A DNA stretch of 64,000 nt. Source: Pseudomonadota bacterium (GTDB lineage Bacteria > Pseudomonadota > Alphaproteobacteria > Rhodobacterales > Rhodobacteraceae). Location: contig JBCCXD010000005.1 in NCBI GenBank assembly GCA_039192165.1, positions 110,727-174,726 of the forward strand. Direction: 5' to 3'. The first letter of the stretch is position 1. Each line of letters begins with the position of its first letter. Below the pieces are notes generated by a model that worked only from the letters and a program-made list of their open reading frames with translations, did not search any database and was not told the DNA's origin. The position numbers were made by a program, and so were the translations under genes. Shown piece by piece: positions 1 through 64,000 of the stretch.

Positions 1-1
1 G

Positions 2-85
2 TTTTTAATGATCGCAACGTCGGCAGCATCCATTGCTGCGATTTTCTACGTCATCCAACGCGAAAAGAGACTCGCCGCAGGCTAA
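2..85 (+). CDS. 3' end of a membrane protein running in from the left edge (possibly an MFS transporter)
   Basis: Open frame FLMIATSAASIAAIFYVIQREKRLAAG-stop (TAA 83-85); hydrophobic helix then charged tail; identity not determinable. Confidence 0.45.
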   Translation, partial: FLMIATSAASIAAIFYVIQREKRLAAG

Positions 86-130
86 GCTGTGAAGGTCCTG
101 AAGTCCAAAGGGCACGCACCCTTGCCGATG

Positions 131-166
131 AAGTTTGCAAACTTTAGAATCAAGTTAGCAAACTTG
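131..166. promoter_or_regulatory. Tandem palindromic operator, probable autoregulatory site of the downstream PccR-type regulator
   Basis: AAGTTTGCAAACTT (131-144, perfect palindrome) and AAGTTAGCAAACTT (152-165), 21 bp apart; TTTGCAAA is the reported PccR half-site in Rhodobacter sphaeroides. Confidence 0.7.
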
Positions 167-177
167 GAAATCCAACC

Positions 178-1572
178 ATGCCCAGCCAGAAACTCTATGC
201 CGGCGCAAAGCTGCGGGAAACCCGAACCGGGCTGGGACTGACCCAGAAAGACTTCGCCATCAAGCTCGGTGTCTCCCTGCCCTACCTCAATCAAATGGAG
301 AACAATAACCGCCCGGTCTCCACCACGGTGCTGTTGTCCCTGGCCCAGGAATTTGGCTTCGATGTCACGCAGTTGAGCGCGGGGGAGAGCGAGCGGATGG
401 TCACCGATATGCGCGAGGCGCTGGCCGACCCTGTCTTCGACGGCACCGCGCCGCCTCTGGCTGATCTGAGGCTTGCATCGTCAAACGCACCCGCCCTGGC
501 ACACGCGTTCCTGCAGCTCCATCGCGCCTATCGCCAGACCCACGAACGCCTGGCCTCGCTCGACGAGGCGTTGGGGCGCGAAGATGCGACGCTGCAGCCG
601 TCGCCCTGGGAAGAGGTGCGCGATTTCTTCCATTACTGTGACAACTATATCGACGCAGTGGACCGGGCCGCCGAACATACCGCCACCCGGGTCGAAGGCG
701 ATCTTGAAGCCGGTATCCGCAAACTGCTCGCGCGGCGCGGGATCGCTGTCCAGTATGCCGACATACCGGAATTGCGCCTTTTTAACGTGACCTCAAGCGT
801 CTTGACCCTTTCGAACCGTGCCGCTCCGGAAACGCGCCGCTTTCAGCTTTTGGTTCAGTTGGCGCTTGTGGCGCAGAACGATCTGCTTGAGGCCACGCTC
901 GATCTTGCGCGCTTTCGCACCGATGCGGCCCGCGCAATCGCCAAGATTGGCCTTGCCAACTATTTTGCCGGTGCCGCCCTACTACCTTACGGCAGGTTCC
1001 TGCAGGCGGCGATTGACACCCGGCATGATCTGGAGCGGCTTGCAGACCAGTTTGGCGCATCGATCGAGCAGGTTGCGCACCGGCTCTCCACACTGCAGCG
1101 TCCCGGCGCCAAAGGCGTCCCGTTTTTCTTTGTACGTGTCGATCAGGCTGGCACGATTACCAAGCGCCACTCTGCAACCCGCCTGCAATTTGCGCGCTTT
1201 GGTGGGGCCTGCCCGCTCTGGAACGTCCATCAGGCGTTCGAAACCCCCGGCCGCTTCCTGCGCCAGCTCGCGGAAACTCCCGACGGAGTTCAGTACCTCT
1301 GCCTGGCGCGGGATGTGTCCAAATCCGGTGGCGCGTGGGGCGCCCCGACGCGGCGTTATGCGATTGGGCTGGGGGTTGAGGTGCGCCATGCAGAGTCTCT
1401 TGTCTATGCCGATGGGCTGGACCTGAGCCGCGGGTTCGAACCGATTGGTATCTCCTGCCGCATCTGCGAACGGCGCAATTGCCACCAAAGGTCCGTCCCG
1501 CCACTGGAGCGGCGTCTAAGCGTCGATCCGGGCACACGGGGCGTGCTGCCCTACACGGTGGAAGACGCCTGA
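178..1572 (+). CDS. pccR: Short-chain fatty acyl-CoA regulator (PccR/PrpR/RamB family; XRE HTH, IrrE-like and C-terminal Cys-rich domains)
   Basis: N-terminal KLYAGAKLRE HTH; RVDQAGTITKRHSATRLQFARFGGACPLW; C-terminal CRICERxxCxQR. Confidence 0.85.
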   Translation: MPSQKLYAGAKLRETRTGLGLTQKDFAIKLGVSLPYLNQMENNNRPVSTTVLLSLAQEFGFDVTQLSAGESERMVTDMREALADPVFDGTAPPLADLRLASSNAPALAHAFLQLHRAYRQTHERLASLDEALGREDATLQPSPWEEVRDFFHYCDNYIDAVDRAAEHTATRVEGDLEAGIRKLLARRGIAVQYADIPELRLFNVTSSVLTLSNRAAPETRRFQLLVQLALVAQNDLLEATLDLARFRTDAARAIAKIGLANYFAGAALLPYGRFLQAAIDTRHDLERLADQFGASIEQVAHRLSTLQRPGAKGVPFFFVRVDQAGTITKRHSATRLQFARFGGACPLWNVHQAFETPGRFLRQLAETPDGVQYLCLARDVSKSGGAWGAPTRRYAIGLGVEVRHAESLVYADGLDLSRGFEPIGISCRICERRNCHQRSVPPLERRLSVDPGTRGVLPYTVEDA

Positions 1573-1578
1573 GAGGAA

Positions 1579-1606
1579 CCGCCCGACCTTACAGGCCGGG
1601 CGGTGG
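1579..1606. terminator. GC-rich hairpin between convergent genes
   Basis: accgcccgacct-tac-aggccgggcggt inverted repeat between the pccR and ydcH stops. Confidence 0.5.
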
Positions 1607-1654
1607 TCGTTCCGGCGCCCCCACTTGCGCCGTCCATTCGAAACAGGTGAACCC

Positions 1655-1903
1655 TCACGTGGTCGGTGCAGAGGCGAGGATCGACCTGATCTCATCCTTG
1701 AGGCGCATACGCGCGCGGCGCAACTCTTCTTCTGCTTCTTGTGACATGGCATCTACACGCGTTTCCGCGCGATGCACTGCCCGGTTCACCTCATGATATT
1801 CGTCAAACAATCGTGCAAAATGCGCGTCGCTGGTCTTCAGCATAGACATTAGCTCGGTCTTGTCCGGAAATTCCTCTGCCAGTTCATGGGGCGTGTGCGA
1901 CAT
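1655..1903 (-). CDS. YdcH family (DUF465) small coiled-coil protein
   Basis: MSHTPHELAEEFP...DAHFARLFDEYHEVNRAVHRAE...RMRLKDEI. Confidence 0.85.
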   Translation of the reverse strand: MSHTPHELAEEFPDKTELMSMLKTSDAHFARLFDEYHEVNRAVHRAETRVDAMSQEAEEELRRARMRLKDEIRSILASAPTT

Positions 1904-1962
1904 CAACTTCTCCCGTATGTCCCTTATCTCAAGACACCTTAGCCACTGTTCTGGCGCGCTCC

Positions 1963-1976
1963 TTGATCCTGGTCAA
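1963..1976. promoter_or_regulatory. FNR/FnrL-type box upstream of the DUF465 gene
   Basis: TTGAT-cctg-GTCAA fits TTGAY-N4-RTCAA, about 60 bp upstream of the start on the minus strand. Confidence 0.55.
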
Positions 1977-2004
1977 ACACGCATCGCACATGGCCTTTCG
2001 TTTT

Positions 2005-2907
2005 TTACCCCTTTGTCTCCGGGACCGAGGGTGTGCGCGCACGGCGGCGTAGCTGCGCTTCGCGCCACGACATGAACGAGATTGCACTGACGATCAGCCC
2101 GCCGCCCACCAAAACGTAAGCATCCACCGCTTCGCCAAAGACCACGGCCCCCAACGCTGTCGCCCAGACCAGCTGCAAAAAGGTCACCGGCTGGGTTACG
2201 GTGAGAGGCGCGGCCTGAAATGCGAGTGTCATCGTATAGTGCCCGGCTGTTGCAAAACACGCGACCCCGAACAAGATGGCCAGCTGCGTCGGCGTGACCG
2301 GGACCCAGACGGCGAGTGCAAAAGGCGCAAGCCCGAGCGACACCACAATTGAAAGGCCAGCCACAACAATGGCCGGGTCAGAGTTCTCGGCCAGTTTCTT
2401 GGCGAGCAAATAGCTGCCGGCAAAGCTGAGCGCAGTGAAGATCATTGCGATATGCCCCGGGCTGAGGTCTCGAAAACCGGGGCGCAAAATGATCGCGGCC
2501 CCCAGGAGCGCCACGCAGATCGCAGCTATTCGTCGCGCCGCGAGCTTCTCGCCCATAAAGAGCGCAGCTCCAAGCGTCACATAGACCGGGCTGAGGTAGT
2601 TCATCGCCGTCACTTCAGCGATCGGAATCTGGGTCATGGCGAAGAACCAGGCCATCACCCCACCGGTATGGATCAGGCCACGCGCCGCAAAGAGCCTGAG
2701 CTCGGCGCCGGAGAGCCTCAAGGACAGCAAGCGTCCTGCAATCGGGATCAGAAAGACAAGGCCCAGAACATATCGCAGGAAAGCCGATTGAGCGGCAGGG
2801 ATCGCGTCGCCGATGGTCTTAACAAGCGCCGTGACGGCCACGAAGCAAAACCCGGTCACAATCATCCAGATGATGCCGGCCACAGGCCGTGAAGCACTTG
2901 GGGTCAT
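2005..2907 (-). CDS. DMT/EamA family transporter
   Basis: 300 aa, about 10 TM helices, two EamA-like repeats. Confidence 0.85.
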   Translation of the reverse strand: MTPSASRPVAGIIWMIVTGFCFVAVTALVKTIGDAIPAAQSAFLRYVLGLVFLIPIAGRLLSLRLSGAELRLFAARGLIHTGGVMAWFFAMTQIPIAEVTAMNYLSPVYVTLGAALFMGEKLAARRIAAICVALLGAAIILRPGFRDLSPGHIAMIFTALSFAGSYLLAKKLAENSDPAIVVAGLSIVVSLGLAPFALAVWVPVTPTQLAILFGVACFATAGHYTMTLAFQAAPLTVTQPVTFLQLVWATALGAVVFGEAVDAYVLVGGGLIVSAISFMSWREAQLRRRARTPSVPETKG

Positions 2908-2948
2908 TGCCCAGAACTCTCACGCACGGCACACGGGCGCAAGGCCGC

Positions 2949-3572
2949 TCAGGGCAATCCCTGCCACAGAAGTTTTATGGCAATCGCCCACATCGTCAGA
3001 GCAATCACCGCGTCCAGAATGCGCCAAGCAGCCGGACGCGCGAATACCGGCGCAAGGATGCTTGCCCCATAACCCAGTATGCAAAAGAAGACGGCCGATG
3101 CGGTCGCGGCACCGACACCAAACCAAACCTCCGCACCGGGAAAGCCGCGCGACAGGGCGCCCAGAAGGATAACGGTGTCGAGGTAGACATGCGGATTGGC
3201 CCAGGTCAGTGCAAGACAGGTCAGAACCGCCGCACGTAAACTTTGGTCCGCGCCATCCCCTGCCTGCAGTGCAGCCCCGCCGCGCAAAGCGGCAAAAGCA
3301 TGGAGAATGCCATACCAGACCAGCACCGCAGCACCGCCATAAAGCAGGAGCGGAGCGACAGCCGGGAATCTCGCCTCAACCCTGGCAAACCCTGTAACAC
3401 CGAAAGCGATCAGCAGGCATTCCGAGAGGATACAGGTCAGAACCACGGGTGTTACATGGCGTCCCCGCAACCCCTGCCGAAGGACAAACGCATTTTGGGC
3501 GCCAATCGCCAGAATAAGTTGCAGGCTTACGGCAAATCCGGCCGCGGCTGCCGTCCAGATTGCGCCTGTCAT
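2949..3572 (-). CDS. argO: LysE/ArgO family amino acid exporter
   Basis: LILAIGAQNAFVLRQGL and LTWANPHVYLDTVILLG signature motifs. Confidence 0.9.
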   Translation of the reverse strand: MTGAIWTAAAAGFAVSLQLILAIGAQNAFVLRQGLRGRHVTPVVLTCILSECLLIAFGVTGFARVEARFPAVAPLLLYGGAAVLVWYGILHAFAALRGGAALQAGDGADQSLRAAVLTCLALTWANPHVYLDTVILLGALSRGFPGAEVWFGVGAATASAVFFCILGYGASILAPVFARPAAWRILDAVIALTMWAIAIKLLWQGLP

Positions 3573-3650
3573 CCCCTGCCTCCAGATCTCGCCCGGCGCT
3601 CTTTAGACCGCAGCAAAGCCGAAGTATAGCCACCCGTTTCGACAGCCCGG

Positions 3651-4298
3651 CTAAGCGCGGCGCCGACGCAACCAGAGCTCCAGGACCAGCAGGTAAGGCA
3701 GGTAAAATGCAAAGACCTGAATCTGATCGAACGCGCCGCGCAGGTCAGGCTGGGAGCCCCAGCCACCGGTCAGCAGGTACCACAGCCCATAATGGACCCG
3801 AAACATCCACGACGCGAGGGCCAGCACCACCAGCCGCAAAGCCCATTGCCGGTGCGCCGCCCAGTCGCGTTCCCAAGCCCGCAAGCACAGCTTCAGGGAG
3901 GCAAGCAGCATCAGCGCACCATACATCGTAAATCCCACATCCATAAGCCGTCCGCCAAGTGTGCCGACATGGGCGATAAACCACAGACCCCCAAAGGCGG
4001 TGACAAGACAGGCAATCACCACGCCACGGCCCAGCATGCGATGAATTTCGGGCCAGCGCCCGTAAGCCCCGAGCGCCGCCTGGACCGGCACCAGCAGGGT
4101 GATCACAGCGCCGGCGATCATGTGCACCATCAGCGCATTTGTTGGCCCCGGAGCATCTGGCCGCCAAAGATAGGTCTCGCCCGACAGATCCTGAGTGAGC
4201 CCTCGCCAGCCGAAATCGAGCGCATAGAGCGCGAATGGAAGCACAAGCACGCACAGACCCGCCAGTCCCAGCCGCCGCATGATCTGAACTCGTGCCAC
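3651..4298 (-). CDS. DUF2306-type membrane protein
   Basis: HMIAG...HRMLGR...AHRQWALR His motifs in a multi-TM protein; start uncertain. Confidence 0.7.
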   Translation of the reverse strand: MARVQIMRRLGLAGLCVLVLPFALYALDFGWRGLTQDLSGETYLWRPDAPGPTNALMVHMIAGAVITLLVPVQAALGAYGRWPEIHRMLGRGVVIACLVTAFGGLWFIAHVGTLGGRLMDVGFTMYGALMLLASLKLCLRAWERDWAAHRQWALRLVVLALASWMFRVHYGLWYLLTGGWGSQPDLRGAFDQIQVFAFYLPYLLVLELWLRRRRA

Positions 4299-4364
4299 TT
4301 CAGCCCTTTCTTCTTTGTCGAAATACTCAAATCCTGCCGCCGACTGTGAGAGCGAACGCCCGGC

Positions 4365-6143
4365 TCAGAGCGGCCACACCACGAGCAATACCGGAATGCT
4401 CACAGCGATGATGAGGATCTCCAGCGGAAGCCCCATGCGCCAGTAGTCACCAAAACCGTATCCCCCGGGCCCCATTATCAGCGTATTGTTCTTGTGCCCA
4501 ATGGGTGTCAGGAACGCGGCCGAGGCAGCAACAGCAACCGCCATCAAGAACGGATCGGGGGACACTCCCAGCGCCCGTGCCATTTCTATGCCAACCGGCG
4601 CTGCGACAATCGTCGTCGCTGTATTATTGAGCACATCCGAAAGGGTCATGGTCACAACCATCAACGCGGTTAGAACCGCCCAGGCCGGCCACCCGGTGGT
4701 GAGATTAAGCAGTGTATTGGCCAGAAGCTCAGTTCCGCCCGAAGCCTCAAGCGCCGCGCCCAGCGGAATCATCGACCCAAGCAGTACCACCACCGGCCAT
4801 TCTATATGGGTGTACAGCTCAGACACCGGCAGGATCTTGAAGAGTACATAGGCCATCGCGACAAGCCCCAGCGCCACCGGAAGGTAGAGCCAACCAAGGG
4901 CAGCGGCTGCGACCGCCGCGGCGAAAATCCCGATCGCGAGCCATGTTTTGCTGTCTTGAGTAACCGCCGCGCCCCGGTCGGCCAGCGGCAGGACGCCGAG
5001 CCACTCTATAACATCGTCGCGGGCGGTCTCCGGGGTCAGCAAGAGCAGGATATCGCCCGAGCGCAGGGGGGTCTTGCGCACCTGTTCGGTGATGCGTTTG
5101 CCTTCCCGCGCGACCCCCATCAGAACCGTACGCTGCCGCCACGCAAGGCCCACACCCTGAGCGGATTTGCCATTGATACGCGAGCTGTCTGTGACGACGG
5201 CCTCTACGTATGTGACGCCTGATCCCTCGGCCTCCAGGCTCTCGAGCCGCTTTGTGTCGGAAAAAACAAGCTTTGTGGCCGCCCGAAACTCCTCGAGTGC
5301 TTCGGGGCGCGCTTCCAGCACAAGCGCGTCTCCGGCCTCAAGCATAATGAAGCGTGAAGCAAAGCGGCGCTTGTTGTCGCGGACTACTCCAAGAATGGCA
5401 ACATCCGCTTTCTCGGCCTCGTCAAACAGATCCTCCAGACGCCTGCCAATCTGGGAACTCCCCTCAGGCACGGTAAGTTCTGCGATATAGTCGGAAAACT
5501 GTTCCAGCCCCTTTCCTGCCTGCGCCTCATCTGCGCGCATCGGGATCAAACGCCATCCGATCATCGCCACGAAAGCCAACCCGACCAAAGCCGCGGCGCC
5601 GCCGACAGGTGCAAAGTCAAACATCTTGAACGGCGTGCCGACCGCCTCCTCTCGGATCGCCGCGATGATGATATTGGGCGGGGTCCCGATTAGTGTAACC
5701 ATCCCGCCAAGGATGGTCGCAAAGCTGAGCGGCATAAGCGTCAGCCCGGCGATCCGCCCCGCTTTTCGCGCGGTGGCGATGTCAACCGGCATCAGCAGCG
5801 CCAGCGCCGCAACATTGTTCATGAAGGCCGAGAGTACCGCGCCGACGCCGCCCATAATCGCGATATGCGCTCCAAGCGTGCGCGAAGGATCAACCAGCAT
5901 GCGTGTGATCAGCAGAACCGCACCCGAGCGCACCAACCCCGCCGAGACAACCAGAACCAGCGCCACAACGATCGTGGCTGGGTGCCCGAAGCCTGCAAAC
6001 GCGCTGCTGGCTGGCACGAGGCCCAGCACCACGGCCAGCAGCAGCGCGCTAAAGGCCACAATGTCATAGCGGATGCGTCCCCAAAGCAGCAGGGCAAAGA
6101 CGAAGCCAAATAGGGAAAACAGCAGGGTTTGTTCAAGGGTCAT
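4365..6143 (-). CDS. SLC13 family permease with TrkA-C domains
   Basis: FMNNVAALA, TLIGTPPNII, TPIGHKNNTLIMGPGGY motifs; central soluble TrkA-C region. Confidence 0.9.
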   Translation of the reverse strand: MTLEQTLLFSLFGFVFALLLWGRIRYDIVAFSALLLAVVLGLVPASSAFAGFGHPATIVVALVLVVSAGLVRSGAVLLITRMLVDPSRTLGAHIAIMGGVGAVLSAFMNNVAALALLMPVDIATARKAGRIAGLTLMPLSFATILGGMVTLIGTPPNIIIAAIREEAVGTPFKMFDFAPVGGAAALVGLAFVAMIGWRLIPMRADEAQAGKGLEQFSDYIAELTVPEGSSQIGRRLEDLFDEAEKADVAILGVVRDNKRRFASRFIMLEAGDALVLEARPEALEEFRAATKLVFSDTKRLESLEAEGSGVTYVEAVVTDSSRINGKSAQGVGLAWRQRTVLMGVAREGKRITEQVRKTPLRSGDILLLLTPETARDDVIEWLGVLPLADRGAAVTQDSKTWLAIGIFAAAVAAAALGWLYLPVALGLVAMAYVLFKILPVSELYTHIEWPVVVLLGSMIPLGAALEASGGTELLANTLLNLTTGWPAWAVLTALMVVTMTLSDVLNNTATTIVAAPVGIEMARALGVSPDPFLMAVAVAASAAFLTPIGHKNNTLIMGPGGYGFGDYWRMGLPLEILIIAVSIPVLLVVWPL

Positions 6144-6339
6144 TTGGCAACGCTAGCGTGCGACCACGCGCAGTGGAATTCCGTTTGGCAAATCACCGGT
6201 GCGTTAATAACCATAAGATGAGAATTTGGTCACGGTTTTTGTCCAAGTCTTCATGTGCGTGTGATCGGGCCAGCCTTTAGGGTCGTCTCTGCATTGGCCA
6301 GTGCACTGCTTGCTTCTTTCACACTAAGGAGACGATGAC

Positions 6340-6771
6340 GTGAAAACTCTTTTGACAGCCGCCGTTGTGGCGGCAGGCATGGCCGCGACCACCCTTCCCG
6401 CTCTGGCCGGAAACCAGCTGGCCGTCGCCATCGGGGGCTATGATACGGTGTCCTACCACACCAGCGAACCGACCATGGGCGAGGCGCGGTTCAACCATTT
6501 CCACAATGGCGCGATCTGGTATTTCGCCTCGGAAGGCAACCGAGATCTCTTTGCGGCCGATCCAGAGCGCTATGCGCCGGCTTATGACGGCTATTGCTCG
6601 TGGGCGGCGAGCCAGGGCTACAAGGCCCCGGGTGACCCGAATGTCTGGGAGATCGTTGACAACACGCTCTACGTCCAGGTGCACCCCCGCGCGCAGGAGC
6701 TTTGGCAGGCCGATATCCCCGCGCATATTGTGGCCGGTGACGAGAACTGGCCGCGTATCCATCCTTTCTAA
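6340..6771 (+). CDS. Exported YHS-domain protein (Cys form of the YHS (seleno)protein family)
   Basis: Signal peptide; AIGGYDTVSY, WYFASEGNRDLFAADPERYAPAYDGYC. Confidence 0.85.
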   Translation: MKTLLTAAVVAAGMAATTLPALAGNQLAVAIGGYDTVSYHTSEPTMGEARFNHFHNGAIWYFASEGNRDLFAADPERYAPAYDGYCSWAASQGYKAPGDPNVWEIVDNTLYVQVHPRAQELWQADIPAHIVAGDENWPRIHPF

Positions 6772-6795
6772 GGCGCACACATTGACATCCGTCGG

Positions 6796-6822
6796 GGGCG
6801 CCGTGATTTCGCGGCGCCCTTT
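6796..6822 (+). terminator. Probable intrinsic terminator after the YHS gene
   Basis: gggcgccgtg-attt-cgcggcgccc stem followed by ttt. Confidence 0.5.
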
Positions 6823-6884
6823 GGCATGCGGCCCGGCCGCCGCACCGGACCCCGGAGCAGTTCGGCAAAGAAGAAAGATCGTCG

Positions 6885-7262
6885 CTAGGATTTAATCTCC
6901 TGTCCGAACATCAGCAAGTGCGGGCCTTCGATGACATGCAGTTCGCGCTGGCCGTAGTATTGATCAAAGGGTGCACGTACCCGTTCCGTCGGGAGCGTGT
7001 CGAGAAAAGGCTTCATGCTTTCAAAGAGCGCATCGACATCGTCCACGTCGAAATAGACGATGTGCTGCGCATCTACGCTTTCGAGGTTGACCTCAGGTTC
7101 CGCGTGGAGGAGCCGCAGCGCCGCGCCCTCGCAATAAACATAGGCGTAGTTCTGGCTCGGCTCGGTAAAACCGACCGTGAACCCCAGCCCCTCGTAGAAC
7201 CGGATCGACGCCGCAAGGTCGTCGGTCAGAAGCATCGGCGTGACTTGTTTCACTTTCAGCAT
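6885..7262 (-). CDS. VOC family (glyoxalase/bleomycin resistance) protein
   Basis: [22 protein letters not shown]...[10 protein letters not shown]...[12 protein letters not shown]; ATG at 7262 preceded by AAGGAG. Confidence 0.85.
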
Positions 7263-7337
7263 GGCTGCTCCTTGCGGCGGGGGGCTTGTCTTGGGTATAG
7301 CACCTCGAAACGAGACGAACCAAACGGAGTGCGCCCC

Positions 7338-8078
7338 ATGGCCGGCCATTCAAAATGGGCAAATATTCAGCATCGCAAGGGCCGTCAGGACGCCGCGCGG
7401 TCAAAGCTGTTTTCCAAGCTCGCCAAGGAGATCACCGTGGCGGCGAAAATGGGCGACCCGGACCCGGACAAGAACCCCCGCCTCCGCCTGGCGGTAAAGG
7501 AAGCCAAGTCGCAATCGGTGCCCAAGGACGTGATCGACCGCGCGATCAAGAAATCGCAAGGCGGCGACGCGGAGAATTACGACGAGATCCGCTATGAGGG
7601 CTATGGCCCCGGCGGCGTCGCGGTGATCGTGGAGGCGATGACGGATAATCGCAACCGGACGGCATCAACCGTGCGCTCAACGTTTTCAAAGAATGGCGGG
7701 AACCTTGGGGAGACCGGTTCGGTCAGCTTCATGTTCGACCGCAAGGGGGAGATCGTCTATCCGGCCGCCGCAGGCGACGCGGACACCGTTATGATGGCTG
7801 CGATTGAGGCGGGTGCCGAGGATGTCGAAAGCTCTGATGAGGGCCACACGATCTGGTGCGAGGATACAGACCTGAACGAAGTGTCGGGCGCTCTGGAAGC
7901 CGAGCTGGGCGAAAGCGAGGCCACGCGGCTGGTCTGGAAGCCACAAACCACGACCGAGTTGGGTCTGGAAGAAATGCAGAAGCTGATGAAGCTCTTGGAT
8001 GCGCTGGAAGATGATGACGACATCCAGAAGGTGACCGCGAATTTTGAAACCTCGGACGAGGTGATGGCGCAGCTTTAG
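7338..8078 (+). CDS. yebC: YebC/PmpR family protein
   Basis: [36 protein letters not shown]; start moved from 6918 to the canonical MAGHSKW. Confidence 0.97.
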
Positions 8079-8233
8079 TTGCGTGTCTAAAGCCGATCGG
8101 GTCCCGGCTTGGGACTTGGATTGTTCCGCGCTTGCAGCGAAGGTCCGGTTTGAGCCCACATTGACTTAGTAGTCTCCAAAGTGCCCAACTAAAACGGTGC
8201 AAGTGTTGCTGCTAACCAGACTAAAGGCGTTGA

Positions 8234-8572
8234 ATGCGGGTTGCTTGGAAAATGGTCGGAACAGGGGGCGCCAGTTTCGCGGCGGCATGGCTGCTGTTTG
8301 TATCGATTTATCGACCATCCGACCATGACTACCTCATCACCACAACATCGTATTACTTCAAGCGTATGTCTGAAATCGGGCACACCGGCGCTGTATCGTT
8401 TTCGGATTGTAGGCTCGAAGAAGCTGACGCCTCCGACCGAGATATGGGAGTTTCGATGTTTGGGCTTTGTCGGACTGAGAGCGACGGGGAAACGTTTCAC
8501 TTTGCCATCGCTATGAGCCTTACCGCGAATTTCGTTTACGCTGACATGGAACGGCGAAGCGCTGACGATTGA
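8234..8572 (+). CDS. Hypothetical protein with an N-terminal TM anchor
   Basis: 112 aa ORF filling the gap between two repeat spacers; hydrophobic N-terminus; no family recognised. Confidence 0.55.
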   Translation: MRVAWKMVGTGGASFAAAWLLFVSIYRPSDHDYLITTTSYYFKRMSEIGHTGAVSFSDCRLEEADASDRDMGVSMFGLCRTESDGETFHFAIAMSLTANFVYADMERRSADD

Positions 8573-8729
8573 CGGCAGCTTTGTCCGCAAAGCGGTTGTT
8601 CATGCAGAGCGCAGCGAATGGCAGCAACGAGTCCAACCTGACCGATGCTGCGCGTTGCTCGAATTTCTGCTAAGGCAGCAAATAGACTTGATATGGCACC
8701 ATGCTACAAGAGGAAGGTGGACCAAAAGG

Positions 8730-9143
8730 ATGCGGTTGGCTCGTCTTTGCATACTGTGGGTTTTGGTACTTTGTCCCCATGCGTTGAGAGCTGACACCGA
8801 GATTGATCCAGCATTGTTGGGTCGAGCATTGGGTTTCGATTTGTCCTACCAGCGGGAGTGCGTAGGACCTGTCCCACCTACGCGAGGACAAATGGTCTTT
8901 CTAACAGAGTACTCGGCAGCTTTGGTTCAGTTCTCCAAGCGCTTTCCCGGCGTCGAAAGCGCCGAATTCTTATATGAGTTCATACACAGTTCTGTGCGAA
9001 CTCAATTTGACTGTACGGAAGCACTGACGGAACGGGACAGGTATTGGGACGCTCTCCTGAGCAGGGGCTTGACCAAGGATTGTCTGATTAGGGCGATATC
9101 CGATAACAACGATTTGGACCCATGCTTGCAGCTAGACCAATGA
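8730..9143 (+). CDS. Hypothetical exported protein with four Cys in the mature part
   Basis: Signal-peptide-like MRLARLCILWVLVLCPHALRA from ATG 8730 (ORF track start 8655 lies in the repeat spacer). Confidence 0.6.
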   Translation: MRLARLCILWVLVLCPHALRADTEIDPALLGRALGFDLSYQRECVGPVPPTRGQMVFLTEYSAALVQFSKRFPGVESAEFLYEFIHSSVRTQFDCTEALTERDRYWDALLSRGLTKDCLIRAISDNNDLDPCLQLDQ

Positions 9144-9208
9144 GCGGACGTTAGCACACTCGCGGCGAACAGCTGCTTCGTCCGCTTCGAGCCCGTCTAA
9201 CGGGAGTC

Positions 9209-9817
9209 CTACCCTCGCAGCACCAACCAGGTCCATGTGACACCTGCCTGTTGATTTCCTCGCTGAACAGCTTGGGTGGTTTTGGTGTCGACAGCAGTGA
9301 ACCCGGCATCCTCCGCCCATGTCACCGTAGCCGCGACATTTGCAGGAAATACTGGCCGCGTGGGCGCACCTGCACCGTGCCTAATCGAAACAATGACTTT
9401 GCCTCCATCGACAGTCACTGCTCGTAGGGTCGAAAGAGCAGTTTGGCGGTCAGCAGCGTCCAAGTGCTGCCAAACGGCATTCAAAAGAACAATATCGAAC
9501 GATTGCCCAATTGAAATCGTGTTTGAGAGTTCAGGCAGGGCGTCTTTTATCCATGAGATACTAGGGGCTGTGTACTTTGCCATGCCGGCCTGCCTCAGAG
9601 CGTCTACAGGCTCGGCGGCCAGGACGTTATGAGAGAGTGAAGCAAGCCATGCAGCATCTCTCCCAGTCCCGGCTCCCACATCCAGTATGTGACAGGGCTG
9701 GGTCGGGATGTGCTTGATAACTGGCTTAAGCAGATCGGCTGAAGATATGTTTTCAACCCGCTCAATGAAGTCGCCGTTGGCTGCTTCCTCGTAGCCTTTC
9801 AGAATTTCACTTCTCAC
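9209..9817 (-). CDS. Class I SAM-dependent methyltransferase
   Basis: ILDVGAGTGRDAAWLA motif I; FDIVLLNAVWQHL. Confidence 0.9.
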   Translation of the reverse strand: MRSEILKGYEEAANGDFIERVENISSADLLKPVIKHIPTQPCHILDVGAGTGRDAAWLASLSHNVLAAEPVDALRQAGMAKYTAPSISWIKDALPELSNTISIGQSFDIVLLNAVWQHLDAADRQTALSTLRAVTVDGGKVIVSIRHGAGAPTRPVFPANVAATVTWAEDAGFTAVDTKTTQAVQRGNQQAGVTWTWLVLRG

Positions 9818-9969
9818 TCTGTACCCTTCGCGACTCCGATCAGCTTCTGGTTTTCGACGTGTCAGGTAATGAACGCAGGCGCAAATCTGTGTGTCGGCTT
9901 TGTCCGCTTCGACCCCCCAGTGACCTCAGAAGGCCGGACCCAGAAATCACAAAAGCCTGCGCAAATCCC

Positions 9970-10584
9970 TTAGTTGGTATGCGCCAGCGCTTTTTGGACG
10001 TTGGGCCGCTTTTTCACAGCCTCGTAATGCCGCGTGCAATTTCTGAATTCTGACAGGTCAAAGTCCTCACGCAGTGCGCGGTCATAGACCCAGAAAAAAT
10101 ATGAATCGCATGCCGTGTTATGGTCGAAGAACCAGGTACGGCCATCGAGTTCCTGCTCGACAAGAGCCATCTGCTCAAAGAACATCGCCTTCGCCTTGGC
10201 TTTGATGTCGTCATGCGCGCTCTCGATTTCGCAGAATTTGGCCACCCGAAAATGGCGGGTGATATGCGGGTGCATCCCTGAAGAAAACCAGTTCATGTAG
10301 GAAATTGCGCGTGCGCGTTCGAACCTGTCCTGTGGCAGCAGGTTGGCTTTGGGAAAGGCGCCGGCGATCCAGGTCTGAATCGCAGGATTCTCACTCAAAC
10401 CCTTCCCATCGACAACTAAATACGGAACTTTCTGCTTCGGATTGAGCGCCTTGTAACTCTCAGAGTTTTGCTCCTTTTTCGCGAGGCTGATCGACACAAC
10501 GTCGAAGTCGGCGCCCGCCTCCAGAAGAGAAACATAGGCGGCGATCGAACATGCGCCCGGAGCATGGTAAAGCGTGATAGTCAT
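9970..10584 (-). CDS. Glutathione S-transferase (beta-class-like)
   Basis: TLYHAPGACS, LNPKQKVPYL, LSENPAIQTWI. Confidence 0.92.
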   Translation of the reverse strand: MTITLYHAPGACSIAAYVSLLEAGADFDVVSISLAKKEQNSESYKALNPKQKVPYLVVDGKGLSENPAIQTWIAGAFPKANLLPQDRFERARAISYMNWFSSGMHPHITRHFRVAKFCEIESAHDDIKAKAKAMFFEQMALVEQELDGRTWFFDHNTACDSYFFWVYDRALREDFDLSEFRNCTRHYEAVKKRPNVQKALAHTN

Positions 10585-10789
10585 AGTCTTTCCTCTTGAA
10601 GGGTCTCAGCTCGCGCGGATGGTGCGCATTGGCGACGAGGCCGAACACTAACAGATATCCAAATGTGTCCAAGGTGCGCTTGCAGGTCATCAGAAATATC
10701 AATTAACAAACAGTAGGATACCACGCTCCACCTTGCGAGCCCCTAATAGCGTGGGCATGTCTAAGGCATGTATCCACTCGGAGGCTGCT

Positions 10790-11299
10790 ATGCAAAAAGT
10801 TGATTTGGATCGCTTCGTGGAAAAAGTGTTTTCTGCAAAACCATCTGGCACTCAGATCGACGACCTAAAGACTTTTTTTAAGACACAGTCAAAGAACCAC
10901 GACTTTTCTGAAACTGGCGCGGTATTTCGCTATATGGACGACCTCGACAACAAGAGTTCAGCGCTTCTTACCCACGTTTCAATGCTGATCGCAGCAGTCA
11001 GCATTATGCTCACTGTATTCGAAAACACAGTCGGCGATATTTTTCTTCTTCTAGAAGCCGCCGTCTACGTTGCCGTCGCCACCGGCCTTCTCCGATGCAT
11101 CAATATTGTGCGACCGGGTTTCCCACCAGAAGTCAACAAGTCGGCCCTGGCTGCCGAAGAAAACACAGAAGACTACGTTAATGCTATGGTCGAAGAAGCA
11201 GGAATACGACTAATCATTTATACGAAAGCAAGAGTAATAACCCTGTATGCGACACTAGCATTTCTTGCGGGTATCGTAGTTAAGTTGTTGTTCGGATGA
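10790..11299 (+). CDS. Hypothetical 3-TM membrane protein
   Basis: GGAGG RBS before ATG 10790; three hydrophobic segments; AT-rich codon usage. Confidence 0.7.
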   Translation: MQKVDLDRFVEKVFSAKPSGTQIDDLKTFFKTQSKNHDFSETGAVFRYMDDLDNKSSALLTHVSMLIAAVSIMLTVFENTVGDIFLLLEAAVYVAVATGLLRCINIVRPGFPPEVNKSALAAEENTEDYVNAMVEEAGIRLIIYTKARVITLYATLAFLAGIVVKLLFG

Positions 11300-11334
11300 A
11301 TAGACAATAGGGACGCCTACGCCCGCTAAGCAAG

Positions 11335-13158
11335 TCACAACGGAAACACCAACGGGATAACCAAACTTGCAACGATACCGGTGCTCAGGTTCAGCGGGAT
11401 GCCGACTTTCATGAAATCGGTAAACCGGTAGCCGCCGGGGCCATAAACCATCATATTTGTTTGGTAGCCGATGGGCGTGGCAAAGCTGGCGGACGCCGCG
11501 ATCATGACAGCGACCACGAGCGGACGCGGGTCAATACCAAGCGCAGTTGCAATGCCGATCGCGATCGGCGTGACCACAACGGCGACCGCATTGTTGGAGA
11601 CAAGCTCGGTCAAAACGGACGTCAGCAGATAAACCGCCCAGACGATCATGAACGGTGGCAGTTGACCCAGCACCGGGGCAATCCGATCGACAATCAGTGC
11701 CACAGCACCTGAAGCATCTAGAGCGGCGCCGACCGCAAGCATGGCAAAGATCAGCGACAAAAGCCGTCCTTCGACGAAGGAAAAGGCCTCTTCGGCATCG
11801 ATACAGCGGGTGAGTAGTACAACCGCGACCGCAAGCACTGCGCACATCAGGATGGGCGCCAGACCCGTCGCGGCAAGAAGAACAATACCGGCCATCGCCA
11901 AAAGTGCGATCGGCGCGTGACTTCGTCGATAGGCGCGCTCGGACGGTTGTGAGATGTCCACCAGGCCCTGATCAGCGGCAAGGCGCTGGATGTCTTCGGG
12001 GTTGCCCTCCAGAAGCAATGTGTCGCCGACACGGACCACAAGGTCATCAAGCTGACGACCAATATTCTGGTTCCGGCGATGGGCGGCGATCGGGTAAACG
12101 CCGTAGCGGCGGCGCAGCCGCAACTGACCGAGCGACCGCCCCACAAGGCCGCAACCAGGTGTGATCAGCACTTCAACGGTCGCGGTGCGCACCGAACTTA
12201 GCTTGTCGACCTCTGCCCCGGGTTCATCGGCAGCGCTATCCTGAGAGGAGGATCCGGTTTCGACCGATTTATTGGACTGCAGACTAAGAAGTTCGGCCAT
12301 CTCGGTCCGCAAAACCACCCGATCGCCGGCATCCAGCATGACCGCTGCGAGATCGCGCCGCAATGACATATCTCCGCGCAAAACGTCTATGAGCCGCACA
12401 CCGTCCCGTCGGAAGACTTCGACCTCCTGCGCGGGCTGCCCGATCAGGGCGCTGCCTTCAGGTATCGCCACTTCTGTAAAGAACTTCATGCGGGATTTGT
12501 TGGTCAAAAGCTCAGCCATGCTGTCGCGGACTGGCAGCAGGCGCCGGGCGACAAGTGCAATGTAGAGCATGCCCCAGGCCACAACTGCGAAGCCAACCGG
12601 GGTAATCTCAAACAGAGAAAACGGCTCCAAACCGTTGGCGCGGGCGACACCATCGACCAGAAGGTTCGTAGATGTGCCGATCAGTGTAAGCGTACCCCCC
12701 ATAATCGCAGCGTAACTCAGCGGGATCAGGAGTTTCGAAGCGCGGATGCCCAACGTTTTGGCCAGCTGCACAAATACGGGGATCATCACGACCACGACCG
12801 GAGTGTTAGAGACAAAGGCTGACGCAAGCGCGACAAATCCAAGAAGAACGCCAAGCGCGACAGCTGGGCGGTTGGCGGCGCGCTGCTGGGCGAAGGACGT
12901 GAACCAATCCAACGCGCCGGTACGCACCAGCGCCCCCATGACGATAAACATCGCTGCGATGGTCCACGGCGCCGGGTTTGAGAAGACATCTAGCGCCGCT
13001 TCATAGGGTAAAAGCCCCAGAACCAGAAGCAGCGTAGCCCCGGCCAGGGCGGTCACTTCGGCTGGATATACCTCGCGAATAAAGAGCACAAACATGCCCA
13101 GCACAACCGCGAGCGCAGTTAGTGCCTCCTGTGTCGGGGTCAGACCGAGATCAATCAT
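11335..13158 (-). CDS. SLC13 family permease with TrkA-C domains
   Basis: FVSNTPVVV, TLIGTSTNLLV, FATPIGYQTNMMVYGPGGY. Confidence 0.92.
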   Translation of the reverse strand: MIDLGLTPTQEALTALAVVLGMFVLFIREVYPAEVTALAGATLLLVLGLLPYEAALDVFSNPAPWTIAAMFIVMGALVRTGALDWFTSFAQQRAANRPAVALGVLLGFVALASAFVSNTPVVVVMIPVFVQLAKTLGIRASKLLIPLSYAAIMGGTLTLIGTSTNLLVDGVARANGLEPFSLFEITPVGFAVVAWGMLYIALVARRLLPVRDSMAELLTNKSRMKFFTEVAIPEGSALIGQPAQEVEVFRRDGVRLIDVLRGDMSLRRDLAAVMLDAGDRVVLRTEMAELLSLQSNKSVETGSSSQDSAADEPGAEVDKLSSVRTATVEVLITPGCGLVGRSLGQLRLRRRYGVYPIAAHRRNQNIGRQLDDLVVRVGDTLLLEGNPEDIQRLAADQGLVDISQPSERAYRRSHAPIALLAMAGIVLLAATGLAPILMCAVLAVAVVLLTRCIDAEEAFSFVEGRLLSLIFAMLAVGAALDASGAVALIVDRIAPVLGQLPPFMIVWAVYLLTSVLTELVSNNAVAVVVTPIAIGIATALGIDPRPLVVAVMIAASASFATPIGYQTNMMVYGPGGYRFTDFMKVGIPLNLSTGIVASLVIPLVFPL

Positions 13159-13244
13159 TGGGGGTAAGGGGTCCGGTCAGTTTGCGTTCCGAGGACGCAG
13201 TCTGCGCAGGTCCGCATAACTTTGCAAGCGCAGCGCGCTGGATG

Positions 13245-14060
13245 TCAGTCGGGCCCGGCGGAAATCAACCGTCCGCCCTGGCGCACCATTTCGACGCGCT
13301 TTGCAGCACCGCTTCGGTCGTCGGTTTCAACATATAACCCAGACAGCGTGGCCTCACCCAGTGCGGGTTGGAACCGCCCCTTGGGCATGCCTGTTACAAA
13401 GCGCCTCAGAGGTTCGGCGGGATCCATTCCGATCACCGAATTGTAGTCACCGCACATGCCCGCATCTGTCTGGTAGGCTGTCTCGCCTTCAAGGATCTGA
13501 ACATCACTTGTGGGCACGTGGGTATGGGTCCCCACAACCACGCTGGCTTTCCCAGCGCAGTACTGTCCGATCGCCATCTTTTCTGATGTCGCCTCGCAGT
13601 GAATATCCAAGAGGCTCGCGTTCACGAGCCCTCCGCGCGGGTGGGCACGTAACAGTGCGTCAAGTGCTGAAAACGGATCCGCGAAAGGACGTTTCATGAA
13701 CACCTGGCCCAGGATCTGTGCCACAAGGATCTTGCGCCCGCCCGGCGCATCATAAACGCGTGCTCCCTTGCCTGGCGCGTCTTTGGCATAGTTGATCGGA
13801 CGCAGAATCCGAGGTTCTGCTTCGATGAACTGGAGCATGTCACGCTGGTCAAAGGCGTGATCCCCGAGTGTGATTACGTCCGCACCTGCTTCAAGCAGCC
13901 CCCTGGCGTGATCCGGTGTCAAGCCTGCGCCGTTGGACGCATTTTCTCCGTTGATGACCACAAAATCGAGCCGCCACTCGGTCCGAAGGCGCGGCAGATG
14001 CTCGGTCACGGCGGTCCGGCCCGCGCGGCCGACAACATCGCCCAGAAAGAGGAGTTTCAT
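13245..14060 (-). CDS. ymdB: YmdB-like metallophosphoesterase (TIGR00282)
   Basis: LFLGDVVG, NGEN, TLGDH, DIHCEATSEK, VGTHTHVPT. Confidence 0.95.
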   Translation of the reverse strand: MKLLFLGDVVGRAGRTAVTEHLPRLRTEWRLDFVVINGENASNGAGLTPDHARGLLEAGADVITLGDHAFDQRDMLQFIEAEPRILRPINYAKDAPGKGARVYDAPGGRKILVAQILGQVFMKRPFADPFSALDALLRAHPRGGLVNASLLDIHCEATSEKMAIGQYCAGKASVVVGTHTHVPTSDVQILEGETAYQTDAGMCGDYNSVIGMDPAEPLRRFVTGMPKGRFQPALGEATLSGLYVETDDRSGAAKRVEMVRQGGRLISAGPD

Positions 14061-14184
14061 GCATCAGCCCTAGGCTTTTGCAGTACCGGGCGCAAGCTTT
14101 GGGCACCCGCGAAGCAATACGACCCGCACCCGAAGCCGAACGCATTGGTCTTACGAACGTGATGCAGTTCTGAGGGCCATGGCT

Positions 14185-14763
14185 TCAGGCGCGCGGCCAG
14201 AGCAAGGTCTCAGCCTCAGTAACCAGGGCATCAAGCCGCGCGTCGGTGGGCTCGGCAGGGAGGCGCGCGGCCTCCTGCGCTGCAAAGGCAAACCCTATGG
14301 CATAGGTTTCTGGATCAAGGCTGCGCAACTCAGCAAGGGTCCGGTCGTAAAAACCGCCGCCATATCCAAGGCGCGTGCCGCGCCCATCGAAAGCCAGCAG
14401 CGGGAGGATCAAAACCTGCGGCGCCAACAGGTCCTCTGAGGCGGGCACCTGCGCACCGTAGGGACCGTCGACCATCTCGGTCTCGGGGGTCCAACGGTGA
14501 AATCGCAGGGGCAGTCCCTTGCTCTGTACGACGGGCACACAAATGTCGCGGCCCGCCCAGTGTAACGCGGTCATCGCAGGACGCGGATCGAGTTCCGACT
14601 GGATCGGCATGTAGCCTGAGACCGGACCCGGTGGTGCCGAATTCAAATGCGCAAGCAACAGATCAGTTGCGGCCTCTACTGCCGGCCCGCCCAGGCGTCG
14701 ATCGCTGTCAAAGGCCATCTTGCGCCGGGCACGGGCAGTCGCGCGGGCATCCGTCTTGGTCAT
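14185..14763 (-). CDS. ygfA: 5-formyltetrahydrofolate cyclo-ligase
   Basis: PLLAFDGRGTRLGYGGGFYDRTL; start at 14763 overlaps the mgtE stop (ATGA). Confidence 0.93.
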   Translation of the reverse strand: MTKTDARATARARRKMAFDSDRRLGGPAVEAATDLLLAHLNSAPPGPVSGYMPIQSELDPRPAMTALHWAGRDICVPVVQSKGLPLRFHRWTPETEMVDGPYGAQVPASEDLLAPQVLILPLLAFDGRGTRLGYGGGFYDRTLAELRSLDPETYAIGFAFAAQEAARLPAEPTDARLDALVTEAETLLWPRA

Positions 14764-16142
14764 ATCAGGATCAGCGCCGCGAGACCGAGGAATGCAAAAA
14801 AGCCGACGACGTCGGTTACAGTGGTCACGAATGTGCCGGACGCGAGCGCGGGATCTATGCCAAGCTTTTCGAGCCCGAGGGGCACAAGGAGCCCCGCCAG
14901 TCCCGCGACTGCGAGGTTGATAACCATTGCAGCGGCAATAATCAGGGCGAGCACAGGCGTGTCGAACCACAGGTAGCTGATCGCGCCCATAACAATCGCA
15001 AAAAGAAGGCCATTGAAGACACTCGCCAGAACTTCGCGCCGCAAAACCCGCCACGCGTTCGAACCGGTAAGGTCCTTGGTGGCAATCGCACGAACGGCCA
15101 CAGTCAGCGATTGCGTTCCGGCATTGCCGCCCATCGAGGCCACGATAGGCATCAGTATTGCAAGCGCCACAACCTGCGCGATGACATCATCAAACAGGGA
15201 AATAACCAGCGAAGCGATGATCGCTGTCAGCAGATTTACTGCGAGCCAGGGAAAGCGCTGCTTGGTGATCTCCCAGGTCGTGTCGGACACACTTTCATCG
15301 CCCACACCGGCAAGGCGCAGAATGTCTTCGTTGTGCTCCTCGTCGAGCACAACCATAGCGTCATCTATGGTGATGACCCCCACAAGCCGATCTTCCTCGT
15401 CAACCACTGGTGCTGAAATAAGGTGGTACTGGTTGAAGGCGTAAGCGACCTCTGCCTCGTCCTGCATGACGGGAATGGTCCGAAAGCTGTCTTCGGTGAT
15501 GTCGGCAAGGGCCGTGGCGCGCGTCGCACCCAGCAGCCTGCCCAGCGTAACATAACCGGTGGGCTTCAAGCGTGGATCAACCAAGATCACATGATAGAAC
15601 TGGTCAGGAAGGTCGTCGTCCGCGCGGATGTGGTCGATGGTCTGCCCCACAGTCCAGTGCTCGGGTGCCATGACCAGCTCGCGCTGCATAAGGCGCCCGG
15701 CAGAGGTCTCGGGATATTGCAGCGATTGCTCGACAGCAACCCTGTCCGGAGCTTCTAGCGCGTCAAGAATTGCGTCCTGCTGTTCGGCATCCAGGTCCTC
15801 GACCAGATCCACAACATCGTCGCTTTCAAGATCGCGCACCGCTTCGGCAAGGGCTTCAGGTTCAAGCGTGGCGATCACGTCCTCGCGCAGTCCCTCGTTG
15901 AGCTCCGACAGCACCTCGCCCATATCTTCGGATTGCCAGAGCGCCAGAACGTCGCGACGCTTGCCGGGGCCAATTTGCTCAAAAAGATCTGCGATATCTG
16001 CCGGATGGAGAGGTTCGAGCAATTCGGAAACGCGCGGCGCGTCTTCTACCGCCAAGGCGTCATAGAGGCTGGCGACAAGATCGCGGTCGAGCGCGTACTC
16101 GACCTCCGTCTCTGCCTCCGGGAGGAGCTCGGGTTCCGCCAT
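14760..16142 (-). CDS. mgtE: Magnesium transporter MgtE
   Basis: LHPADIADL, SAGRLM, CBS pair, MGGNAGTQ, VTTVTDVVGFF. Confidence 0.96.
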   Translation of the reverse strand: MAEPELLPEAETEVEYALDRDLVASLYDALAVEDAPRVSELLEPLHPADIADLFEQIGPGKRRDVLALWQSEDMGEVLSELNEGLREDVIATLEPEALAEAVRDLESDDVVDLVEDLDAEQQDAILDALEAPDRVAVEQSLQYPETSAGRLMQRELVMAPEHWTVGQTIDHIRADDDLPDQFYHVILVDPRLKPTGYVTLGRLLGATRATALADITEDSFRTIPVMQDEAEVAYAFNQYHLISAPVVDEEDRLVGVITIDDAMVVLDEEHNEDILRLAGVGDESVSDTTWEITKQRFPWLAVNLLTAIIASLVISLFDDVIAQVVALAILMPIVASMGGNAGTQSLTVAVRAIATKDLTGSNAWRVLRREVLASVFNGLLFAIVMGAISYLWFDTPVLALIIAAAMVINLAVAGLAGLLVPLGLEKLGIDPALASGTFVTTVTDVVGFFAFLGLAALILI

Positions 16143-16256
16143 GGATTGCCTCATTTCCTGCGCTTGCGCGCAGCATAGGCGGGCGGTCGCGGGGCGCCAA
16201 CCGGAAAGGCAAGTCCTGCGATTTACAAATTTGCCGGGCGGCGTCAGGGTAAACCT

Positions 16257-17543
16257 ATGTCAAAGAGCCTGTTGTGTGCGCAAACACTTGAGATCACGGG
16301 AAATCCAATGCGGGAGGGCTGGCAGGCCACCTGCCGCCACACCCCCACGGGAGCCGTTCTGATCGAGGCCGGTCGGATTGCGGAGCTCGGGGATGCACAG
16401 ACACTGCGGGCTGCACACCCAGATGCAGATCACGTCGATCTCGGCGACGCACTTTTGCTGCCTGGTTTTGTGGATGCACACGCGCATTTCGCGCAGACAG
16501 GGATCATCGCCAGCTGGGGCAAAAGGCTGATCGACTGGCTGAATGGCTACACGTTCCCCGAAGAGCTGAAGTTCCAAGACCCGGCCTATGCCGCAGAAGT
16601 GGCCAAGCGCTATTTCGACCTGACACTTGCCAACGGCACAACCACTATTTGCAGTTATGGAACGGTGCATCCAGAAAGCGTCGAAGCCTATTTTGCCGAA
16701 GCCCAACGACGTGGTCTTCGCGCCCTCTGCGGAAAAACCTGCATGGACCGAAATGCGCCTGAGGGACTGCGGGACACCGCTCAGCAGGCCTATGACCAGA
16801 GCGCGGCGCTTCTGGCGCGCTGGCATGGCGTTGACCGGCTGGGCTACGTCATCACACCTCGGTTCTCACCGACCTCTACACATTCACAGCTCGAAGCGCT
16901 TGGAGCGCTTTACACCGAGAATCCAGATTGTCTGATGCAGACGCATCTTAGCGAACAAACCGATGAAGTGGCTTGGGTGGCAGAGTTATTTCCAGAAGCG
17001 CGCGACTACCTCGATACTTACGAACGCGCCGGGCTTCTGGGTTCAACCGGGCTTTTTGGACACGCGATTTATCTTACGGAACGGGAGCGGGATCGACTGG
17101 CGGAAACCGGTGGGGCACTGGTGCATTGCCCAACCTCGAACACCTTTATCGGATCGGGGCTTTTCGACATGGGTGGCCTTGCCGGTTCGCATCGGATTGC
17201 GCTGGCGACAGATACAGGCGGCGGCTCGAGTTTTTCGATGCTGAGGACGATGGCGGCCGCTTACGAGGTCGCCCAGTTGGGCGGGCGCGCTCTGCACCCT
17301 GCCGAGCTTTTGTGGCTGGCCACCCGCGGTAGCGCTGAGGCCCTGCATCTCGGTGAACAGATTGGTACGCTTGCAGTTGGTATGGAGGCGGATCTACTGG
17401 CGCTTGATCTTGCCTCGACGCCCTCGATCGCACAGCGCGCGGCGCGAGCTGAAGATATCTGGGAGGCGGTGTTCCCCACATTGATGATGGGAGATGACCG
17501 GGCAATCTCCGGGGTCTGGATCGCCGGCGCGAAGGTGGGCTGA
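16257..17543 (+). CDS. guaD: Guanine deaminase
   Basis: PGFVDAHAH, VITPRFSPTS, QTHLSEQ, HCPTSN, ATDTGGG. Confidence 0.92.
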   Translation: MSKSLLCAQTLEITGNPMREGWQATCRHTPTGAVLIEAGRIAELGDAQTLRAAHPDADHVDLGDALLLPGFVDAHAHFAQTGIIASWGKRLIDWLNGYTFPEELKFQDPAYAAEVAKRYFDLTLANGTTTICSYGTVHPESVEAYFAEAQRRGLRALCGKTCMDRNAPEGLRDTAQQAYDQSAALLARWHGVDRLGYVITPRFSPTSTHSQLEALGALYTENPDCLMQTHLSEQTDEVAWVAELFPEARDYLDTYERAGLLGSTGLFGHAIYLTERERDRLAETGGALVHCPTSNTFIGSGLFDMGGLAGSHRIALATDTGGGSSFSMLRTMAAAYEVAQLGGRALHPAELLWLATRGSAEALHLGEQIGTLAVGMEADLLALDLASTPSIAQRAARAEDIWEAVFPTLMMGDDRAISGVWIAGAKVG

Positions 17544-17610
17544 GCGCGCTCGCAGCGCAATCTTGGGTATGCAGTGCGTCGCGTCCTGGGAGACCCGGAT
17601 TTGAACGAAC

Positions 17611-18072
17611 CTAGCAGGGGCGAGAGAGCGTCATGACCCAGAGGGTGCCGAAACGAGCGGCGCCGGCGGCAGTTGGATTGGGACTAAAAATCAGTGCTGC
17701 ATCCTCCGGCGATTTAATCCAGCTTTCGACTACCTCGGGCTCGGTCCGTTGCCCGCGGGCAATCGCCTCTGTGGCATAGCAAGCATCAAAACCGGCTGCG
17801 CGCATGCGGCGAAGCGGCGTCGATCCGTCTGGCGCATTGTGGGCAAAGTAGCCTTTTGCCGCCATGTCCTCGGCATGCGCGGCTGCGGCACGGCTGAGCG
17901 CGCTCGCTTCGGGGAGTTCAGGCACTGACCTGAGGCTGCGCGCAGCGTTTACCTCAGCCAGAAGTGCAGGCGCAGGACCGGCAACCACAACGCCGCCCGG
18001 AGCCTGCGCAGACCCCGCGCAGCCCGCAAGGCCAAGACATACCAGCACACAGTATGCAGCCCGAAGTATCAT
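17611..18072 (-). CDS. CAP/SCP domain lipoprotein
   Basis: Lipobox LAGC; NAARS, AAAHAEDMAAKGYFAH, EAIARG. Confidence 0.85.
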   Translation of the reverse strand: MILRAAYCVLVCLGLAGCAGSAQAPGGVVVAGPAPALLAEVNAARSLRSVPELPEASALSRAAAAHAEDMAAKGYFAHNAPDGSTPLRRMRAAGFDACYATEAIARGQRTEPEVVESWIKSPEDAALIFSPNPTAAGAARFGTLWVMTLSRPC

Positions 18073-19409
18073 GCCATCAGACGGGCGAGAGCTTGAGCCT
18101 GATCGTCCGCAAGACGCGCTGGATCAACGCGAGTGAGCCTTCCCGCCTCCACCACGAGGCGGCCATCAACCATAAGATCGCGGACCCGCGGCGGTCCGGA
18201 CAGAAGCAGCGCCGCAACCGGATCCCAAGCTCCTGCGGCCTCAAGCCCGGAGACGTCCCAAATTGCCAGATCCGCGCGGAAGCCCGGCGCAATCTGCCCC
18301 AGCGCGTCGGCGCGGCCCAGCACTTCTGCGCCACCGCGGGTAGCAATTTCCAGGGCTTCGCGGGCCGCAAGGGCATCCGCTCCATTTTGTACGCGTTGAA
18401 GCAGCATAGCCTGACGCGCCTCCGCAATCAGAGATCCGGCATCGTTGGAAGCTGATCCGTCTACTCCGAGCGCAACCGGGACACCTGCGTCGCGCATGGC
18501 GCGCACCGGCGCAATCCCCGAACCCAGCCGGCAATTCGAGCACGGACAATGGGCGACACCAGTTTTTGTCCGAGCAAAGAGGTCTATCTCGCTCGTGTCG
18601 AGCTTCACACAATGGGCATGCCAGACATCTGCGCCTGTCCATCCGAGGTCTTCAGCATACTGGCCAGGGCGGCATCCGAACTGTGAAAGGCTGTAAGCGA
18701 TATCTTCGTCATTTTCAGCCAGATGCGTATGGAGCCGCACACTCTTGTCCCGCGCCAGCAATGCAGCATCGCGCATCAGCTCGCGACTAACCGAAAACGG
18801 TGAACAGGGCGCAAGACCAACCTGTACCATCGCATCGGGCGCAGGATCGTGAAAAGCGTCCACCACGCGGATGCAGTCTTTTAGGATTGCGCGTTCATCT
18901 TCGACCAGGCTGTCGGGTGGCAATCCTCCGGCACTTTCGCCGATCGACATCGCGCCTCTCGTCGGATGGAAGCGGATCCCGATATCAGTCGCGGCCTCGA
19001 TCGTATCTTCGAGGCGCGTGCCATTTGGAAAAAGATAGAGATGGTCGGATGAAAGAGTGCATCCGGTCATCGCGAGCTCCGCAAGGCCGACAGCAGTTGC
19101 GCTGCGTATGTCGTCGGGCTTCATGCGCGCCCAAATCGGATAGAGCGTCTGCAACCAGCCGAACAACAAGGCGTCCTGCGCGGCCGGTACAGTGCGGGTC
19201 AGGGTTTGATAAAGGTGGTGATGCGTATTGATCAGGCCGGGCGTGACAACGCAACCGCGTGCCGAAAACGTCGTACCGTCGGTTGAAAGCCCCTGCCCTA
19301 CTGCGACTATCGCACCATCGCGTATCAGAATATCGGCATCTTTGAACTCTCGGCGCGCGGCATCCATAGTCACCACAACCCGCGCGTTCTGAACCAGACA
19401 TTCGGTCAC
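18069..19409 (-). CDS. 8-oxoguanine deaminase-like amidohydrolase
   Basis: PGLINTHHHLYQTLTR, HTHLAE, HCPCSN, GVDGSASND; GTG start overlaps the hisN stop. Confidence 0.85.
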   Translation of the reverse strand: MTECLVQNARVVVTMDAARREFKDADILIRDGAIVAVGQGLSTDGTTFSARGCVVTPGLINTHHHLYQTLTRTVPAAQDALLFGWLQTLYPIWARMKPDDIRSATAVGLAELAMTGCTLSSDHLYLFPNGTRLEDTIEAATDIGIRFHPTRGAMSIGESAGGLPPDSLVEDERAILKDCIRVVDAFHDPAPDAMVQVGLAPCSPFSVSRELMRDAALLARDKSVRLHTHLAENDEDIAYSLSQFGCRPGQYAEDLGWTGADVWHAHCVKLDTSEIDLFARTKTGVAHCPCSNCRLGSGIAPVRAMRDAGVPVALGVDGSASNDAGSLIAEARQAMLLQRVQNGADALAAREALEIATRGGAEVLGRADALGQIAPGFRADLAIWDVSGLEAAGAWDPVAALLLSGPPRVRDLMVDGRLVVEAGRLTRVDPARLADDQAQALARLMA

Positions 19410-20233
19410 GGGACCTGCTTCAACAAAGAAAGTGCAGCGGCATGAATCTCCGGGTTGGCCGCAGCGATCACCCGTCCGCCTTGCGCAGCCGAGCCGCCCT
19501 GCCAATTCGTCACGATCCCTCCTGCAGCTTCGATGACGGCAATGGGGGCGCAGATGTCGTAGGACTGCAATCCAGCCTCGACCACAAGGTCGATCTGACC
19601 TGCTGCCAGAAGCGCGTAAGCATAGCAGTCCAAGCCGTACCGGGTGAGCTTAACCTGGTCCGATACAGCCGCGAAACCCGCCCGCTCAGCCGGAGAACCA
19701 ACTTCCGGAAAGGTCGTGAAAAGGGTAGCCTCTGCTAGCGATTTTGTGGTTCTCGTCGCCAAATTGCGTAACCCCATCGGCCCTGTGGCGCCGGCCGTTC
19801 CAAGCCCCCCCGCAAATCGTTCCCCGATAAACGGTTGATCAATGATCCCGAGCAAAGGCCCGTTGATATCTTTCAACGCGACGAGAACACCCCATGTCGG
19901 GGCGCCGCTGACATAGGCGCGTGTGCCGTCGATCGGGTCCAGCACCCAAGTTAGACCGCTGCTGCCCGATTTGCTGCCGTGCTCTTCGCCCAGAATCGCA
20001 TCTTCGGGACGCAATTGGTGAAGAACGTCGCGCATCGCAGCTTCCGCATCTCGATCGGCTTGCGTTACGGGATCAAATCCGTGCGCGCCCTTATCTGCGA
20101 TATCGAGTGCCCTGGATCGAAAATGCGTCAGTGTAACCGGACGCGCGGCGTCCGCCAGCGCGTGCGCGACCGACCACAACGCCCGCGCATCAAGATCGCG
20201 GCGCAGGTCAGACTCGGAGGCAGGTCTGGTCAT
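19406..20233 (-). CDS. hisN: Histidinol-phosphatase (inositol monophosphatase family)
   Basis: DPVTQADR, ILGEE, WVLDPIDGT, LQSYDICA. Confidence 0.85.
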   Translation of the reverse strand: MTRPASESDLRRDLDARALWSVAHALADAARPVTLTHFRSRALDIADKGAHGFDPVTQADRDAEAAMRDVLHQLRPEDAILGEEHGSKSGSSGLTWVLDPIDGTRAYVSGAPTWGVLVALKDINGPLLGIIDQPFIGERFAGGLGTAGATGPMGLRNLATRTTKSLAEATLFTTFPEVGSPAERAGFAAVSDQVKLTRYGLDCYAYALLAAGQIDLVVEAGLQSYDICAPIAVIEAAGGIVTNWQGGSAAQGGRVIAAANPEIHAAALSLLKQVP

Positions 20234-20334
20234 TCAAAGCTCCGGCGCTGTCGGCAGAAAATACACCGCCGCGCTAGCGGGCAGGCTGCGCGGCGTCAAG
20301 TATTTGCGGGTGCCCAAGCGGGCAAAGACTACAA

Positions 20335-20703
20335 TCAGGCGGCGTCGCTGAGAACACGAGCGAGGTCAAAAAGACGCCGGCGCTGTGTTTCGGGGATAGC
20401 GTAGTAGGAGCGCACGAGTTCAAGCGCCTCTTTGTCCGAGAGCAGATCGCCAGGAAGATCCGGCGGCGTAGTCGCGGCGCTGTCGTTGCCGAGACCTTCG
20501 AAGAAAAAGCTCGGCTGTACATTCATGGCGGCACTGATCTCCCACAAGCGGGAGGCGCTCACCCGGTTCATACCAGTCTCATATTTCTGAATCTGCTGAA
20601 ACTTGATCCCTACGCGCTCGGCCAATTGCTGCTGGGTCATGCCCACCATCCAACGCCGGTGACGCATTCGTTTACCCACGTGAACATCGACAGGGTGTTT
20701 CAT
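20335..20703 (-). CDS. XRE-family HTH transcriptional regulator (conserved alphaproteobacterial type)
   Basis: HPVDVHVGKRMRHRR...FQQIQKYETGMNRVSASRL. Confidence 0.9.
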   Translation of the reverse strand: MKHPVDVHVGKRMRHRRWMVGMTQQQLAERVGIKFQQIQKYETGMNRVSASRLWEISAAMNVQPSFFFEGLGNDSAATTPPDLPGDLLSDKEALELVRSYYAIPETQRRRLFDLARVLSDAA

Positions 20704-21074
20704 CACCATCTCCTTTGCCATCCACTATTGATAAGCAAATTTCATACCAACTTGCCGAAGTAGAGGTTTTGACCGGTATTTGTGGTCGCATTAGATCACC
20801 ATTCGCGCAGAAAAACCTTAGACTATTGTGAAGATCCCGCAGGGCAGCGGATTAGTGCGCACAGCCGTCGGATTGTCCTCCTCAAATGAGAATCTCCTTA
20901 TACGTGTTTATCATTTTGCATTGCATTTTGCAATTTTTCGCATTTTGAGGGCCTCTCTTATGGCGAAGCTTATGCAGACTCAGAGTGTCTGCTGGTCAAT
21001 TGCCGCGTGGCATTTTAGCGTGTCTCCGATCCGTCTGAAATGATGCCAAACCTCTAGACTAGTAAGAGTTTCCC

Positions 21075-22049
21075 ATGCGCGCCTATGTCTCCACTGATCC
21101 GACAGCACCGCCCGGTTTCGCCGATATGCCGCTGCCAGTGCCTGGCGCCGGAGAAGTACGCGTCCGAATCGCAGCCTGCGGTCTGAATTTTGCGGACTTG
21201 CTCATGGCCAAGGGTGAGTATCAGGAAAAACCCGCGCTACCTGTCACGCTTGGGCTCGAAATTTCCGGGACGGTCGATGCTGTAGGGGACGACACGATTG
21301 GGCTCGTACATGGCCAACGGGTTGCGGTCTATGCAGGGCATGGAGGTCTGGCGGAGTTCGGTGTCTTCCCTGCGGCGCGTTGCATTCCGCTTCCTGAAAA
21401 CATGTCCTTTACCGATGCTGCAGGTTTCCAGATTGCCTATGGCACCTCTCATCTTGCGCTGAGCCGTACCGCGCGGATGCAAAAGGGCGAGCGGCTTCTT
21501 GTCCTTGGCGCAGCCGGTGGAGTTGGGCTAACGGCCGTTGAAATCGGCAAGGTCATGGGTGCAGAAGTCATTGCCTGCGCGCGCGGCGCGGAGAAACTGG
21601 CGCATGCCAAAGCCGCTGGAGCGGATCACCTGATCGACAGCGAAGCTGACGATCTGCGCGACCGTGTCAAAGCGCTCGGCGGGGCCGATGTTGTATATGA
21701 CCCTGTGGGCGGACCCGCCTTTGTGGACGCAATGCGCGCCTGTAATCCCGAGGCCCGCATGGTGCTGATAGGGTTTGCCAGTGGGGCGCTGCCCGACATC
21801 AAGCCGAACCACCTTCTGGTCAAGAATATTTCGGTGCACGGATTTTATTGGGGAGGGTTCTTAAAGTTCAATTCAGAGGCTTTGACTGAAAGCCTCGCTC
21901 AGCTCTTTGCATGGCATGCGGCGGGTCGGATCAAACCGCATATCAGCCACCTGCTGCCTTTTGAGAAGGTAGAGGACGGGTTTGAATTGATCAGGTCCCG
22001 CACATCGACTGGCAAGGTTGTAATTACGATAGATCACAGCGCACTGTAG
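21075..22049 (+). CDS. NADPH:quinone oxidoreductase (MDR/zeta-crystallin family)
   Basis: ACGLNFADLL, GLEISG, LVLGAAGGVG, DVVYDPVGG. Confidence 0.92.
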   Translation: MRAYVSTDPTAPPGFADMPLPVPGAGEVRVRIAACGLNFADLLMAKGEYQEKPALPVTLGLEISGTVDAVGDDTIGLVHGQRVAVYAGHGGLAEFGVFPAARCIPLPENMSFTDAAGFQIAYGTSHLALSRTARMQKGERLLVLGAAGGVGLTAVEIGKVMGAEVIACARGAEKLAHAKAAGADHLIDSEADDLRDRVKALGGADVVYDPVGGPAFVDAMRACNPEARMVLIGFASGALPDIKPNHLLVKNISVHGFYWGGFLKFNSEALTESLAQLFAWHAAGRIKPHISHLLPFEKVEDGFELIRSRTSTGKVVITIDHSAL

Positions 22050-22888
22050 GCTTGGCGAAGTCCCAATATCAGATCTCGACTAACCGGATCGCTGGTCAGT
22101 CTGTTCGAGTACATGTTGATCTGTTTCGACGGAAGCGCAGGAAGCTCGCCGCCATGTGACACCGTCTGGAGATATGACGGAACCATGCCCTCCATCATCG
22201 CATGCACACCGAGGTCGGCGGACACGCTTGCCTCGATTGTACGGGAGCTATCTGCCTCAACTGCCATTTCCCAAGGTATGCCCGCCCCGTCTAGCGCGTC
22301 CTGCACCGAGCGCCGGAAGATGCAATTGTGCTCAAAAGCCAACCGCAGAGGCCGCTGGCGCCAGGCTGACCCATCCGGCGCCCCTACCCACACAAGAGGC
22401 ATCTCGCACAATGTCTCACCGCCTCCATCCGGCTCATCCTCTGTGGTGAGAATAACCGCCGCCTCGCCACGCGAGAACATTTGCTTCAGGCGCGTTGTGA
22501 AGGAAGAGACAAGCTGCACTTTCACACGAGGGTAGTCGGCATTGAACCTCTGCAGAACTTTGGGAATTGCCGGGTAGACGATGTCATGCGGCACCCCAAG
22601 AACGATCTCGCCCTCAAAAGCATGATCGGTCATCCTGGCGTAGATCTCGTCATTCAAAGACAACATCCGGCGGGCGTAACCCAAAAGCTGTTCTCCTGTC
22701 GCGGTAAGCGCGATCCCGCGCCCGGACCTGTCGAGAAGCGGAAGCCCCAATCCTTCTTCGAGCCGTTTGAGCTGCATCGACACTGCCGACTGCGTGAGGT
22801 TGAGCACCCCGGCCGCGCGGGTCACGCCACCATTCTCAGCAACCGCTACGAAGGAGCGCAAGGCAGTCATGTCCAGGTTACGAGGCAT
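22034..22888 (-). CDS. LysR family transcriptional regulator
   Basis: LRSFVAVAENGGVTRAAGVLNLTQSAVSMQLKRLE HTH. Confidence 0.95.
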   Translation of the reverse strand: MPRNLDMTALRSFVAVAENGGVTRAAGVLNLTQSAVSMQLKRLEEGLGLPLLDRSGRGIALTATGEQLLGYARRMLSLNDEIYARMTDHAFEGEIVLGVPHDIVYPAIPKVLQRFNADYPRVKVQLVSSFTTRLKQMFSRGEAAVILTTEDEPDGGGETLCEMPLVWVGAPDGSAWRQRPLRLAFEHNCIFRRSVQDALDGAGIPWEMAVEADSSRTIEASVSADLGVHAMMEGMVPSYLQTVSHGGELPALPSKQINMYSNRLTSDPVSRDLILGLRQAYSAL

Positions 22889-22891
22889 ATC

Positions 22892-22906
22892 ATCACCAAA
22901 AATGAT
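22892..22906. promoter_or_regulatory. LysR-type T-N11-A palindromic box between lysR and the DUF1127 gene
   Basis: ATCA-ccaaaaa-TGAT immediately upstream of the lysR start in the divergent spacer. Confidence 0.6.
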
Positions 22907-23014
22907 TTAATAGATCACAATCATTCGTTTTTAAAATGTATCACAAGGGATCATATTCATCAACAGAAAGAATGAGACACCCCGGAGACATCAGGAATAA
23001 GAAAGGATCATCTC

Positions 23015-23245
23015 ATGTTCAGCTCGTCCCACGCCTCTTCCTCGTTTTCCTTTGCACGCCTTCGCAGCGCCCTGCCCCGCGTTTCCCTTGATACGCTTCT
23101 TCACCTCGATGGCCTGCGTCGCCAGCGTTTTGCGTTGAAAGCTCTCGATGCGCATCTTCTACAAGACATCGGAGTGACCCAGGAGGAGGCTGAGGCTGAG
23201 AGCCGGCGCGCCGTATGGGATGTGCCCGCTGGCTTTCGTTTGTAA
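23015..23245 (+). CDS. DUF1127 (YjiS-like) small protein
   Basis: RRQRFALKALDAHLLQDIGVTQEEAEAESRRAVWD. Confidence 0.88.
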   Translation: MFSSSHASSSFSFARLRSALPRVSLDTLLHLDGLRRQRFALKALDAHLLQDIGVTQEEAEAESRRAVWDVPAGFRL

Positions 23246-23251
23246 CCGTCT

Positions 23252-23288
23252 GCGCAAAAATTCACATGTTAGATGTGGATTTTTGCGC
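23252..23288. terminator. Long hairpin after the DUF1127 gene (terminator or RNA element)
   Basis: gcgcaaaaattcacat-gttag-atgtggatttttgcgc, 16 bp stem with one mismatch (G-U pair). Confidence 0.55.
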
Positions 23289-23427
23289 TAACTCGAAAAA
23301 CAAGCGAAAATCTACTGTTTTTGGCATCTCCAGATGCGCTTCCCCCCCTTGAAAAAGATCTCAAACCCGCCAATATCTGACCCAACCGGGCCGCGCCATC
23401 GGTCCGTTCTTTTTCAAGGAGGGTTCT

Positions 23428-24168
23428 ATGGCACAATACGACACGATCCGCACGGCTGGCGCAGGCGTGCGCACCGCGCAGATCGACGAGGGTCTGCGCG
23501 CCCATTTTAACAAGGTTTATGGGCTCATGTCCGTTGCGATGGTGCTGACAGGTGCTGTTGCATGGGCGGTAGGTTCAAATGACGCGCTGCTGGGCATCTT
23601 CCGTGACCCGGCGACCCTCCAGCCGAATATCCTCGGCTGGATTGCGATGTTTGCACCGCTGATCATGGTGTTTGCCTTCAGTGCAATGATCAACAAAATG
23701 TCCGCCTCGGCGGCGCAAGTGTTCTTCTATGCATTTGCTGCAGCGATGGGGCTGTCCATCAGCTATATCTTCGCACTCTACACGGGTGTATCTATCGCGC
23801 AGACATTCCTGGTCACAGCGATCGCATTCTCGGGTCTGAGCCTTTACGGGTACACGACGAAAAAGGACCTGAGTGGTTGGGGACGCTTCCTGATCATGGG
23901 TCTGATCGGCCTGATCGCGGCGATGATCGTCAACATCTTCTTGGGCTCGCCGGCGATCGCATTTGCGGTATCGGTGATCGGTGTGCTGATATTTGCGGCT
24001 CTGACCGCCTATGACACTCAGCGCATCAAGACTGAGTACATTCAGCATGCGCAATATGGCGATCAGGAATGGCTGGCGAAGTCGGCGATTTTCGGCGCGC
24101 TGTCGCTCTACCTGAACTTCATCAACATGTTCATGTTTCTGCTGCAGTTCCTGGGCAACCGCGAATAG
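23428..24168 (+). CDS. Bax inhibitor-1/YccA family membrane protein
   Basis: IDEGLRAHFNKVY, YGYTTKKDLS, LTAYDTQRIK, GALSLYLNFIN. Confidence 0.93.
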   Translation: MAQYDTIRTAGAGVRTAQIDEGLRAHFNKVYGLMSVAMVLTGAVAWAVGSNDALLGIFRDPATLQPNILGWIAMFAPLIMVFAFSAMINKMSASAAQVFFYAFAAAMGLSISYIFALYTGVSIAQTFLVTAIAFSGLSLYGYTTKKDLSGWGRFLIMGLIGLIAAMIVNIFLGSPAIAFAVSVIGVLIFAALTAYDTQRIKTEYIQHAQYGDQEWLAKSAIFGALSLYLNFINMFMFLLQFLGNRE

Positions 24169-24189
24169 GAACGCAGAAGTTGCAACCAG

Positions 24190-24217
24190 AAAAGGCCGGC
24201 GCTTGCGCCGGCCTTTT
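24190..24217. terminator. Bidirectional intrinsic terminator
   Basis: aaaaggccggcgc-tt-gcgccggcctttt perfect inverted repeat between convergent genes. Confidence 0.85.
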
Positions 24218-24242
24218 TATTTTGATGCCGAAGCTGTCGAAT

Positions 24243-24716
24243 TCAGAGGCAGTTCAGAGCGATCGCATAGGAGCTTGGCGCGCGCCACGCCGGACCCGAC
24301 GCTGCGCATGGGCTTACGGTATTGACCATGCTCTTGAGGGCCTCGGACTGATCAATAGAACCGTTTGCGCGGTCGGCGTGGGCCACTAAGAAATCGTACC
24401 CGTCATAGTTCACCTGCGTAACAGTAAAGCTCTGCCCACCGGCATTCATTGCAATGCCATCGCGCGATTTGCGTTCAGTCATAGATAGCGCGGCAGCTTC
24501 ATTCTGAGATACCGGCGTGTTGTTGCGGCGCATCTCCTTCGACGTGAACGAGAAGCTCGGGGCAGACCGCCGAGCAGAAATTGCCTGCGCCTGTGCTTCT
24601 TCCCGCGCGTCGATAGCCGCTGCAGACGACCCCACTGGATATTTGTCAAACCCCACCAGGTTGGGCTCGCAGGCGGCAAGTGCGGCGGCGGGCAAAAGAA
24701 ATAGAAGCGGACGCAT
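24243..24716 (-). CDS. Hypothetical lipoprotein
   Basis: Lipobox LAAC after hydrophobic signal; two C-terminal Cys. Confidence 0.7.
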   Translation of the reverse strand: MRPLLFLLPAAALAACEPNLVGFDKYPVGSSAAAIDAREEAQAQAISARRSAPSFSFTSKEMRRNNTPVSQNEAAALSMTERKSRDGIAMNAGGQSFTVTQVNYDGYDFLVAHADRANGSIDQSEALKSMVNTVSPCAASGPAWRAPSSYAIALNCL

Positions 24717-24815
24717 TGCAAGTCTCCGGCTTGGTCACTTTCCTGCGTTTTCAAATACCAAGATGGCGAGAACGCGGCAAGTTTACGAGACTTTAGAACA
24801 AGGGCCGTCTGCGGC

Positions 24816-25316
24816 CTAAAGGTCACGAAGCATCCGGACAGACTGGAACGGGAGGTTCGCTGGCCCGATCGGGACCGTCACCGCCTCCGCTCCCTTAAAA
24901 CCCAAAGCGCGATAAAAAGGTTCTGCGGTAAGGGTGGACAGAACCTCGAGAGTCTCAATCCCTGTGGTCCTGGCAGAGCGAAAGATGTGCTCCATAAGCG
25001 CCCGCCCGTGTCCACGGCGGGTGTGCCTGTAATCCGTGACGACATGACGAACATGACCGCGCAAAGGCAAATAAGCGGAGCCTTTGGGCGCACCGCGTGT
25101 CCAGCCGCCGGCTGCGCAAAGCGCGCCACCCTGCTCCAAGACGAAGTAAGTTCCACAGGTAACCAGCGCGGGCTGTGCACGCGAAATCAGAGGAAGCGCG
25201 GTAACCATTGTGGAGGGCGCGTAGTCTCGTTTGAGCTGCTTTGGGTAGCTGGACGACAACAGCCCGTCGACCGGTTCGACGTCCTGTATCGTGGCTGGGC
25301 GAATTGTGAGCGACAT
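24816..25316 (-). CDS. GNAT family N-acetyltransferase
   Basis: VRHVVTDYRHTRRGHGRALM acetyl-CoA motif; AEPFYRALGF. Confidence 0.88.
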   Translation of the reverse strand: MSLTIRPATIQDVEPVDGLLSSSYPKQLKRDYAPSTMVTALPLISRAQPALVTCGTYFVLEQGGALCAAGGWTRGAPKGSAYLPLRGHVRHVVTDYRHTRRGHGRALMEHIFRSARTTGIETLEVLSTLTAEPFYRALGFKGAEAVTVPIGPANLPFQSVRMLRDL

Positions 25317-25398
25317 ACCAACAGAGATGGCGCAGCCCAGAGAAAAGAAAAGCCGCGCTGGTGGGCGCGGCCTTTTCAAGTCGGTCTTTGGGGCGAGA

Positions 25399-25566
25399 TT
25401 ACTTGATCTTACCTTCCTTATATTCGACGTGCTTGCGGGCGACCGGGTCATACTTTTTGACAACCATCTTCTCAGTCATCGTACGTGCATTTTTCTTGGT
25501 CACATAGAAGTGGCCAGTATCCGCAGTGGAGTTCAGGCGGATCTTGATCGTGGTCGGCTTCGCCAT
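25399..25566 (-). CDS. rpmG: 50S ribosomal protein L33 (Cys-free type); not in the ORF track
   Basis: Hand translation [55 protein letters not shown]. Confidence 0.97.
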
Positions 25567-25670
25567 GGTGTGATCTCCTTGACGGGGTTACGGGCAAAGG
25601 GCGCACGCCCTTAGATAAACTTGAAGCCCGGCTTTTACCCGGCCAGACCGAGCTGTCAACCGGAATCACT

Positions 25671-26054
25671 GCGCGGGAAGGCCTGTAAGCCGGATTCTGT
25701 CCCAGGGTTGCCCCCTTGGATGACCATTCCTCTGAGCGGCCTGTTGCCAGGCGCGCTTTAGCTGCCAACCCGGACCCCTGGATCGAAGCAACCCGGCGCT
25801 TGCACGCTACGGGGTCCCTATTTGGCATTGCTCCCGGTGGGGCTTGCCGTGCCGGAGCTGTTGCCAGCTCCGCGGTGGGCTCTTACCCCACCGTTTCATC
25901 CTTACCCCGGCATTGCGAGGCGGTTTGATTTCTGTGGCGCTTTCCGTCGGGTTTCCCCGCCCGGGGGTTACCCGGCACCGTTGCTTCTTGGAGTCCGGAC
26001 TTTCCTCGACAACCGGAATGACCCAGCAGCCGCGGCCATCCAGCCCACCCGCGC
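25671..26054 (-). ncRNA. rnpB: RNase P RNA, class A
   Basis: Minus strand carries GAGGAAAGTCCGGACTCC near the 5' end and ACAGAATCCGGCTTAC near the 3' end; termini GCGCGGG / CCCGCGC pair as P1. Confidence 0.96.
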
Positions 26055-26064
26055 GCCGGTTGGC

Positions 26065-26799
26065 TTAGGCTTTGGTACGGCTTGCGTCAACGCTGAAATG
26101 TGCCGCGAGCTCCGCCGCCAGGGCCATATCCGCAGGTTCAAGTGGTCCCCTGGCGCCGGGGCGAAAGCGCGACCGAAAGGCGCTTAGAAGTTTCTGGATG
26201 TCAGTTATTGTTGTCATACCGAAGCTTGCGAGATCGGCTATAAAACGCTTTTCATCCACGGCCTGGGCTTTGCCAGCATCGGGCCAGATTGCCAACCCCT
26301 GGCGCGCGAGACGGCGCCAGTCGAACCGTGGGCCAGGATCAATCTTGCGGTGGGGGGCCATGTCGGAATGCCCTATGACCCCTGCAGGCCCAATACCCCA
26401 GCGGCCCATGATGTCCGGCAGTAACGCTTCGAGGGCATCCATGAGAGACGCGGAAAAAGGCGAGCTGCCGTCATTGTCGAGCTCGATGCCAATAGAATGG
26501 CTGTTCACGTCCGAAATTGCGCCCCAGCGCCCTGCTCCGGCATGCCAAGCACGGTTTTCTTCAGCAACAAGCCGCAGGACGTCCCCGTTCTCAGCAATCA
26601 GGTAATGCGCCGAGACCTCGGACGCAGGGTTGCACAGCCATTCACAGGCGTCCCTGGCCGATGCCATCGCCGTATAGTGAAGCACAATCAGAGAAGGCTG
26701 CGCATTGTCACGCCTGCCTCCGAAATTCGGAGACGGCCGCTCGATGATCGGAGTCAGTTGCGCACCGCCAGCCGGAAAGGCGCCGGGTTCCAGCCGCAT
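26065..26799 (-). CDS. N-acetylmuramoyl-L-alanine amidase (AmpD-like, amidase_2)
   Basis: PSPNFG, IVLHYT, SAHY, RAWHAG, NSHSIGIEL, GHSDMAPHRKIDPG; true start probably near 26757. Confidence 0.92.
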   Translation of the reverse strand: MRLEPGAFPAGGAQLTPIIERPSPNFGGRRDNAQPSLIVLHYTAMASARDACEWLCNPASEVSAHYLIAENGDVLRLVAEENRAWHAGAGRWGAISDVNSHSIGIELDNDGSSPFSASLMDALEALLPDIMGRWGIGPAGVIGHSDMAPHRKIDPGPRFDWRRLARQGLAIWPDAGKAQAVDEKRFIADLASFGMTTITDIQKLLSAFRSRFRPGARGPLEPADMALAAELAAHFSVDASRTKA

Positions 26800-27416
26800 A
26801 CGAAGCCGTCCCCATCCGGGTCCATTCCGCGACCGTCGCGCTGCGGGCCACCAGAATTCAGGAACGCCTGTTGCGCGTCGTTGGGACCATCATACCGCGC
26901 ACAGGCGCGTGCCGCGCGTTCGGTAGATCCGCCTGACCGGGGATAGACCGACTGGCCGACAGTGTTGCTGGTTGACAGAGCATAACGAACGATGTCGTCA
27001 AAACTGTCTCCGCCAGGGCGCGTCGGCACAGCTTCCGGTTCAACGACCTGGTAGAGCTCGCGCTGAGCAGCAATGCGCGCGGCATCATCCTCGATGCTAA
27101 CCCGGTCAGAAACCGCTCCGAAATCATTCTCGTCAGAAATCCCAGGGCCGCGCGCCAGAAGAGCTGTGCCCGCTAGCGGCGCTCCGTCTGCGCCAGCGGC
27201 TTGCGCGCCCTGTACATCCGTCAGTGGCGCATCTTGGCCAGCTGGCAAAACCAAAGCATTGCCCGTCGCTAAGGCTTCGTCACGCGCGCGGCGTTCCGCC
27301 TCAAATGAGTCGTAGTCCGAGAACCCAACGCCCCGGTCGTCGGGAACAGATGGATCGCAGGCGGCCAGGCTGAGTCCGGCGGCTGCGCAAAGGCTGAGAC
27401 TGATAAACCGTTTCAT
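26754..27416 (-). CDS. Hypothetical lipoprotein with C-terminal Excalibur-like Ca-binding motif
   Basis: Lipobox LAAC; C-terminal C...MDPDGDGFVC. Confidence 0.75.
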   Translation of the reverse strand: MKRFISLSLCAAAGLSLAACDPSVPDDRGVGFSDYDSFEAERRARDEALATGNALVLPAGQDAPLTDVQGAQAAGADGAPLAGTALLARGPGISDENDFGAVSDRVSIEDDAARIAAQRELYQVVEPEAVPTRPGGDSFDDIVRYALSTSNTVGQSVYPRSGGSTERAARACARYDGPNDAQQAFLNSGGPQRDGRGMDPDGDGFVCGWNPAPFRLAVRN

Positions 27417-27425
27417 GCCGAGACC

Positions 27426-28913
27426 CTACCACCAGCGCGCAGGCTTGGCCACAAATGCCGCAGCTCGCTCAAGCGCATAAGCGGTATTGAGCAGGTCCCC
27501 CTCTTCCCATGGGCGACCAATGAGCTGCAGCCCCAGGGGCAGACCCCGCTTGTCGAGACCAACAGGTACAGCGATCCCCGGCAGACCGGCAAGGTTCACG
27601 GTCACCGTAAAGACGTCGTTGAGGTACATTTGAACCGGGTCGGCATCCGACATCTCGCCAAGGCCGAACGCAGGGGACGGCGTAGCAGGTGTCAGGATCG
27701 CATCGATCCCCTCAGCAAACACGGTTTCAAAGTCCTGCTTGATCAGTGTCCGAACCTTTCTCGCACGGTTATAGTAGGCATCATAAAAGCCCGCCGAGAG
27801 CACATAGGTCCCAATCATGATGCGGCGCTGAACCTCGTTTCCGAAGCCCTCGGCCCGCGTTTTCTCGTACATCTCGGTGATGCCGTCGCCCTGGCTCAGT
27901 TTGGCTCGGTGGCCGAAGCGTACGCCATCGTACCGCGCAAGGTTTGAGGACGCCTCGGCCGGCGCAATCACGTAATATGCAGGTAGCGCGTATTTCGTGT
28001 GCGGCAGCGAGATGTCTCGAATCTCTGCGCCGGCATCGCGCAACATATCGGTGCCCGTGTGCCAGAGCGCTTCAATCTCGTCGGGCATGCCGTCCATGCG
28101 GTATTCTTTTGGGATCCCTATGATTTTGCCCTTGATGTCGCCAGTCAGCATCGCCTCAAAATCCGGCACGGGCAAATCAGCCGAGGTGCTGTCTTTTGGA
28201 TCGTGCCCGGCCATGGCCGACAGCATGATCGCCGCATCGCGCACATCTTTTGTCATGGGTCCCGCCTGGTCGAGCGACGAGGCAAACGCTACGATACCCC
28301 AGCGCGAACACCGCCCATAGGTGGGCTTCATCCCAGTAATGCCCACAAGCGCCGCCGGCTGACGAATGGATCCGCCGGTATCGGTGCCCGTTGCCGCCAA
28401 ACAGAGATCAGACGCCACAGCTGACGCCGAGCCGCCCGAAGAGCCACCCGGTGTCAGCGCCGTGTCATCGCCTTCGCGCCGCCAGGGATTTACGGCATTT
28501 CCATAAACTGAAGTTTCGTTCGACGAGCCCATTGCAAACTCGTCCATATTTAGCTTGCCCAGCATGACGGCGCCCGCAGAAAACAGGTTTGTCGTGACAG
28601 TACTTTCGTATTCCGGCTTAAAGCCTTCGAGAATGCCCGAGGCCGCTTGAGAGGGCACGCCCTCGGTGCAAAACAGGTCCTTGATACCAAGCGGGATGCC
28701 CGTCATCGACGCGTTCTCTCCGGCCGCGATCCGCGCGTCGGCGGCCTTGGCCTGCTGCAACGCAAGATCCGGGGTTTTGTGCACAAAAGCACCCAGCGCG
28801 CCCGCTGCTTCAATCTCTGCAAGACAAGCTTCTGTAAGAGCGACCGATGTCGTCTCGCCCGATTTCAATGCGTCCCGGGCCTCCGAGATCTTAAGCTTTG
28901 TCAGATCGGACAT
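27426..28913 (-). CDS. gatA: Asp/Glu-tRNA amidotransferase subunit A
   Basis: [34 protein letters not shown] amidase signature. Confidence 0.98.
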
Positions 28914-28916
28914 GCT

Positions 28917-29204
28917 CTATTCCACCACTTTGGGGACAGCAAAGAAGCCCTCCCGCGCGTCGGGCGCGTTCGAGAGAATTTTGTCCTGCTGATCGCCGTC
29001 GGTCACTATATCCTCGCGCCGCTTGAGACGCATAGGCGTGACTGAGGTCATAGGCTCTACATTCTCCACATCCACTTCCGCAAGCTGCTCGATGAAACCG
29101 AGAATGTCATTGAATTCCTGGGCAAGCGCGGGCAAAGCGTCGTCTTCCACTTTGATACGGGCGAGCTTCGCGACACGCCGCGCTGTCTCGATATCGATGG
29201 ACAT
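28917..29204 (-). CDS. gatC: Asp/Glu-tRNA amidotransferase subunit C
   Basis: VAKLARI...REDIVTDG...NAPDAREGFFAVPKVVE. Confidence 0.97.
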   Translation of the reverse strand: MSIDIETARRVAKLARIKVEDDALPALAQEFNDILGFIEQLAEVDVENVEPMTSVTPMRLKRREDIVTDGDQQDKILSNAPDAREGFFAVPKVVE

Positions 29205-29249
29205 GGATGTGGCTCCGTTTGGGGCACGAGAATTTTCGTCCCGGCGGGT

Positions 29250-29927
29250 TTACCCTCGTGCCGCCGCGCCCGCAAGACGCTCTGCGAGCCTGTGACGGCG
29301 ATAGACCTCGATCATCCAGCCAAGCATGATCCCGTTCAGAATATGCCACACAAAGTGAGTCCCCAAAGGCAAAGCAGAGCAAAGCGGTTCATCAACAGAC
29401 CTGAAGGTCAAGGATACAACCAGAATCCCTGCGCCTAGCGCCAAACCGCGCGCTGTGTCTGGAGCACGGTTCCTCAACAAGGCCGCATACGTCGCGATCA
29501 GCAGCGGGAGCGGCCAGTAGAACGAGGAAATTGCGAAGAAAGGTAAACTCTCGAACACAGGTGTCAGCAAAGCAGAGTACGGCAGGTAAGCGAGGGTCAG
29601 GGCAAGCGATGCCCAGAGTGGCAGGTTCCAGAAATGACGGTTGGCGGCAAATAAATAGAGCAGTGAAAACCCGATGATTGGCAGCACATCCGCGATCGCC
29701 GCCCAGACCTGCGCATGGGTGTGGAACAGATAGCTGCCCAGACCAATTGCAGCCAACAGGCCGCATAGTGCACTTGCCAAGGGCAATTTTTGGTCCCGGA
29801 CACGCGTCCACATAATATAGGCGGCGATGATAAAGGCTGCATTCGTAACCGCGTTTACCGGCTCAGCCCAGTAACTCGGGTCTACCCGTTCGCAATACCC
29901 GTCAGTCTGGCGCAGCAGGCCTTCCAT
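29250..29927 (-). CDS. Ceramidase-domain (CREST superfamily) membrane protein
   Basis: YCER...WAEPVNAVTN, GSYLFHT, DVLPI, GTHFVWH. Confidence 0.85.
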   Translation of the reverse strand: MEGLLRQTDGYCERVDPSYWAEPVNAVTNAAFIIAAYIMWTRVRDQKLPLASALCGLLAAIGLGSYLFHTHAQVWAAIADVLPIIGFSLLYLFAANRHFWNLPLWASLALTLAYLPYSALLTPVFESLPFFAISSFYWPLPLLIATYAALLRNRAPDTARGLALGAGILVVSLTFRSVDEPLCSALPLGTHFVWHILNGIMLGWMIEVYRRHRLAERLAGAAARG

Positions 29928-29980
29928 TCCAATCTCTCCTCGCTACTGTCGCACTTAGGAAAAACATGGGAGGAAACCAG

Positions 29981-30673
29981 ATGAAAATCACATGGATGGG
30001 CCATGCCAGCTTTCGGATCGAAATCGGGGATCAGATCCTGTTAATTGACCCATGGGTCACCGGCAACCCGGTCTTTCCAGAAGATTCTCGCGCGACAGCA
30101 GTTTCGGGCGCCACCCATATCCTGATCACGCACGGACACGGCGATCACGCCGCGGATGCGGTGGGCCTGTCGAAGGAACTCGGCGCACCCATTGTTGGAA
30201 TCTATGACCTGATGACATTCTGGGCTGAGGCTGAAGGCGTTGACGTCGTTGGATTCAACAAGGGTGGCACCGTAATGCTGGGCGAAGTAGCAGTGACAAT
30301 GGTGAATGCAGTGCATTCATCCTCCATTGGAACAAATCACGGACCGATGTACTCCGGCGCCGAGGCAGGGTTCATGATTAAAGGAGAAGGCAAGACAATC
30401 TATGTGTCCGGCGATACGGATGTGATGGCCGACATGAAGATCTTTAACGATCTGCACCACCCTGAAATCGGCATCCTTTGCGCGGGCGGGCATTTCACGA
30501 TGGATATGGCCAGGGCCGCCTATGCCGCGCGCACCTTCTTCGACTTCAAAACAGTGATTCCCTGTCACTACAAAACCTTCCCATTGCTCGAACAATCGGC
30601 CGAGGCTCTGCGCGACGGGTTGCCCGGTGTTGATGTGCGAACCCCAGAAGTGATGGAAATGGTCGAACTCTGA
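29981..30673 (+). CDS. Metallo-beta-lactamase fold hydrolase (UPF0173)
   Basis: ITWMGHASF, ITHGHGDH, YVSGDT, PCHY. Confidence 0.92.
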   Translation: MKITWMGHASFRIEIGDQILLIDPWVTGNPVFPEDSRATAVSGATHILITHGHGDHAADAVGLSKELGAPIVGIYDLMTFWAEAEGVDVVGFNKGGTVMLGEVAVTMVNAVHSSSIGTNHGPMYSGAEAGFMIKGEGKTIYVSGDTDVMADMKIFNDLHHPEIGILCAGGHFTMDMARAAYAARTFFDFKTVIPCHYKTFPLLEQSAEALRDGLPGVDVRTPEVMEMVEL

Positions 30674-30735
30674 AACGCGCCCGCGCGCGAGCCTGCGGCG
30701 CTGATATTTGAAGACATGAATGCAGCGAGCCCGGG

Positions 30736-31194
30736 TCAGTCCGCGCGGCGCTCCTGAAAGAACGCTTTCAGCAGAGCCTCTGCCTCGGCCGCAGCGATAC
30801 CGTCATAAACCTCAGGGACATGGTGGGTTTGCGGATGCGCAAAGACACGCGCACCTTGCGCAATTCCGCCCGATTTTGGATCGGCCGCTGCATAATAGAG
30901 TCGCGCGATGCGGGCATTTGAGATGGCCGCAGCGCACATGGCGCAGGGCTCGAGAGTGACATACAAGGCGGCCCCGGGTAAGCGCTCGGATCGCATAGCG
31001 GCACAGGCCGCGCGTAGGGCAAGAATTTCGGCATGCGCCGTGGGATCGCACAATTCGCGCATGCGGTTGCCAGCGCGCGCCAGCTCCCGACCCTTGGCGT
31101 CAAGGATCACGGCGCCAACGGGCACTTCGCCACGCGCGGCCGCTGCGCGCGCTTCCGCCAGTGCGATGTCCATATGGCTGCGAAATGGGCTCAT
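30736..31194 (-). CDS. tadA: Nucleoside deaminase, probably tRNA adenosine deaminase
   Basis: GEVPVGA, DPTAHAE, TLEPCAMC. Confidence 0.88.
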   Translation of the reverse strand: MSPFRSHMDIALAEARAAAARGEVPVGAVILDAKGRELARAGNRMRELCDPTAHAEILALRAACAAMRSERLPGAALYVTLEPCAMCAAAISNARIARLYYAAADPKSGGIAQGARVFAHPQTHHVPEVYDGIAAAEAEALLKAFFQERRAD

Positions 31195-31266
31195 ACACTG
31201 TGGTTGCGCGCTGGCGCGTGCGATGCAAGGGGTTTCCGAACCGTGTTGCGCAGGCTATGGCGAGGC

Positions 31267-32076
31267 ATGACTGACCCCAGCCCTTCTTCGGACCGCATCG
31301 CGAAATTTCTTTCGCGCGCCGGCGTTGCCTCGCGACGGGATGCCGAGCGCATGATTGCGGATGGTCGGGTGAAAGTGAATGGCAAACGGTTGGACAGCCC
31401 CGCGGTCAAAGTGACGGTCAAAGACAAGGTGGAGGTCGACGACACCGAGATTAGCCTGCCGGACGCTCCGCGCCTTTGGCGGTACCACAAGCCCACAGGT
31501 CTTGTGACGACAGCACGAGATGAAAAGGGCCGCAAAACAGTTTTTGACACCCTGCCCGACGAGTTGCCTCGCGTGATGTCGGTCGGGCGCCTCGATCTAA
31601 ATTCCGAAGGACTGCTGCTTTTGACCACAGATGGCGGGATCAAGCGACGGCTTGAGTTGCCGAAAACAGGATGGTTGCGCAAATACCGTGTGCGCGTCAA
31701 AGGAACGCCATCCGAAGGCGATCTGGCTGCGCTGCGTGCGGGGGTCGAGCTCGAGGGCGAACGCTTTCAGCCCATGGACGTGCGGCTTGACCGACAGCAA
31801 GGCGCAAATGCGTGGCTGACTATAGGGCTGCGCGAGGGAAAGAACCGTGAAATTCGGAGAGCGATGGAGGTGGTGGGCCTTGCCGTGAATCGCCTGATCC
31901 GCATCAGCTACGGTCCGTTCCGTCTGGGCGAGCTGAAGGCGGGGGAGATCGAGGAGGTTAAGGGCAAGGTTCTGCGCGAGCAACTGGGCCTCGACAAAGA
32001 TACTGCGACGATACCGGCAAAGCCTGCAAAAAAGCGACGTAGAAAAACGACAGCGCGGGGTGGAAACTCACGCTAA
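31267..32076 (+). CDS. rRNA pseudouridine synthase (RluB/RsuA family, S4 domain)
   Basis: RIAKFLSRAGVASRR, YHKPTG, VGRLDLNSEGLLLLT, EGKNREIRR. Confidence 0.92.
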   Translation: MTDPSPSSDRIAKFLSRAGVASRRDAERMIADGRVKVNGKRLDSPAVKVTVKDKVEVDDTEISLPDAPRLWRYHKPTGLVTTARDEKGRKTVFDTLPDELPRVMSVGRLDLNSEGLLLLTTDGGIKRRLELPKTGWLRKYRVRVKGTPSEGDLAALRAGVELEGERFQPMDVRLDRQQGANAWLTIGLREGKNREIRRAMEVVGLAVNRLIRISYGPFRLGELKAGEIEEVKGKVLREQLGLDKDTATIPAKPAKKRRRKTTARGGNSR

Positions 32077-32302
32077 ACCCGCTCGTCTAGGGGGAAAATC
32101 TATCTTCCGCGGGTCATGAAATCGCGCAAATCTGTGCTTATATCGAAAAGACGTTTCCGAACGGGCTATGCTGTGCCTGCGCCCGGGACTAGAGTGGCCA
32201 CAAGACATAAGGGGGCAATATGGTGAACGGCGGACTTGGGATGCTGGCCTTTGGTCTGCTGGCGGCTCTGATTCTCTATGTCGGTTTCGGCGGGGGATTT
32301 TC

Positions 32303-33199
32303 ATGAGCCAGCGCTTCGGCGGCAAATATAGTCCTGGCGGTCAACCGGCTTCCTCAAAGGGGCTGAGCCCGGCTGGACCAGCGGTAAACGCCCGGCGGAC
32401 GCGGCTCGGCGCGCGGTCAAACGCCATGTTCGTGCTGCCTCTTCCTTTCGCAATTTCCGCTTTCACAAAGGACGCGACGGGCCTGGCAATGATGCTCGCG
32501 GCTCTCGGCCTCATGTTGGGAGGCGCCTTTTTGTTGCGCGAAGGCCTTAAAGCTGAAGAGGCGTATGACGCCCGAAATGTTGCCAAACGCCCTGCGATAC
32601 CGAGGAAGATATTTGCAGCCGACCTTGCAGGGCTTGGGATCGGCCTTGCCGCATTCGCCAACGATGCTGGTTTGATCGGTGCGGTTGCTTTGGGCTTGGC
32701 AGGCATGGTTTTGCATCTTGCAGCCTTCGGGATCGACCCGCTCAAGGACAAAGGCGCAGAAGGTGTCGACGAATATCAGGCGGCCCGTGTGGCCCGCGTT
32801 GTGGACGAGGCCGAAAACTATCTGTCGGAGATGTCCGACGCGATCTTGCGCGCGCGGGAACGTCCGCTGGAACTTGCGGTCGAACAGTTCAAGACCTCGG
32901 CCCGGGCCCTGTGCCGGCAGGTGGAAGAAGATCCGCGAGACTTGGCGGCAGCTCGGAAATACCTGGGCGTCTATTTAATGGGTGCACGGGACGCGACTGT
33001 GAAGTTTGCTGATTTTTATGCCCAAAGCCGCGATCCGAAGGCCCGCGAGGATTACCTGGCGCTGCTGAAAGACCTGGAAACGAATTTTGCAGCCCGCCGG
33101 GAGGCACTTTTGCTGGACGACCGCTCCGATCTGGATGTGGAGATCGAAGTGCTGCGCGACCGGTTGGCGCAAGAAGGCATTAAACCAAAGTTTGAGTGA
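32303..33199 (+). CDS. 5-bromo-4-chloroindolyl phosphate hydrolysis (XpaC-like) family membrane protein
   Basis: N-terminal TM helices; C-terminal VEEDPRDLAAARKYLGVYLMGARDATVKF...DLDVEIEVL; directly upstream of telA. Confidence 0.75.
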   Translation: MSQRFGGKYSPGGQPASSKGLSPAGPAVNARRTRLGARSNAMFVLPLPFAISAFTKDATGLAMMLAALGLMLGGAFLLREGLKAEEAYDARNVAKRPAIPRKIFAADLAGLGIGLAAFANDAGLIGAVALGLAGMVLHLAAFGIDPLKDKGAEGVDEYQAARVARVVDEAENYLSEMSDAILRARERPLELAVEQFKTSARALCRQVEEDPRDLAAARKYLGVYLMGARDATVKFADFYAQSRDPKAREDYLALLKDLETNFAARREALLLDDRSDLDVEIEVLRDRLAQEGIKPKFE

Positions 33200-33216
33200 C
33201 CCAAGGGAGAGACCCG

Positions 33217-34395
33217 ATGTCTGAAGATGTACGCAGTAAGGCCGAGGCGGCCCTGAAAGAGGTTGAAGAGGTTACACTGAGCGTGCTTCCGGAACCAGAA
33301 CCATCTCTGGTGCCGCTTGAGGAGGCCCAGCCGCCGCTTGCGGAAAATATTCGCAAAGCGATGGGTGAGATCGACATGGGCGATACGCAGTCGATCGTGC
33401 GTTTTGGTTCGGGTGCGCAAGCAGAGCTTCAGGAAATCAGCCAAGCCATGCTTGCGGATGTCCGCAACAAAGACGTCGGCCCTGCGGGAGATAGTTTGCG
33501 CGACATTGTTTCGACCATCCGCGGGTTCTCGGTCGATGAGCTGGACGTCCGGCGAAAGCAGAGCTGGTGGGAAAAGCTCCTGGGCCGGGCCGCGCCGATG
33601 GCACAATTCGTAGCAAAGTATGAAGATGTTCAGGACCAAATCGACAAAATCACCGATAACCTTCTGAACCACGAACATACGCTGCTGAAAGACATAAAGT
33701 CGCTCGACAAGCTTTATGAGAAGACGTTGGGCTTTTACGATGAACTGGCGATCTACATTGCGGCCGGTCACGCAAAAATCGAGGAACTCGACAAGGAGAC
33801 GATCCCGGCCAAAGAGGCCGCGGTGGAGGCTGCAGCCGAAGACCAAAAGGTCATGGTGGCACAGGAGCTGCGTGACTTGCGCGCGGCGCGCGACGATCTG
33901 GAACGGCGGGTTCATGACCTCCGCCTGACACGTCAGGTCACAATGCAATCCCTTCCTTCGATCCGATTGGTTCAGGAAAACGACAAGAGCCTCGTCACCA
34001 AGATCAACTCGACACTCGTCAACACCGTCCCGCTTTGGGAGACACAGCTTGCGCAAGCGGTCACCGTGCAGCGCTCGCGTGAAGCCGCCGAGGCGGTGAA
34101 AGACGCCTCTGATCTGACAAATGAACTGCTGACAGCGAATGCCAAAAATCTGCGAGACAGCAACAGAATCGTGCGGCAGGAGATGGAGCGCGGGGTCTTC
34201 GACATCGAAGCGGTAAAGACCGCAAATGCCGAGCTTGTTGCCACGATCGAAGAAAGTCTGCAGATCGCAGACGAGGGCAAAGCGAAGCGGGCAGCCGCCG
34301 AAGAAGACCTGCATAAAATGGAAAGCGAGCTGCGCGATGCGCTTGCGGCAGCAAAATCCCGAGCGCCCGCTGCATCGGAGACCGGTACAACCTGA
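33217..34395 (+). CDS. Toxic anion resistance protein (TelA/KlaA family)
   Basis: Coiled-coil; QSLPSIRLVQENDKSLVTKINSTLVNTVPLWETQL; GGGAGA RBS. Confidence 0.9.
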   Translation: MSEDVRSKAEAALKEVEEVTLSVLPEPEPSLVPLEEAQPPLAENIRKAMGEIDMGDTQSIVRFGSGAQAELQEISQAMLADVRNKDVGPAGDSLRDIVSTIRGFSVDELDVRRKQSWWEKLLGRAAPMAQFVAKYEDVQDQIDKITDNLLNHEHTLLKDIKSLDKLYEKTLGFYDELAIYIAAGHAKIEELDKETIPAKEAAVEAAAEDQKVMVAQELRDLRAARDDLERRVHDLRLTRQVTMQSLPSIRLVQENDKSLVTKINSTLVNTVPLWETQLAQAVTVQRSREAAEAVKDASDLTNELLTANAKNLRDSNRIVRQEMERGVFDIEAVKTANAELVATIEESLQIADEGKAKRAAAEEDLHKMESELRDALAAAKSRAPAASETGTT

Positions 34396-35342
34396 TGCAG
34401 AAACCCACGCGTTATACTGCGTGGCGCCTAAGGACGTTTGCAACACTGGCCGCAGGCGTTCTGAGCGCCTGCGACCCGCTCTCGGGAGCCGGCCCTCGAG
34501 TCAGCCCGACACCTGAGCCGCGAACGGCGCCGCCTGCAACGTCGCAGGCATCCATGGACCTTACACGTTATTATACCCGGCTTGAACAGCGCCAGGTCGC
34601 GCAGGGCCTTCTGCGCACGGACGGGGGCGATGTCGATACGCCCTTCGATGCCCGGGATCTGGCACGAAATTTCGAGCGGATTGCGCTTTATGATGAATAC
34701 ACTTTGCTGGGCGGAAGGTTCGTAGCGCAGCAAAACGAAAGCCGGTTGCGGCGCTGGGAAACACCCATACGGGTGCAGCCCTATTTCGGCGAAAGCGTCT
34801 CACTGGAACAGCGGGCAGAGACCACACGCGAACTGAGCGCTTATGTGGACCGTCTTGCGGGAATTACCGGGGCGCCACTTGCCATGGCGACAGGTGTCGC
34901 CAACTTCCACGTTCTAGTTTTGAACGTGGACGAGATGGCCGCCTCGGAAGAGCTTATCAAATCGCTGATCCCGGGGGTTGGCCGAAACACAATTGAGTTC
35001 ATCACGACGATGCCGCGCTTTACAATGTGTTCGGTCAATGCATTCTCGGAAGACGACCGGTACGTCGCCGCATTGGTGGTGATCCGCGCTGAACACCCGG
35101 CGCTTTTGCGAAGTTCCTGCATTCATGAAGAAATCGCTCAGGGTCTCGGCCTTGCAAATGATAGTCCGACCGCACGGCCGTCAATTTTTAACGATGATGA
35201 CGAGTTTGCTTTGCTGACTGCGCAGGATGAATTGATGCTAAATATGCTCTATGACCCGCGCCTGTCGCCGGGCATGACACCCTCAGAGGCGCGCCCGATG
35301 ACCAAGCAGATCGCTGCAGAGCTTCTGGGCGAGACGAGTTGA
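34395..35342 (+). CDS. DUF2927 lipoprotein
   Basis: Lipobox LSAC; LRRWETPIR, CIHEEIAQGLGLAND, SIFNDDDEF. Confidence 0.85.
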   Translation: MQKPTRYTAWRLRTFATLAAGVLSACDPLSGAGPRVSPTPEPRTAPPATSQASMDLTRYYTRLEQRQVAQGLLRTDGGDVDTPFDARDLARNFERIALYDEYTLLGGRFVAQQNESRLRRWETPIRVQPYFGESVSLEQRAETTRELSAYVDRLAGITGAPLAMATGVANFHVLVLNVDEMAASEELIKSLIPGVGRNTIEFITTMPRFTMCSVNAFSEDDRYVAALVVIRAEHPALLRSSCIHEEIAQGLGLANDSPTARPSIFNDDDEFALLTAQDELMLNMLYDPRLSPGMTPSEARPMTKQIAAELLGETS

Positions 35343-35358
35343 CCGAAAGGACAGTCCC

Positions 35359-36477
35359 ATGAACATATTCGATTTCCTATCTGGCCAGTTCATCGACGTT
35401 ATCCATTGGGTCGATGACAGCCGCAATACTATGGTATGGCGCTTCGAACGTCACGGTCACGAAATCAAATACGGCGCCAAACTGACAGTGCGCGAAGGCC
35501 AGGCTGCAGTCTTTGTGCACGAAGGTGTTCTGGCGGATGTCTTTACACCAGGTCTTTACATGCTTGAGACCAACAACATGCCGATCATGACCAACCTGCA
35601 GCATTGGGATCACGGCTTCCGGTCTCCCTTCAAATCCGAGATATATTTCGTCAATACAACCCGTTTTAATGATCTGAAATGGGGCACCAAAAACCCAATA
35701 ATGCTGCGTGACCCCGAATTTGGGCCGACGCGTATCCGGGCCTTCGGGACCTACAGTGTCAGAGTAACCGACCCCGCGCGGTTCCTGACTGAGATTGTGG
35801 GCACCGATGGAGAATTCACCTCGGACGAGATCACATTCCAGATCCGCAACATCATCGTGCAGGAATTCAGCAGGGCGATCGCGGCCTCTGGTGTACCGGT
35901 GCTCGATATGGCGGCGAATACGCGCGAACTTGGCAAGCTCGTGGCTGACGCGATTTCTCCTCAGATCGCGGAATACGGGATGACTGTGCCCGAACTCTAT
36001 ATAGAGAACATATCGCTGCCTCCTGCGGTAGAGGCCGCGCTCGACAAGCGGACCTCTGTAGGGATTGCCGGTGATCTGGGTCGCTACACACAATTCTCAA
36101 CAGCGGAGGCTATGACCGAAGCCGCCCGCGCTGGTGGTGACAGCGGTATGGGGGCCGGCATCGGCGCAGGCATGGGCATGGCCATGGGCGCGCAGATGGC
36201 CTCGGGCCCCTGGGGCGCCAGACCAGCGGCGGCGGCGGCTGCGCCAATGGCTCCCCCACCGCCCCCAGTTGAACACGTCTGGCACATTGCGGAAGCCGGG
36301 CAGACCAAGGGGCCGTTTTCCAAGGCCGATATGGGACGGATGGCTGCCGAGGGTGAGCTGACACGGCAGAGCCATGTCTGGACACCCGGGCAGGATGGAT
36401 GGATGCGGGCAGAGGATGTCCAAGAACTGGCGCAACTCTTCACGGTGCTGCCGCCACCTCCGCCACCGGCTGGCTGA
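35359..36477 (+). CDS. SPFH/Band-7 domain protein with C-terminal GYF_2 domain
   Basis: IKYGAKLTVREGQAAVFV, FNDLKWGT, RAFGTY; C-terminal WHIAEAGQTKGPF...VWTPGQDGW. Confidence 0.88.
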   Translation: MNIFDFLSGQFIDVIHWVDDSRNTMVWRFERHGHEIKYGAKLTVREGQAAVFVHEGVLADVFTPGLYMLETNNMPIMTNLQHWDHGFRSPFKSEIYFVNTTRFNDLKWGTKNPIMLRDPEFGPTRIRAFGTYSVRVTDPARFLTEIVGTDGEFTSDEITFQIRNIIVQEFSRAIAASGVPVLDMAANTRELGKLVADAISPQIAEYGMTVPELYIENISLPPAVEAALDKRTSVGIAGDLGRYTQFSTAEAMTEAARAGGDSGMGAGIGAGMGMAMGAQMASGPWGARPAAAAAAPMAPPPPPVEHVWHIAEAGQTKGPFSKADMGRMAAEGELTRQSHVWTPGQDGWMRAEDVQELAQLFTVLPPPPPPAG

Positions 36478-36485
36478 GATATGTA

Positions 36486-37610
36486 ATGTCCGAAACAGCG
36501 CCTCCGCCTGCCCCTCCGGTTGAAGAGCATCGCTTCCCCTGCGATGCCTGCGGCGCTGATTTCCGTTTTGATCCGGGGCGCGACCGTTTGGTTTGCGATC
36601 ACTGCGGTAACACGCAGGCCTTAGACGTGGCAGGCCCGTGGGCCGCCCGCGCGGCTTTGCGCGAGATCGACTATCAAACCGCTGTTCAGGAAGGTTTCTC
36701 GGGCAGCACGGAAGAGGAAATTACCCGCGTCCTTTCCTGCAGAAATTGCGGTGCTCAGGTGGAGTTTCAGCCCGAGGTCCACGCAAAAGAGTGCCCGTTC
36801 TGCGCCACCCCCGTCGTCACAGACACAGGCGAGCACCGGCATATCAAACCCGCCGCCGTGGTTCCGTTTGCTCTGTCGGAAGAGGCGGCCAAGGCCGCGA
36901 TGACAGAATGGCTCGGGCGTCTCTGGTTTGCGCCGTCGGGGTTGCAGGAATACGCACGGAAAGGTCGACGCATGAATGGGATCTATGTGCCGTACTGGAC
37001 CTATGACGCGCGCACGCAGAGCCAGTATCGCGGCCAACGCGGCACAGTCTACTACGTAACGGCTTCGCGAATGGTAAACGGAAAGCGGGTGCAGACGCGC
37101 GAGGCCAGAGTGCGCTGGCGCCTGGCTTCCGGACGCGTTGCGCGCGCGTTTGATGATGTGCTGGTGCTGGCGGCTCGGAGTCTTCCTAAGAAGTTCACCG
37201 ACGCCCTCGCACCCTGGGATTTGTCCGACCTGATACCTTACACGCCCGAGCCGCTGGCCGGATTTCGCGCCGAAGGCTATACCGTGTCTTTGGACGATGG
37301 GTTGGGAGAAGCGCGGGCCCATATGGACCGCGTGATTGCGCGCGATGTGCGCATGGATATTGGCGGCGACCGACAACGCATCGACGCCATCGAAACGCGT
37401 GTATCTGACGTAACCTTCAAGCACATTTTGCTGCCGGTCTGGGTGGCTGCGTATCGCTACGGGGGCAAGAGTTACCGGTTTGTCGTAAACGGCCAGGACG
37501 GAAAAGTGGCCGGCGAACGTCCTTTCTCGGCGATAAAAATCGCACTTGCAGTCATCGCCGCGATGATCGTGGGGGCCGCAATTGCCTATTTGGCCGGGCA
37601 GCAGCCCTAA
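36486..37610 (+). CDS. Zinc-ribbon membrane protein (four CxxC pairs, C-terminal TM helix)
   Basis: CDAC, CDHC, CRNC, CPFC; YVPYWTYD; C-terminal hydrophobic helix. Confidence 0.8.
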   Translation: MSETAPPPAPPVEEHRFPCDACGADFRFDPGRDRLVCDHCGNTQALDVAGPWAARAALREIDYQTAVQEGFSGSTEEEITRVLSCRNCGAQVEFQPEVHAKECPFCATPVVTDTGEHRHIKPAAVVPFALSEEAAKAAMTEWLGRLWFAPSGLQEYARKGRRMNGIYVPYWTYDARTQSQYRGQRGTVYYVTASRMVNGKRVQTREARVRWRLASGRVARAFDDVLVLAARSLPKKFTDALAPWDLSDLIPYTPEPLAGFRAEGYTVSLDDGLGEARAHMDRVIARDVRMDIGGDRQRIDAIETRVSDVTFKHILLPVWVAAYRYGGKSYRFVVNGQDGKVAGERPFSAIKIALAVIAAMIVGAAIAYLAGQQP

Positions 37611-37691
37611 ACTGACGCGCCTTGTCGAAGCTCTGGAATATTCCTTAAATCTGGACAAGGGTAGCGCAAACACTGGCGGGGGTTTCAGACG

Positions 37692-38606
37692 ATGATCATT
37701 TGCGCGGGCGAAGCCCTGATCGACATGCTGCCGCGCAAGGTCGGGGCCGATACAGCCTTCTTGCCCGTCGCGGGCGGCTCTGTGTTCAACACAGCCATCG
37801 CCTTGGGCAGACTGGGCGCAGACGTGGGAATGAGCACTGGCCTGTCTCGGGACCTTTTCGGTGAGATGCTGCTGAGTGGACTTGTTGCCAGCGGCGTCGA
37901 CGCAACCGAAGTTCTTTTCTTCGACCGACCCACCACACTGGCCTTTGTGACACTGGTAGATGGTCAAGCCCGCTACGCGTTCTATGACGAGAACACGGCC
38001 GGACGCATGCTGCTTCCTGACGATATGCCGGATCTTCCCGACGCCGCGCAAGCGCTGTTCGTGGGCGGCATCAGCCTTGCTGTGGAACCCTGCGCTGCTG
38101 CATACGAAGCGCTGGTCGCCCGGGCCGGCGATCGCGTAGTGATGCTCGACCCGAATGTACGGCCTGACTTTGTGGCCGATGAAGCTGTCTTCCGTGCACG
38201 GATGGATCGTCTGGTGGCGCGCGCCGATATCGTCAAGGTCTCCGACGAAGATCTCGAATGGATCACGGGAAGTCGGGACGTGCAGAGCGGCGCAACGGAC
38301 CTGCTCGTGCGCGGCGTGAAGGTCGTTCTGGTCACCGAAGGCGCAGACGGGGCGCGCGCCATAACAGGGCGCGGCGAGGTCAGAGTTCCTGGCCGCAAAG
38401 CTGAGGTGGTCGATACCGTAGGCGCCGGAGATACCTTCAACGCAGGCTTCCTGGCGGCTCTGGAAAGGGCCGCGCTTCTGTCGCGCGACGCGATTGCTGA
38501 TCTTAACGAGGCGCACTTGCGCGACGCCCTCGAACTCGGCGCGCAGGCCGCTGCGATTACCGTCAGTCGCGCAGGCGCAAACCCGCCCTGGGAAGATGAA
38601 CTGTGA
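37692..38606 (+). CDS. PfkB family carbohydrate kinase
   Basis: [28 protein letters not shown]. Confidence 0.93.
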
Positions 38607-39049
38607 GGGCCCTGGTCCAGCGGGTCAGCAAAGCCAGTGTGGCGGTCAATGGTGAAATTGTAGGAGAAATCGGACCAGGTTTGCTGGTGCTGGTCTGCGC
38701 GATGGAGACCGACTCTGCGGATATCGTCCCCGCGCTTGCCGCGAAAGTCGCAAAGCTGCGGATCTTCAAAGATGAAGAAGGCAAAATGAACCGGTCGGTC
38801 CTCGACATTCAGGGCAGCGCCTTGGTGGTGAGCCAGTTTACTCTCGCTGCCGATACGCGCCGCGGCAATCGCCCAGGTTTTTCCAGCTCCGCCTCTCCAG
38901 GTGTTGCAGAAGCGCTTTATCGACAGTTTGCGACCGCTTTGAACGCATTAGGCGTGCCTGCTCAGACCGGGGTTTTTGCTGCCGACATGCAGGTCAGCCT
39001 TGTCAATGATGGCCCTGTCACGATCTGGCTGGACACAGATCGGAATTAA
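38603..39049 (+). CDS. dtd: D-aminoacyl-tRNA deacylase
   Basis: [22 protein letters not shown]. Confidence 0.96.
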
Positions 39050-39179
39050 TCTGTTTTCAAAAGCGGCTTTGTGCGGAAATTTGCCTCTGAAGGCGGTGAA
39101 ATCGGGCGCAATTGAGGCGTTAACTTGGCTTCAAGTAGTCAGGCTGTTTAAGTGGCGATGGCTGAAGAAGGACACCGCT

Positions 39180-40025
39180 TTGCCCGATCTCGGACTTTCC
39201 CAACTGTTGACTGGCGTACAGGATTTTGTTTTCGCCTCAGCGGTCGTGACCGCTGGTCTCGGCGGTTCGGGACTGTCCGAGATCGCTGCAGACGGCGACG
39301 TTCTCCCACGTGAAGGCGCGGCATTCGAACGCATTTTTCTGTCTGCCGATATAGAACCGGAATTCACTGGGGAGAAGCGTTCGCAAAGGGTGGAAGCAAA
39401 AGAAAGCTCCGCCAGCGATGACGCGAATTTTGCGGGCCAGACGCTCTGGTATTCCTTTTCAGTTTTTCTTGAGCCGAACAGTGTATTGCCGGCCCCGGCC
39501 GCGAACGGAAAACATGCGAAACTGTCTGTCGCACAGTTCCATCAACGCGACGCCGAAGGTCGATCCGACAAGCCAGCCTTGATGTTTTATGTCCAGCCGA
39601 ATGGCGATCTGGTCGCGCAGTTCGAAAAAGCCGTTGGCAAGCGTGCCTATACGCTGGTGGACGGCGGAAAATTAGGCAACGACGCGCTGGGGCAATGGAT
39701 CGACGTGATCGTGGGTGCCAAATGGGGCCATGAGGATGCCTGGACCGAGTTCTGGGTGCGCAAGGGCAGCGCTCCAGACTATACACCGATTGCACGAGAC
39801 TATGGGCCAAACACGTCCACCGGCCATCTGTTCTTCAAGTATGGGCTTTATCGCTCATTCGTTGAACGGGATGCACGGCTTTCCGGCACAGACGGGCTGG
39901 CTTATTTCGACGCTGTTCGCCGCGCCACGAGTTTCGAAGCCGTGCGTCTGCCTCCCCCTTCTGACTATGCGTACCGCGCACCCAGTGAACACCCCCTCGA
40001 CATGCGTGTGGCTGAGCTGCGCTAG
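39180..40025 (+). CDS. Polysaccharide-lyase-like beta-sandwich protein (heparin lyase I / PF14099-like)
   Basis: LWYSFSVFL, VAQFHQ, WIDVIVGAKW, FKYGLYR pattern; start uncertain (TTG 39180). Confidence 0.6.
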   Translation: MPDLGLSQLLTGVQDFVFASAVVTAGLGGSGLSEIAADGDVLPREGAAFERIFLSADIEPEFTGEKRSQRVEAKESSASDDANFAGQTLWYSFSVFLEPNSVLPAPAANGKHAKLSVAQFHQRDAEGRSDKPALMFYVQPNGDLVAQFEKAVGKRAYTLVDGGKLGNDALGQWIDVIVGAKWGHEDAWTEFWVRKGSAPDYTPIARDYGPNTSTGHLFFKYGLYRSFVERDARLSGTDGLAYFDAVRRATSFEAVRLPPPSDYAYRAPSEHPLDMRVAELR

Positions 40026-40143
40026 AACGTCTATGCGGCCTCCAGGGGATCACCACTCTGTTGGTACACCTCGCCTGAGGCGATACACGGAAAAAACCTC
40101 ATGCGCCCGGCCCATCTCGCAAGGGCCGGACACACTGTGAGCC

Positions 40144-41409
40144 CTAGCCGAACATGTCTGACGTTATGCCGGCATACCAACCAAGGCTTTCCTCATATGT
40201 CGCTTTTCGCAAGGCAGCGTCCTCTCCGGTTTCTGAAATGAACCCAGAAGTTCTGGCGATCTTTTCCTCGGTCGCCTCATATGACGCACCGACTTTCACG
40301 CCGTCGTCGGTCTCGATCAGCGACCAGCAGGTGTTGGAGAATTTCGCCGGGAAAACACGCGATCCTGTCAACGCCCCGCGCACAGCCATAGCCGCAACCT
40401 TGGCTTGGCTGTTGGCGGAGTAGCCGGATTTTGGCATATCACCCTGCTGGCTCGCATCGCCCAGAACGTGAATGTTCTCGTCCATGCGGCTTTGCATCGT
40501 TGCTGGTACCACAGGCGCCCAGCCCGCCTCATTTGTAATGCCGGCGAGCTCGGCTATGCGGCCGGCTTTTTGACCTGGAATCACATTGCAGACATCGACC
40601 TTCTCGACCTCGCCATCGATAACGACCTCCATCGCATCCGGGCGTAACTCAATGATATCGCCGCCAAAATCGGGGCCAACGCGTTCGATCATACCGCCAT
40701 AGTGGTTGTTCCACCCTTCTTCAAAAAGCCCTTGCTTGGAGAATTTCTCCTTAGGATCGACGATCAGAATTTTCGCAGTCGGATTTGTGTTCTTGAGTGT
40801 GTGCGCAACCATCGAAACCCGCTCATATGGGCCCGGTGGACAGCGATACGGGTTAGGAGGAGCAACCATGCAATAGGTACCGCCTTCGGGCATCGCTTCG
40901 ATCTGAGACTTGAGCAGCTGTGCTTGTGTGCCGCCTTTGTAGGCGTGAGGCATCGCATCCTGATCGGCCAGTGTCCATCCCGGCACGGTGTCTTCCCTGA
41001 AGTCGATACCCGGGCTAAGGATCAGGCGGTCATACGGCAGCAAACCGCCCCCCGCCAGGGCAACTGACTTCGCGTCGCGGTCCACGCCAATCGCCCAGTC
41101 ATGGACAACGTTGATGCCATACTCGGCGGCAAGTTTGCCGTAGCCATGCCCGAGATCGTCGTAGCTCTTGAAGCCGCCAAGATAGAGGTTCGAAAAGAAA
41201 CAGGTGTAATAGGTGCGCGTGGGCTCTACCAGGGTCACATCAATGGCGCCCTGGCTGTCTTTGGCAATGTAGCGTGCAGCAGTTGCGCCGCCTGCCCCGC
41301 CACCGATCACAACCACCCGTGGCCTGCCTTGGGCGCCCAGCATCGGCGCAGCAAGCGTTGCGGATACGGCCAGTGTGGTCCCGAGAAATCCTCGGCGTGA
41401 AAGTGTCAT
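40144..41409 (-). CDS. soxF: Flavocytochrome c sulfide dehydrogenase flavoprotein subunit
   Basis: Tat signal SRRGFL; VVIGGGAGGA; PYRCPPGPYER; MPKSGYSANSQAK; NTCWS. Confidence 0.92.
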   Translation of the reverse strand: MTLSRRGFLGTTLAVSATLAAPMLGAQGRPRVVVIGGGAGGATAARYIAKDSQGAIDVTLVEPTRTYYTCFFSNLYLGGFKSYDDLGHGYGKLAAEYGINVVHDWAIGVDRDAKSVALAGGGLLPYDRLILSPGIDFREDTVPGWTLADQDAMPHAYKGGTQAQLLKSQIEAMPEGGTYCMVAPPNPYRCPPGPYERVSMVAHTLKNTNPTAKILIVDPKEKFSKQGLFEEGWNNHYGGMIERVGPDFGGDIIELRPDAMEVVIDGEVEKVDVCNVIPGQKAGRIAELAGITNEAGWAPVVPATMQSRMDENIHVLGDASQQGDMPKSGYSANSQAKVAAMAVRGALTGSRVFPAKFSNTCWSLIETDDGVKVGASYEATEEKIARTSGFISETGEDAALRKATYEESLGWYAGITSDMFG

Positions 41410-41449
41410 AATCAATTTCTCCCCTATTGCGTTCCGTCCGACTCAGATG

Positions 41450-42223
41450 TCAGTCGGGCTCTTTAAAGTATGCGGCCAAGGCCGCGATTTCTTCGTCGCC
41501 AAGCCGGCCAGCGATCATTTGCATGACCGGGTTCGGCCGGATTCCTTGTTTGTACGAGTGCAACGCGATAACAAACTCTTCTTCGGGCCAATTGGTAATT
41601 GAAGGTATGCCCTGATAGGATCCGTCCGCCTGATGGCAGGTTATGCACTCAGCAGACAAATATGCCCCGTACTCCCGGTCCCCGGGTATGGCCAGAATTT
41701 CTGGTGCGAGTTCGGGTAGACTATGGCTTGCGGTGCGCTGTGCGCCCAAAAGAGGTTTCGGCGAAGCTGAGCGGGCTTGCATGACTACCAGAACACCCGC
41801 TTGGTCCGGCAGAAGAGTCGATGCCCGATAGTCCACCCGCGTATAAGACGGAAGACGGTCCAAGACACGAGGAGCCGCGTTGCTTGTTTCGAATTTCAAG
41901 GCGAGCGTTTCATCAGCACGGTGTTTTTTCTCGTCTGAGTAAAGCAGCTCTTTAACGGTGCCCTTTGGTTGAGAAAAAATATCATCAAGTCGCTGCGTCG
42001 GATCGGTTTCCGAGCAATATCCGCCGGGTTGGCAGAACTTGAATTGGACCAGCATTTGCGCGCCGCGTTCTGCAGCATCCGCCCAACCGCCGAATTGAAG
42101 GGAGCACAGTCCGAGGGCGACCAAAAAATCAAAAAATCTGCGGTCTCTTCCCTTGTCTGGGATCATTTTGAGCCAAGGTCTACGCAATAAGTGCATCAAG
42201 CTCCTCGTCCTTGCACACTCCAT
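41450..42223 (-). CDS. soxE: SoxE-like cytochrome c with a single intact CxxCH (C-terminal domain)
   Basis: PELAPEILAIPGDREYGAYLSAECITCHQ...GIPSITNWP...PVMQMIAGRL; position upstream of soxF; start uncertain. Confidence 0.75.
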   Translation of the reverse strand: MECARTRSLMHLLRRPWLKMIPDKGRDRRFFDFLVALGLCSLQFGGWADAAERGAQMLVQFKFCQPGGYCSETDPTQRLDDIFSQPKGTVKELLYSDEKKHRADETLALKFETSNAAPRVLDRLPSYTRVDYRASTLLPDQAGVLVVMQARSASPKPLLGAQRTASHSLPELAPEILAIPGDREYGAYLSAECITCHQADGSYQGIPSITNWPEEEFVIALHSYKQGIRPNPVMQMIAGRLGDEEIAALAAYFKEPD

Positions 42224-42403
42224 TAAAGAACACTTTGGAGTGCGGGATAAAGCCCTAAGGATTAGCGACGAGAAAAAGAAAGGGCCTGGCCCTGTGAGCG
42301 GACCCGAATTGTAGCTGTCTATCAGGGTACGGACGCACTTGATCTCAGCCGCCCCTTTTTTCGAATGATCACGGTTTTCGCTGAGCCGAAGGCAGCTCTG
42401 TCC

Positions 42404-42733
42404 CTAGGAGAGTGCTATGGACTTGGATGCGGTGTACACAGAACCGTCGTCGTCGTACCAGGTAAACACGAACTCGCCCGCGCTTGGGATCTTTGCGTCA
42501 AACTGAAAGTACGGGTTCGCGGAGATGCCCGGCTCCATCGCTACATCGATGACGCTCTCGCCATTAAACTCCGCAGTGAAGCGGTTGATAATCGAACGGG
42601 GGATCAACTTTCCGTCTTTGTCTCTGCGCTGTCCTGACTCCATTCTGTGGCTGATCAGGGTCTTGATCGTAACAGTCTCACCAGCGGAGGCAGACTTTGG
42701 AAGTTTAACACGGGGTTTCACATCTTGAGCCAT
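42404..42733 (-). CDS. soxZ: Thiosulfate oxidation carrier protein SoxZ
   Basis: TLISHRMESGQRRD, PRSIINRF, ISANPYFQF. Confidence 0.95.
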   Translation of the reverse strand: MAQDVKPRVKLPKSASAGETVTIKTLISHRMESGQRRDKDGKLIPRSIINRFTAEFNGESVIDVAMEPGISANPYFQFDAKIPSAGEFVFTWYDDDGSVYTASKSIALS

Positions 42734-42753
42734 TTTCTGGACCTCCTCTTCAG

Positions 42754-43170
42754 TCAGCTGCCGCAGCCGCCGACGGTCACTGTCACACTGTGACTGTCGC
42801 GAACGAATGAGCCGTCCGACATTTTCGCCACGGCCACAACGGTCTGCGAACCTGCAAGGCGGATCCGAGTTGAGGCAGCCTGCTCACCCGCCAACGCCCC
42901 GAAAGAAAACCTCGCAACCGGAGGCACAGGATTTCCAAGGGCCAGGACCATAATCTCGGTGGCGCCGGGCGCATTCACACTGATTGGAACCGCGTTTCCG
43001 TTCTCAGCAATTTCAGGGATGGTAAGCGTCACTCCCCCAGTACCGACATCCGCGCCGCCCGTGAAAGCCTCAAGCGCACTCTCTGCGGTCGCAAATCCCG
43101 TGGATGGCAAAGCCAAGACCAATGCAGTACCAGCGCCAATAGCCAGGGTATCTCGTCTCGTTAGGGTCAT
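42754..43170 (-). CDS. soxY: Thiosulfate oxidation carrier protein SoxY
   Basis: Tat signal TRRDTL; PEIAENGNAVP, STRIRL, C-terminal VTVGGCGS; AGGAGG RBS before ATG 43170. Confidence 0.93.
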   Translation of the reverse strand: MTLTRRDTLAIGAGTALVLALPSTGFATAESALEAFTGGADVGTGGVTLTIPEIAENGNAVPISVNAPGATEIMVLALGNPVPPVARFSFGALAGEQAASTRIRLAGSQTVVAVAKMSDGSFVRDSHSVTVTVGGCGS

Positions 43171-43189
43171 CCTGTAGCTCCTCCTGTAG

Positions 43190-43470
43190 AGAACTCCGCT
43201 TGGATTGCTCGCTCGTGCTCGTCTGTCCGCTGACGATGCACCTAATCTCAGCATCTTGCCAACACCGATGCAACTCAGGGCGTTGCGGCTTTGCCAGTAT
43301 GTACGCCACTTGGGTGAACCCAGCGCGTCCGTCGAGTTACTGCTGCCGCCGTAGTGCCTATAGACATGTCGTATATGTTCGCAACTGCCTACAAAACAAC
43401 ATCTGGGATCGAAAAAACGTGCTTCCTGAAGAAACGGGGGTGAGTTTAGCCCCGATATGTCGACAGGCAC
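43190..43470 (-). pseudogene. soxX: Probable decayed soxX remnant
   Basis: In the usual soxX position; one frame reads stop-AVANIYDMSIGT...HPSGVHTGKAATP-stop, colinear with remembered SoxX IVANAKMMFEGT...RPGNAYTGKAA; internal stops, no CxxCH. Confidence 0.45.
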
Positions 43471-43533
43471 CAGCTCTAAGGGTCGAAAGGTCCTCTTACT
43501 TTAAGCGTACCCGCCAAAGGAAGAGATCGAAGG

Positions 43534-44574
43534 TCAGGGCGCCAGAAGAAGGTCGGAAGAAAGCTCACCCCCGGGCCCAGGCACAAAGGAATGCTGTGCA
43601 CGCCCACTTCGCTTGGAAACATAGGTGGCCTCATCGGCATCCGAGAGGAGCTTATCAACCTCAGGGGGGTCATAGAACGAAGACAGTGTAATGCCAATGC
43701 TGGCGGAAATACGCGCGGTCTCCCCTTCGAAGTCAATTGGTTCTTCGAGTTTTCCAATAATCCGTTCAGCGATGCGTCCCAGCAGTCCCTTGTCGTCGCA
43801 GTCTCGGATCAGCAAAACAAACTCATCCCCACCAACGCGGCAGACAACGTCATCCCCGCGTGTCTCCGTGCGCAAAACATCTGCGACTTTCAAAAGAACT
43901 GCGTCGCCGGCGGCGTGGCCAAGCGTATCATTGACCGCTTTGAAGTGATCAAGATCGAGATGCATAACACCAAAGCCGACACGACCCGGGGCAGCAACCA
44001 GGTCCTCGAGCGCGGCGTCCATAGCGCGTCGGTTGTTCAATCCGGTCAAGGTGTCGGTCAAGGCCCGACGTTCAGCTTCACGTTTGGCCTGCTGGAGCTT
44101 TTCATTCAGTGAGCGCGACTCCGCCATTACAGCGGCATTTGCTTCGATCAGATAGAGCATTTCGACCGCGAGGTCCGAGGCCGCGAAGTCTCCTATATCA
44201 AGCTTAAAGCGCCGAACAGCTTCCTGCACGGAAATACCGAACGATAGGTTCAAAAATGCGCCACTCCCAGAAGGCAATGCAGTAGCCACGCCCTTCAGCG
44301 ACAAACCAGGCACATCCCGCAAGACGACCTTGATTTGCACCGAGTTCAGGTTCAGAACCTCCTCGATCGAACACAGTTCTCGCGGTCGGCGAAACTCCAG
44401 AACCTCAAACAGGAGCTGCCCTTCAACCCGACTTTGATCGGTGATCCGCCGAAGTGCGCGCCCCACATGGAGGATATGCCCTGTTGCACCCATCCAGAGA
44501 TGCATGGGCATCAGGTCGTCTAGGATGTTGGCCGGCAAGTTGAGAAAGCTTGTGTCGTTGCTACTTGGCGTCAT
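43534..44574 (-). CDS. Diguanylate cyclase with N-terminal HNOBA-like PAS region
   Basis: TDTLTGLNNRR, DLDHFKAVND, RGDD I-site, VGGDEF. Confidence 0.92.
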   Translation of the reverse strand: MTPSSNDTSFLNLPANILDDLMPMHLWMGATGHILHVGRALRRITDQSRVEGQLLFEVLEFRRPRELCSIEEVLNLNSVQIKVVLRDVPGLSLKGVATALPSGSGAFLNLSFGISVQEAVRRFKLDIGDFAASDLAVEMLYLIEANAAVMAESRSLNEKLQQAKREAERRALTDTLTGLNNRRAMDAALEDLVAAPGRVGFGVMHLDLDHFKAVNDTLGHAAGDAVLLKVADVLRTETRGDDVVCRVGGDEFVLLIRDCDDKGLLGRIAERIIGKLEEPIDFEGETARISASIGITLSSFYDPPEVDKLLSDADEATYVSKRSGRAQHSFVPGPGGELSSDLLLAP

Positions 44575-45155
44575 GCAGGAGCTCCCAGATCAAACTCCCG
44601 TCCTTCCGAAAACGCACGGTCAAGAACGGCGATCTCTATGGTTGGGTGACCATTCCCATCCTCTGCCACCTCAGTAAATGCCAATGCTCCATAGTCATCT
44701 GCCATGGCGCGCAGAATGCCCGAAATAACAAAGATCCCGTCTTTGCGATGCCATTCATAGGCAATTTGATATCGCTTTTCGGCTAGAGGTTTGAGTTCAA
44801 GCGCCGGAACATCGAGACCTGGAACCGCCAAGCGGGCGCGCCCCCTGAGATCTTCCAGCGCGTTCAGAAAATCCGAAAAACTGGCCCCACAGAACCGCAG
44901 CAAACGGCGCAGCGCCGGCCTCTCCGGATGGGAAATGATGTACGTGCCCATATCTTCGAGGATGGTCGCGCTGGGTTTGTCGAGCTCCTGGCATGCCGCT
45001 TCCAGTGTCTGGTCGAAGACCTTCTCAGGATAGTAGAGCATGGTTTCGAATTGTGCATCCGGTACTCCGGCCTGTTCGGCAATACGCAACCAAACCTCGC
45101 CACCATATGTGTCTTCCAGGAAGCGCTGTATCGACTTGGTAATCAGCCCATGCAT
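44571..45155 (-). CDS. H-NOX (heme NO-binding) family protein
   Basis: MHGLITKSIQRFLEDTYG N-terminus typical of H-NOX; stop overlaps the GGDEF start. Confidence 0.85.
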   Translation of the reverse strand: MHGLITKSIQRFLEDTYGGEVWLRIAEQAGVPDAQFETMLYYPEKVFDQTLEAACQELDKPSATILEDMGTYIISHPERPALRRLLRFCGASFSDFLNALEDLRGRARLAVPGLDVPALELKPLAEKRYQIAYEWHRKDGIFVISGILRAMADDYGALAFTEVAEDGNGHPTIEIAVLDRAFSEGREFDLGAPA

Positions 45156-45210
45156 GTCGGTCTCTCCATAGGGCGACCCTAAGCGGGAGAGTGTTAACAA
45201 AGCTCCAATT

Positions 45211-46929
45211 CTAGCGCGGCAAAGCAATGAACTCCGTGTCGCCTACCTTCAGAGCAGGCACACTGGGCGGGGCGATCTGATAGTCTTCGTTCAAAAGTTG
45301 CTCAAGCACGAGTTGCGGGTCTTCAGACGTGCTCACCGCAAGGGATCGAATGGCCAGATCGCCTCGCGGTTCGCGCACCACAAGATATCCCTGAACTTCA
45401 CCATAAGTCGTCCAGAGGACAACGCGCACTTCAGGCTCCACAATTTCTCCGTCTTGCGCAGAGACCACAGCCACGCAACGCCCGACACCTTGCCGGCACG
45501 TGGCCAGCCAGTCTTCCAGGTAGCGCTCAGGCAGTTCGTCAAAGAACCCTTCAGGCAGTTCGGCGAGTTCCGGGCGCCGCGGCAGAAGACGTGCGAGCGC
45601 TGCGCGTTTTTCAGCTGCGGTTTCCACGCCATCGGCCGTCCCTGTAAGACCGTCCTGCAAACCGTCGATCATGCGGGCTAGCTCGGGACTGGCGCCCGTC
45701 TCGAGCTCCGTTAAAGCCGCGCGCCCAGCGACACCCCATCGGTTCGCCATCTCAAAAAGCGGAAGATTCTCTGCCTCTATCTGGCCAGCCTTATACCGCG
45801 AAACTTGGTCTGCCGAGGATATTCGTTGAGCGTCGAGCACTGGTGTCAGGCTGACTGCGCAAAGCAGAAGTATGCCTATCCCAATCCAGACATTGGACCG
45901 CCTCAAGCGCTCATCCCAAGCACCCAAAAAACTGACGCCGCCTGCGTAGCCCACTGCATAGGCCATCGATAAAAAACAGATCATTGCTGCCGAGATGCGA
46001 TCAGGTGTCCATCCGTAGGCCGCTACACGCTGCCAGATTGCGAAAGCTGCAAGAAATGCCAATACAGGCATAAGGATGCTCGCAAGCCGCATCGTCACCA
46101 GAAGCAACTGACTGGGACGCGGATCGCCGAATTCGGAATCCAGCCCAGCGCTGATAAGCGTGGCCAGCACCAGGGTCATAGCCATCAACGTCGCTGCAAC
46201 TGACAGACCGGCAAATGCCTCGTCGAGCCCCTGCAGAGGCACCCGCGCTACGAAAACAAGTACCACCGCCGTCACCGGCACGAGAAGAAGCTGCAAGAGC
46301 CGCATCAGGAGCAGGGGAGATAAATAGTGTCGCTGTTCGTAAAGGACTGAAAGCGCCAATCCGACAACCAGGCCAGTTACACCGTAGCCAAATGCGGACT
46401 GGTCGAGAAGTATCTCAAGGAGATCGACCCCGACCAGCGACAGCAGCAGGTTTGACATCATATAGACGCCCCAGAAGACACCAACAAAAAGCCCTGCTGC
46501 AACGGCGCGAATGACAATGCGCCAGGCTTCATTGAACAGGACGACATAGTCCGTCGGCGCGCGCCGCTGCAGAGCGACCAGATAGGGCAAAGACAAAACC
46601 ACAAGCACAAAAAAGGCGGCAAAAGGCTGTGGAGTATTGCTCATTTCGGACAGAGTGGTGAACCGCATGCTGGCCCAGAGCAACAATGCCGGCGCAAGAA
46701 GGCCCGGACCCAAAGCCCAGAGAAAAGCGCGTGGCATTGGCATAGGGCCCGACAGCAGCAGCGCAGGCAGAAAATAGGCAATTGCGCCGGCAAACAGCCA
46801 GAGCTCAAGCCGTGGACTGCCGAGTGAATTCAGTACAAATTCCGTGAGCGCCCAGAGCGCAAGCCCGGCCGAGACGCCGGCCAGCGCCATGGCCGCGCGG
46901 AACCCTGTTTGATCGTGGCTTGGCTCCAT
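45211..46929 (-). CDS. DUF4153-type polytopic membrane protein
   Basis: Many TM helices; WQRVAAYGWTPDR, QRISSADQVSR pattern. Confidence 0.7.
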   Translation of the reverse strand: MEPSHDQTGFRAAMALAGVSAGLALWALTEFVLNSLGSPRLELWLFAGAIAYFLPALLLSGPMPMPRAFLWALGPGLLAPALLLWASMRFTTLSEMSNTPQPFAAFFVLVVLSLPYLVALQRRAPTDYVVLFNEAWRIVIRAVAAGLFVGVFWGVYMMSNLLLSLVGVDLLEILLDQSAFGYGVTGLVVGLALSVLYEQRHYLSPLLLMRLLQLLLVPVTAVVLVFVARVPLQGLDEAFAGLSVAATLMAMTLVLATLISAGLDSEFGDPRPSQLLLVTMRLASILMPVLAFLAAFAIWQRVAAYGWTPDRISAAMICFLSMAYAVGYAGGVSFLGAWDERLRRSNVWIGIGILLLCAVSLTPVLDAQRISSADQVSRYKAGQIEAENLPLFEMANRWGVAGRAALTELETGASPELARMIDGLQDGLTGTADGVETAAEKRAALARLLPRRPELAELPEGFFDELPERYLEDWLATCRQGVGRCVAVVSAQDGEIVEPEVRVVLWTTYGEVQGYLVVREPRGDLAIRSLAVSTSEDPQLVLEQLLNEDYQIAPPSVPALKVGDTEFIALPR

Positions 46930-46986
46930 GCCCGAAAGTGTTACCCCGCACACACCTTAGGGAAAAGCGATCTTGCACATTTGCCG

Positions 46987-48546
46987 TCAGAAATCGGTGG
47001 GCGCTCCGCCTTCCGCCTTTCGCCGCACAACAAAGGCTTTCAGCGCTTCGCGATGGGCCGGGTCGATCGGTGGTGGTTCGAAATTGGCCAGAATCTCCTT
47101 GTATATACGATGCGCACGCTCGGCCGCCCACAACCCACCGTCCTCGGCCCAGGCTTCGAAGTTTCGCCAGTCTGACAGGAATGGCTGGTAGAACGCGGTT
47201 TCGTAGCGATCTTGTGTGTGTTGTATCCCGAAGAAGTGACCCGTCGTGCCAACGTCAGCCACGGCCTCCACCGCGATATCATCCGGCTCCGTCGACACAA
47301 TCGAAGGGTCAAAATAGCGCTGGATCTGCTGCAGAAGTTCGCAATCCATAACAAGCTTCTCGGGACTGGCAATCAAACCGCCCTCAAGCCAACCTGCCGC
47401 GTGATACACCATATTCACGCCCGATTGGACGGCGGACCATAAGCTGTTCGAAGTCTCCATCATCGCCTGAGCATCAGGGACGTTTGCCGCGCAGACCCCA
47501 GACGCGCGGAGCGGAAGTCCATAAAATCGCGCCATTTGCCCGGTCATCTGTGTCGCGCGCATGTATTCTGGCGTCCCAAAAGCGGGCGCCCCGGATTTCA
47601 TATCGACATTCGAGGTGAAAGTCCCGATTGCCACGGGCGCACCAGGCCGAATGACCTGGGCCAGCGCAATCGCGCAAAGCGCCTCCGCGAGGGACTGAGT
47701 CACCGCACCAGCCATTGTAACCGGGGCCATCGCACCTGCGAGCGTAAACGGTGTGACGACCAGAGCCTGCCCGCGCCGCACAATGCGCATCGCACCATCC
47801 AGCATGGGATAGTCGTGCTTGAGCGGCGAGGTCGAGTTAATGTTTGTGTACATGCGCGGTGTCGCTTCGAACTCCGCATCGCTGAGCCCGGCCGCAAGGC
47901 GCACCATCTCCATAACATCCTCGACCCGTTCTTTTCCGAGGCAATAGGCATGGGCCACTTTGTCGGTGAGGGTGAGTTTCTCGTAAAGCACATCAAGGTG
48001 CCGGACGGAGGCATGAATGTCGACAGGCTCAACAGGGTACCCGCCCACCACATGCAAACAGTTAAAATATTGTATTAACTTAAAAAGATCACGACATCGA
48101 TCTAGCGTGCCAGGGACTTTACCTGTCGTTAAATCCCAGTAGTTCGGAGGCGACGAAACGTTCACAAAGACCATGCTGCGCCCACCTACGGTGATCTGAC
48201 GAGCGGGATTCCGGGGCGTTATCTTGAAGCTTGAGGGGGCTTTCGCGACCATTTCCATGACAAAAGCGCGGTCCATGCGCACAGTCTCACCGGACACATG
48301 GCATCCCGCTTTTTTGAGTATGGCGCAGGCCTCGGGATTCAGAAACTCAACACCGATCTCTTCTAAGATACGCATGGCGCCGTTATGGATTGCAGCTACC
48401 CCTTCGGCAGACAAAGGCTCAGTCGGTGCGTCGCTGTTGATCGGGGGGGAAAATGGGAGCTGCGATATAGGGCCAGAGACGGACCGCCTAGTGTTGCCGC
48501 GCCGTCCGCCTTGCCTGCGCTTCTGTCGGCTCTGATCCCCTGGCAT
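46987..48546 (-). CDS. Trimethylamine methyltransferase (MttB) superfamily protein, non-pyrrolysine
   Basis: NINSTSPLKHD, TPFTLAGAMAP, FTSNVDMKSGAPAFGTPE, HAAGWLEGGL; no in-frame TAG. Confidence 0.92.
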   Translation of the reverse strand: MPGDQSRQKRRQGGRRGNTRRSVSGPISQLPFSPPINSDAPTEPLSAEGVAAIHNGAMRILEEIGVEFLNPEACAILKKAGCHVSGETVRMDRAFVMEMVAKAPSSFKITPRNPARQITVGGRSMVFVNVSSPPNYWDLTTGKVPGTLDRCRDLFKLIQYFNCLHVVGGYPVEPVDIHASVRHLDVLYEKLTLTDKVAHAYCLGKERVEDVMEMVRLAAGLSDAEFEATPRMYTNINSTSPLKHDYPMLDGAMRIVRRGQALVVTPFTLAGAMAPVTMAGAVTQSLAEALCAIALAQVIRPGAPVAIGTFTSNVDMKSGAPAFGTPEYMRATQMTGQMARFYGLPLRASGVCAANVPDAQAMMETSNSLWSAVQSGVNMVYHAAGWLEGGLIASPEKLVMDCELLQQIQRYFDPSIVSTEPDDIAVEAVADVGTTGHFFGIQHTQDRYETAFYQPFLSDWRNFEAWAEDGGLWAAERAHRIYKEILANFEPPPIDPAHREALKAFVVRRKAEGGAPTDF

Positions 48547-48746
48547 AGGCGCCTCCCTTCCCAGATCATCAAACCCCAATCGTTGCCTAGTATGCGGTCA
48601 GGAAACCGACCCTTCCTGTCGTTTTGAGAATTTATGCACATGCGCGGGCGTCAGCCGAAAAACATATGTTTAGGCGGTTGCTATCGCCTAGCAGAGTGGC
48701 AACCGTGCACACTCAAATGTGCTAGTGATGGCTTAGCCCAAGCAAA

Positions 48747-49136
48747 ATGAGGAATTCGCAGATGATCCGTCAGAGAAGCACAGCTTTGCTCTTTCTTTCT
48801 CTCAGTATAACCGCCTGTGCGAATTCAGGCGCAAATTATGTGCCGGTAATTGACGGTCCTGTGGGTCCAAACTTCCAAAGTGATCTGGGGCAATGCCAGG
48901 CACTGGCAGCGTCTCAAGGTCAAGTCGGCGGCAGCACCGCCGCTGCGGCTGCAACCGGCGCGGGCCTTGCTGGGGCAACCTCGGTTATCCTAAATGACAA
49001 CAGCGATGATCTGGGACGCGCCGCAGCGGTCGGGGCCTTGGCCGGGGTGACCTCGGACGCCATTCAACGCAACGCAAACAAAGAGGTCATCGTGCGAAAC
49101 TGCATGCGAGGCCGTGGCTATAATGTCGTAGGATAG
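48747..49136 (+). CDS. Glycine-zipper lipoprotein
   Basis: Lipobox ITAC; GAGLAG / AAVGALAG zipper; NCMRGRGY. Confidence 0.8.
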   Translation: MRNSQMIRQRSTALLFLSLSITACANSGANYVPVIDGPVGPNFQSDLGQCQALAASQGQVGGSTAAAAATGAGLAGATSVILNDNSDDLGRAAAVGALAGVTSDAIQRNANKEVIVRNCMRGRGYNVVG

Positions 49137-49152
49137 CGCCAGAGCGCTTTGC

Positions 49153-49875
49153 TCAGGCGCGCGCCTGCTGAGCATGCGCTCGGAGCGGCGAGAGAGTTTC
49201 GCTGGAACTGAGGTGGCCAATATCTGGCAGTATTTCATCGGCCAGGGCTGTGAGATCTTCCGCTCGCGCAACGCCCGTCAAAACACCGATTGTGATCATC
49301 CCGGCCTCACGGCCGGCTTGCAAATCATGGGTGCTATCCCCCACCATTGCGACGTTTGACGGGTCCAGTCCCTCCAGATCGCAGAAAGCCAGCAACATGC
49401 CAGGATCAGGTTTCGCGCCATAGCCGCTGTCATAACCAAGAACCTGGTGGAAATATTCAAAGGCCCCCGTGGCACTCAAATGGGCACGGGCGGCGTCTTC
49501 TGAATCATTCGTGGCAACACCCAGACGCAATCCGTACGCACGCAGCTCGGTCAGAAACGGTCCGAGTGGAACCGCCTCAGCCATCGTCGCGTCTCGGGAC
49601 AGCTTGTTCAGTTCGAACAGAACCTCCTCCTCCGTTCGATGCGGCATCTCCGCTTTGAGAAGAATTGCCACTTCGGCGTTGGTGCCCGCGATTGCCGGGC
49701 TTCCGGGATGAAACCGCGACAGGATCCGATCAAAGCCGACAATATCGGCAAGACGCTGACACAGCAGATCATCGCCACCAGCCAGCGTCGACAACGCAGT
49801 CTCGCCCCACGCACCCCAGGTTTGTTGGAAATCGAAAAGCGTTCCGTCTTTGTCGAAGATCACACCTGCCAGCAT
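49153..49875 (-). CDS. HAD family hydrolase (phosphoglycolate phosphatase-like)
   Basis: IFDKDGTL, VATND, KPDPG, MVGDSTHDL. Confidence 0.9.
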   Translation of the reverse strand: MLAGVIFDKDGTLFDFQQTWGAWGETALSTLAGGDDLLCQRLADIVGFDRILSRFHPGSPAIAGTNAEVAILLKAEMPHRTEEEVLFELNKLSRDATMAEAVPLGPFLTELRAYGLRLGVATNDSEDAARAHLSATGAFEYFHQVLGYDSGYGAKPDPGMLLAFCDLEGLDPSNVAMVGDSTHDLQAGREAGMITIGVLTGVARAEDLTALADEILPDIGHLSSSETLSPLRAHAQQARA

Positions 49876-50025
49876 GCCCCTAACCGCCCAGGCGGCCTCC
49901 CATTTGCGCAGAGCGCTGTCCTGGAACGTGCGTTCCACTCCTCTTCCGCCTGGACGTTGTGCCACAAAACCCGCCTGAGTTCTCTGCGCAATATTCTTTC
50001 GCGGCGGAATGACGCAAGGGAAGCT

Positions 50026-50304
50026 CTATGTCCAGTCGACCCGCGCGCCCCCCGGCAGAGCAGATTTGGCGTGCATCGGGATCTCATAAGCCAGTCCAGC
50101 GGCATCACAGAAGGAAATAATCCAAGCGTCGTCCATCGTCAGGAAATCAAGCACGGAAAGCAGAAACTCTGGCTCTGAAACCAGAGACTTGAGATCAGAA
50201 ACAGAAGCGCCGGTTGACCCAAGAAACACCTGGAGGAGCTTTTCATCCTCTGCGATCCATGAAAGTGCCTTCAAAGCAACCTCTTCGGCAAATTCCTGGT
50301 GCAT
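50026..50304 (-). CDS. DUF3572 family protein
   Basis: ALKALSWIA...FLGSTGAS...FLLSVLDFLTMDD...LPGG. Confidence 0.85.
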   Translation of the reverse strand: MHQEFAEEVALKALSWIAEDEKLLQVFLGSTGASVSDLKSLVSEPEFLLSVLDFLTMDDAWIISFCDAAGLAYEIPMHAKSALPGGARVDWT

Positions 50305-50326
50305 TCTCCGTCTTCTCCGTTAATTC

Positions 50327-50342
50327 CTAACACTTTGTTAAC
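50327..50342. promoter_or_regulatory. CtrA-like box in the divergent DUF3572 / pleD spacer
   Basis: CTAA-cactttg-TTAAC, one mismatch from TTAA-N7-TTAAC. Confidence 0.45.
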
Positions 50343-50387
50343 CACTCAATCGCTAAACACTTCTACCAAGCCGAAGAGGGAGCGGTG

Positions 50388-51779
50388 ATGTCTGGCACAA
50401 TACTTGTCATCGACGATGTTGCAACGAACCGCATCGTGATGAAAGTCAAGTTGGCCTCGGCTTGCTACAACGTGCTGCTTGCAGAAAATGGGCTTGAAGG
50501 ACTGGAAATCGCGCGCGAGCAGCAGCCCGACCTGATCTTGCTCGATGTCGTCATGCCCGACATGGACGGCTTCACGGTGTGCAAGCGCCTTAAAGGCGAT
50601 CCAGCGACATCTGGCATCCCCGTTATCATGATCACATCGCTTGAAGATACGGACACCCGCTTGCGCGGGCTGGCCTGCGGCGCCGAAGAGTTCCTGTCTA
50701 AACCCCTGTCGGAGGTGACATTACTCGCACGGGTACGCAGCCTTCTGCGCTCGCGATCCAGAGCCGAAGAATTGCTGGAGCAGACTCGCACACCGGAGCT
50801 GGGCGGATTTGCCGAAGACGGCGCTGCGTTTAGCGCCCCCCGTGAGGATTGCATCAGTTTGGTTCTGGCACCCGGAGGTGTTGGAGAAAGCTGGGCCAGT
50901 GGCCTCCGCACTCGCATTCGCGAAGACGTCCGTATTCTGTCCCGAACAGAAGCCCTGGAGGCGAGCAAAGATCAGGCGCAGGTTTTTGTTATCGAAGCTG
51001 ACTCCCGACGGTCGGATGCAGGCATCGAAATTCTATCGGAATTGCGGTCGCGCCCGGCGACCCAGCATTCCGGCCAAGTCTTCGTCGTTCGCGCGGGCCA
51101 GGCAGAACTGGCAGCGCGTGCGCTCGATATGGGTGCGGATGATGTTGTCTATACGCCGGTGAGCATTGACGAGATGGCTCTGCGCCTCCGAGCGCAGCTG
51201 CAACGCAAGCGGGCGCAGGATCAACTGCGGGACGAGATGTCGGAACGATTGCGCCTCGCGGTTATTGATCCTCTGACCGGCTTGTACAACCGGCGCTTTG
51301 GCATGAGCCAGCTCGGCAATCTCGCAGGCGAGGCGATCCGGGAAGCGCGCGATTTTGCGGTGCTGCTTGTCGATTTCGACCACTTCAAAATGATCAACGA
51401 TCAGCACGGCCATGCGGCCGGAGACCAGGTTTTGCGAGAAACCGCAGGCCGATTGCGACGGCACCTGCGCTCGCTCGACATCGTGGCTCGGATCGGCGGA
51501 GAGGAGTTCATGATCGTTCTCCCGGACACAGATATGACAACCGCCTCACAGGTCGCCGAGCGGTTGCGTCGTAGGATCGAGGACGCAGCAATTTTCCTGC
51601 CAAACAAAGACAAAACCGAGGTCAGGGTCACGATCAGTATCGGGCTCGCGGGCGGTGGACGCGCAACTCCGGATGCAAGCGTTCCGCAAATCCTCGAACA
51701 GGCTGACCGCGCACTTTATGTTGCGAAGGCGGAAGGACGCAACCAGATCGTCGTCGGCAATGGCCGGTCGGCAGCCTAA
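50388..51779 (+). CDS. pleD: PleD-like response regulator diguanylate cyclase (REC, pseudo-REC, GGDEF)
   Basis: PDLILLDVVMPDMDG phosphoacceptor; DPLTGLYNRR; RSLD I-site; GGEEF. Confidence 0.88.
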   Translation: MSGTILVIDDVATNRIVMKVKLASACYNVLLAENGLEGLEIAREQQPDLILLDVVMPDMDGFTVCKRLKGDPATSGIPVIMITSLEDTDTRLRGLACGAEEFLSKPLSEVTLLARVRSLLRSRSRAEELLEQTRTPELGGFAEDGAAFSAPREDCISLVLAPGGVGESWASGLRTRIREDVRILSRTEALEASKDQAQVFVIEADSRRSDAGIEILSELRSRPATQHSGQVFVVRAGQAELAARALDMGADDVVYTPVSIDEMALRLRAQLQRKRAQDQLRDEMSERLRLAVIDPLTGLYNRRFGMSQLGNLAGEAIREARDFAVLLVDFDHFKMINDQHGHAAGDQVLRETAGRLRRHLRSLDIVARIGGEEFMIVLPDTDMTTASQVAERLRRRIEDAAIFLPNKDKTEVRVTISIGLAGGGRATPDASVPQILEQADRALYVAKAEGRNQIVVGNGRSAA

Positions 51780-51782
51780 GGC

Positions 51783-52289
51783 TCAGCGCGACGGGCCATG
51801 CCCTGCGTCCGGTTTGCGGCGATCGCGCGCAGTCCGCTGCAATGAGGCCTCCAGCCGGGCGGCGTAGGCTTGACGCTGGGCAACGCTCATATCGGACAAC
51901 AAAACTGTTAAAGCGACCCGAGCAGTGTCAGCGCGCCCGGCAGCGGCGCGGCTTTGATCGGACAGCAGAGCGTCGAACTTGGCCGCATCAAATTCCTCAG
52001 CACTCAATAGACTAAGAAGTTCGCGGCTGCGCCTGAGGCTTTTCACAGGACGCTCCGGGCGTGAGTCACGGCTTTGCCGCACAATCCTGACAAAAGCGCC
52101 CCGCTCCTCCTCCGACAACGCGCGCAGCATTGGGAAGGGACCATCGAAGCCAGCGCGCGGCATTGGTCTCCCTCCAACAAAAAGCGCGCCCACAATGACC
52201 CCAACGATGAGAACATTCATCGCCACCGAAACATAAAACAGTGCGGTTCGCCCTCGGCTCCAACTTTTCTTCTGGGCTGCTTCGGTCAT
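51783..52289 (-). CDS. Periplasmic heavy-metal-sensor / Spy-CpxP-like protein
   Basis: VSVAMNVLIVGVIVG anchor, helical body, SVAQRQAYA. Confidence 0.75.
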   Translation of the reverse strand: MTEAAQKKSWSRGRTALFYVSVAMNVLIVGVIVGALFVGGRPMPRAGFDGPFPMLRALSEEERGAFVRIVRQSRDSRPERPVKSLRRSRELLSLLSAEEFDAAKFDALLSDQSRAAAGRADTARVALTVLLSDMSVAQRQAYAARLEASLQRTARDRRKPDAGHGPSR

Positions 52290-52292
52290 CTC

Positions 52293-52661
52293 TCAGCCCT
52301 CCTCTCCGGTCAGGAGAGTCTCGATTCCAGTCGGAAACAAACCTTCTGAGGCAACGGCACCACCGGACAGATAGTAGTCTCCGAATGCGCCGATCTGACC
52401 CGAAAACCCGCTTCCAAGGCTGACACCCACAACGAGGCAGGCCGTCAGTCCCGCAAACCTTCCCCAGCCGGACCATCCAAAATTCAGCCCTCTGGCAGCG
52501 GCGGTCCGGGCCTTTGGGGGCGCTCGAAAACTTCTCTGGACGCGAAGAGCATCCGCTTCGACACGCGCAAGAAAATCATCCGATGGCTGAATACGCATAT
52601 CGCGCTCAGTGGCAAGAAAGTTTTCGAGCACTTGCTCTTCGGTCTTAGGTTTCTCTGTCAT
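52293..52661 (-). CDS. Putative single-pass anti-sigma factor
   Basis: PSDDFLARVEADA, then TM LTACLVVGVSLG; start overlaps the ECF sigma 3' end. Confidence 0.6.
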   Translation of the reverse strand: MTEKPKTEEQVLENFLATERDMRIQPSDDFLARVEADALRVQRSFRAPPKARTAAARGLNFGWSGWGRFAGLTACLVVGVSLGSGFSGQIGAFGDYYLSGGAVASEGLFPTGIETLLTGEEG

Positions 52662-53253
52662 CTTCAAACCCCAGTTCCGGTGCGCGACTTGCAAGTTGCG
52701 CTCCGAGTCCGCGTTTTCCGCGCGCCAGCAGACTTTCGACTGCCTCGATTGATATGTCCATGATCTCCGCGATCTCGGCATTGCCACACCCTTCGAGATG
52801 GCGCAGGACAATCGCCTCCCGCTGGCGATCCGGCAGCTTTGCAAGAGCCTCGTCCAACGCGAGCGCACGATCCTTTCGAACCAGTACCATTTCTGCAGAG
52901 GGTCCCTGGTTCGGCAGTGTATCGAGCGCGTCGGAACCTGCCGCTATCCCGAGCGCGGGCATCCGGCGCAGTCGATCGATGCATAGGTTGCGAACCACGC
53001 GCAGCAGCCATGTAGCGGGTTGCGCCGGCCCGTCCTGTTGCCATTTCGGCGCCAGTTGCCAAAGCCGCAGCATGGCTTCCTGAGCGATATCTTCGGCTTC
53101 CGCCCTGTCGCCCAACATACGATGTGCCAGACCATATGCGCGCGGCGCGAGCCTTATGGTCAAAACTCGCGCAGCCTCGGGGTCGCCGTTGGCAAAACGC
53201 ACCAACCAGACCGTATCCGAGATAGTGGTGTCCTGAGGCGCGTGTTGCGTCAT
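52645..53253 (-). CDS. ECF RNA polymerase sigma factor
   Basis: AEAEDIAQEAMLRLW, TWLLRVVRNLCID, LPDRQREAIVLRHLEG, ESLLARGKR. Confidence 0.93.
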   Translation of the reverse strand: MTQHAPQDTTISDTVWLVRFANGDPEAARVLTIRLAPRAYGLAHRMLGDRAEAEDIAQEAMLRLWQLAPKWQQDGPAQPATWLLRVVRNLCIDRLRRMPALGIAAGSDALDTLPNQGPSAEMVLVRKDRALALDEALAKLPDRQREAIVLRHLEGCGNAEIAEIMDISIEAVESLLARGKRGLGAQLASRAPELGFEDDRET

Positions 53254-53336
53254 GGGTCAGGCGTAGCCCGAACGGGCCCAGCTGGCCAGCGTACACAGAG
53301 ACTTGGGTATACGCCGACCAAGTTTGGCTCTGAAGT

Positions 53337-53825
53337 CTATTGACGACCATCGCGATTCGGACGGCCACCAGGACGTTCGGCGCTCATGAATTCAGCGCGC
53401 GTTATGACGCCATCACCATCCGCATCGGCACGCTCAAAAATCCGCTCACTGCGCTTGCCCCCAGCCGAGGCCTCCTCAAGGCTAAGCTGGCCATCGCCAT
53501 CTTCATCAAGACGCTCCAGCATACGGGCGCTCATGCGTTCGGCCCGTTCCGAGATGCGTTTTTCGGTAGCGGCCTTCAGTTCGTCCGCTGAAAGAAAACC
53601 GTCGGCGTTTGTGTCGTTTTCCTCGAAACGGGAGGCTGCTTGCTCTTCCAGATCTTCTCGCGTGAATTGGCCGTCGCCGTTGCTATCGAGCCGATTGAAC
53701 ATCTCTTCGCGAATCTCGGTTCGATCAGCGTCCCGCGCGCCACCTGGCGCTGCGAGAGCAAGGCTACCGGCCCCCATCGCAACAAAAAGTCCGAGAAGCA
53801 AACCTGTGTTCCAACGTGCAGTCAT
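53337..53825 (-). CDS. Exported EF-hand calcium-binding protein
   Basis: Signal peptide; four loops DSNGDGQF, DTNADGFL, DEDGDGQL, DADGDGVI. Confidence 0.9.
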   Translation of the reverse strand: MTARWNTGLLLGLFVAMGAGSLALAAPGGARDADRTEIREEMFNRLDSNGDGQFTREDLEEQAASRFEENDTNADGFLSADELKAATEKRISERAERMSARMLERLDEDGDGQLSLEEASAGGKRSERIFERADADGDGVITRAEFMSAERPGGRPNRDGRQ

Positions 53826-54034
53826 GTTTTTTTCCTTTGTTTCGTATCGTCGCGATCGCCCTGTGCAACCGCTTCACCCCAACACACGCCACTGCGGGCG
53901 AAATCCGTCGAATTTTTTTTTAGAAAACGACAAGCAGGGCTTTGCGACATCCCGACGCAAGACAAGTTGTCAAACTGACCTCGGCGCCTTGCTCCCCTAA
54001 GTTGGTAGCGCGAACAGGGGTCGGGAGCCCTTCC

Positions 54035-54433
54035 ATGACGATTGAAAACCAGTCTGCGGAGCGCGAGCTTCGTCCGTCGCTCCGTCGGGGGTGGCGCCGC
54101 CGATGTCCGTCCTGCGGCTCCGGGCCCATGATGCGCGGCTACCTGAAGGTACGCGACGAATGTCCGGTATGCGGCCAACAGCTTTCGGGGCATCGCGCTG
54201 ATGATGGTCCCGCCTATCTGACAATACTGATTGTAGGCCATCTTATGGCCCCGCTCTTGCATTGGTATTTCGTAACCTTTCGGCCAGAGCCACTGAACAT
54301 GATCGCTGTATTCTCGGTTGGGTGCGTGGCACTTTCGCTCTACCTTCTTCCGAGGCTCAAGGGGGCCATGATCGGATACCAGTGGGCACGGCGCTTGCAC
54401 GGGTTCGATACCCACGAGGCGTCCGCCTCCTAG
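54035..54433 (+). CDS. DUF983 family protein
   Basis: RCPSCGSG...CPVCG...ADDGPAYLTI, two TM helices. Confidence 0.9.
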   Translation: MTIENQSAERELRPSLRRGWRRRCPSCGSGPMMRGYLKVRDECPVCGQQLSGHRADDGPAYLTILIVGHLMAPLLHWYFVTFRPEPLNMIAVFSVGCVALSLYLLPRLKGAMIGYQWARRLHGFDTHEASAS

Positions 54434-54456
54434 GTCCCACCGCTGGGAGGTTCCGC

Positions 54457-55134
54457 GTGGATAAAACTGCGATACGGCACGCTGCGACCGTAATTCTTGT
54501 GCGCGATGCAACTGGACCGAAACCGCGTGTGCTCATGGGGCAGAGAGGCGCAAGCGCCGCTTTTATGCCCTCGAAGTATGTTTTCCCGGGCGGTGCTTTG
54601 GACCCTGACGATGCATCCGCGCCCGGACTTCACACCTACCGGACCCCTTGCCGTCAAAAGCTCGACAGCGATGCACGCGGCGCATCAGCCGACGCCATCC
54701 TTGGGGCGGCAATTCGTGAACTCTGGGAAGAAACCGGATTGCGCCTCGGCCGCGAGAGTAGTCGGCTTTTTGACGGGCGCCTTTCTGAAAGCTGGCGCAG
54801 CTTTCTAGGCTCGGGCGCGGAACCGGATCCGTCGCAGCTGCGTTTCGTTTTTCGCGCGATTACCCCACCTGGCCGGCCGCGCCGCTTCGACGCTCGGTTT
54901 CTGCTCGCACCTACCGAAGCATTGTTGGACGATCCTGATGACTTCTCAAAAGCGTCAGACGAACTCAGCCATTTACACTGGGTACCGCTGGCCGAAGCGC
55001 GAGCGTTGAACCTGCCATTTATCACTGAAGTTGTTTTAGGTGAGGTCGCTGGCGCATTGCCGTCGCTCGAAGCGCCGCAAGGCGTACCATTCTTCCAGCA
55101 TGACGATACGTTGTCGCGTTTTTCCAGAATCTAG
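54457..55134 (+). CDS. NUDIX hydrolase
   Basis: AATVILVRD, FPGG, AAIRELWEETG, RRFDARF; GTG start after GGAGG. Confidence 0.88.
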   Translation: MDKTAIRHAATVILVRDATGPKPRVLMGQRGASAAFMPSKYVFPGGALDPDDASAPGLHTYRTPCRQKLDSDARGASADAILGAAIRELWEETGLRLGRESSRLFDGRLSESWRSFLGSGAEPDPSQLRFVFRAITPPGRPRRFDARFLLAPTEALLDDPDDFSKASDELSHLHWVPLAEARALNLPFITEVVLGEVAGALPSLEAPQGVPFFQHDDTLSRFSRI

Positions 55135-56177
55135 TAGGGCATTGGATGCGCGCGATGTGCGGCATCAATTTCAGCGAGCACCTCTTCACCAAGCGTCAGA
55201 TCAAGTCCCGCAAGAATTCGCTCCAGTTGCGCAAGACTCGTTGCCCCGAATATCACGGACCCCATGAACGGGCGCGACGCGGCAAAGGCCAAGGCCATAT
55301 GCACCAGATCCAAACCGTGGCGCTTTGCAACATCCGCGTAAGCCTCAACCGCTGGATAGACCCGGTCTGTTGATCGCCCCCCCAAATTGCCGTTGAGAGA
55401 CTTTCGAGATCCTGCGGGCTCCGCTCCGTTCTGGTACTTTTCGGTCAGAAGACCTGCCGCAAGCGGAGAAAACGAAAGGCATTGGACATCTTCGTTCAGG
55501 CTGGCCTCCGCAAGATCGGTGTCGAACAGTCGACAAAGCAAAGAATATTCATTCTGGATCGAGACCATACGCGGCAGTCCCCGCGTTTCGGCCACACGGA
55601 CCCATTGTGCGGTCCCCCAGGCGCTTTCATTCGACAAGCCGATATGGCGCAACTTGCCGGCGCGGATCAGGTCATCGCAGGTTTCGAGAACCTCTTCCAT
55701 ATGCGCAATGACGTCCGTTTTGTCCTGCTGACTTGGGTCGTAGGTCCAGTTCTGTCGAAAATGGTACGATCCGCGATTGGGCCAATGGAGCTGGTAAAGG
55801 TCAATGTAGTCTGTCTTGAGCCGCCTCAATGAGCCGTCCACCGCCGCCTCGATCGTCTGGCGAGAAATCGGAACACCTTCACGGACCACTTTGAGCCCCT
55901 CTCCGGACACTTTGGTCGCCAGAACGTAGTCCCCACGACGCGCTGTGTTCTTGGAGTTCCATGTCCCAATAATCTCTTCCGTACGACCGACAGTTTCGGA
56001 GCGTATGGGATTGACCGGATACATCTCGGCTGTGTCGATGAAATTCAGCCCGGCACCAAGCGCTGCATCGATCTGCGCATGCGCGTCGACCGGATCGGTC
56101 TGACTTCCAAAGGTCATGGTCCCAAGGCAAAATGGCGTGACGCGCAGTCCGCCGCGCCCAAGGGTGTTCATTTTCAT
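55131..56177 (-). CDS. Aldo/keto reductase (Tas-like)
   Basis: LGTMTFG, DTAEMYP, DLYQLHWP, GLSNES, QNEYSLL. Confidence 0.93.
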   Translation of the reverse strand: MKMNTLGRGGLRVTPFCLGTMTFGSQTDPVDAHAQIDAALGAGLNFIDTAEMYPVNPIRSETVGRTEEIIGTWNSKNTARRGDYVLATKVSGEGLKVVREGVPISRQTIEAAVDGSLRRLKTDYIDLYQLHWPNRGSYHFRQNWTYDPSQQDKTDVIAHMEEVLETCDDLIRAGKLRHIGLSNESAWGTAQWVRVAETRGLPRMVSIQNEYSLLCRLFDTDLAEASLNEDVQCLSFSPLAAGLLTEKYQNGAEPAGSRKSLNGNLGGRSTDRVYPAVEAYADVAKRHGLDLVHMALAFAASRPFMGSVIFGATSLAQLERILAGLDLTLGEEVLAEIDAAHRAHPMPY

Positions 56178-56246
56178 GTTTGTCTCCCTGCTTGGGCGCG
56201 ATCCTATGCTCTTGCTGGTCAAGAGCAAGCCTGCCAAAAGCCGAAA

Positions 56247-57146
56247 ATGTCCTTATGGATTCCGGTCACCATTTTCGCCGCTTTCGCACAGAACCTGCGC
56301 TTCATGCTGCAGCGGCATTTGAAGGTCACCACGCTTTCGACCGGCGGCGCGACCTTTGCACGGTTTCTCTATTCGGCACCCTTGGTCGCGATTATCGCGC
56401 TCGGCTACGCTGCGGCCCGAGGGTTGGATGTTCCCTCACTGGGCGCACGGTTCTGGAGCTATGCAATCCTGGGGGGTCTTGCGCAGATTTTGGCAACGAT
56501 GTGTGTTGTTGCGCTGTTTGCAGAACGCGCCTTTGCGATAGGGATAACATTCAAGAAAACCGAGGTTATGCTGACCGCCCTGATCGGTTTTCTCCTTTTG
56601 GGCGAGGCGATCAGCCTTGGCGCAGCAGCTGCAATCGCTGTTGGCTTCGTGGGCGTCATGATCCTGTCTGACCCGCCCGACTCCAGTGGCAACTGGCGAC
56701 GGTTGTTAAACAAGGGTGCAGCACTTGGTATTGCGTCCGGGGCGCTCTTTGGCATGTCAGCAATTGGCTACCGAGCCGCGTCTCTTGAAGTCGCGAACAC
56801 GGATCCGTTTCTGCGAGCCTCAATAACTTTGATGTGTGTGACGGCTTTCCAGACTGTGTCTATGGCAGTGTGGCTTCATTTCCGTGAGCGCGGCGAGATC
56901 AGGCGGGTTCTGACCACTTGGCGTGTATCTGCGCTGGTCGGAGTGACCTCGATGCTGGGCAGTCTCGGGTGGTTCACTGCCTTCACCCTGCAAAATGCCG
57001 CTTACGTAAAAGCGCTGGGGCAAATCGAGCTGGTTTTCTCCTTTCTGGCTTCAACTTTCCTGTTTCGGGAAAAAACCACAAAGCGCGAAGTGTTGGGCGT
57101 TCTCATTCTTGTGGTCAGCGTGTTGATCCTTGTTCTAACGCTGTGA
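56247..57146 (+). CDS. DMT/EamA family transporter
   Basis: Multi-TM; FKKTE, NAAYVKALGQIEL. Confidence 0.85.
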   Translation: MSLWIPVTIFAAFAQNLRFMLQRHLKVTTLSTGGATFARFLYSAPLVAIIALGYAAARGLDVPSLGARFWSYAILGGLAQILATMCVVALFAERAFAIGITFKKTEVMLTALIGFLLLGEAISLGAAAAIAVGFVGVMILSDPPDSSGNWRRLLNKGAALGIASGALFGMSAIGYRAASLEVANTDPFLRASITLMCVTAFQTVSMAVWLHFRERGEIRRVLTTWRVSALVGVTSMLGSLGWFTAFTLQNAAYVKALGQIELVFSFLASTFLFREKTTKREVLGVLILVVSVLILVLTL

Positions 57147-57166
57147 TCGACGCCAATATGGGTTGA

Positions 57167-57181
57167 GAACAAAGTAAGAAC
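57167..57181. promoter_or_regulatory. Alphaproteobacterial LexA (SOS) box
   Basis: GAAC-aaagtaa-GAAC, exact GAAC-N7-GAAC, 16 bp upstream of the imuA start. Confidence 0.85.
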
Positions 57182-57197
57182 ACTATAGTATCGAGGA

Positions 57198-57845
57198 ATG
57201 GGAACTCATGCTCTGACAAAAGCAGGGCTGACCGCCGGGGCGCTGCACCGGGCGACTCGACCTGCATATACACCGCTGCCCGAAATGTCGTTGGCTTTCG
57301 CCCGCGTGCACGAATTGACGGGGACTGCAAGACGACGGCTGGCCTTGTTATGCGCGGCACAGACGAACGGACCGGTACTGTGGATTGCACCAAAATGGCA
57401 GCCAGATCAGCTGCACCCCGAAGGCTTCGCCGATATAATAGATCCGGCCCGGGTGCTGTGCGTCTCACCAACACGGACCGAAGACCTGCTGTGGTGCATG
57501 GAGGAAGCTTTGCGCAGCGGCGCAGTTCCTATTGTGGTTGCAGACCTGCCTAGCCCCCCTGCCCTGACCCCTGTGCGGCGGCTACATCTGGCCGCTGAAA
57601 CCGGCGCCGAACGGGTCTCACAGGTCCCGATCGGCCTGCTGCTGACACCCGGCGCGGGTGGCGCGCCCGGCGTCGAGACACGCTGGAACCTCAGCCCGGA
57701 TCATCGCCCAGGCCAGAGCGCATGGCACCTGACCCGGCAGCGCGACCGCTCAGCGCCCCCCGCCACCTGGCACCTGCAGTACGGAGCAGACGGCTGGGCC
57801 AGCCGTGCAGACAGAGTACCGGAGACGCTGCTCCACCCTTCGTGA
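57198..57845 (+). CDS. imuA: ImuA-like RecA-fold protein
   Basis: [35 protein letters not shown]; LexA box upstream. Confidence 0.8.
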
Positions 57846-57880
57846 CTGGCCGGCAAAGACACTGCGCCTAGTTGCAGCTG

Positions 57881-58459
57881 ATGATATCCAAGCACCTACG
57901 AAATCTGACACTGCTTTTTTTGCTCAGCGCCCCACTGCAACTCGCGGCGGCACCACAGGCCTATATGCTCGACCCAAGGGGGACGGAAATTGGTTTCAGC
58001 TACACACTCGGTGGCGTAGAAACTTCCGGCAGTATGCCTTTGAAAAGTGCTGCGCTCAGCATCGATTTTCGGCGCTTAGAAAACACGCGCATCTCGGTGA
58101 CGCTCGATGCGTACCGGGCGCGGACAGCACTGCCGTTAGCAGAAAGCGCGTTGAAAGGCGCTGCGATATTGGACACGGATCGGTATCCAACGATCCAGTT
58201 CAGGTCGGATAGTGTGCGGGCCGACGGTGCAGGCGCCAAAATGACGGGGCAGTTGACCCTCCGAGGACGAACGCTGCCTGTCACGCTCGATGCAAGATTC
58301 TTTCGACTGCCGGACCGCGCCCCAGAAGACCTTAGCACGTTGGTGATCATTCTCGAGGGACGACTCAGCCGCAGCGCGTTCGGAGCCTCAGGCTACGCCG
58401 ATCTGGTCGCGGATCCGGTTGATCTTCGAATAAGGGCGACCATACGTCGGACAGAGTAA
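57881..58459 (+). CDS. YceI family lipid/polyisoprenoid-binding protein
   Basis: Signal peptide; LDTDRYPTIQFRS, GQLTLRGRTLPVTL, SRSAFG. Confidence 0.85.
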   Translation: MISKHLRNLTLLFLLSAPLQLAAAPQAYMLDPRGTEIGFSYTLGGVETSGSMPLKSAALSIDFRRLENTRISVTLDAYRARTALPLAESALKGAAILDTDRYPTIQFRSDSVRADGAGAKMTGQLTLRGRTLPVTLDARFFRLPDRAPEDLSTLVIILEGRLSRSAFGASGYADLVADPVDLRIRATIRRTE

Positions 58460-58462
58460 CAC

Positions 58463-58804
58463 TCAAAGCCGCTCAACAGTCACCTTGTGGGGATAGAACG
58501 CGATATGATCGCGGATGCGCGCTACGGCGTCTTTTGGGCTTTCGTAAGACCAGCCTGCATCCTTGATCTCACCGCTTTTCGCGTGGATCGAGAAATAGGT
58601 GGCGTCTCCTTTATGGGGGCAATGGGAAACCGTGTCCGTCCGTTCCAAAAACGCCATACCGATATCGCTGCGTGGAAAGTAGATGACCGGGGTCATATCG
58701 CCTTCTACCAGTTCCAAAGCGTCGCGCGTTTCGCCAATTACCGCGCCACCAGCCCTGATAACCCAAACCCCATCTGCTTTATGAATCCTGATATGTTCGG
58801 CCAT
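58463..58804 (-). CDS. DUF427 family protein
   Basis: VIYFPRSDI, SHCPHKGDATYF, AGWSYESP, HIAFY. Confidence 0.9.
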   Translation of the reverse strand: MAEHIRIHKADGVWVIRAGGAVIGETRDALELVEGDMTPVIYFPRSDIGMAFLERTDTVSHCPHKGDATYFSIHAKSGEIKDAGWSYESPKDAVARIRDHIAFYPHKVTVERL

Positions 58805-58891
58805 TCTGCACCCTCCGCTCGATCGTCTTTTTCACGTGATACCGCGCAAGCCAATACAGACTTGTGACAGTTCTCACGTCCTCAGGAGCGC

Positions 58892-60694
58892 CTAGATAGC
58901 GCGTGTGGCCCTGATTAACCAGTCTCGGGCAGCGTCGGATACGTTTGGCCCGATTTTTTCGGCCACCTCGGCATGATACGCATTCAGCCAATCGCGTTCC
59001 TCAGCGCTGAGCGCCGAGGCATCAACAAGCCGCACGTCGACCGGAACGTAGGTCAGCGTTTCGAAACTGAGCATGGCGCGATGCCGGTCGCCACCTTCCG
59101 GGACGTCAGCCTCCTGAACCACCACCAGGTTTTCGATACGAATTCCGAAAGCGCCTTCACGATAGTAGCCCGGCTCATTGGACAGGATCATGCCTGGCAA
59201 GAGTTTGGCCTCGGACACTCGGCTCAATCTCTGCGGTCCCTCATGCACGCTAAGATACACGCCGACACCGTGCCCGGTGCCATGATCATAGTCCTGACCC
59301 GCTCTCCAGAGCGGTGCACGCGCCAACGCGTCGAGGTCCCGTCCCGCCAGTCCGCTTGGCCAGCGCGCGCGGCTGACAGCAATCATGCCTTGAAGAACCC
59401 GTGTGAAGGCAGCAACCGCATCCGGTGCCGGTGTCCCGGTCGCCATGGTTCGGGTGATGTCTGTTGTGCCGTCTACATATTGCCCACCGCTGTCGACCAA
59501 CAGCAGATCGCCGGGAGTGATCCTGCGATTGGTTTCCTCGGTGACCCGGTAATGAACGATGGCGCCATTTGGCCCGGTACCGCAAATCGTCTCGAATGAG
59601 ATATCTTTCAACATCCCCGTTGCTTGCCGAAACCCCTCCAGAGAAGTTGCCACGTCGATCTCGGTCAGCGTTGCAGGATCCTGTGCATCAAGCCACGCAA
59701 GGAACTCGACCATCGCCGCTCCATCCCGCAAATGCGCCGCGCGGGTGCCCGCAATCTCTGCCGCATTCTTGCATGCCTTGGGCAAGATGCACGGGTCACG
59801 CTCGAAAACAATCTGGGCCGTACCTTTTGCCAGGTGATCCAGAACGGCCTGCGGGGCTGTCTCACGGTCAACGCGTACCACCCCTGCCAACGCTTCAAGT
59901 GCCGGGGCGAAGGCGCCAGGGGGGGAAGCTGAGACACCATCTCCGAGGTTCAAATCCTCACCCTGGAGCTTTACCGGATGCAGAAACAGATCTACGCGCC
60001 CATCGTCGTGAAGGATGGCAAGCGACTGAACAATGGGAATGCGGGGAATGTCGGCTCCGCGAATATTGATCAACCAGGAAATGCTGTCCGGAAGCGTTAG
60101 TACGGCTGAACCATGACCCGCATCTCTAAGATCAGCCGCGATCCGCGCGCGCTTTTCGGTCCGGTTCTCGCCCGCGTATTCGGGCAGTTGGCAGAACACC
60201 TTCCCTTGAGGCGGCGCGGGCTGGTCTGACCAAACACGATCGACAAGGTTGGCACATGGCTGCAATTTGCGTCCAGACTCCGCGAGCTTCGCGGAGAGAT
60301 CTGCGACCTCGCGTATGGTGTGGAGCCATGGATCATAGGCGATTATTGCTCCGGCGGGAGCATGCGCACACAGCCAATCGGCCAGCTTAGTTTCAGGCCA
60401 GTTCACAGGGGTGAACACACTCAGATCCGCCTGTGCCCGCACTTGTAACCGATACCGGCCATCGACGAAAACGCCCGCTACATCCGAAAGCACAGCTGCA
60501 AAGCCTGCCGAACCGGTGAAGCCTGTAAGCCATGCTAGTCTGTCGTCATGAGCCGAGACATACTCGCCCTGGTGCATATCGGCCCTGGGGACAAGAAAGC
60601 CGTCCACACCTTCCGCACCCATCGCTTTGCGCAAAGCCTCCAGACGTGGTGGACCGTCCTGTGGGCGCGTTTTAACTTCGAAGCTCTGAAACAT
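58892..60694 (-). CDS. Aminopeptidase P (Xaa-Pro aminopeptidase, M24B)
   Basis: DSGGQYVDGTTDITRT, HGTGHGVG, VHEGP, SNEPGYY. Confidence 0.95.
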   Translation of the reverse strand: MFQSFEVKTRPQDGPPRLEALRKAMGAEGVDGFLVPRADMHQGEYVSAHDDRLAWLTGFTGSAGFAAVLSDVAGVFVDGRYRLQVRAQADLSVFTPVNWPETKLADWLCAHAPAGAIIAYDPWLHTIREVADLSAKLAESGRKLQPCANLVDRVWSDQPAPPQGKVFCQLPEYAGENRTEKRARIAADLRDAGHGSAVLTLPDSISWLINIRGADIPRIPIVQSLAILHDDGRVDLFLHPVKLQGEDLNLGDGVSASPPGAFAPALEALAGVVRVDRETAPQAVLDHLAKGTAQIVFERDPCILPKACKNAAEIAGTRAAHLRDGAAMVEFLAWLDAQDPATLTEIDVATSLEGFRQATGMLKDISFETICGTGPNGAIVHYRVTEETNRRITPGDLLLVDSGGQYVDGTTDITRTMATGTPAPDAVAAFTRVLQGMIAVSRARWPSGLAGRDLDALARAPLWRAGQDYDHGTGHGVGVYLSVHEGPQRLSRVSEAKLLPGMILSNEPGYYREGAFGIRIENLVVVQEADVPEGGDRHRAMLSFETLTYVPVDVRLVDASALSAEERDWLNAYHAEVAEKIGPNVSDAARDWLIRATRAI

Positions 60695-62568
60695 CACCGC
60701 GCCTTATTGAGCCCCATCATTCGTGCCCGCGCCCGCGCGTCGCTGTCGAACAGCGCGGCCAGTTGTTCGGTCATGGCCCCCGCAAGCTGTTCGACATCCG
60801 TGATCGTCACTGCACGCTGATAGTACCGGGTCACATCGTGGCCAATTCCGATTGCGATAAGCTCCACCGCGCGACGCTTCTCGACCATTTCGATCACGTC
60901 GCGCAGGTGCTTTTCGAGGTAGTTTGCAGGGTTCACAGAGAGAGTGGAATCGTCGACAGGCGCGCCGTCCGAAATCACCATCAGGATTTTCCGCGCTTCC
61001 GGGCGGGCCAGCATCCGACGGTGCGCCCACTCGAGCGCCTCACCGTCAATATTTTCCTTTAGCAGACCTTCTTTCATCATCAGACCGAGATTGTCCCTGG
61101 TTCGACGCATAGGACTGTCAGCCGGCTTGTAGATGATATGACGAAGATCATTCAGGCGACCTGGTTGCTGCGGACGCCCTTCGGCAAGCCAGCGTTCACG
61201 GCTCTGGCCCCCTTTCCAGGCACGCGTCGTGAAACCCAGGATTTCCACCTTCACCTGACAACGTTCAAGCGTTCGCGCCAAAACGTCCGCGCAGATCGCG
61301 GCAATGGAAATCGGGCGACCGCGCATAGACCCGGAATTGTCCAGAAGAAGCGTCACCACGGTATCGCGAAACTCTGTGTCCTGCTCCACTTTGAAGCTGA
61401 GCGGCGTGGTCGGATTGGCCACGACACGCGCAAGCCGGCCGACATCAAGAATCCCCTCTTCCATGTCAAATTTCCAGCTCCGGTTCTGCTGTGCCTGAAG
61501 ACGCCTCTGCAGTTTATTTGCCAGCCTAGAAACCGCTCCTTTAAGGGGCTCAAGTTGCTGATCAAGGTAGGCGCGCAGGCGTTCGAGCTCCGCAGGTTCT
61601 GCAAGCTCTTCGGCTTTGATCTCTTCGTCGAAATCAGTCTCGAACACAACGTAGTTCGGATCCGCTTCGGAATGCGGCGGCGGTGGGGGTGGCTCAAGTG
61701 GCGCTTCGCCGTCGGGCAACTCGGCCTCGTCTGACAAATCCATGTCCGACAGGTCATCCATAGAAACTTCGGCCTGGCTCGGGTCCATTTCCTGAGTGTC
61801 AGAAGGATCGGGCGCAGCATCGCCCTGCTCAGTCTGCTCGTCGCCCTCATTGCCTTCGTCGCTTGCGTCGTCCTCCTCTTCGTCCTGCTCGCTGCGCTCG
61901 TCCGAGTCGTCGTCCATATCATCAGGGTCATCCCCCAATTGATCGCCGTAGCCGAGGTCGTCGATGATCTGTCGGACCAGCTTTGCAAAGGCTGTTTGGT
62001 CGGACAGGTCGCGTTCGAGGTCTTTCAACGTGTCTCCGGCTTGATCCTCGATATGGTCTCGCCAAAGATTGAGGACATTTTGCGCCCCGTCCGGCAGCTC
62101 ACGTCCCGTTGCGAGTTGGCGGATAAGATAGCCGGCCGCGATAGCCAAAGGCGCATCGGACGCCTGAGTAATCTGCTGGTACCCGCGACGCTCCGCTTCA
62201 GAGTTGATTTTTGCGTCGATATTGCCCGCCGTTCCAGGCATGGCCTTGGCTCCGATCGCCTCACAGCGGGCCGTCTCCATCGCCTCATACAGGTCGCGGG
62301 CCATCTGGCCGGATGGTTCGTACTTCAGGTGGGTGGACGGGCTGTGGTACTTCCGTCGCATCGCATAGGCATCTGCGGTGCCGCGGGCCAGCAAGATTTC
62401 GTCGCGCGACATACGGCGGCTGATCTGCGGCAGGCGCACGGAGTCTGCCGACATACCCGGCGGGTCGACAGAGTAAGTCACCGACATTTCCGGATCATCG
62501 GCGAGCACGCGTGTTGCCTCGGCCAACGCCTTCTTGAACGGTTCTACAGGGTTGTCGGGCTTCTTCAT
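60694..62568 (-). CDS. cobT: Cobaltochelatase subunit CobT
   Basis: RGTADAYA, acidic linker, v[37 protein letters not shown]. Confidence 0.96.
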
Positions 62569-62654
62569 GTCGGCGGATCCTCGTGGCGCACAGGGCGCCT
62601 GATCGGTATATGGTGTTTATGGGCGGGTGAAACAGGAAAGACCAGACCCGCAAC

Positions 62655-63350
62655 CTAGGGCGCGTTGGACAGGCGCCCGAAAATCGGGCGATGATCTGAT
62701 GCGTGGTCATCCCCTTCTGGCGGCTCTCCAACCCCAAAATCGGTCACCCGAAGCTGGTCGCAATGTGCCATACGGTCCAAGGCCCATAGCGGAGTGCGCA
62801 CGGGGTAGCTTGGACCGGGTGTTACGACTTTGTACTGCGGCAAGAGTCGCCCGAGCCCGACATTGTCCGATCGCTCATTGAAGTCGCCCATCCAAAGGGT
62901 CGGGCGCGGTGCCAGGCGCGAGATGACGAGTTTGATGGCAGATAACTGCCGTCGACGGGAGCTGCGCAGCAATCCCAGGTGAACCGCAATGATGCGAAGA
63001 GGTCCGATCCCCGGAACGATATGGTCCGAAACGATTGCACCGCGAGGCTCCAGCCCTGGCAGGGTCAAAAGATGACGATCTTCGGTTCGGATATCTGGGC
63101 GCGTGAGAATGGCGTTGCCGTGCCAGCCCAGGCTTTCCGGATGCACATCAAGAGGTACAGGAACGAGCCCTGTCTTTCCCTTGATCCGAGAGACCGGCAA
63201 AGCTGAAGGCCTCATTCCCAAACGAAAATCAGCTTCCTGCAAGGCCACTATACCAGCATCAAGCGCTGCGATTGCGCGTAAAGCCCGCGACGCGTCTCGC
63301 CGAAGATCGACGCCAAGACCGGCACGAATATTATAGCTGGCAATACGCAT
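62655..63350 (-). CDS. Endonuclease/exonuclease/phosphatase family protein
   Basis: IASYNI, ALQEAD, HLGL, MGDFNE, LDR, ASDHRPI. Confidence 0.9.
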   Translation of the reverse strand: MRIASYNIRAGLGVDLRRDASRALRAIAALDAGIVALQEADFRLGMRPSALPVSRIKGKTGLVPVPLDVHPESLGWHGNAILTRPDIRTEDRHLLTLPGLEPRGAIVSDHIVPGIGPLRIIAVHLGLLRSSRRRQLSAIKLVISRLAPRPTLWMGDFNERSDNVGLGRLLPQYKVVTPGPSYPVRTPLWALDRMAHCDQLRVTDFGVGEPPEGDDHASDHRPIFGRLSNAP

Positions 63351-63372
63351 AGCGGACACTGCCCGCCTTCCC

Positions 63373-64000
63373 CTAGCCGATTGCGTTGGACACGGCGCTT
63401 TCAGGCAGTTCGTCGTCAAAACAACGCTGGTAAAACTCAGCAACAGTTTCTCGCTCGAGTTCATCGCATTTGTTGAGGAAAGTCAGCCTGAATGCATAAC
63501 CGACATTGCGGAAGATTTCCGCGTTCTGCGCCCAGGTGATCACGGTCCGCGGGCTCATCACTGTCGACAGATCGCCGTTCATAAACGCTGTGCGGGTCAG
63601 CTCTGCAACCGTCACCATTTGTCCGATTGTCTGGCGCCCTTTTTCGGTATTGTAGTGCGGCGACTTCGCCAAAACGATTGCGGACTCGGCATCGTGGCTG
63701 AGATAATTTAGGGTCGAGACGAGCGACCAGCGGTCCATCTGCGCCTGGTTTATCTGCTGAACGCCGTGGTAGAGCCCGGTCGTGTCCCCCAATCCGACCG
63801 TGTTCGCCGTGGCAAACAAGCGGAAGTTCGGGTTTGGTGTAATGATCTCGTTCTGATCCAGCAAGGTCAGCTTGCCATCGTGTTCCAAGACACGCTGGAT
63901 GACAAACATAACATCTGCACGGCCTGCGTCATACTCGTCAAAAACGATCGCAACAGGATTGCGCAGAGCCCAGGGCAGGATGCCCTCGTGAAACTCGGTC
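63373..64000 (-). CDS. cobS: Cobaltochelatase subunit CobS (3' part; continues beyond the window)
   Basis: [49 protein letters not shown]. Confidence 0.95.

Follow-up and report, generated by a model that had tools for sequence, protein, structure and literature searches.

What has brought a row of unrelated genes together between yebC and a permease gene in this member of the Rhodobacteraceae, and are the short repeats between those genes the sites at which they are exchanged? The window considered here is a 64,000-nt stretch of DNA on a 320-kb contig of a metagenome-assembled genome (MAG) of 3.74 Mb. A preliminary description had seen five unrelated single genes in mixed orientation between yebC and an SLC13 permease gene, and had judged the interval by eye to be richer in AT than its flanks. 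Gene calls and Pfam agree with the first statement, and the measured GC content (0.50-0.56 over 8001-11500, about 0.60 on either side) bears out the second. The yebC-permease adjacency is kept in at least 15 relatives within the genus. The genes are as follows.

7338-8078, plus strand: yebC/TACO1-family gene (Pfam PF01709 and PF20772), the conserved left flank of the variable interval
8234-8572, plus strand: ORF1, 112 aa, no family, stop codon at 8570-8572
8727-9143, plus strand: ORF2, 138 aa, probably secreted, no family
9209-9817, minus strand: SAM-dependent methyltransferase gene
9970-10584, minus strand: glutathione S-transferase (GST) gene
10790-11299, plus strand: ORF5, a membrane protein
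11335-13158, minus strand: CitMHS/SLC13-type permease with Na_sulph_symp and TrkA_C domains (Pfam PF03600, PF02080 and PF00939), the conserved right flank

The first four spacers had been described as holding five copies of one degenerate motif, the first copy lying close behind the stop codons at 8573 and 9144. All five copies are present, and the one at 8573 directly abuts the stop codon of ORF1.

8134-8157, plus strand: site 0, the array entry junction, short form GCAGCGAA-g-GTCCGG-TTT-GAGCCC (GCAGCGAA at 8134-8141, GTCCGG-TTT-GAGCCC at 8143-8157)
8573-8588: motif copy cggcagcttt-GTCCGC, directly 3' of the ORF1 stop codon (8570-8572)
8611-8618 and 8629-8634: motif copy GCAGCGAA, then GAGTCC
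9162-9169 and 9180-9194: motif copy GCGGCGAA, then GTCCGC-TTC-GAGCCC
9180-9194, plus strand: junction of cassettes 2 and 3, short form GTCCGC-TTC-GAGCCC
9902-9916, plus strand: junction of cassettes 3 and 4, GTCCGC-TTC-GACCCC

The fifth spacer (10585-10789), said earlier to lack an obvious copy, indeed has no clear site, only a weak GAGCCC at 10745-10750, and no clear site was found at the right end of the array. The sequence cctac-GCCCGC-taagcaag at 11316-11334, read by eye only, is a possible degenerate right end; because the flank in a relative (G005) is similar, it may be ancestral sequence.

Taken in the window alone the 15-mer is not significant: with up to 3 mismatches allowed, 5 matches are found where 3.9 are expected. 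A repeat search of the region returns mostly chance pairs, some of them coding, and because these are as long as the true pairs, pairwise repeat length alone is no evidence. The significance of the motif emerged only from scans of the whole genome and the family. At no more than 1 mismatch, the 15-mer occurs in the 3.74-Mb genome in two spacers of the array and nowhere else; across 101 family genomes the exact form, GTCCGCTTYGAGCCC, has 35 occurrences versus 2 for its reversed control. A sequence model of the long form, run over the whole genome, finds strong further copies only at a low-GC locus on contig C4 (92.7-94.5 kb), and strong copies thus occupy two loci, with about 8 copies in this genome and at most 25 in others. 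The element is found in 15 of 15 genomes of the genus, in 39 of the 101 genomes of the family, and in 1 of about 149 alphaproteobacteria outside it, and neighbouring elements are co-oriented in 25 of 30 cases (p=1.6e-4). Enrichment in the spacers of variable-gene arrays had been named beforehand as the result to look for; the profile scan finds the element clustered and co-oriented in the spacers of low-GC variable arrays throughout the family, and nearly absent outside it.

The yebC-permease intervals of the relatives G007 and G005, unrelated to the one here, likewise have GTCCGC-type sites at their edges. The long-form model has no match in the relatives' intervals, and these short sites came to light only through a pattern search and reading by eye. 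One pattern match, at L020, was set aside as chance; it sits inside the coding sequence of a signal peptide.

The element consists of a box, GAAnGnCnGCTTYG, with a period of about 47 nt, each box being followed by GTCCGC or GAGCCC. A unit has the layout 5'-GAGCCC...gene...GCTTYG(GTCCGC)-3'. Its left end opens with GAGCCC, often followed by AAnnTGACCGATGCTGCGC...CGAATGTCnGCT; its right end is (GCAGC)GAA-n-GnCnGCTTYG, after which comes the hexamer of the next unit, GAGCCC for another cassette, or GTCCGC for either a 46-nt empty linker or a 9-nt short form, GTCCGCTTC. Cassettes contain one gene, occasionally two, in either orientation. Since the site copies are only about 65% identical to one another and the left and right ends are distinct, tandem integration at a tRNA-like att core was rejected. 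The interval divides into the following units, all given on the plus strand.

8152-8588: cassette 1, GAGCCC...ORF1...cggcagctttG-TCCGC
8583-8628: 46-nt empty linker unit between cassettes 1 and 2, GTCCGC-aaagcggttgttcatgcagagc-GCAGCGAA-tggcagcaac
8629-9185: cassette 2, GAGTCC-aacctGACCGATGCTGCGC...ORF2...GCGGCGAA-cagctgcttcG-TCCGC
9189-9907: cassette 3, GAGCCC...methyltransferase (minus-strand gene)...tgtcggctttG-TCCGC
9911-11326: cassette 4 region, possibly two units, GST and ORF5

The linker unit is conserved in unrelated junctions in this genus and in other genera, and has the top sequence-model score in the genome (93 bits).

The limits of these units can be compared with the limits of similarity to other sequences. 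Cassette 2 is about 90% identical in two metagenome contigs (L041 and L042), where the similarity is confined to 8629-9185 and the flanks are unrelated; identity rises at 8622-8632 and drops at 9180-9190. A 74% identical copy in the Phaeobacter inhibens plasmid pP72_b has the same limits, again between unrelated flanks. ORF2 also occurs in further differing contexts (L038 and L039), each with the left-end element, and there the right ends are ragged. The methyltransferase cassette is found in another MAG (L043), in Mesobaculum and in Leisingera, with similarity limited to GGGCTC...GCGGAC; across four contexts its limits fall at 9907-9917 and 9182-9191, and in each of them the gene lies in the reversed orientation.

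Related strains in two sister metagenomes, X2 and X3, differ from the window in a corresponding manner, although the population evidence consists of assembled unitigs and not of raw reads. The ORF2 cassette is missing from both. Over 9217-12300 the X2 strain shows about 99% identity; its depth is zero over 8636-9183, and coverage is regained at 9184-9199. A minor X2 contig carries a 93% identical variant of cassette 1 that matches only from 8152 onward, and an X3 contig, identical to the window as far as 8158, diverges beyond it. The proposed comparison of strains, for gene swaps with breakpoints inside the motif, thus yields such breakpoints at 8152-8158 and 9184-9199. In another genus (G041), a 905-nt GNAT unit is present as a duplicate with 99.6% identity, 11.5 kb apart, and both ends of the duplicate lie at GnCnGCTTTG^TCCGC.

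Independent boundaries, at least eight in number, lie within about 6 nt of a box/hexamer boundary inside a conserved element of about 110 nt; every site has the conserved hexamers, which limits the resolution to about 6 nt. Comparison of the second array, on contig C4, with plasmids gave matches at the coding level only and no informative boundaries. The aligned cassette contexts contain neither terminal inverted repeats nor target duplications.

The ends are conserved, the sites are co-oriented, like cassettes stand in unrelated contexts, and strains differ by whole cassettes. The interval is probably, though by no means certainly, an array of mobile gene cassettes of a non-integron kind, moved by site-specific recombination. 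The preliminary description had inferred that a recombinase supplied in trans exchanges the genes at these sites, as in an integron but with a different site grammar; the breakpoints, the strain swaps and the distribution support that inference, while the mechanism itself is inferred. Crossover would occur at or beside the box/hexamer boundary, GCTTYG^GWSCSC. In a free cassette, the joined right and left ends would form the recombination site, insertion could take place into any resident junction, and the yebC-permease position would be an ancestral attachment spot in the genus. Against this scheme, the data contain no excised circle, no pair of empty and filled sites and no precisely placed crossover, and the junctions have no evident inverted binding arms around a 6-8 bp overlap, the form of a classical tyrosine-recombinase core site.

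Exchange might require no dedicated enzyme if the elements were conserved intergenic repeats that act as portable homology, with RecA-dependent swaps or gene conversion following gene transfer agent (GTA) transfer, conjugation or transformation. We regard this as unlikely. In its favour, the elements are conserved, measure 45-110 nt and flank exchanged genes; arrays are present in genomes without the minimal recombinase discussed below; a classical core site is not visible; and some boundaries are ragged, as at the right ends in L038 and L039. Homologous exchange should, however, scatter the boundaries, at least eight of which cluster within about 6 nt of the box/hexamer boundary, and copies with about 65% identity make a poor substrate for RecA. 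Moreover, the left-end element is as well conserved between contexts as the cassette it accompanies, with unrelated sequence immediately upstream of it, and unequal crossing-over would not readily produce the G041 duplicate, which is dispersed and not in tandem.

The folding properties of the sites bear on the other alternatives. Rfam covariance models applied to 7900-11500 on both strands gave no match at E<=1, and DNA folding of both strands of three copies gave z-scores of -1.25 to +1.16, with no significant hairpin; a consensus fold of the element has a positive covariation term. Hairpin or attC-like folding of the sites was rejected, the folds being no more stable than those of shuffled sequence. 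The only dyads at the sites are of the form 6-3-6 or 6-4-6 (GTCCGCnnnGCGGAC, GCTTTGtccgCAAAGC).

Non-autonomous transposons that carry cargo, either PATEs of the IS200/IS605 type or IS91-like relatives, could insert 3' of ...TTYG with an HUH enzyme supplied in trans. Such elements would account for the asymmetric ends and for the lack of inverted repeats or duplication at the junctions, and the left flank does nearly always end in CTYC or TTYG. Small right-end hairpins can be drawn, such as GTCCGCnnnGCGGAC and, with a single compensatory change, GCGGACR...YGTCCGC, but they are not conserved in all cassettes, and their stability does not exceed that of shuffled sequence. Insertion takes place at sites of that family already present and not at a bare tetranucleotide, and the genome has no IS200-type Y1 transposase in a search to which control genomes responded (Y1 only; there was no valid search for the IS91 type). 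Movement of this kind seems improbable. There is very little to recommend the motifs as terminators, UTR elements or protein-binding sites of accessory genes that move by unrelated means: 8578-8593 with its T-rich tail does score as terminator-like, the first motif copy does lie close behind the stop codons at 8573 and 9144, and a left end with TTGACC-N17-GAATKT does stand upstream of ORF1 and ORF2, but the sites keep one orientation whichever way the genes point (the methyltransferase being reversed in four of four contexts), there is no Rfam match or significant fold, the hexamer breakpoints and strain-level swaps are left unexplained, and a sigma-70 scan of the region found no promoter, so that the promoter reading of that left end is unsupported.

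If the genes are cassettes moved by site-specific recombination, the natural comparison is with integrons, the model for modular gene capture. The present arrays resemble integrons and CALINs (attC clusters without integrase) in their tandem, co-oriented sites between mostly single, unrelated and often uncharacterised genes, in the occurrence of the same cassette in different arrays with boundaries in the site and junctions that are hybrids of two cassettes' ends, in the existence of arrays with no recombinase nearby, and in the difference of related strains by whole cassettes. One criterion for an integron is fulfilled, co-oriented sites that separate mobile single-gene cassettes with boundaries inside the site, whereas two are not, an IntI-type integrase next to attI, and attC sites. 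Unlike integrons, the arrays have no IntI, and the linked recombinase, of 210 aa, lacks both an N-terminal and an IntI-specific domain; genes point either way, and the gene of the candidate recombinase itself sits in a cassette-like unit. Unlike attC, the sites, as read at the junctions, lack RYYYAAC/GTTRRRY cores, and they form no significant single-strand hairpin; it is their sequence that is conserved, and in attC the structure. Integrons have been reported to be wholly absent from the Alphaproteobacteria (bioRxiv 10.1101/2022.02.06.479319).

There is also a likeness to the pdif modules of Acinetobacter plasmids, which are small, site-bounded gene modules in many plasmid and chromosome contexts, mostly with no recombinase inside. 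The pdif sites are 28-bp, dif-like 11-6-11 sequences in alternating orientation that are used by the host XerCD. The present sites are instead co-oriented and longer (box plus hexamer, with a periodicity of about 47 nt), without an 11-6-11 dyad. The host genome's own dif site was not identified by a degenerate-pattern search, the pattern being far too permissive. REP/BIME elements and MITEs resemble the present element in being short, conserved and intergenic, in often lying directly behind stop codons, and in containing small palindromes; unlike them, it is low in copy number, confined to low-GC variable loci, co-oriented and placed so as to delimit exchanged genes, and it lacks terminal inverted repeats, target duplication and a stable hairpin. 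A search of the genome for the RAYT (Y1) transposase (PF01797) gave no match, with the control working. A match to a known IS or MITE end or to a REP family had been named as grounds for refutation, and none was found. Literature searches by topic and by motif string, including the exact 15-mer, likewise returned nothing relevant in the searchable literature, and the earlier remark that no formal description of the motif was known holds for Rfam, for attC, REP and IS-end patterns, and for that literature.

Which enzyme might act at these sites? The statement that the window contains no recombinase is borne out for tyrosine recombinases only, none being found on the whole 320-kb contig. A minimal tyrosine recombinase of 210 aa is encoded 40-250 nt from a site in six genomes (G007, G006, G011, G002, G070 and G118). 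The present genome has an intact copy on contig C4 (9530-10150), from which position the enzyme would act in trans. The protein consists of a catalytic domain only, with the R..HxxR..H..Y residues present. It matches Phage_integrase (PF00589) with 56 bits, and is like the fimbrial invertases FimB and FimE in size and in this catalytic domain. Among solved structures, XerD catalytic domains come closest (E about 5e-4), and the scores are far under every NCBIfam cut-off (52 versus 220 bits for XerA, NF040815; 21 versus 222 for the invertase). It belongs to a very large Rhodobacteraceae family of its own, with at least 8,000 matches at E<=1e-10; the best 120 of these are 60-96% identical, mostly 70-75%.

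Co-occurrence of the element with a single recombinase family had been proposed as a check, and this family does track the element (odds ratio 5.4, p=2e-4), in an analysis that ignores phylogeny and genome plasticity. Within the genus the recombinase is present in 6 of 15 genomes, the element in all 15. The 210-aa protein is most likely the enzyme of the system, and is itself carried in cassette-like units, but it remains a candidate and its role has not been shown. The link is weak and the identity unproven because any cassette gene adjoins sites by construction, and because G041, which harbours the recent duplication, has no copy at E<=1e-40 (in a genome 87% complete).

We raise, tentatively and with more doubt than attaches to the array itself, the possibility that the roseobacter group has a second, evolutionarily independent cassette system that does the job of integrons. 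Its sites would be defined by sequence (the box GAAnGnCnGCTTYG with the hexamer GAGCCC or GTCCGC, at 47-nt periodicity), its 210-aa recombinase would be borne on cassettes, and its arrays would lie on chromosomes and plasmids, at spots such as that between yebC and the permease gene. Genomes of marine Rhodobacteraceae are very plastic, and little is known of how this comes about at fine scale. A family-wide cassette system, if real, would explain many small variable islets of their chromosomes and plasmids, its simple, sequence-defined ends would supply a rule for finding mobile accessory genes in metagenomes, and the recombinase and site would form a compact pair for study. The long-standing question of how single genes pass from one roseobacter to another in the absence of IS elements or phages would become testable, and the finding points to integron-like gene capture in a bacterial class said to lack integrons.

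The interval between yebC and a CitMHS/SLC13-type permease gene, which converge on it from both sides, measures 3.26 kb in the 3.74-Mb metagenome-assembled Rhodobacteraceae genome of which the window is C5:110727-174726. Its contents and borders are as follows.

7338-8078, plus strand, yebC
8234-8572, plus strand, ORF1, no family
8727-9143, plus strand, ORF2, no family
9209-9817, minus strand, SAM methyltransferase
9970-10584, minus strand, GST
10790-11299, plus strand, ORF5, no family
11335-13158, minus strand, CitMHS/SLC13-type permease

The GC content is 0.50-0.56 within the interval as against ~0.60 outside, and the drop coincides exactly with the interval. The two bordering genes also adjoin in at least 15 relatives of the same genus, at spacings of 0.3 to 8.3 kb, and the intervals of these relatives have no DNA in common with that of the window. 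The interval is a variable spot. In two relatives (G007 and G005) the unrelated intervals are edged by GTCCGC-type sites, a sequence feature suggestive of an attachment site that has long existed here.

The preliminary description had recognized five copies of a degenerate motif in the spacers; direct reading of the window finds all five in place, and the observation is borne out by wider comparison. The 15-mer does not reach significance if the 64-kb window is considered by itself. In the whole genome, GTCCGCTTCGAGCCC has just two matches with one mismatch or fewer, at 9180 and at 9902. A conserved element of ~110 nt is best exemplified by the copy at 8573-8675; C4:92.7-94.5 kb, another low-GC run of small genes, has three further copies, all on its minus strand, and relatives G007 and G008 carry copies as well. 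With an alignment (A3) and a sequence-only covariance model (R1), the element was found throughout the genus (15 of 15 genomes), with between 1 and 19 copies per genome, mostly clustered. A further alignment (A8), with thirty copies drawn from four other genera, gives the consensus CGAAcGnCnGCTTTG^TCCGCAnAGCnGTCnTTnG-N9-GCAGCGAAcGnCnGCTnCG^AGCCCAn-AGTGACCnATGCTGCGC-N-GCACGAATGnCnGCTT, and thus a box, GAAnGnCnGCTTYG, that recurs with a period of ~47 nt and is followed each time by a hexamer, GTCCGC or GAGCCC.

Junctions between cassettes, the gene units that begin with GAGCCC and end in the box, take three forms in all. The long form (for example 8573-8634) consists of the right-end box, GTCCGC, a 40-nt linker interior ending in its own box, and GAGCCC; GTCCGC and the linker interior together make a 46-nt linker unit. 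The U2 form is GCAGCGAA-N10-GAGCCC. The short form, ...CTTC-GTCCGC-TTC-GAGCCC, is seen at 8143-8157, 9180-9194 and 9902-9916 and in locus L039. On neither strand does the element fold better than its shuffled counterparts (z -1.25 to +1.16), and it shows no covariation and matches no Rfam family. Directly behind the ORF1 stop, at 8578-8593, lies a perfect 6-4-6 palindrome, GCTTTGtccgCAAAGC, with a T-rich run after it and a terminator-like score; in some copies the cassette's right end may also serve as a terminator.

The limits of the cassettes emerge from homologues in foreign contexts. A distant blastn search of the interval against plasmids gave a single matching segment, window 8679-9183, present in three plasmids of Phaeobacter inhibens, where the match falls in an unannotated gap among unrelated genes and is flanked by degenerate element copies. 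P. inhibens pP72_b (NZ_CP010737, record 120875-122317; L037) has an intact ORF2 homologue in a 1.4-kb stretch without annotated genes; its flanks contain degenerate copies of the element and a direct repeat of 68 nt with ~90% identity (L037 5648-5725 and 6520-6590). Two metagenome contigs (L041 and L042) encode ORF2 proteins of ~90% identity. A three-way ORF2 alignment shows 85-100% identity from GAG(T/C)CC (8629) to GCTTYGTCCGC (9185), with unrelated sequence on both sides. Remoter ORF2 homologues, each with a left-end element upstream, lie between MarR and dehydratase genes (L038) and between DHDPS and sigma-factor genes (L039, with the short form GGTCCGCTTTGAGCCCAATTTGACAGATGCTGCGC). Homologues of the methyltransferase with 74-78% protein identity occur in a metagenome-assembled genome, Mesobaculum littorinae and Leisingera sp. 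JC1; the DNA alignment of this cassette stops at GCGGAC and GGGCTC, the reverse complements of GTCCGC and GAGCCC. All four contexts have the gene in reverse orientation to the cassette ends, and the right-end ~25 nt are more conserved than neighbouring non-coding DNA.

Related strains are present in the source metagenome (X1) and in two sister metagenomes (X2 and X3). The dominant X2 strain is ~99% identical to the window over 9217-12300, has zero depth over 8636-9183, and regains coverage at 9184-9199, the place of the 9180-9194 junction. Also from X2, a minor contig (93% identity) matches 8152-8478 and is then unlike the window, the break falling at the G of GAGCCC, and an X3 contig is identical over 8107-8158 with different sequence beyond. 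These breaks indicate the same entry site with different cassettes behind it in close relatives. In a genome of another genus (G041), a 905-nt segment comprising a linker and a GNAT gene occurs twice in one array, 11.5 kb apart, at 99.6% identity; the duplicate is bounded at both ends by GnCnGCTTTG^TCCGC, with unrelated sequence beyond. Unitigs are the basis of the population evidence, and the source genome is itself a metagenome assembly; the conserved hexamers limit the resolution of the boundaries. X1 also contains two ORF1 variants (window 8230-8449; 16 of 220 positions different) at depths of ~77 and 30, so that the assembly represents a mixed population at this cassette.

These are single-gene units with fixed asymmetric ends, found in co-oriented arrays; they occupy different contexts and are not the same in closely related strains, and the breakpoints fall where box and hexamer meet. 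Elements are co-oriented in 7/7, 3/3, 4/4 and 4/5 cases in four arrays, and in 25 of 30 neighbouring pairs overall (p=1.6e-4). Since gene orientation is mixed, the elements are independent of transcription units. The genes carried have ordinary accessory functions: GNAT, SDR, aldo-keto reductase, LysR, hydrolase, cyclase, ATP-grasp and DUF2853. Strong copies in the source genome are confined to two arrays. The second (C4:92700-94500; L028 8700-10500, minus strand; GC ~50%) has three long-form junctions between a membrane protein gene, an ATP-grasp gene and reversed genes, with a DUF2853 gene and porin-like genes nearby. On C6 there are weak element or right-end matches at 157658, 170396-170529 and 177583, and a tyrosine recombinase of another kind at 156685-157089 (348-aa frame); this region, C6:156000-178000, could represent a decayed third array or island.

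Movement of the cassettes is inferred, without experimental evidence, to occur by site-specific recombination at the box/hexamer boundary, with a free cassette using its joined ends as recombination site and a minimal tyrosine recombinase acting in trans. A non-autonomous transposon of the HUH type remains a rival, as asymmetric ends and a TTYG-like flank agree with it, but no such enzyme was found: the source genome yielded no IS200-type transposase, and the IS91-type search was uninformative. Homologous exchange through conserved repeats is disfavoured because at least eight boundaries cluster within ~6 nt of the box/hexamer boundary in a 110-nt element whose copies are merely ~65% identical. 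Against a purely regulatory element, the orientation does not depend on that of the genes, neither a significant fold nor a promoter is present, and the breakpoints would be left unexplained.

For site-specific recombination, the question is which enzyme is responsible. No tyrosine recombinase is encoded on the contig of the window, and nine are on other contigs. One of these, at C4:9530-10150, belongs to a 210-aa family with a catalytic domain only (PF00589); it is the only copy in the genome, lies in a low-GC region (C4:1-25000, 0.46-0.58), and is followed by a palindrome, GGGCCGTT-cgttag-GACGGCCC, and, in inverted orientation, a sequence resembling the box (its other strand reads GCAGCGAATGTCGGAAATGCGGGC). 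Its nearest solved structures are XerD catalytic domains, a distant match. A family search scored at least 8,000 candidates; among the best 120, most of which have 70-75% identity, the named matches are Rhodobacteraceae genera. In six genomes the gene lies 40-250 nt from an element site.

G007:C48, G006:C45, G070:C9: recombinase downstream of the site, same orientation
G011:C71, G002:C1, G118:C8: recombinase upstream of the site, opposite orientation

The flanks of these genes are conserved and contain box-like sequences, so that the recombinase gene itself looks like a cassette. Most metagenomic contigs bearing it are merely ~0.8-2 kb, and assemblies appear to break at both flanks, as expected of a multi-copy mobile unit. 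Across the family, element and recombinase are both present in 23 genomes and both absent from 49; 16 have the element alone and 13 the recombinase alone (odds ratio 5.4, p=2e-4, not corrected for phylogeny). Against the link, any cassette gene adjoins sites, and nine genomes of the genus have elements without the 210-aa recombinase. None was found in G041, the genome with the recent duplicate, which is only 87% complete. Of the earlier proposal that cassettes are exchanged at these sites by a recombinase in trans, the exchange is supported by breakpoints at the hexamers and by strain swaps, while the enzyme and the chemistry are not settled.

The element is largely a feature of this family. 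R1 detects it in 39 of 101 sampled family genomes (38 of 100 genera; E<=1e-7), where strong copies number at most 25 in a genome, and in only one of ~149 alphaproteobacterial genomes outside the family (E<=1e-6). In the 101 family genomes there are 35 exact matches to the short-form 15-mer GTCCGCTTYGAGCCC, versus two to the reversed control.

The arrays resemble integron cassette arrays in their way of working, and that of the window resembles a CALIN in having no recombinase nearby, but the defining features of integrons (IntI, attC cores and the hairpin) are all absent. The alternating 28-bp dif-like sites of pdif modules are also absent, and the element does not meet the defining features of REP/BIME or of IS or MITE ends. 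Literature searches by topic and with six exact motif strings found nothing; most subscription journals were not covered, and a prior description is not excluded. Alphaproteobacteria have been reported to lack integrons entirely (bioRxiv 10.1101/2022.02.06.479319). There is a realistic chance that these site-bounded gene-cassette arrays are an independent cassette system.

Follow-up and report, generated by a model that had tools for sequence, protein, structure and literature searches.

A soxYZEF remnant of a Roseobacter-type sox island in an uncultured marine Dinoroseobacter-group bacterium, and its possible role as a SoxYZ-linked sulfide dehydrogenase

The window analysed here, a stretch of 64,000 nucleotides, comes from an uncultured marine bacterium of the Dinoroseobacter group whose assembly (18 contigs, 92.45% complete) is apparently a metagenome-assembled genome (MAG). 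Four consecutive genes on the minus strand, soxY, soxZ, soxE and soxF, occupy positions 40144-43170, directly downstream of an H-NOX/GGDEF pair on the same strand, which comprises an HNOBA-GGDEF diguanylate cyclase gene next to soxY (43534-44574; Pfam GGDEF 9e-41, HNOBA 1.7e-7) and the gene of a haem-NO-binding H-NOX sensor (44571-45155; gene call of 194 aa; PF07700 5e-24). The sequence-only reading had described the sox genes in canonical order, with a GGDEF gene directly upstream and about 180 bp between soxZ and soxE, and each point holds, the gap measuring 180 bp if soxE is taken as its longest ORF and 207 bp if its likely start is used. The HNOBA-GGDEF flank is syntenic in Tropicimonas sp. 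S265A (G005), the closest congener and the sister genome used as reference, in Dinoroseobacter shibae (G002), and in G010, G012 and G013. A consensus scan placed a short terminator-like hairpin with a T run between soxZ and soxE (42281-42293, minus strand), a weak prediction since 11 such sites occur in the region against 5.6 expected, and found no sigma-70-like promoter upstream of soxY.

The soxF gene (40144-41409, minus strand) encodes a Tat-exported protein of 421 aa, the FccB-type flavoprotein subunit of flavocytochrome c sulfide dehydrogenase (FCSD), with the Pfam domains FCSD_central (PF21706, 7.8e-45) and FCSD-flav_bind (PF09242, 5.8e-21). It is homologous over its full length to the solved FccB proteins of Thioalkalivibrio paradoxus (5N1T_A, 4.5e-103), Allochromatium vinosum (1FCD_A, 8.6e-96) and Thermochromatium tepidum (3VRD_B), at E values of 1e-94 to 1e-103 overall. 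SoxF is 90% identical to the protein of the sister genome, with one change in 211 conserved columns and a branch pN/pS of 0.04. Cys70 (YYTCFFSN), Cys190 (YRCPPGPYER) and Cys361 (NTCWS), which we take to be the FAD thioether Cys and the redox-active Cys pair by correspondence with the catalytic residues of 1FCD, are invariant in alignment A1.

Directly upstream of soxF lies a soxE-like gene (41450-42196, minus strand; gene call of 248 aa), orthologous to soxE and placed where soxE is expected, between the end of soxD and soxF. The protein aligns with that of the sister genome over 228 aa at 48% identity overall and about 80% in the C-terminal domain, and carries a single CxxCH motif (CITCH), against two in all 86 other SoxE proteins examined. 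This motif belongs to a conserved, FccA-like C-terminal heme domain (41450-41776, minus strand; Pfam Cytochrom_C), which shows just two conserved-column changes and matches the mono-heme FCSD cytochrome 5N1T_B at 1.7e-7. The N-terminal domain of canonical SoxE matches cytochrome c2/c552 at 1e-27 to 1e-28; here the corresponding part (41777-42073, minus strand) is a degenerate former cytochrome c2-like heme domain in which CSGCH has become FCQPGGYC and the Met ligand Val, so that the Cys, His and Met ligands are all replaced, with 24 conserved-column changes (73 columns being conserved across SoxE), a branch dN of 0.71 and a pN/pS of 0.64. The frame has stayed open despite about 60% divergence of the N-terminal domain, an outcome seen in 2-6% of runs of a substitution-only simulation. 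A signal peptide and a new start region (42074-42196, minus strand) precede it, with the likely start ATG at 42196 behind GAGGAG, and the older ATG at 42166 reads AGG in a second strain. In contrast to the FccAB enzymes named above, the cytochrome here retains the vestige of a further N-terminal domain, and its gene and soxF are accompanied by soxYZ.

The soxY gene (42754-43170, minus strand; PF13501), with soxZ 20 bp downstream, encodes a protein of 138 aa that begins with MTLTRRDTLAIGAG, has the Tat signal MTLTRRD and ends its carrier arm with VTVGGCGS; the carrier Cys is thus kept, but the terminal GGCGG found in 46 of 46 full clusters has become GGCGS. On TIGR04488 (SoxY_true_GGCGG) it scores a borderline 126.0 bits against a cut-off of 125, compared with 139.6 bits for SoxY of the sister genome (73% identical) and 104.3 bits for that of the natural soxYZEF modules described below. 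Changes fall in five of the 47 columns that at least 95% of the full clusters conserve, and at three of these (T60A, T108S, I133V) the new residue is the commonest one among the natural modules; the Lys of column K130 is lost both here and in the modules, and column G138 is absent from the modules. SoxZ (42404-42733, minus strand; 109 aa; PF08770 6e-30) scores 105.1 bits on TIGR04490 (SoxZ_true) against a cut-off of 76, is 79% identical to that of the sister genome and has two of 44 conserved columns changed. Position 43470, which the sequence-only reading gave as the end of the locus, is the start of the longest soxY ORF and not the likely start codon.

In blastn, the window follows the full soxVWXYZABCDEF cluster of S265A colinearly, interrupted by two gaps only, and the missing genes can be read from the gene order of G005, G010, G012, G013 and G002. 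Synteny with the sister genome shows that a first deletion of about 4.1 kb took the genes from yeeE/soxT through the bulk of soxX and a second of about 4.9 kb took soxABC with the bulk of soxD; the native promoter region, soxR and soxVW(S) are gone. In Paracoccus, soxVW(S) keep SoxYZ reduced. A stub of the soxD 3' end remains at the right edge of the soxABCD deletion (42168-42269, minus strand), matching the soxD C-terminus of G005, G002, G012 and G013 by tblastx (44-48% identity over 29-34 aa, E 1e-4 to 4e-4) and by blastn (61-63% over 126 nt, E 1e-7). At the left deletion edge, a weak candidate for a stub of the soxX 3' end (43260-43322, minus strand) gives tblastx identities of 43% over 21 aa to the C-terminal region of soxX in G005, G010, G012 and G013 and of 53% over 15 aa in G002, no hit being significant singly. 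A canonical Roseobacter-type island (soxT/yeeE-soxR-...-soxVWXYZABCDEF) has been reduced to the present locus by two separate deletions in situ.

Across the whole assembly, SoxAX, SoxB, SoxCD and SoxRSVW are missing: SoxA has no match, the SoxB model finds 5'-nucleotidase paralogues only (none above 127 bits, the cut-off being 550), SoxX, A, C, V, W and R of the sister genome give zero tblastn matches, and SoxD gives generic cytochrome c matches only. The genome also lacks any other recognisable SoxYZ-using enzyme (SoxAX, SoxB, SoxCD or a SorA-like protein), and no downstream route for sulfane sulfur was identified. The absence of soxABCD and the upstream genes, which the sequence-only reading had noted at the locus, thus extends to the rest of this 92%-complete assembly, and its claim that the thiosulfate cycle was deleted here is borne out by the colinearity with the sister cluster, the soxD stub at the soxZ-soxE gap and the lack of soxXABCD elsewhere. 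Judged by its genes, the bacterium cannot oxidise thiosulfate by the Sox route, no complete system of SoxAX, SoxB and SoxCD being found.

Given an apparent MAG and a locus that recurs unchanged in a contig of a single metagenomic run, mis-assembly, or sox genes hidden in the unrecovered 8% of the genome, might be thought to mimic such deletions. We regard this as highly improbable: the contig holding the locus measures 320 kb, with conserved sequence flanking the locus on either side, and an independent sequencing run yields a second contig, 98.7% identical, in which the soxZ-soxE junction recurs, so that the junction is not an assembly artefact. Moreover, the degeneration of a SoxE domain and the survival of gene stubs show long evolution since the deletion, and soxABCD separates soxZ from soxE in each of the 51 full clusters examined, a few loci being slightly rearranged, without ever occupying a second site.

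The SoxF tree makes the Tropicimonas genome the sister of the window (100/99) and nests the two in a clade of full clusters, and the tree of SoxY plus SoxZ agrees (0.992). As these phylogenies indicate, soxYZEF here is a product of vertical descent from a full Dinoroseobacter-type cluster, with an origin independent of the natural alphaproteobacterial modules. The canonical cluster soxRSVWXYZABCDEF (Paracoccus pantotrophus, Ruegeria pomeroyi, D. shibae, S265A), reported for R. pomeroyi as soxVWXYZABCDEF (PMC9769926), has orthologous soxY, soxZ, soxE and soxF arranged identically, with the chromosomal site and the H-NOX/GGDEF flank also shared, and a SoxF 84-90% identical to that of the window. 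Unlike it, the window is without soxX, A, B, C and D, soxR, S, V and W and the soxT/yeeE-like gene, and has one heme in SoxE instead of two and GGCGS instead of GGCGG in SoxY. The entire sox island is absent from four congeners, in which dtd abuts GGDEF; the whole island can therefore be absent.

Such losses raise the thought that decay is still under way here, soxY, soxZ and soxE being functionless leftovers of the lost thiosulfate pathway that are not yet disabled, with at most SoxF active. The branch dN of SoxY, SoxZ and SoxE, 3-5 fold above the sister lineage, is consistent with this, as are the missing CxxCH and Met ligand in a SoxE heme domain present throughout the 20 natural modules, the terminal Gly to Ser change in SoxY, the deleted regulator and soxVW, the loss of the island in four congeners, and the open soxYZ frames, which are weak evidence of function because the probability of no stop under neutrality is 0.2-0.45. 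Nevertheless, SoxY, SoxZ and the SoxE C-terminal domain have a branch pN/pS of 0.15-0.19, not near 1 and close to the 0.16 of the neighbouring GGDEF gene, against 0.64 for the truly relaxed SoxE N-terminal domain, all of these being rough values since dS is saturated. Between the two strains, soxYZ shows three synonymous and no nonsynonymous changes and is six-fold less diverged than adjacent DNA (3/747 vs 14/587, Fisher p=0.002). Furthermore, both deletions terminate just upstream of soxY and of soxE, and exactly the genes kept form a conserved module in 20 SoxB-less genomes. We consequently hold decay to be unlikely. The data support the view that SoxYZ, although evolving at 3-5 times the rate seen in the sister species, remain under purifying selection, whereas the divergence data alone may be compatible with a short, recent, fully neutral phase of soxYZ. 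The 3-5 fold faster evolution of SoxY, SoxZ and the SoxE C-terminal domain also fits early decay.

The sequence-only reading had supposed an intact module of SoxYZ and flavocytochrome c kept under selection, which the analysis supports with two corrections. The fully conserved SoxF, the low pN/pS values and the 3:0 polymorphism of soxYZ speak for selection. On SoxYZ and SoxE, however, this selection is 3-5 fold weaker than in the sister species, and the module is not fully intact, as the SoxE N-terminal heme domain and the GGCGS arm of SoxY show.

The natural soxYZEF loci mentioned above number 20, are monophyletic and come from uncultured Rhodobacterales and other Alphaproteobacteria (L024, L025, L028, L037, L038, L050 and others). 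SoxB is absent from all 20 genomes, and at 18 of the 20 loci a yeeE-like gene is adjacent. The window shares with them the same four genes in the same order, a non-GGCGG SoxY arm with V before GGC, and a YeeE homologue in the genome. In the window's genome this protein is 52-56% identical to that of the modules and is encoded on another contig; sox-bearing congeners have it, and the four sox-less ones lack it. The modules form a clade of their own, whereas the window nests among full-cluster Dinoroseobacter sequences; their SoxF is 74-77% identical to that of the window and their SoxYZ at most 52%, their SoxE keeps both hemes in all 20 cases, and their SoxY ends in GGCG, GGCA or GGC. The recurrence of the same four genes in other SoxB-less bacteria suggests that SoxYZ and the flavocytochrome work as a pair. 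The truncated Sox systems of SoxCD-less purple sulfur bacteria and of Starkeya novella, whose soxX2Y2Z2A2F2 is a partial Sox system (PMC3797975), likewise combine a Sox subset including SoxYZ with a SoxF-type flavoprotein, but they keep SoxAX and usually SoxB and can still load or process thiosulfate; the window has neither. For green sulfur bacteria lacking soxAX and soxB, a soxYZ-fccAB cluster has been published (Gregersen et al. 2011, as cited in PMC10158934), which likewise sets a SoxYZ pair beside a flavocytochrome c sulfide dehydrogenase but belongs to another phylum and other protein lineages, the function in both cases being predicted from genes. The window cluster is a recent reduction of a complete cluster, and its ancestral state is therefore known, unlike that of the green sulfur soxYZ-fccAB.

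With soxYZ beside soxEF in a genome without soxAX and soxB, we consider it probable that soxYZEF, as left behind by the two deletions, encodes a sulfide dehydrogenase of the periplasm, with SoxYZ accepting the sulfane sulfur. SoxF, an FAD flavoprotein with its redox-active Cys intact, would oxidise sulfide and pass electrons to the sole remaining heme of SoxE, in the FccA-like C-terminal domain, and thence presumably to free cytochrome c. The zero-valent sulfur would be bound as a persulfide or polysulfide on the arm Cys of SoxY, SoxYZ acting as the carrier, and would leave as S0 or polysulfide or be handed on, possibly via the YeeE-type membrane protein; periplasmic release of sulfate would be impossible because SoxB and SoxCD are missing. 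The enzyme activity, the acceptor role of SoxYZ and the fate of the sulfur are what we infer from sequence comparison.

FCSD enzymes act in vitro without SoxYZ, and SoxEF might by itself be a sulfide-detoxifying flavocytochrome, SoxYZ being kept for an unrelated role (e.g., in handling periplasmic sulfite or thiosulfate together with a different enzyme) or for DNA signals that express soxEF. One genome (G025) carries a SoxF-type protein and no SoxZ, so that the SoxF-SoxYZ partnership is not obligatory; soxEF-only loci exist, and the terminator-like hairpin lies between soxZ and soxE. In Allochromatium vinosum, moreover, a link of SoxYZ with sulfite oxidation has been reported (Dahl et al. 2013, as listed in the references of PMC9769926). 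Against this stand the protein-level constraint on SoxYZ, which argues against a DNA-only role, the position of soxYZ beside soxEF in 23 further SoxB-less genomes, and the lack of another SoxYZ-using enzyme in this genome. Additionally, two soxEF-only genomes with the same SoxF type (G080, G081) have true SoxB and SoxZ elsewhere, and three Arenicellales genomes have SoxZ and a sub-cut-off SoxB-like match. An independent SoxEF thus appears quite unlikely, and we return to the reading of soxYZEF as one sulfide dehydrogenase with SoxYZ as its acceptor.

To our knowledge, it has never been settled what flavocytochrome c sulfide dehydrogenase does in vivo or what accepts its sulfur atom. The present locus offers a natural experiment, a full cluster pared by two deletions to exactly soxYZ plus soxEF, which points to SoxYZ as the flavocytochrome's likely partner and narrows the residues and genes worth testing to a short, definite list. 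More tentatively, SoxYZ could be the physiological sulfur acceptor of this enzyme in general, and SoxYZ, SoxEF (FccAB) and a YeeE-type protein could form a self-sufficient unit independent of SoxAX and SoxB that has arisen at least three times. If so, its three origins would be the green sulfur bacteria, the SoxB-less clade of Alphaproteobacteria and the stepwise reduction in this Dinoroseobacter lineage, and the changes in the SoxY arm (terminal GG lost, Ile to Val, Lys lost) would be a re-tuning to a single partner. On a practical side, counts of soxY or soxZ as markers of thiosulfate oxidation in metagenomes can mislead.

Four sox genes lie on the minus strand of the window: soxY (42754-43170; Tat signal MTLTRRD; TIGR04488, 126.0 bits against a cut-off of 125), soxZ (42404-42733; TIGR04490, 105 bits against 76), a soxE-like cytochrome c gene of 248 aa (41450-42196) and soxF (40144-41409), which carries the central and flavin-binding domains of flavocytochrome c sulfide dehydrogenase (FCSD). 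An HNOBA-GGDEF diguanylate cyclase gene (43534-44574) and an H-NOX gene (44571-45155) stand upstream on the same strand, and the gene and domain calls bear out what the sequence-only reading had said of the coordinates, the gene order, the soxZ-soxE gap of about 180 bp and the GGDEF gene upstream. The same reading held soxABCD and the upstream sox genes to be missing, and in model and tblastn searches of the assembly (18 contigs, 3.74 Mb, 92.45% complete; the window is C5:110727-174726) SoxAX, SoxB and SoxCD proved absent genome-wide. No SoxB exceeded the cut-off of 550, the model matches being 5'-nucleotidase paralogues of at most 127 bits, and the SoxA model matched nothing in the assembly; tblastn there gave zero matches for SoxX, A, C, V, W, R and two accessory ORFs of G005 (Tropicimonas sp. 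S265A, the closest genome), and generic cytochromes c only for the SoxD and SoxE N-domain of G005. The 92.45% complete assembly thus holds no complete soxXABCD set, and a single soxYZ locus.

The SoxF of G005 is 90% identical to that of the window and its SoxE is identical to the protein named from Tropicimonas sp. S265A, and since two further genomes, G002 and G012, match proteins of Dinoroseobacter shibae DFL12 and Dinoroseobacter sp. S375, the window belongs in the GTDB genus holding Dinoroseobacter. G005, G010, G012, G013 and G002 have a common layout, namely H-NOX, GGDEF, then on the opposite strand a yeeE/soxT-like gene, soxR and two ORFs, followed by soxV-W-X-Y-Z-A-B-C-D-E-F. Against G005 (blastn) the window is colinear over both flanks, soxYZ and soxEF, and has undergone two deletions: the GGDEF-soxY interval lost about 4.1 kb and is down to 363 bp, and the soxZ-soxE interval lost about 4.9 kb and is down to about 200 bp. 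The last 30 or so soxD codons persist in the soxZ-soxE spacer (tblastx, 44-48% identity, four genomes; blastn E 1e-7), and the GGDEF-soxY spacer matches the 3' end of soxX, weakly though consistently. At the deletion edges we found no mobile elements, and as repeats only short ones at chance level. SoxB, SoxF and SoxZ are all missing from 4 of 15 congeners, and a partial set occurs in the window only. An artefact is highly improbable, as the soxZ-soxE junction is real and recurs in a 98.7% identical contig of a second run (SRR22824304).

In two sox-less congeners, G014 (L121, 11679-13098) and G006 (L122, 11826-13361), dtd directly abuts GGDEF, at distances of 20 and 118 bp, so that the whole sox island can be missing at this site. 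These two genomes also lack the gene for the window's 580-aa membrane protein. A polysaccharide-lyase-like gene (PF14099; 39006-40025) lies between soxF and dtd, and is present in G005 and not in the sox-less congeners. The pair of H-NOX and HNOBA-GGDEF (43534-45155) is syntenic across the genus, D. shibae included. The locus has lost soxR, soxVW and its native promoter, and no sigma-70-like site was found upstream of soxY; the upstream deletion has brought the H-NOX/GGDEF pair to within 363 bp of soxY on the same strand, and transcription read-through into soxYZEF is therefore possible.

The four proteins have fared unequally. Among columns at least 95% conserved in the 51 full clusters used for comparison, 1 of 211 is changed in SoxF, 2 of 44 in SoxZ, 5 of 47 in SoxY and 26 of 73 in SoxE, where 24 of the changes fall in the N-terminal domain. 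SoxF matches FccB flavoprotein structures with E-values of 1e-94 to 1e-103 and keeps three invariant cysteines. Canonical alphaproteobacterial SoxE (G005 soxE, L022, 14918-15640, and homologues) is a mitochondrial-type, cytochrome c2-like N-domain (PDB 8ED4 and 1CO6; E 1e-27 to 1e-28) fused to a C-domain resembling the cytochrome subunit FccA, and has no whole-length resemblance to the diheme FccA of Allochromatium. Two CxxCH motifs occur in all the other 86 SoxE sequences; in the window the N-domain motif reads FCQPGGYC and the Met ligand has become Val, while the C-terminal domain is conserved and matches 5N1T_B, the mono-heme cytochrome subunit of Thioalkalivibrio FCSD. No protein more than 55% identical to the window SoxE was found in a collection of 5.8 billion sequences, and its nearest relatives are diheme and located behind soxD. 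The SoxY arm ends VTVGGCGS, as compared with GGCGG in 46 of 46 full-cluster SoxY. The earlier proposal, that the thiosulfate cycle was deleted and an intact module of SoxYZ and flavocytochrome c kept, is supported by the colinearity gaps and by continued constraint, but not in the word intact, given the lost N-domain heme of SoxE and the altered arm. Where soxE originally began (ATG at 42166), the second strain (L040) has AGG, so that translation must begin further upstream, at the ATG at 42196; this codon, the likely current start, follows a GAGGAG and stands in former soxD 3'-end DNA that is now read in a different frame.

Between the window and G005 synonymous change has reached saturation, and the rates are accordingly approximate: the window/G005 ratio of branch dN and the parsimony pN/pS on the window branch are 0.6 and 0.04 for SoxF, 1.3 and 0.16 for GGDEF, 1.1 and 0.11 for H-NOX, 3.1 and 0.19 for SoxY, 5.2 and 0.16 for SoxZ, 3.7 and 0.15 for the SoxE C-domain, and 4.6 (absolute dN 0.71) and 0.64 for the SoxE N-domain. 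On these values, constraint on SoxYZ and the SoxE heme domain is looser than it once was, but still about as strong as on ordinary neighbouring genes. The dN/dS comparison with relatives thus answers the question of selection in two parts: SoxF, SoxYZ and the SoxE heme domain all remain constrained, and the latter two are relaxed. Between the two strains, which differ at 17 sites, soxY has one synonymous change, soxZ two, and neither a nonsynonymous one, and soxYZ divergence is six-fold below that of adjacent DNA (Fisher p=0.002); four residues have changed in the N-terminal part of soxE. The relaxation and the loss of the N-domain heme would suit a decay in progress, which we consider unlikely, though the least so of the alternatives, in view of the constraint and the quiet soxYZ between strains. 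We dropped the idea that intact ORFs prove selection to be acting on soxYZ, because in simulation under neutral substitution the frame stays open with P=0.2-0.45, which is weak evidence; for soxE (P=0.02-0.06) it is moderate evidence.

We surveyed 93 loci whose SoxF is at least 70% identical to that of the window. Full clusters account for 51; 18 hold soxEF or soxF only or lie on contigs too short to classify; and 20, window excluded, have soxY-soxZ-soxE-soxF, with soxF at about 10001-11260 in most (L024, L025, L028, L037, L038, L050, L052, L056, L059, L061, L062, L064, L072, L077, L080, L088, L101, L103, L115 and L118). The 20 form one clade in the SoxF and SoxYZ trees (support 100/97 and 1.0), and the window falls within the Dinoroseobacter clade of full clusters (100/99 and 0.992), so that soxYZEF has two independent origins. 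SoxB is missing from all 20 genomes and from the remaining three (L048, L084 and L087, all MAGs), which arrange the four genes in a third way, with soxZ-soxY coming after soxE-soxF and facing it from the other strand. The SoxY of the 20-locus clade ends GGCG, GGCA or GGC, never GGCGG, and scores 104 against the TIGR04488 cut-off of 125; three of the five conserved-column changes of the window SoxY (T60A, T108S, I133V) are the commonest residue there, Lys is lost at the K130 column there too, and the G138 column is absent. Horizontal transfer of soxYZ from that clade, considered as a source of these convergent residues, was rejected at an identity of at most 52% and with trees that group the window with its congeners. 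All natural modules keep both SoxE hemes, unlike the window. A yeeE/tsuA-like membrane protein gene on the opposite strand accompanies 18 of the 20, and no further conserved gene beyond soxYZEF and yeeE was found. Six long-read MAGs with the natural module (L050, L056, L059, L061, L064 and L101) are titled Thermodesulfobacteriota, Binatia or Gammaproteobacteria; their SoxF, however, shares 74-76% identity with Rhodobacterales proteins and groups within alphaproteobacterial ones, so that the MAGs have been mislabelled or else the module has crossed from one phylum to another.

The locus is a SoxB-independent combination of soxYZ with flavocytochrome c, of a kind already known from green sulfur bacteria, where a soxYZ-fccAB cluster without soxAX or soxB is mentioned in a passage of PMC10158934 citing Gregersen et al. 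2011; we found no paper on an alphaproteobacterial soxYZEF-only locus or on the 20-genome clade. It constitutes a dated natural experiment, since we know the full cluster from which it descends, and the reduction converged on an architecture maintained by other lineages. We infer that soxYZEF would serve sulfide oxidation with the SoxY cysteine as acceptor: SoxEF, left in effect with a single heme as in the 5N1T enzyme, would act as a periplasmic sulfide:cytochrome c oxidoreductase, and SoxY-Cys would take the oxidised sulfur as persulfide or polysulfide. That SoxEF acts alone, with SoxYZ retained for another role, seems to us slightly less probable than decay; SoxF without SoxZ does occur in one genome (G025), and soxY and soxZ stand with soxEF throughout the 20-locus clade. 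As a periplasmic source of sulfide, methanethiol oxidase was dropped, the window's genome having no SBP56/MTO homologue. From SoxY-Cys, in the sulfide-oxidising reading, sulfur might exit as S0 or polysulfide, or pass to a YeeE-type protein. Outside the window, contig C1 of the same genome (405201-406292) encodes a YeeE/TsuA-like membrane protein 52-56% identical to the fifth gene product of the natural modules; no CPxP small ORF of the TusA/YeeD type was found beside it, and its neighbours are not sulfur genes. Within the genus, this gene is present in the sox-bearing genomes and missing from the four sox-less ones.
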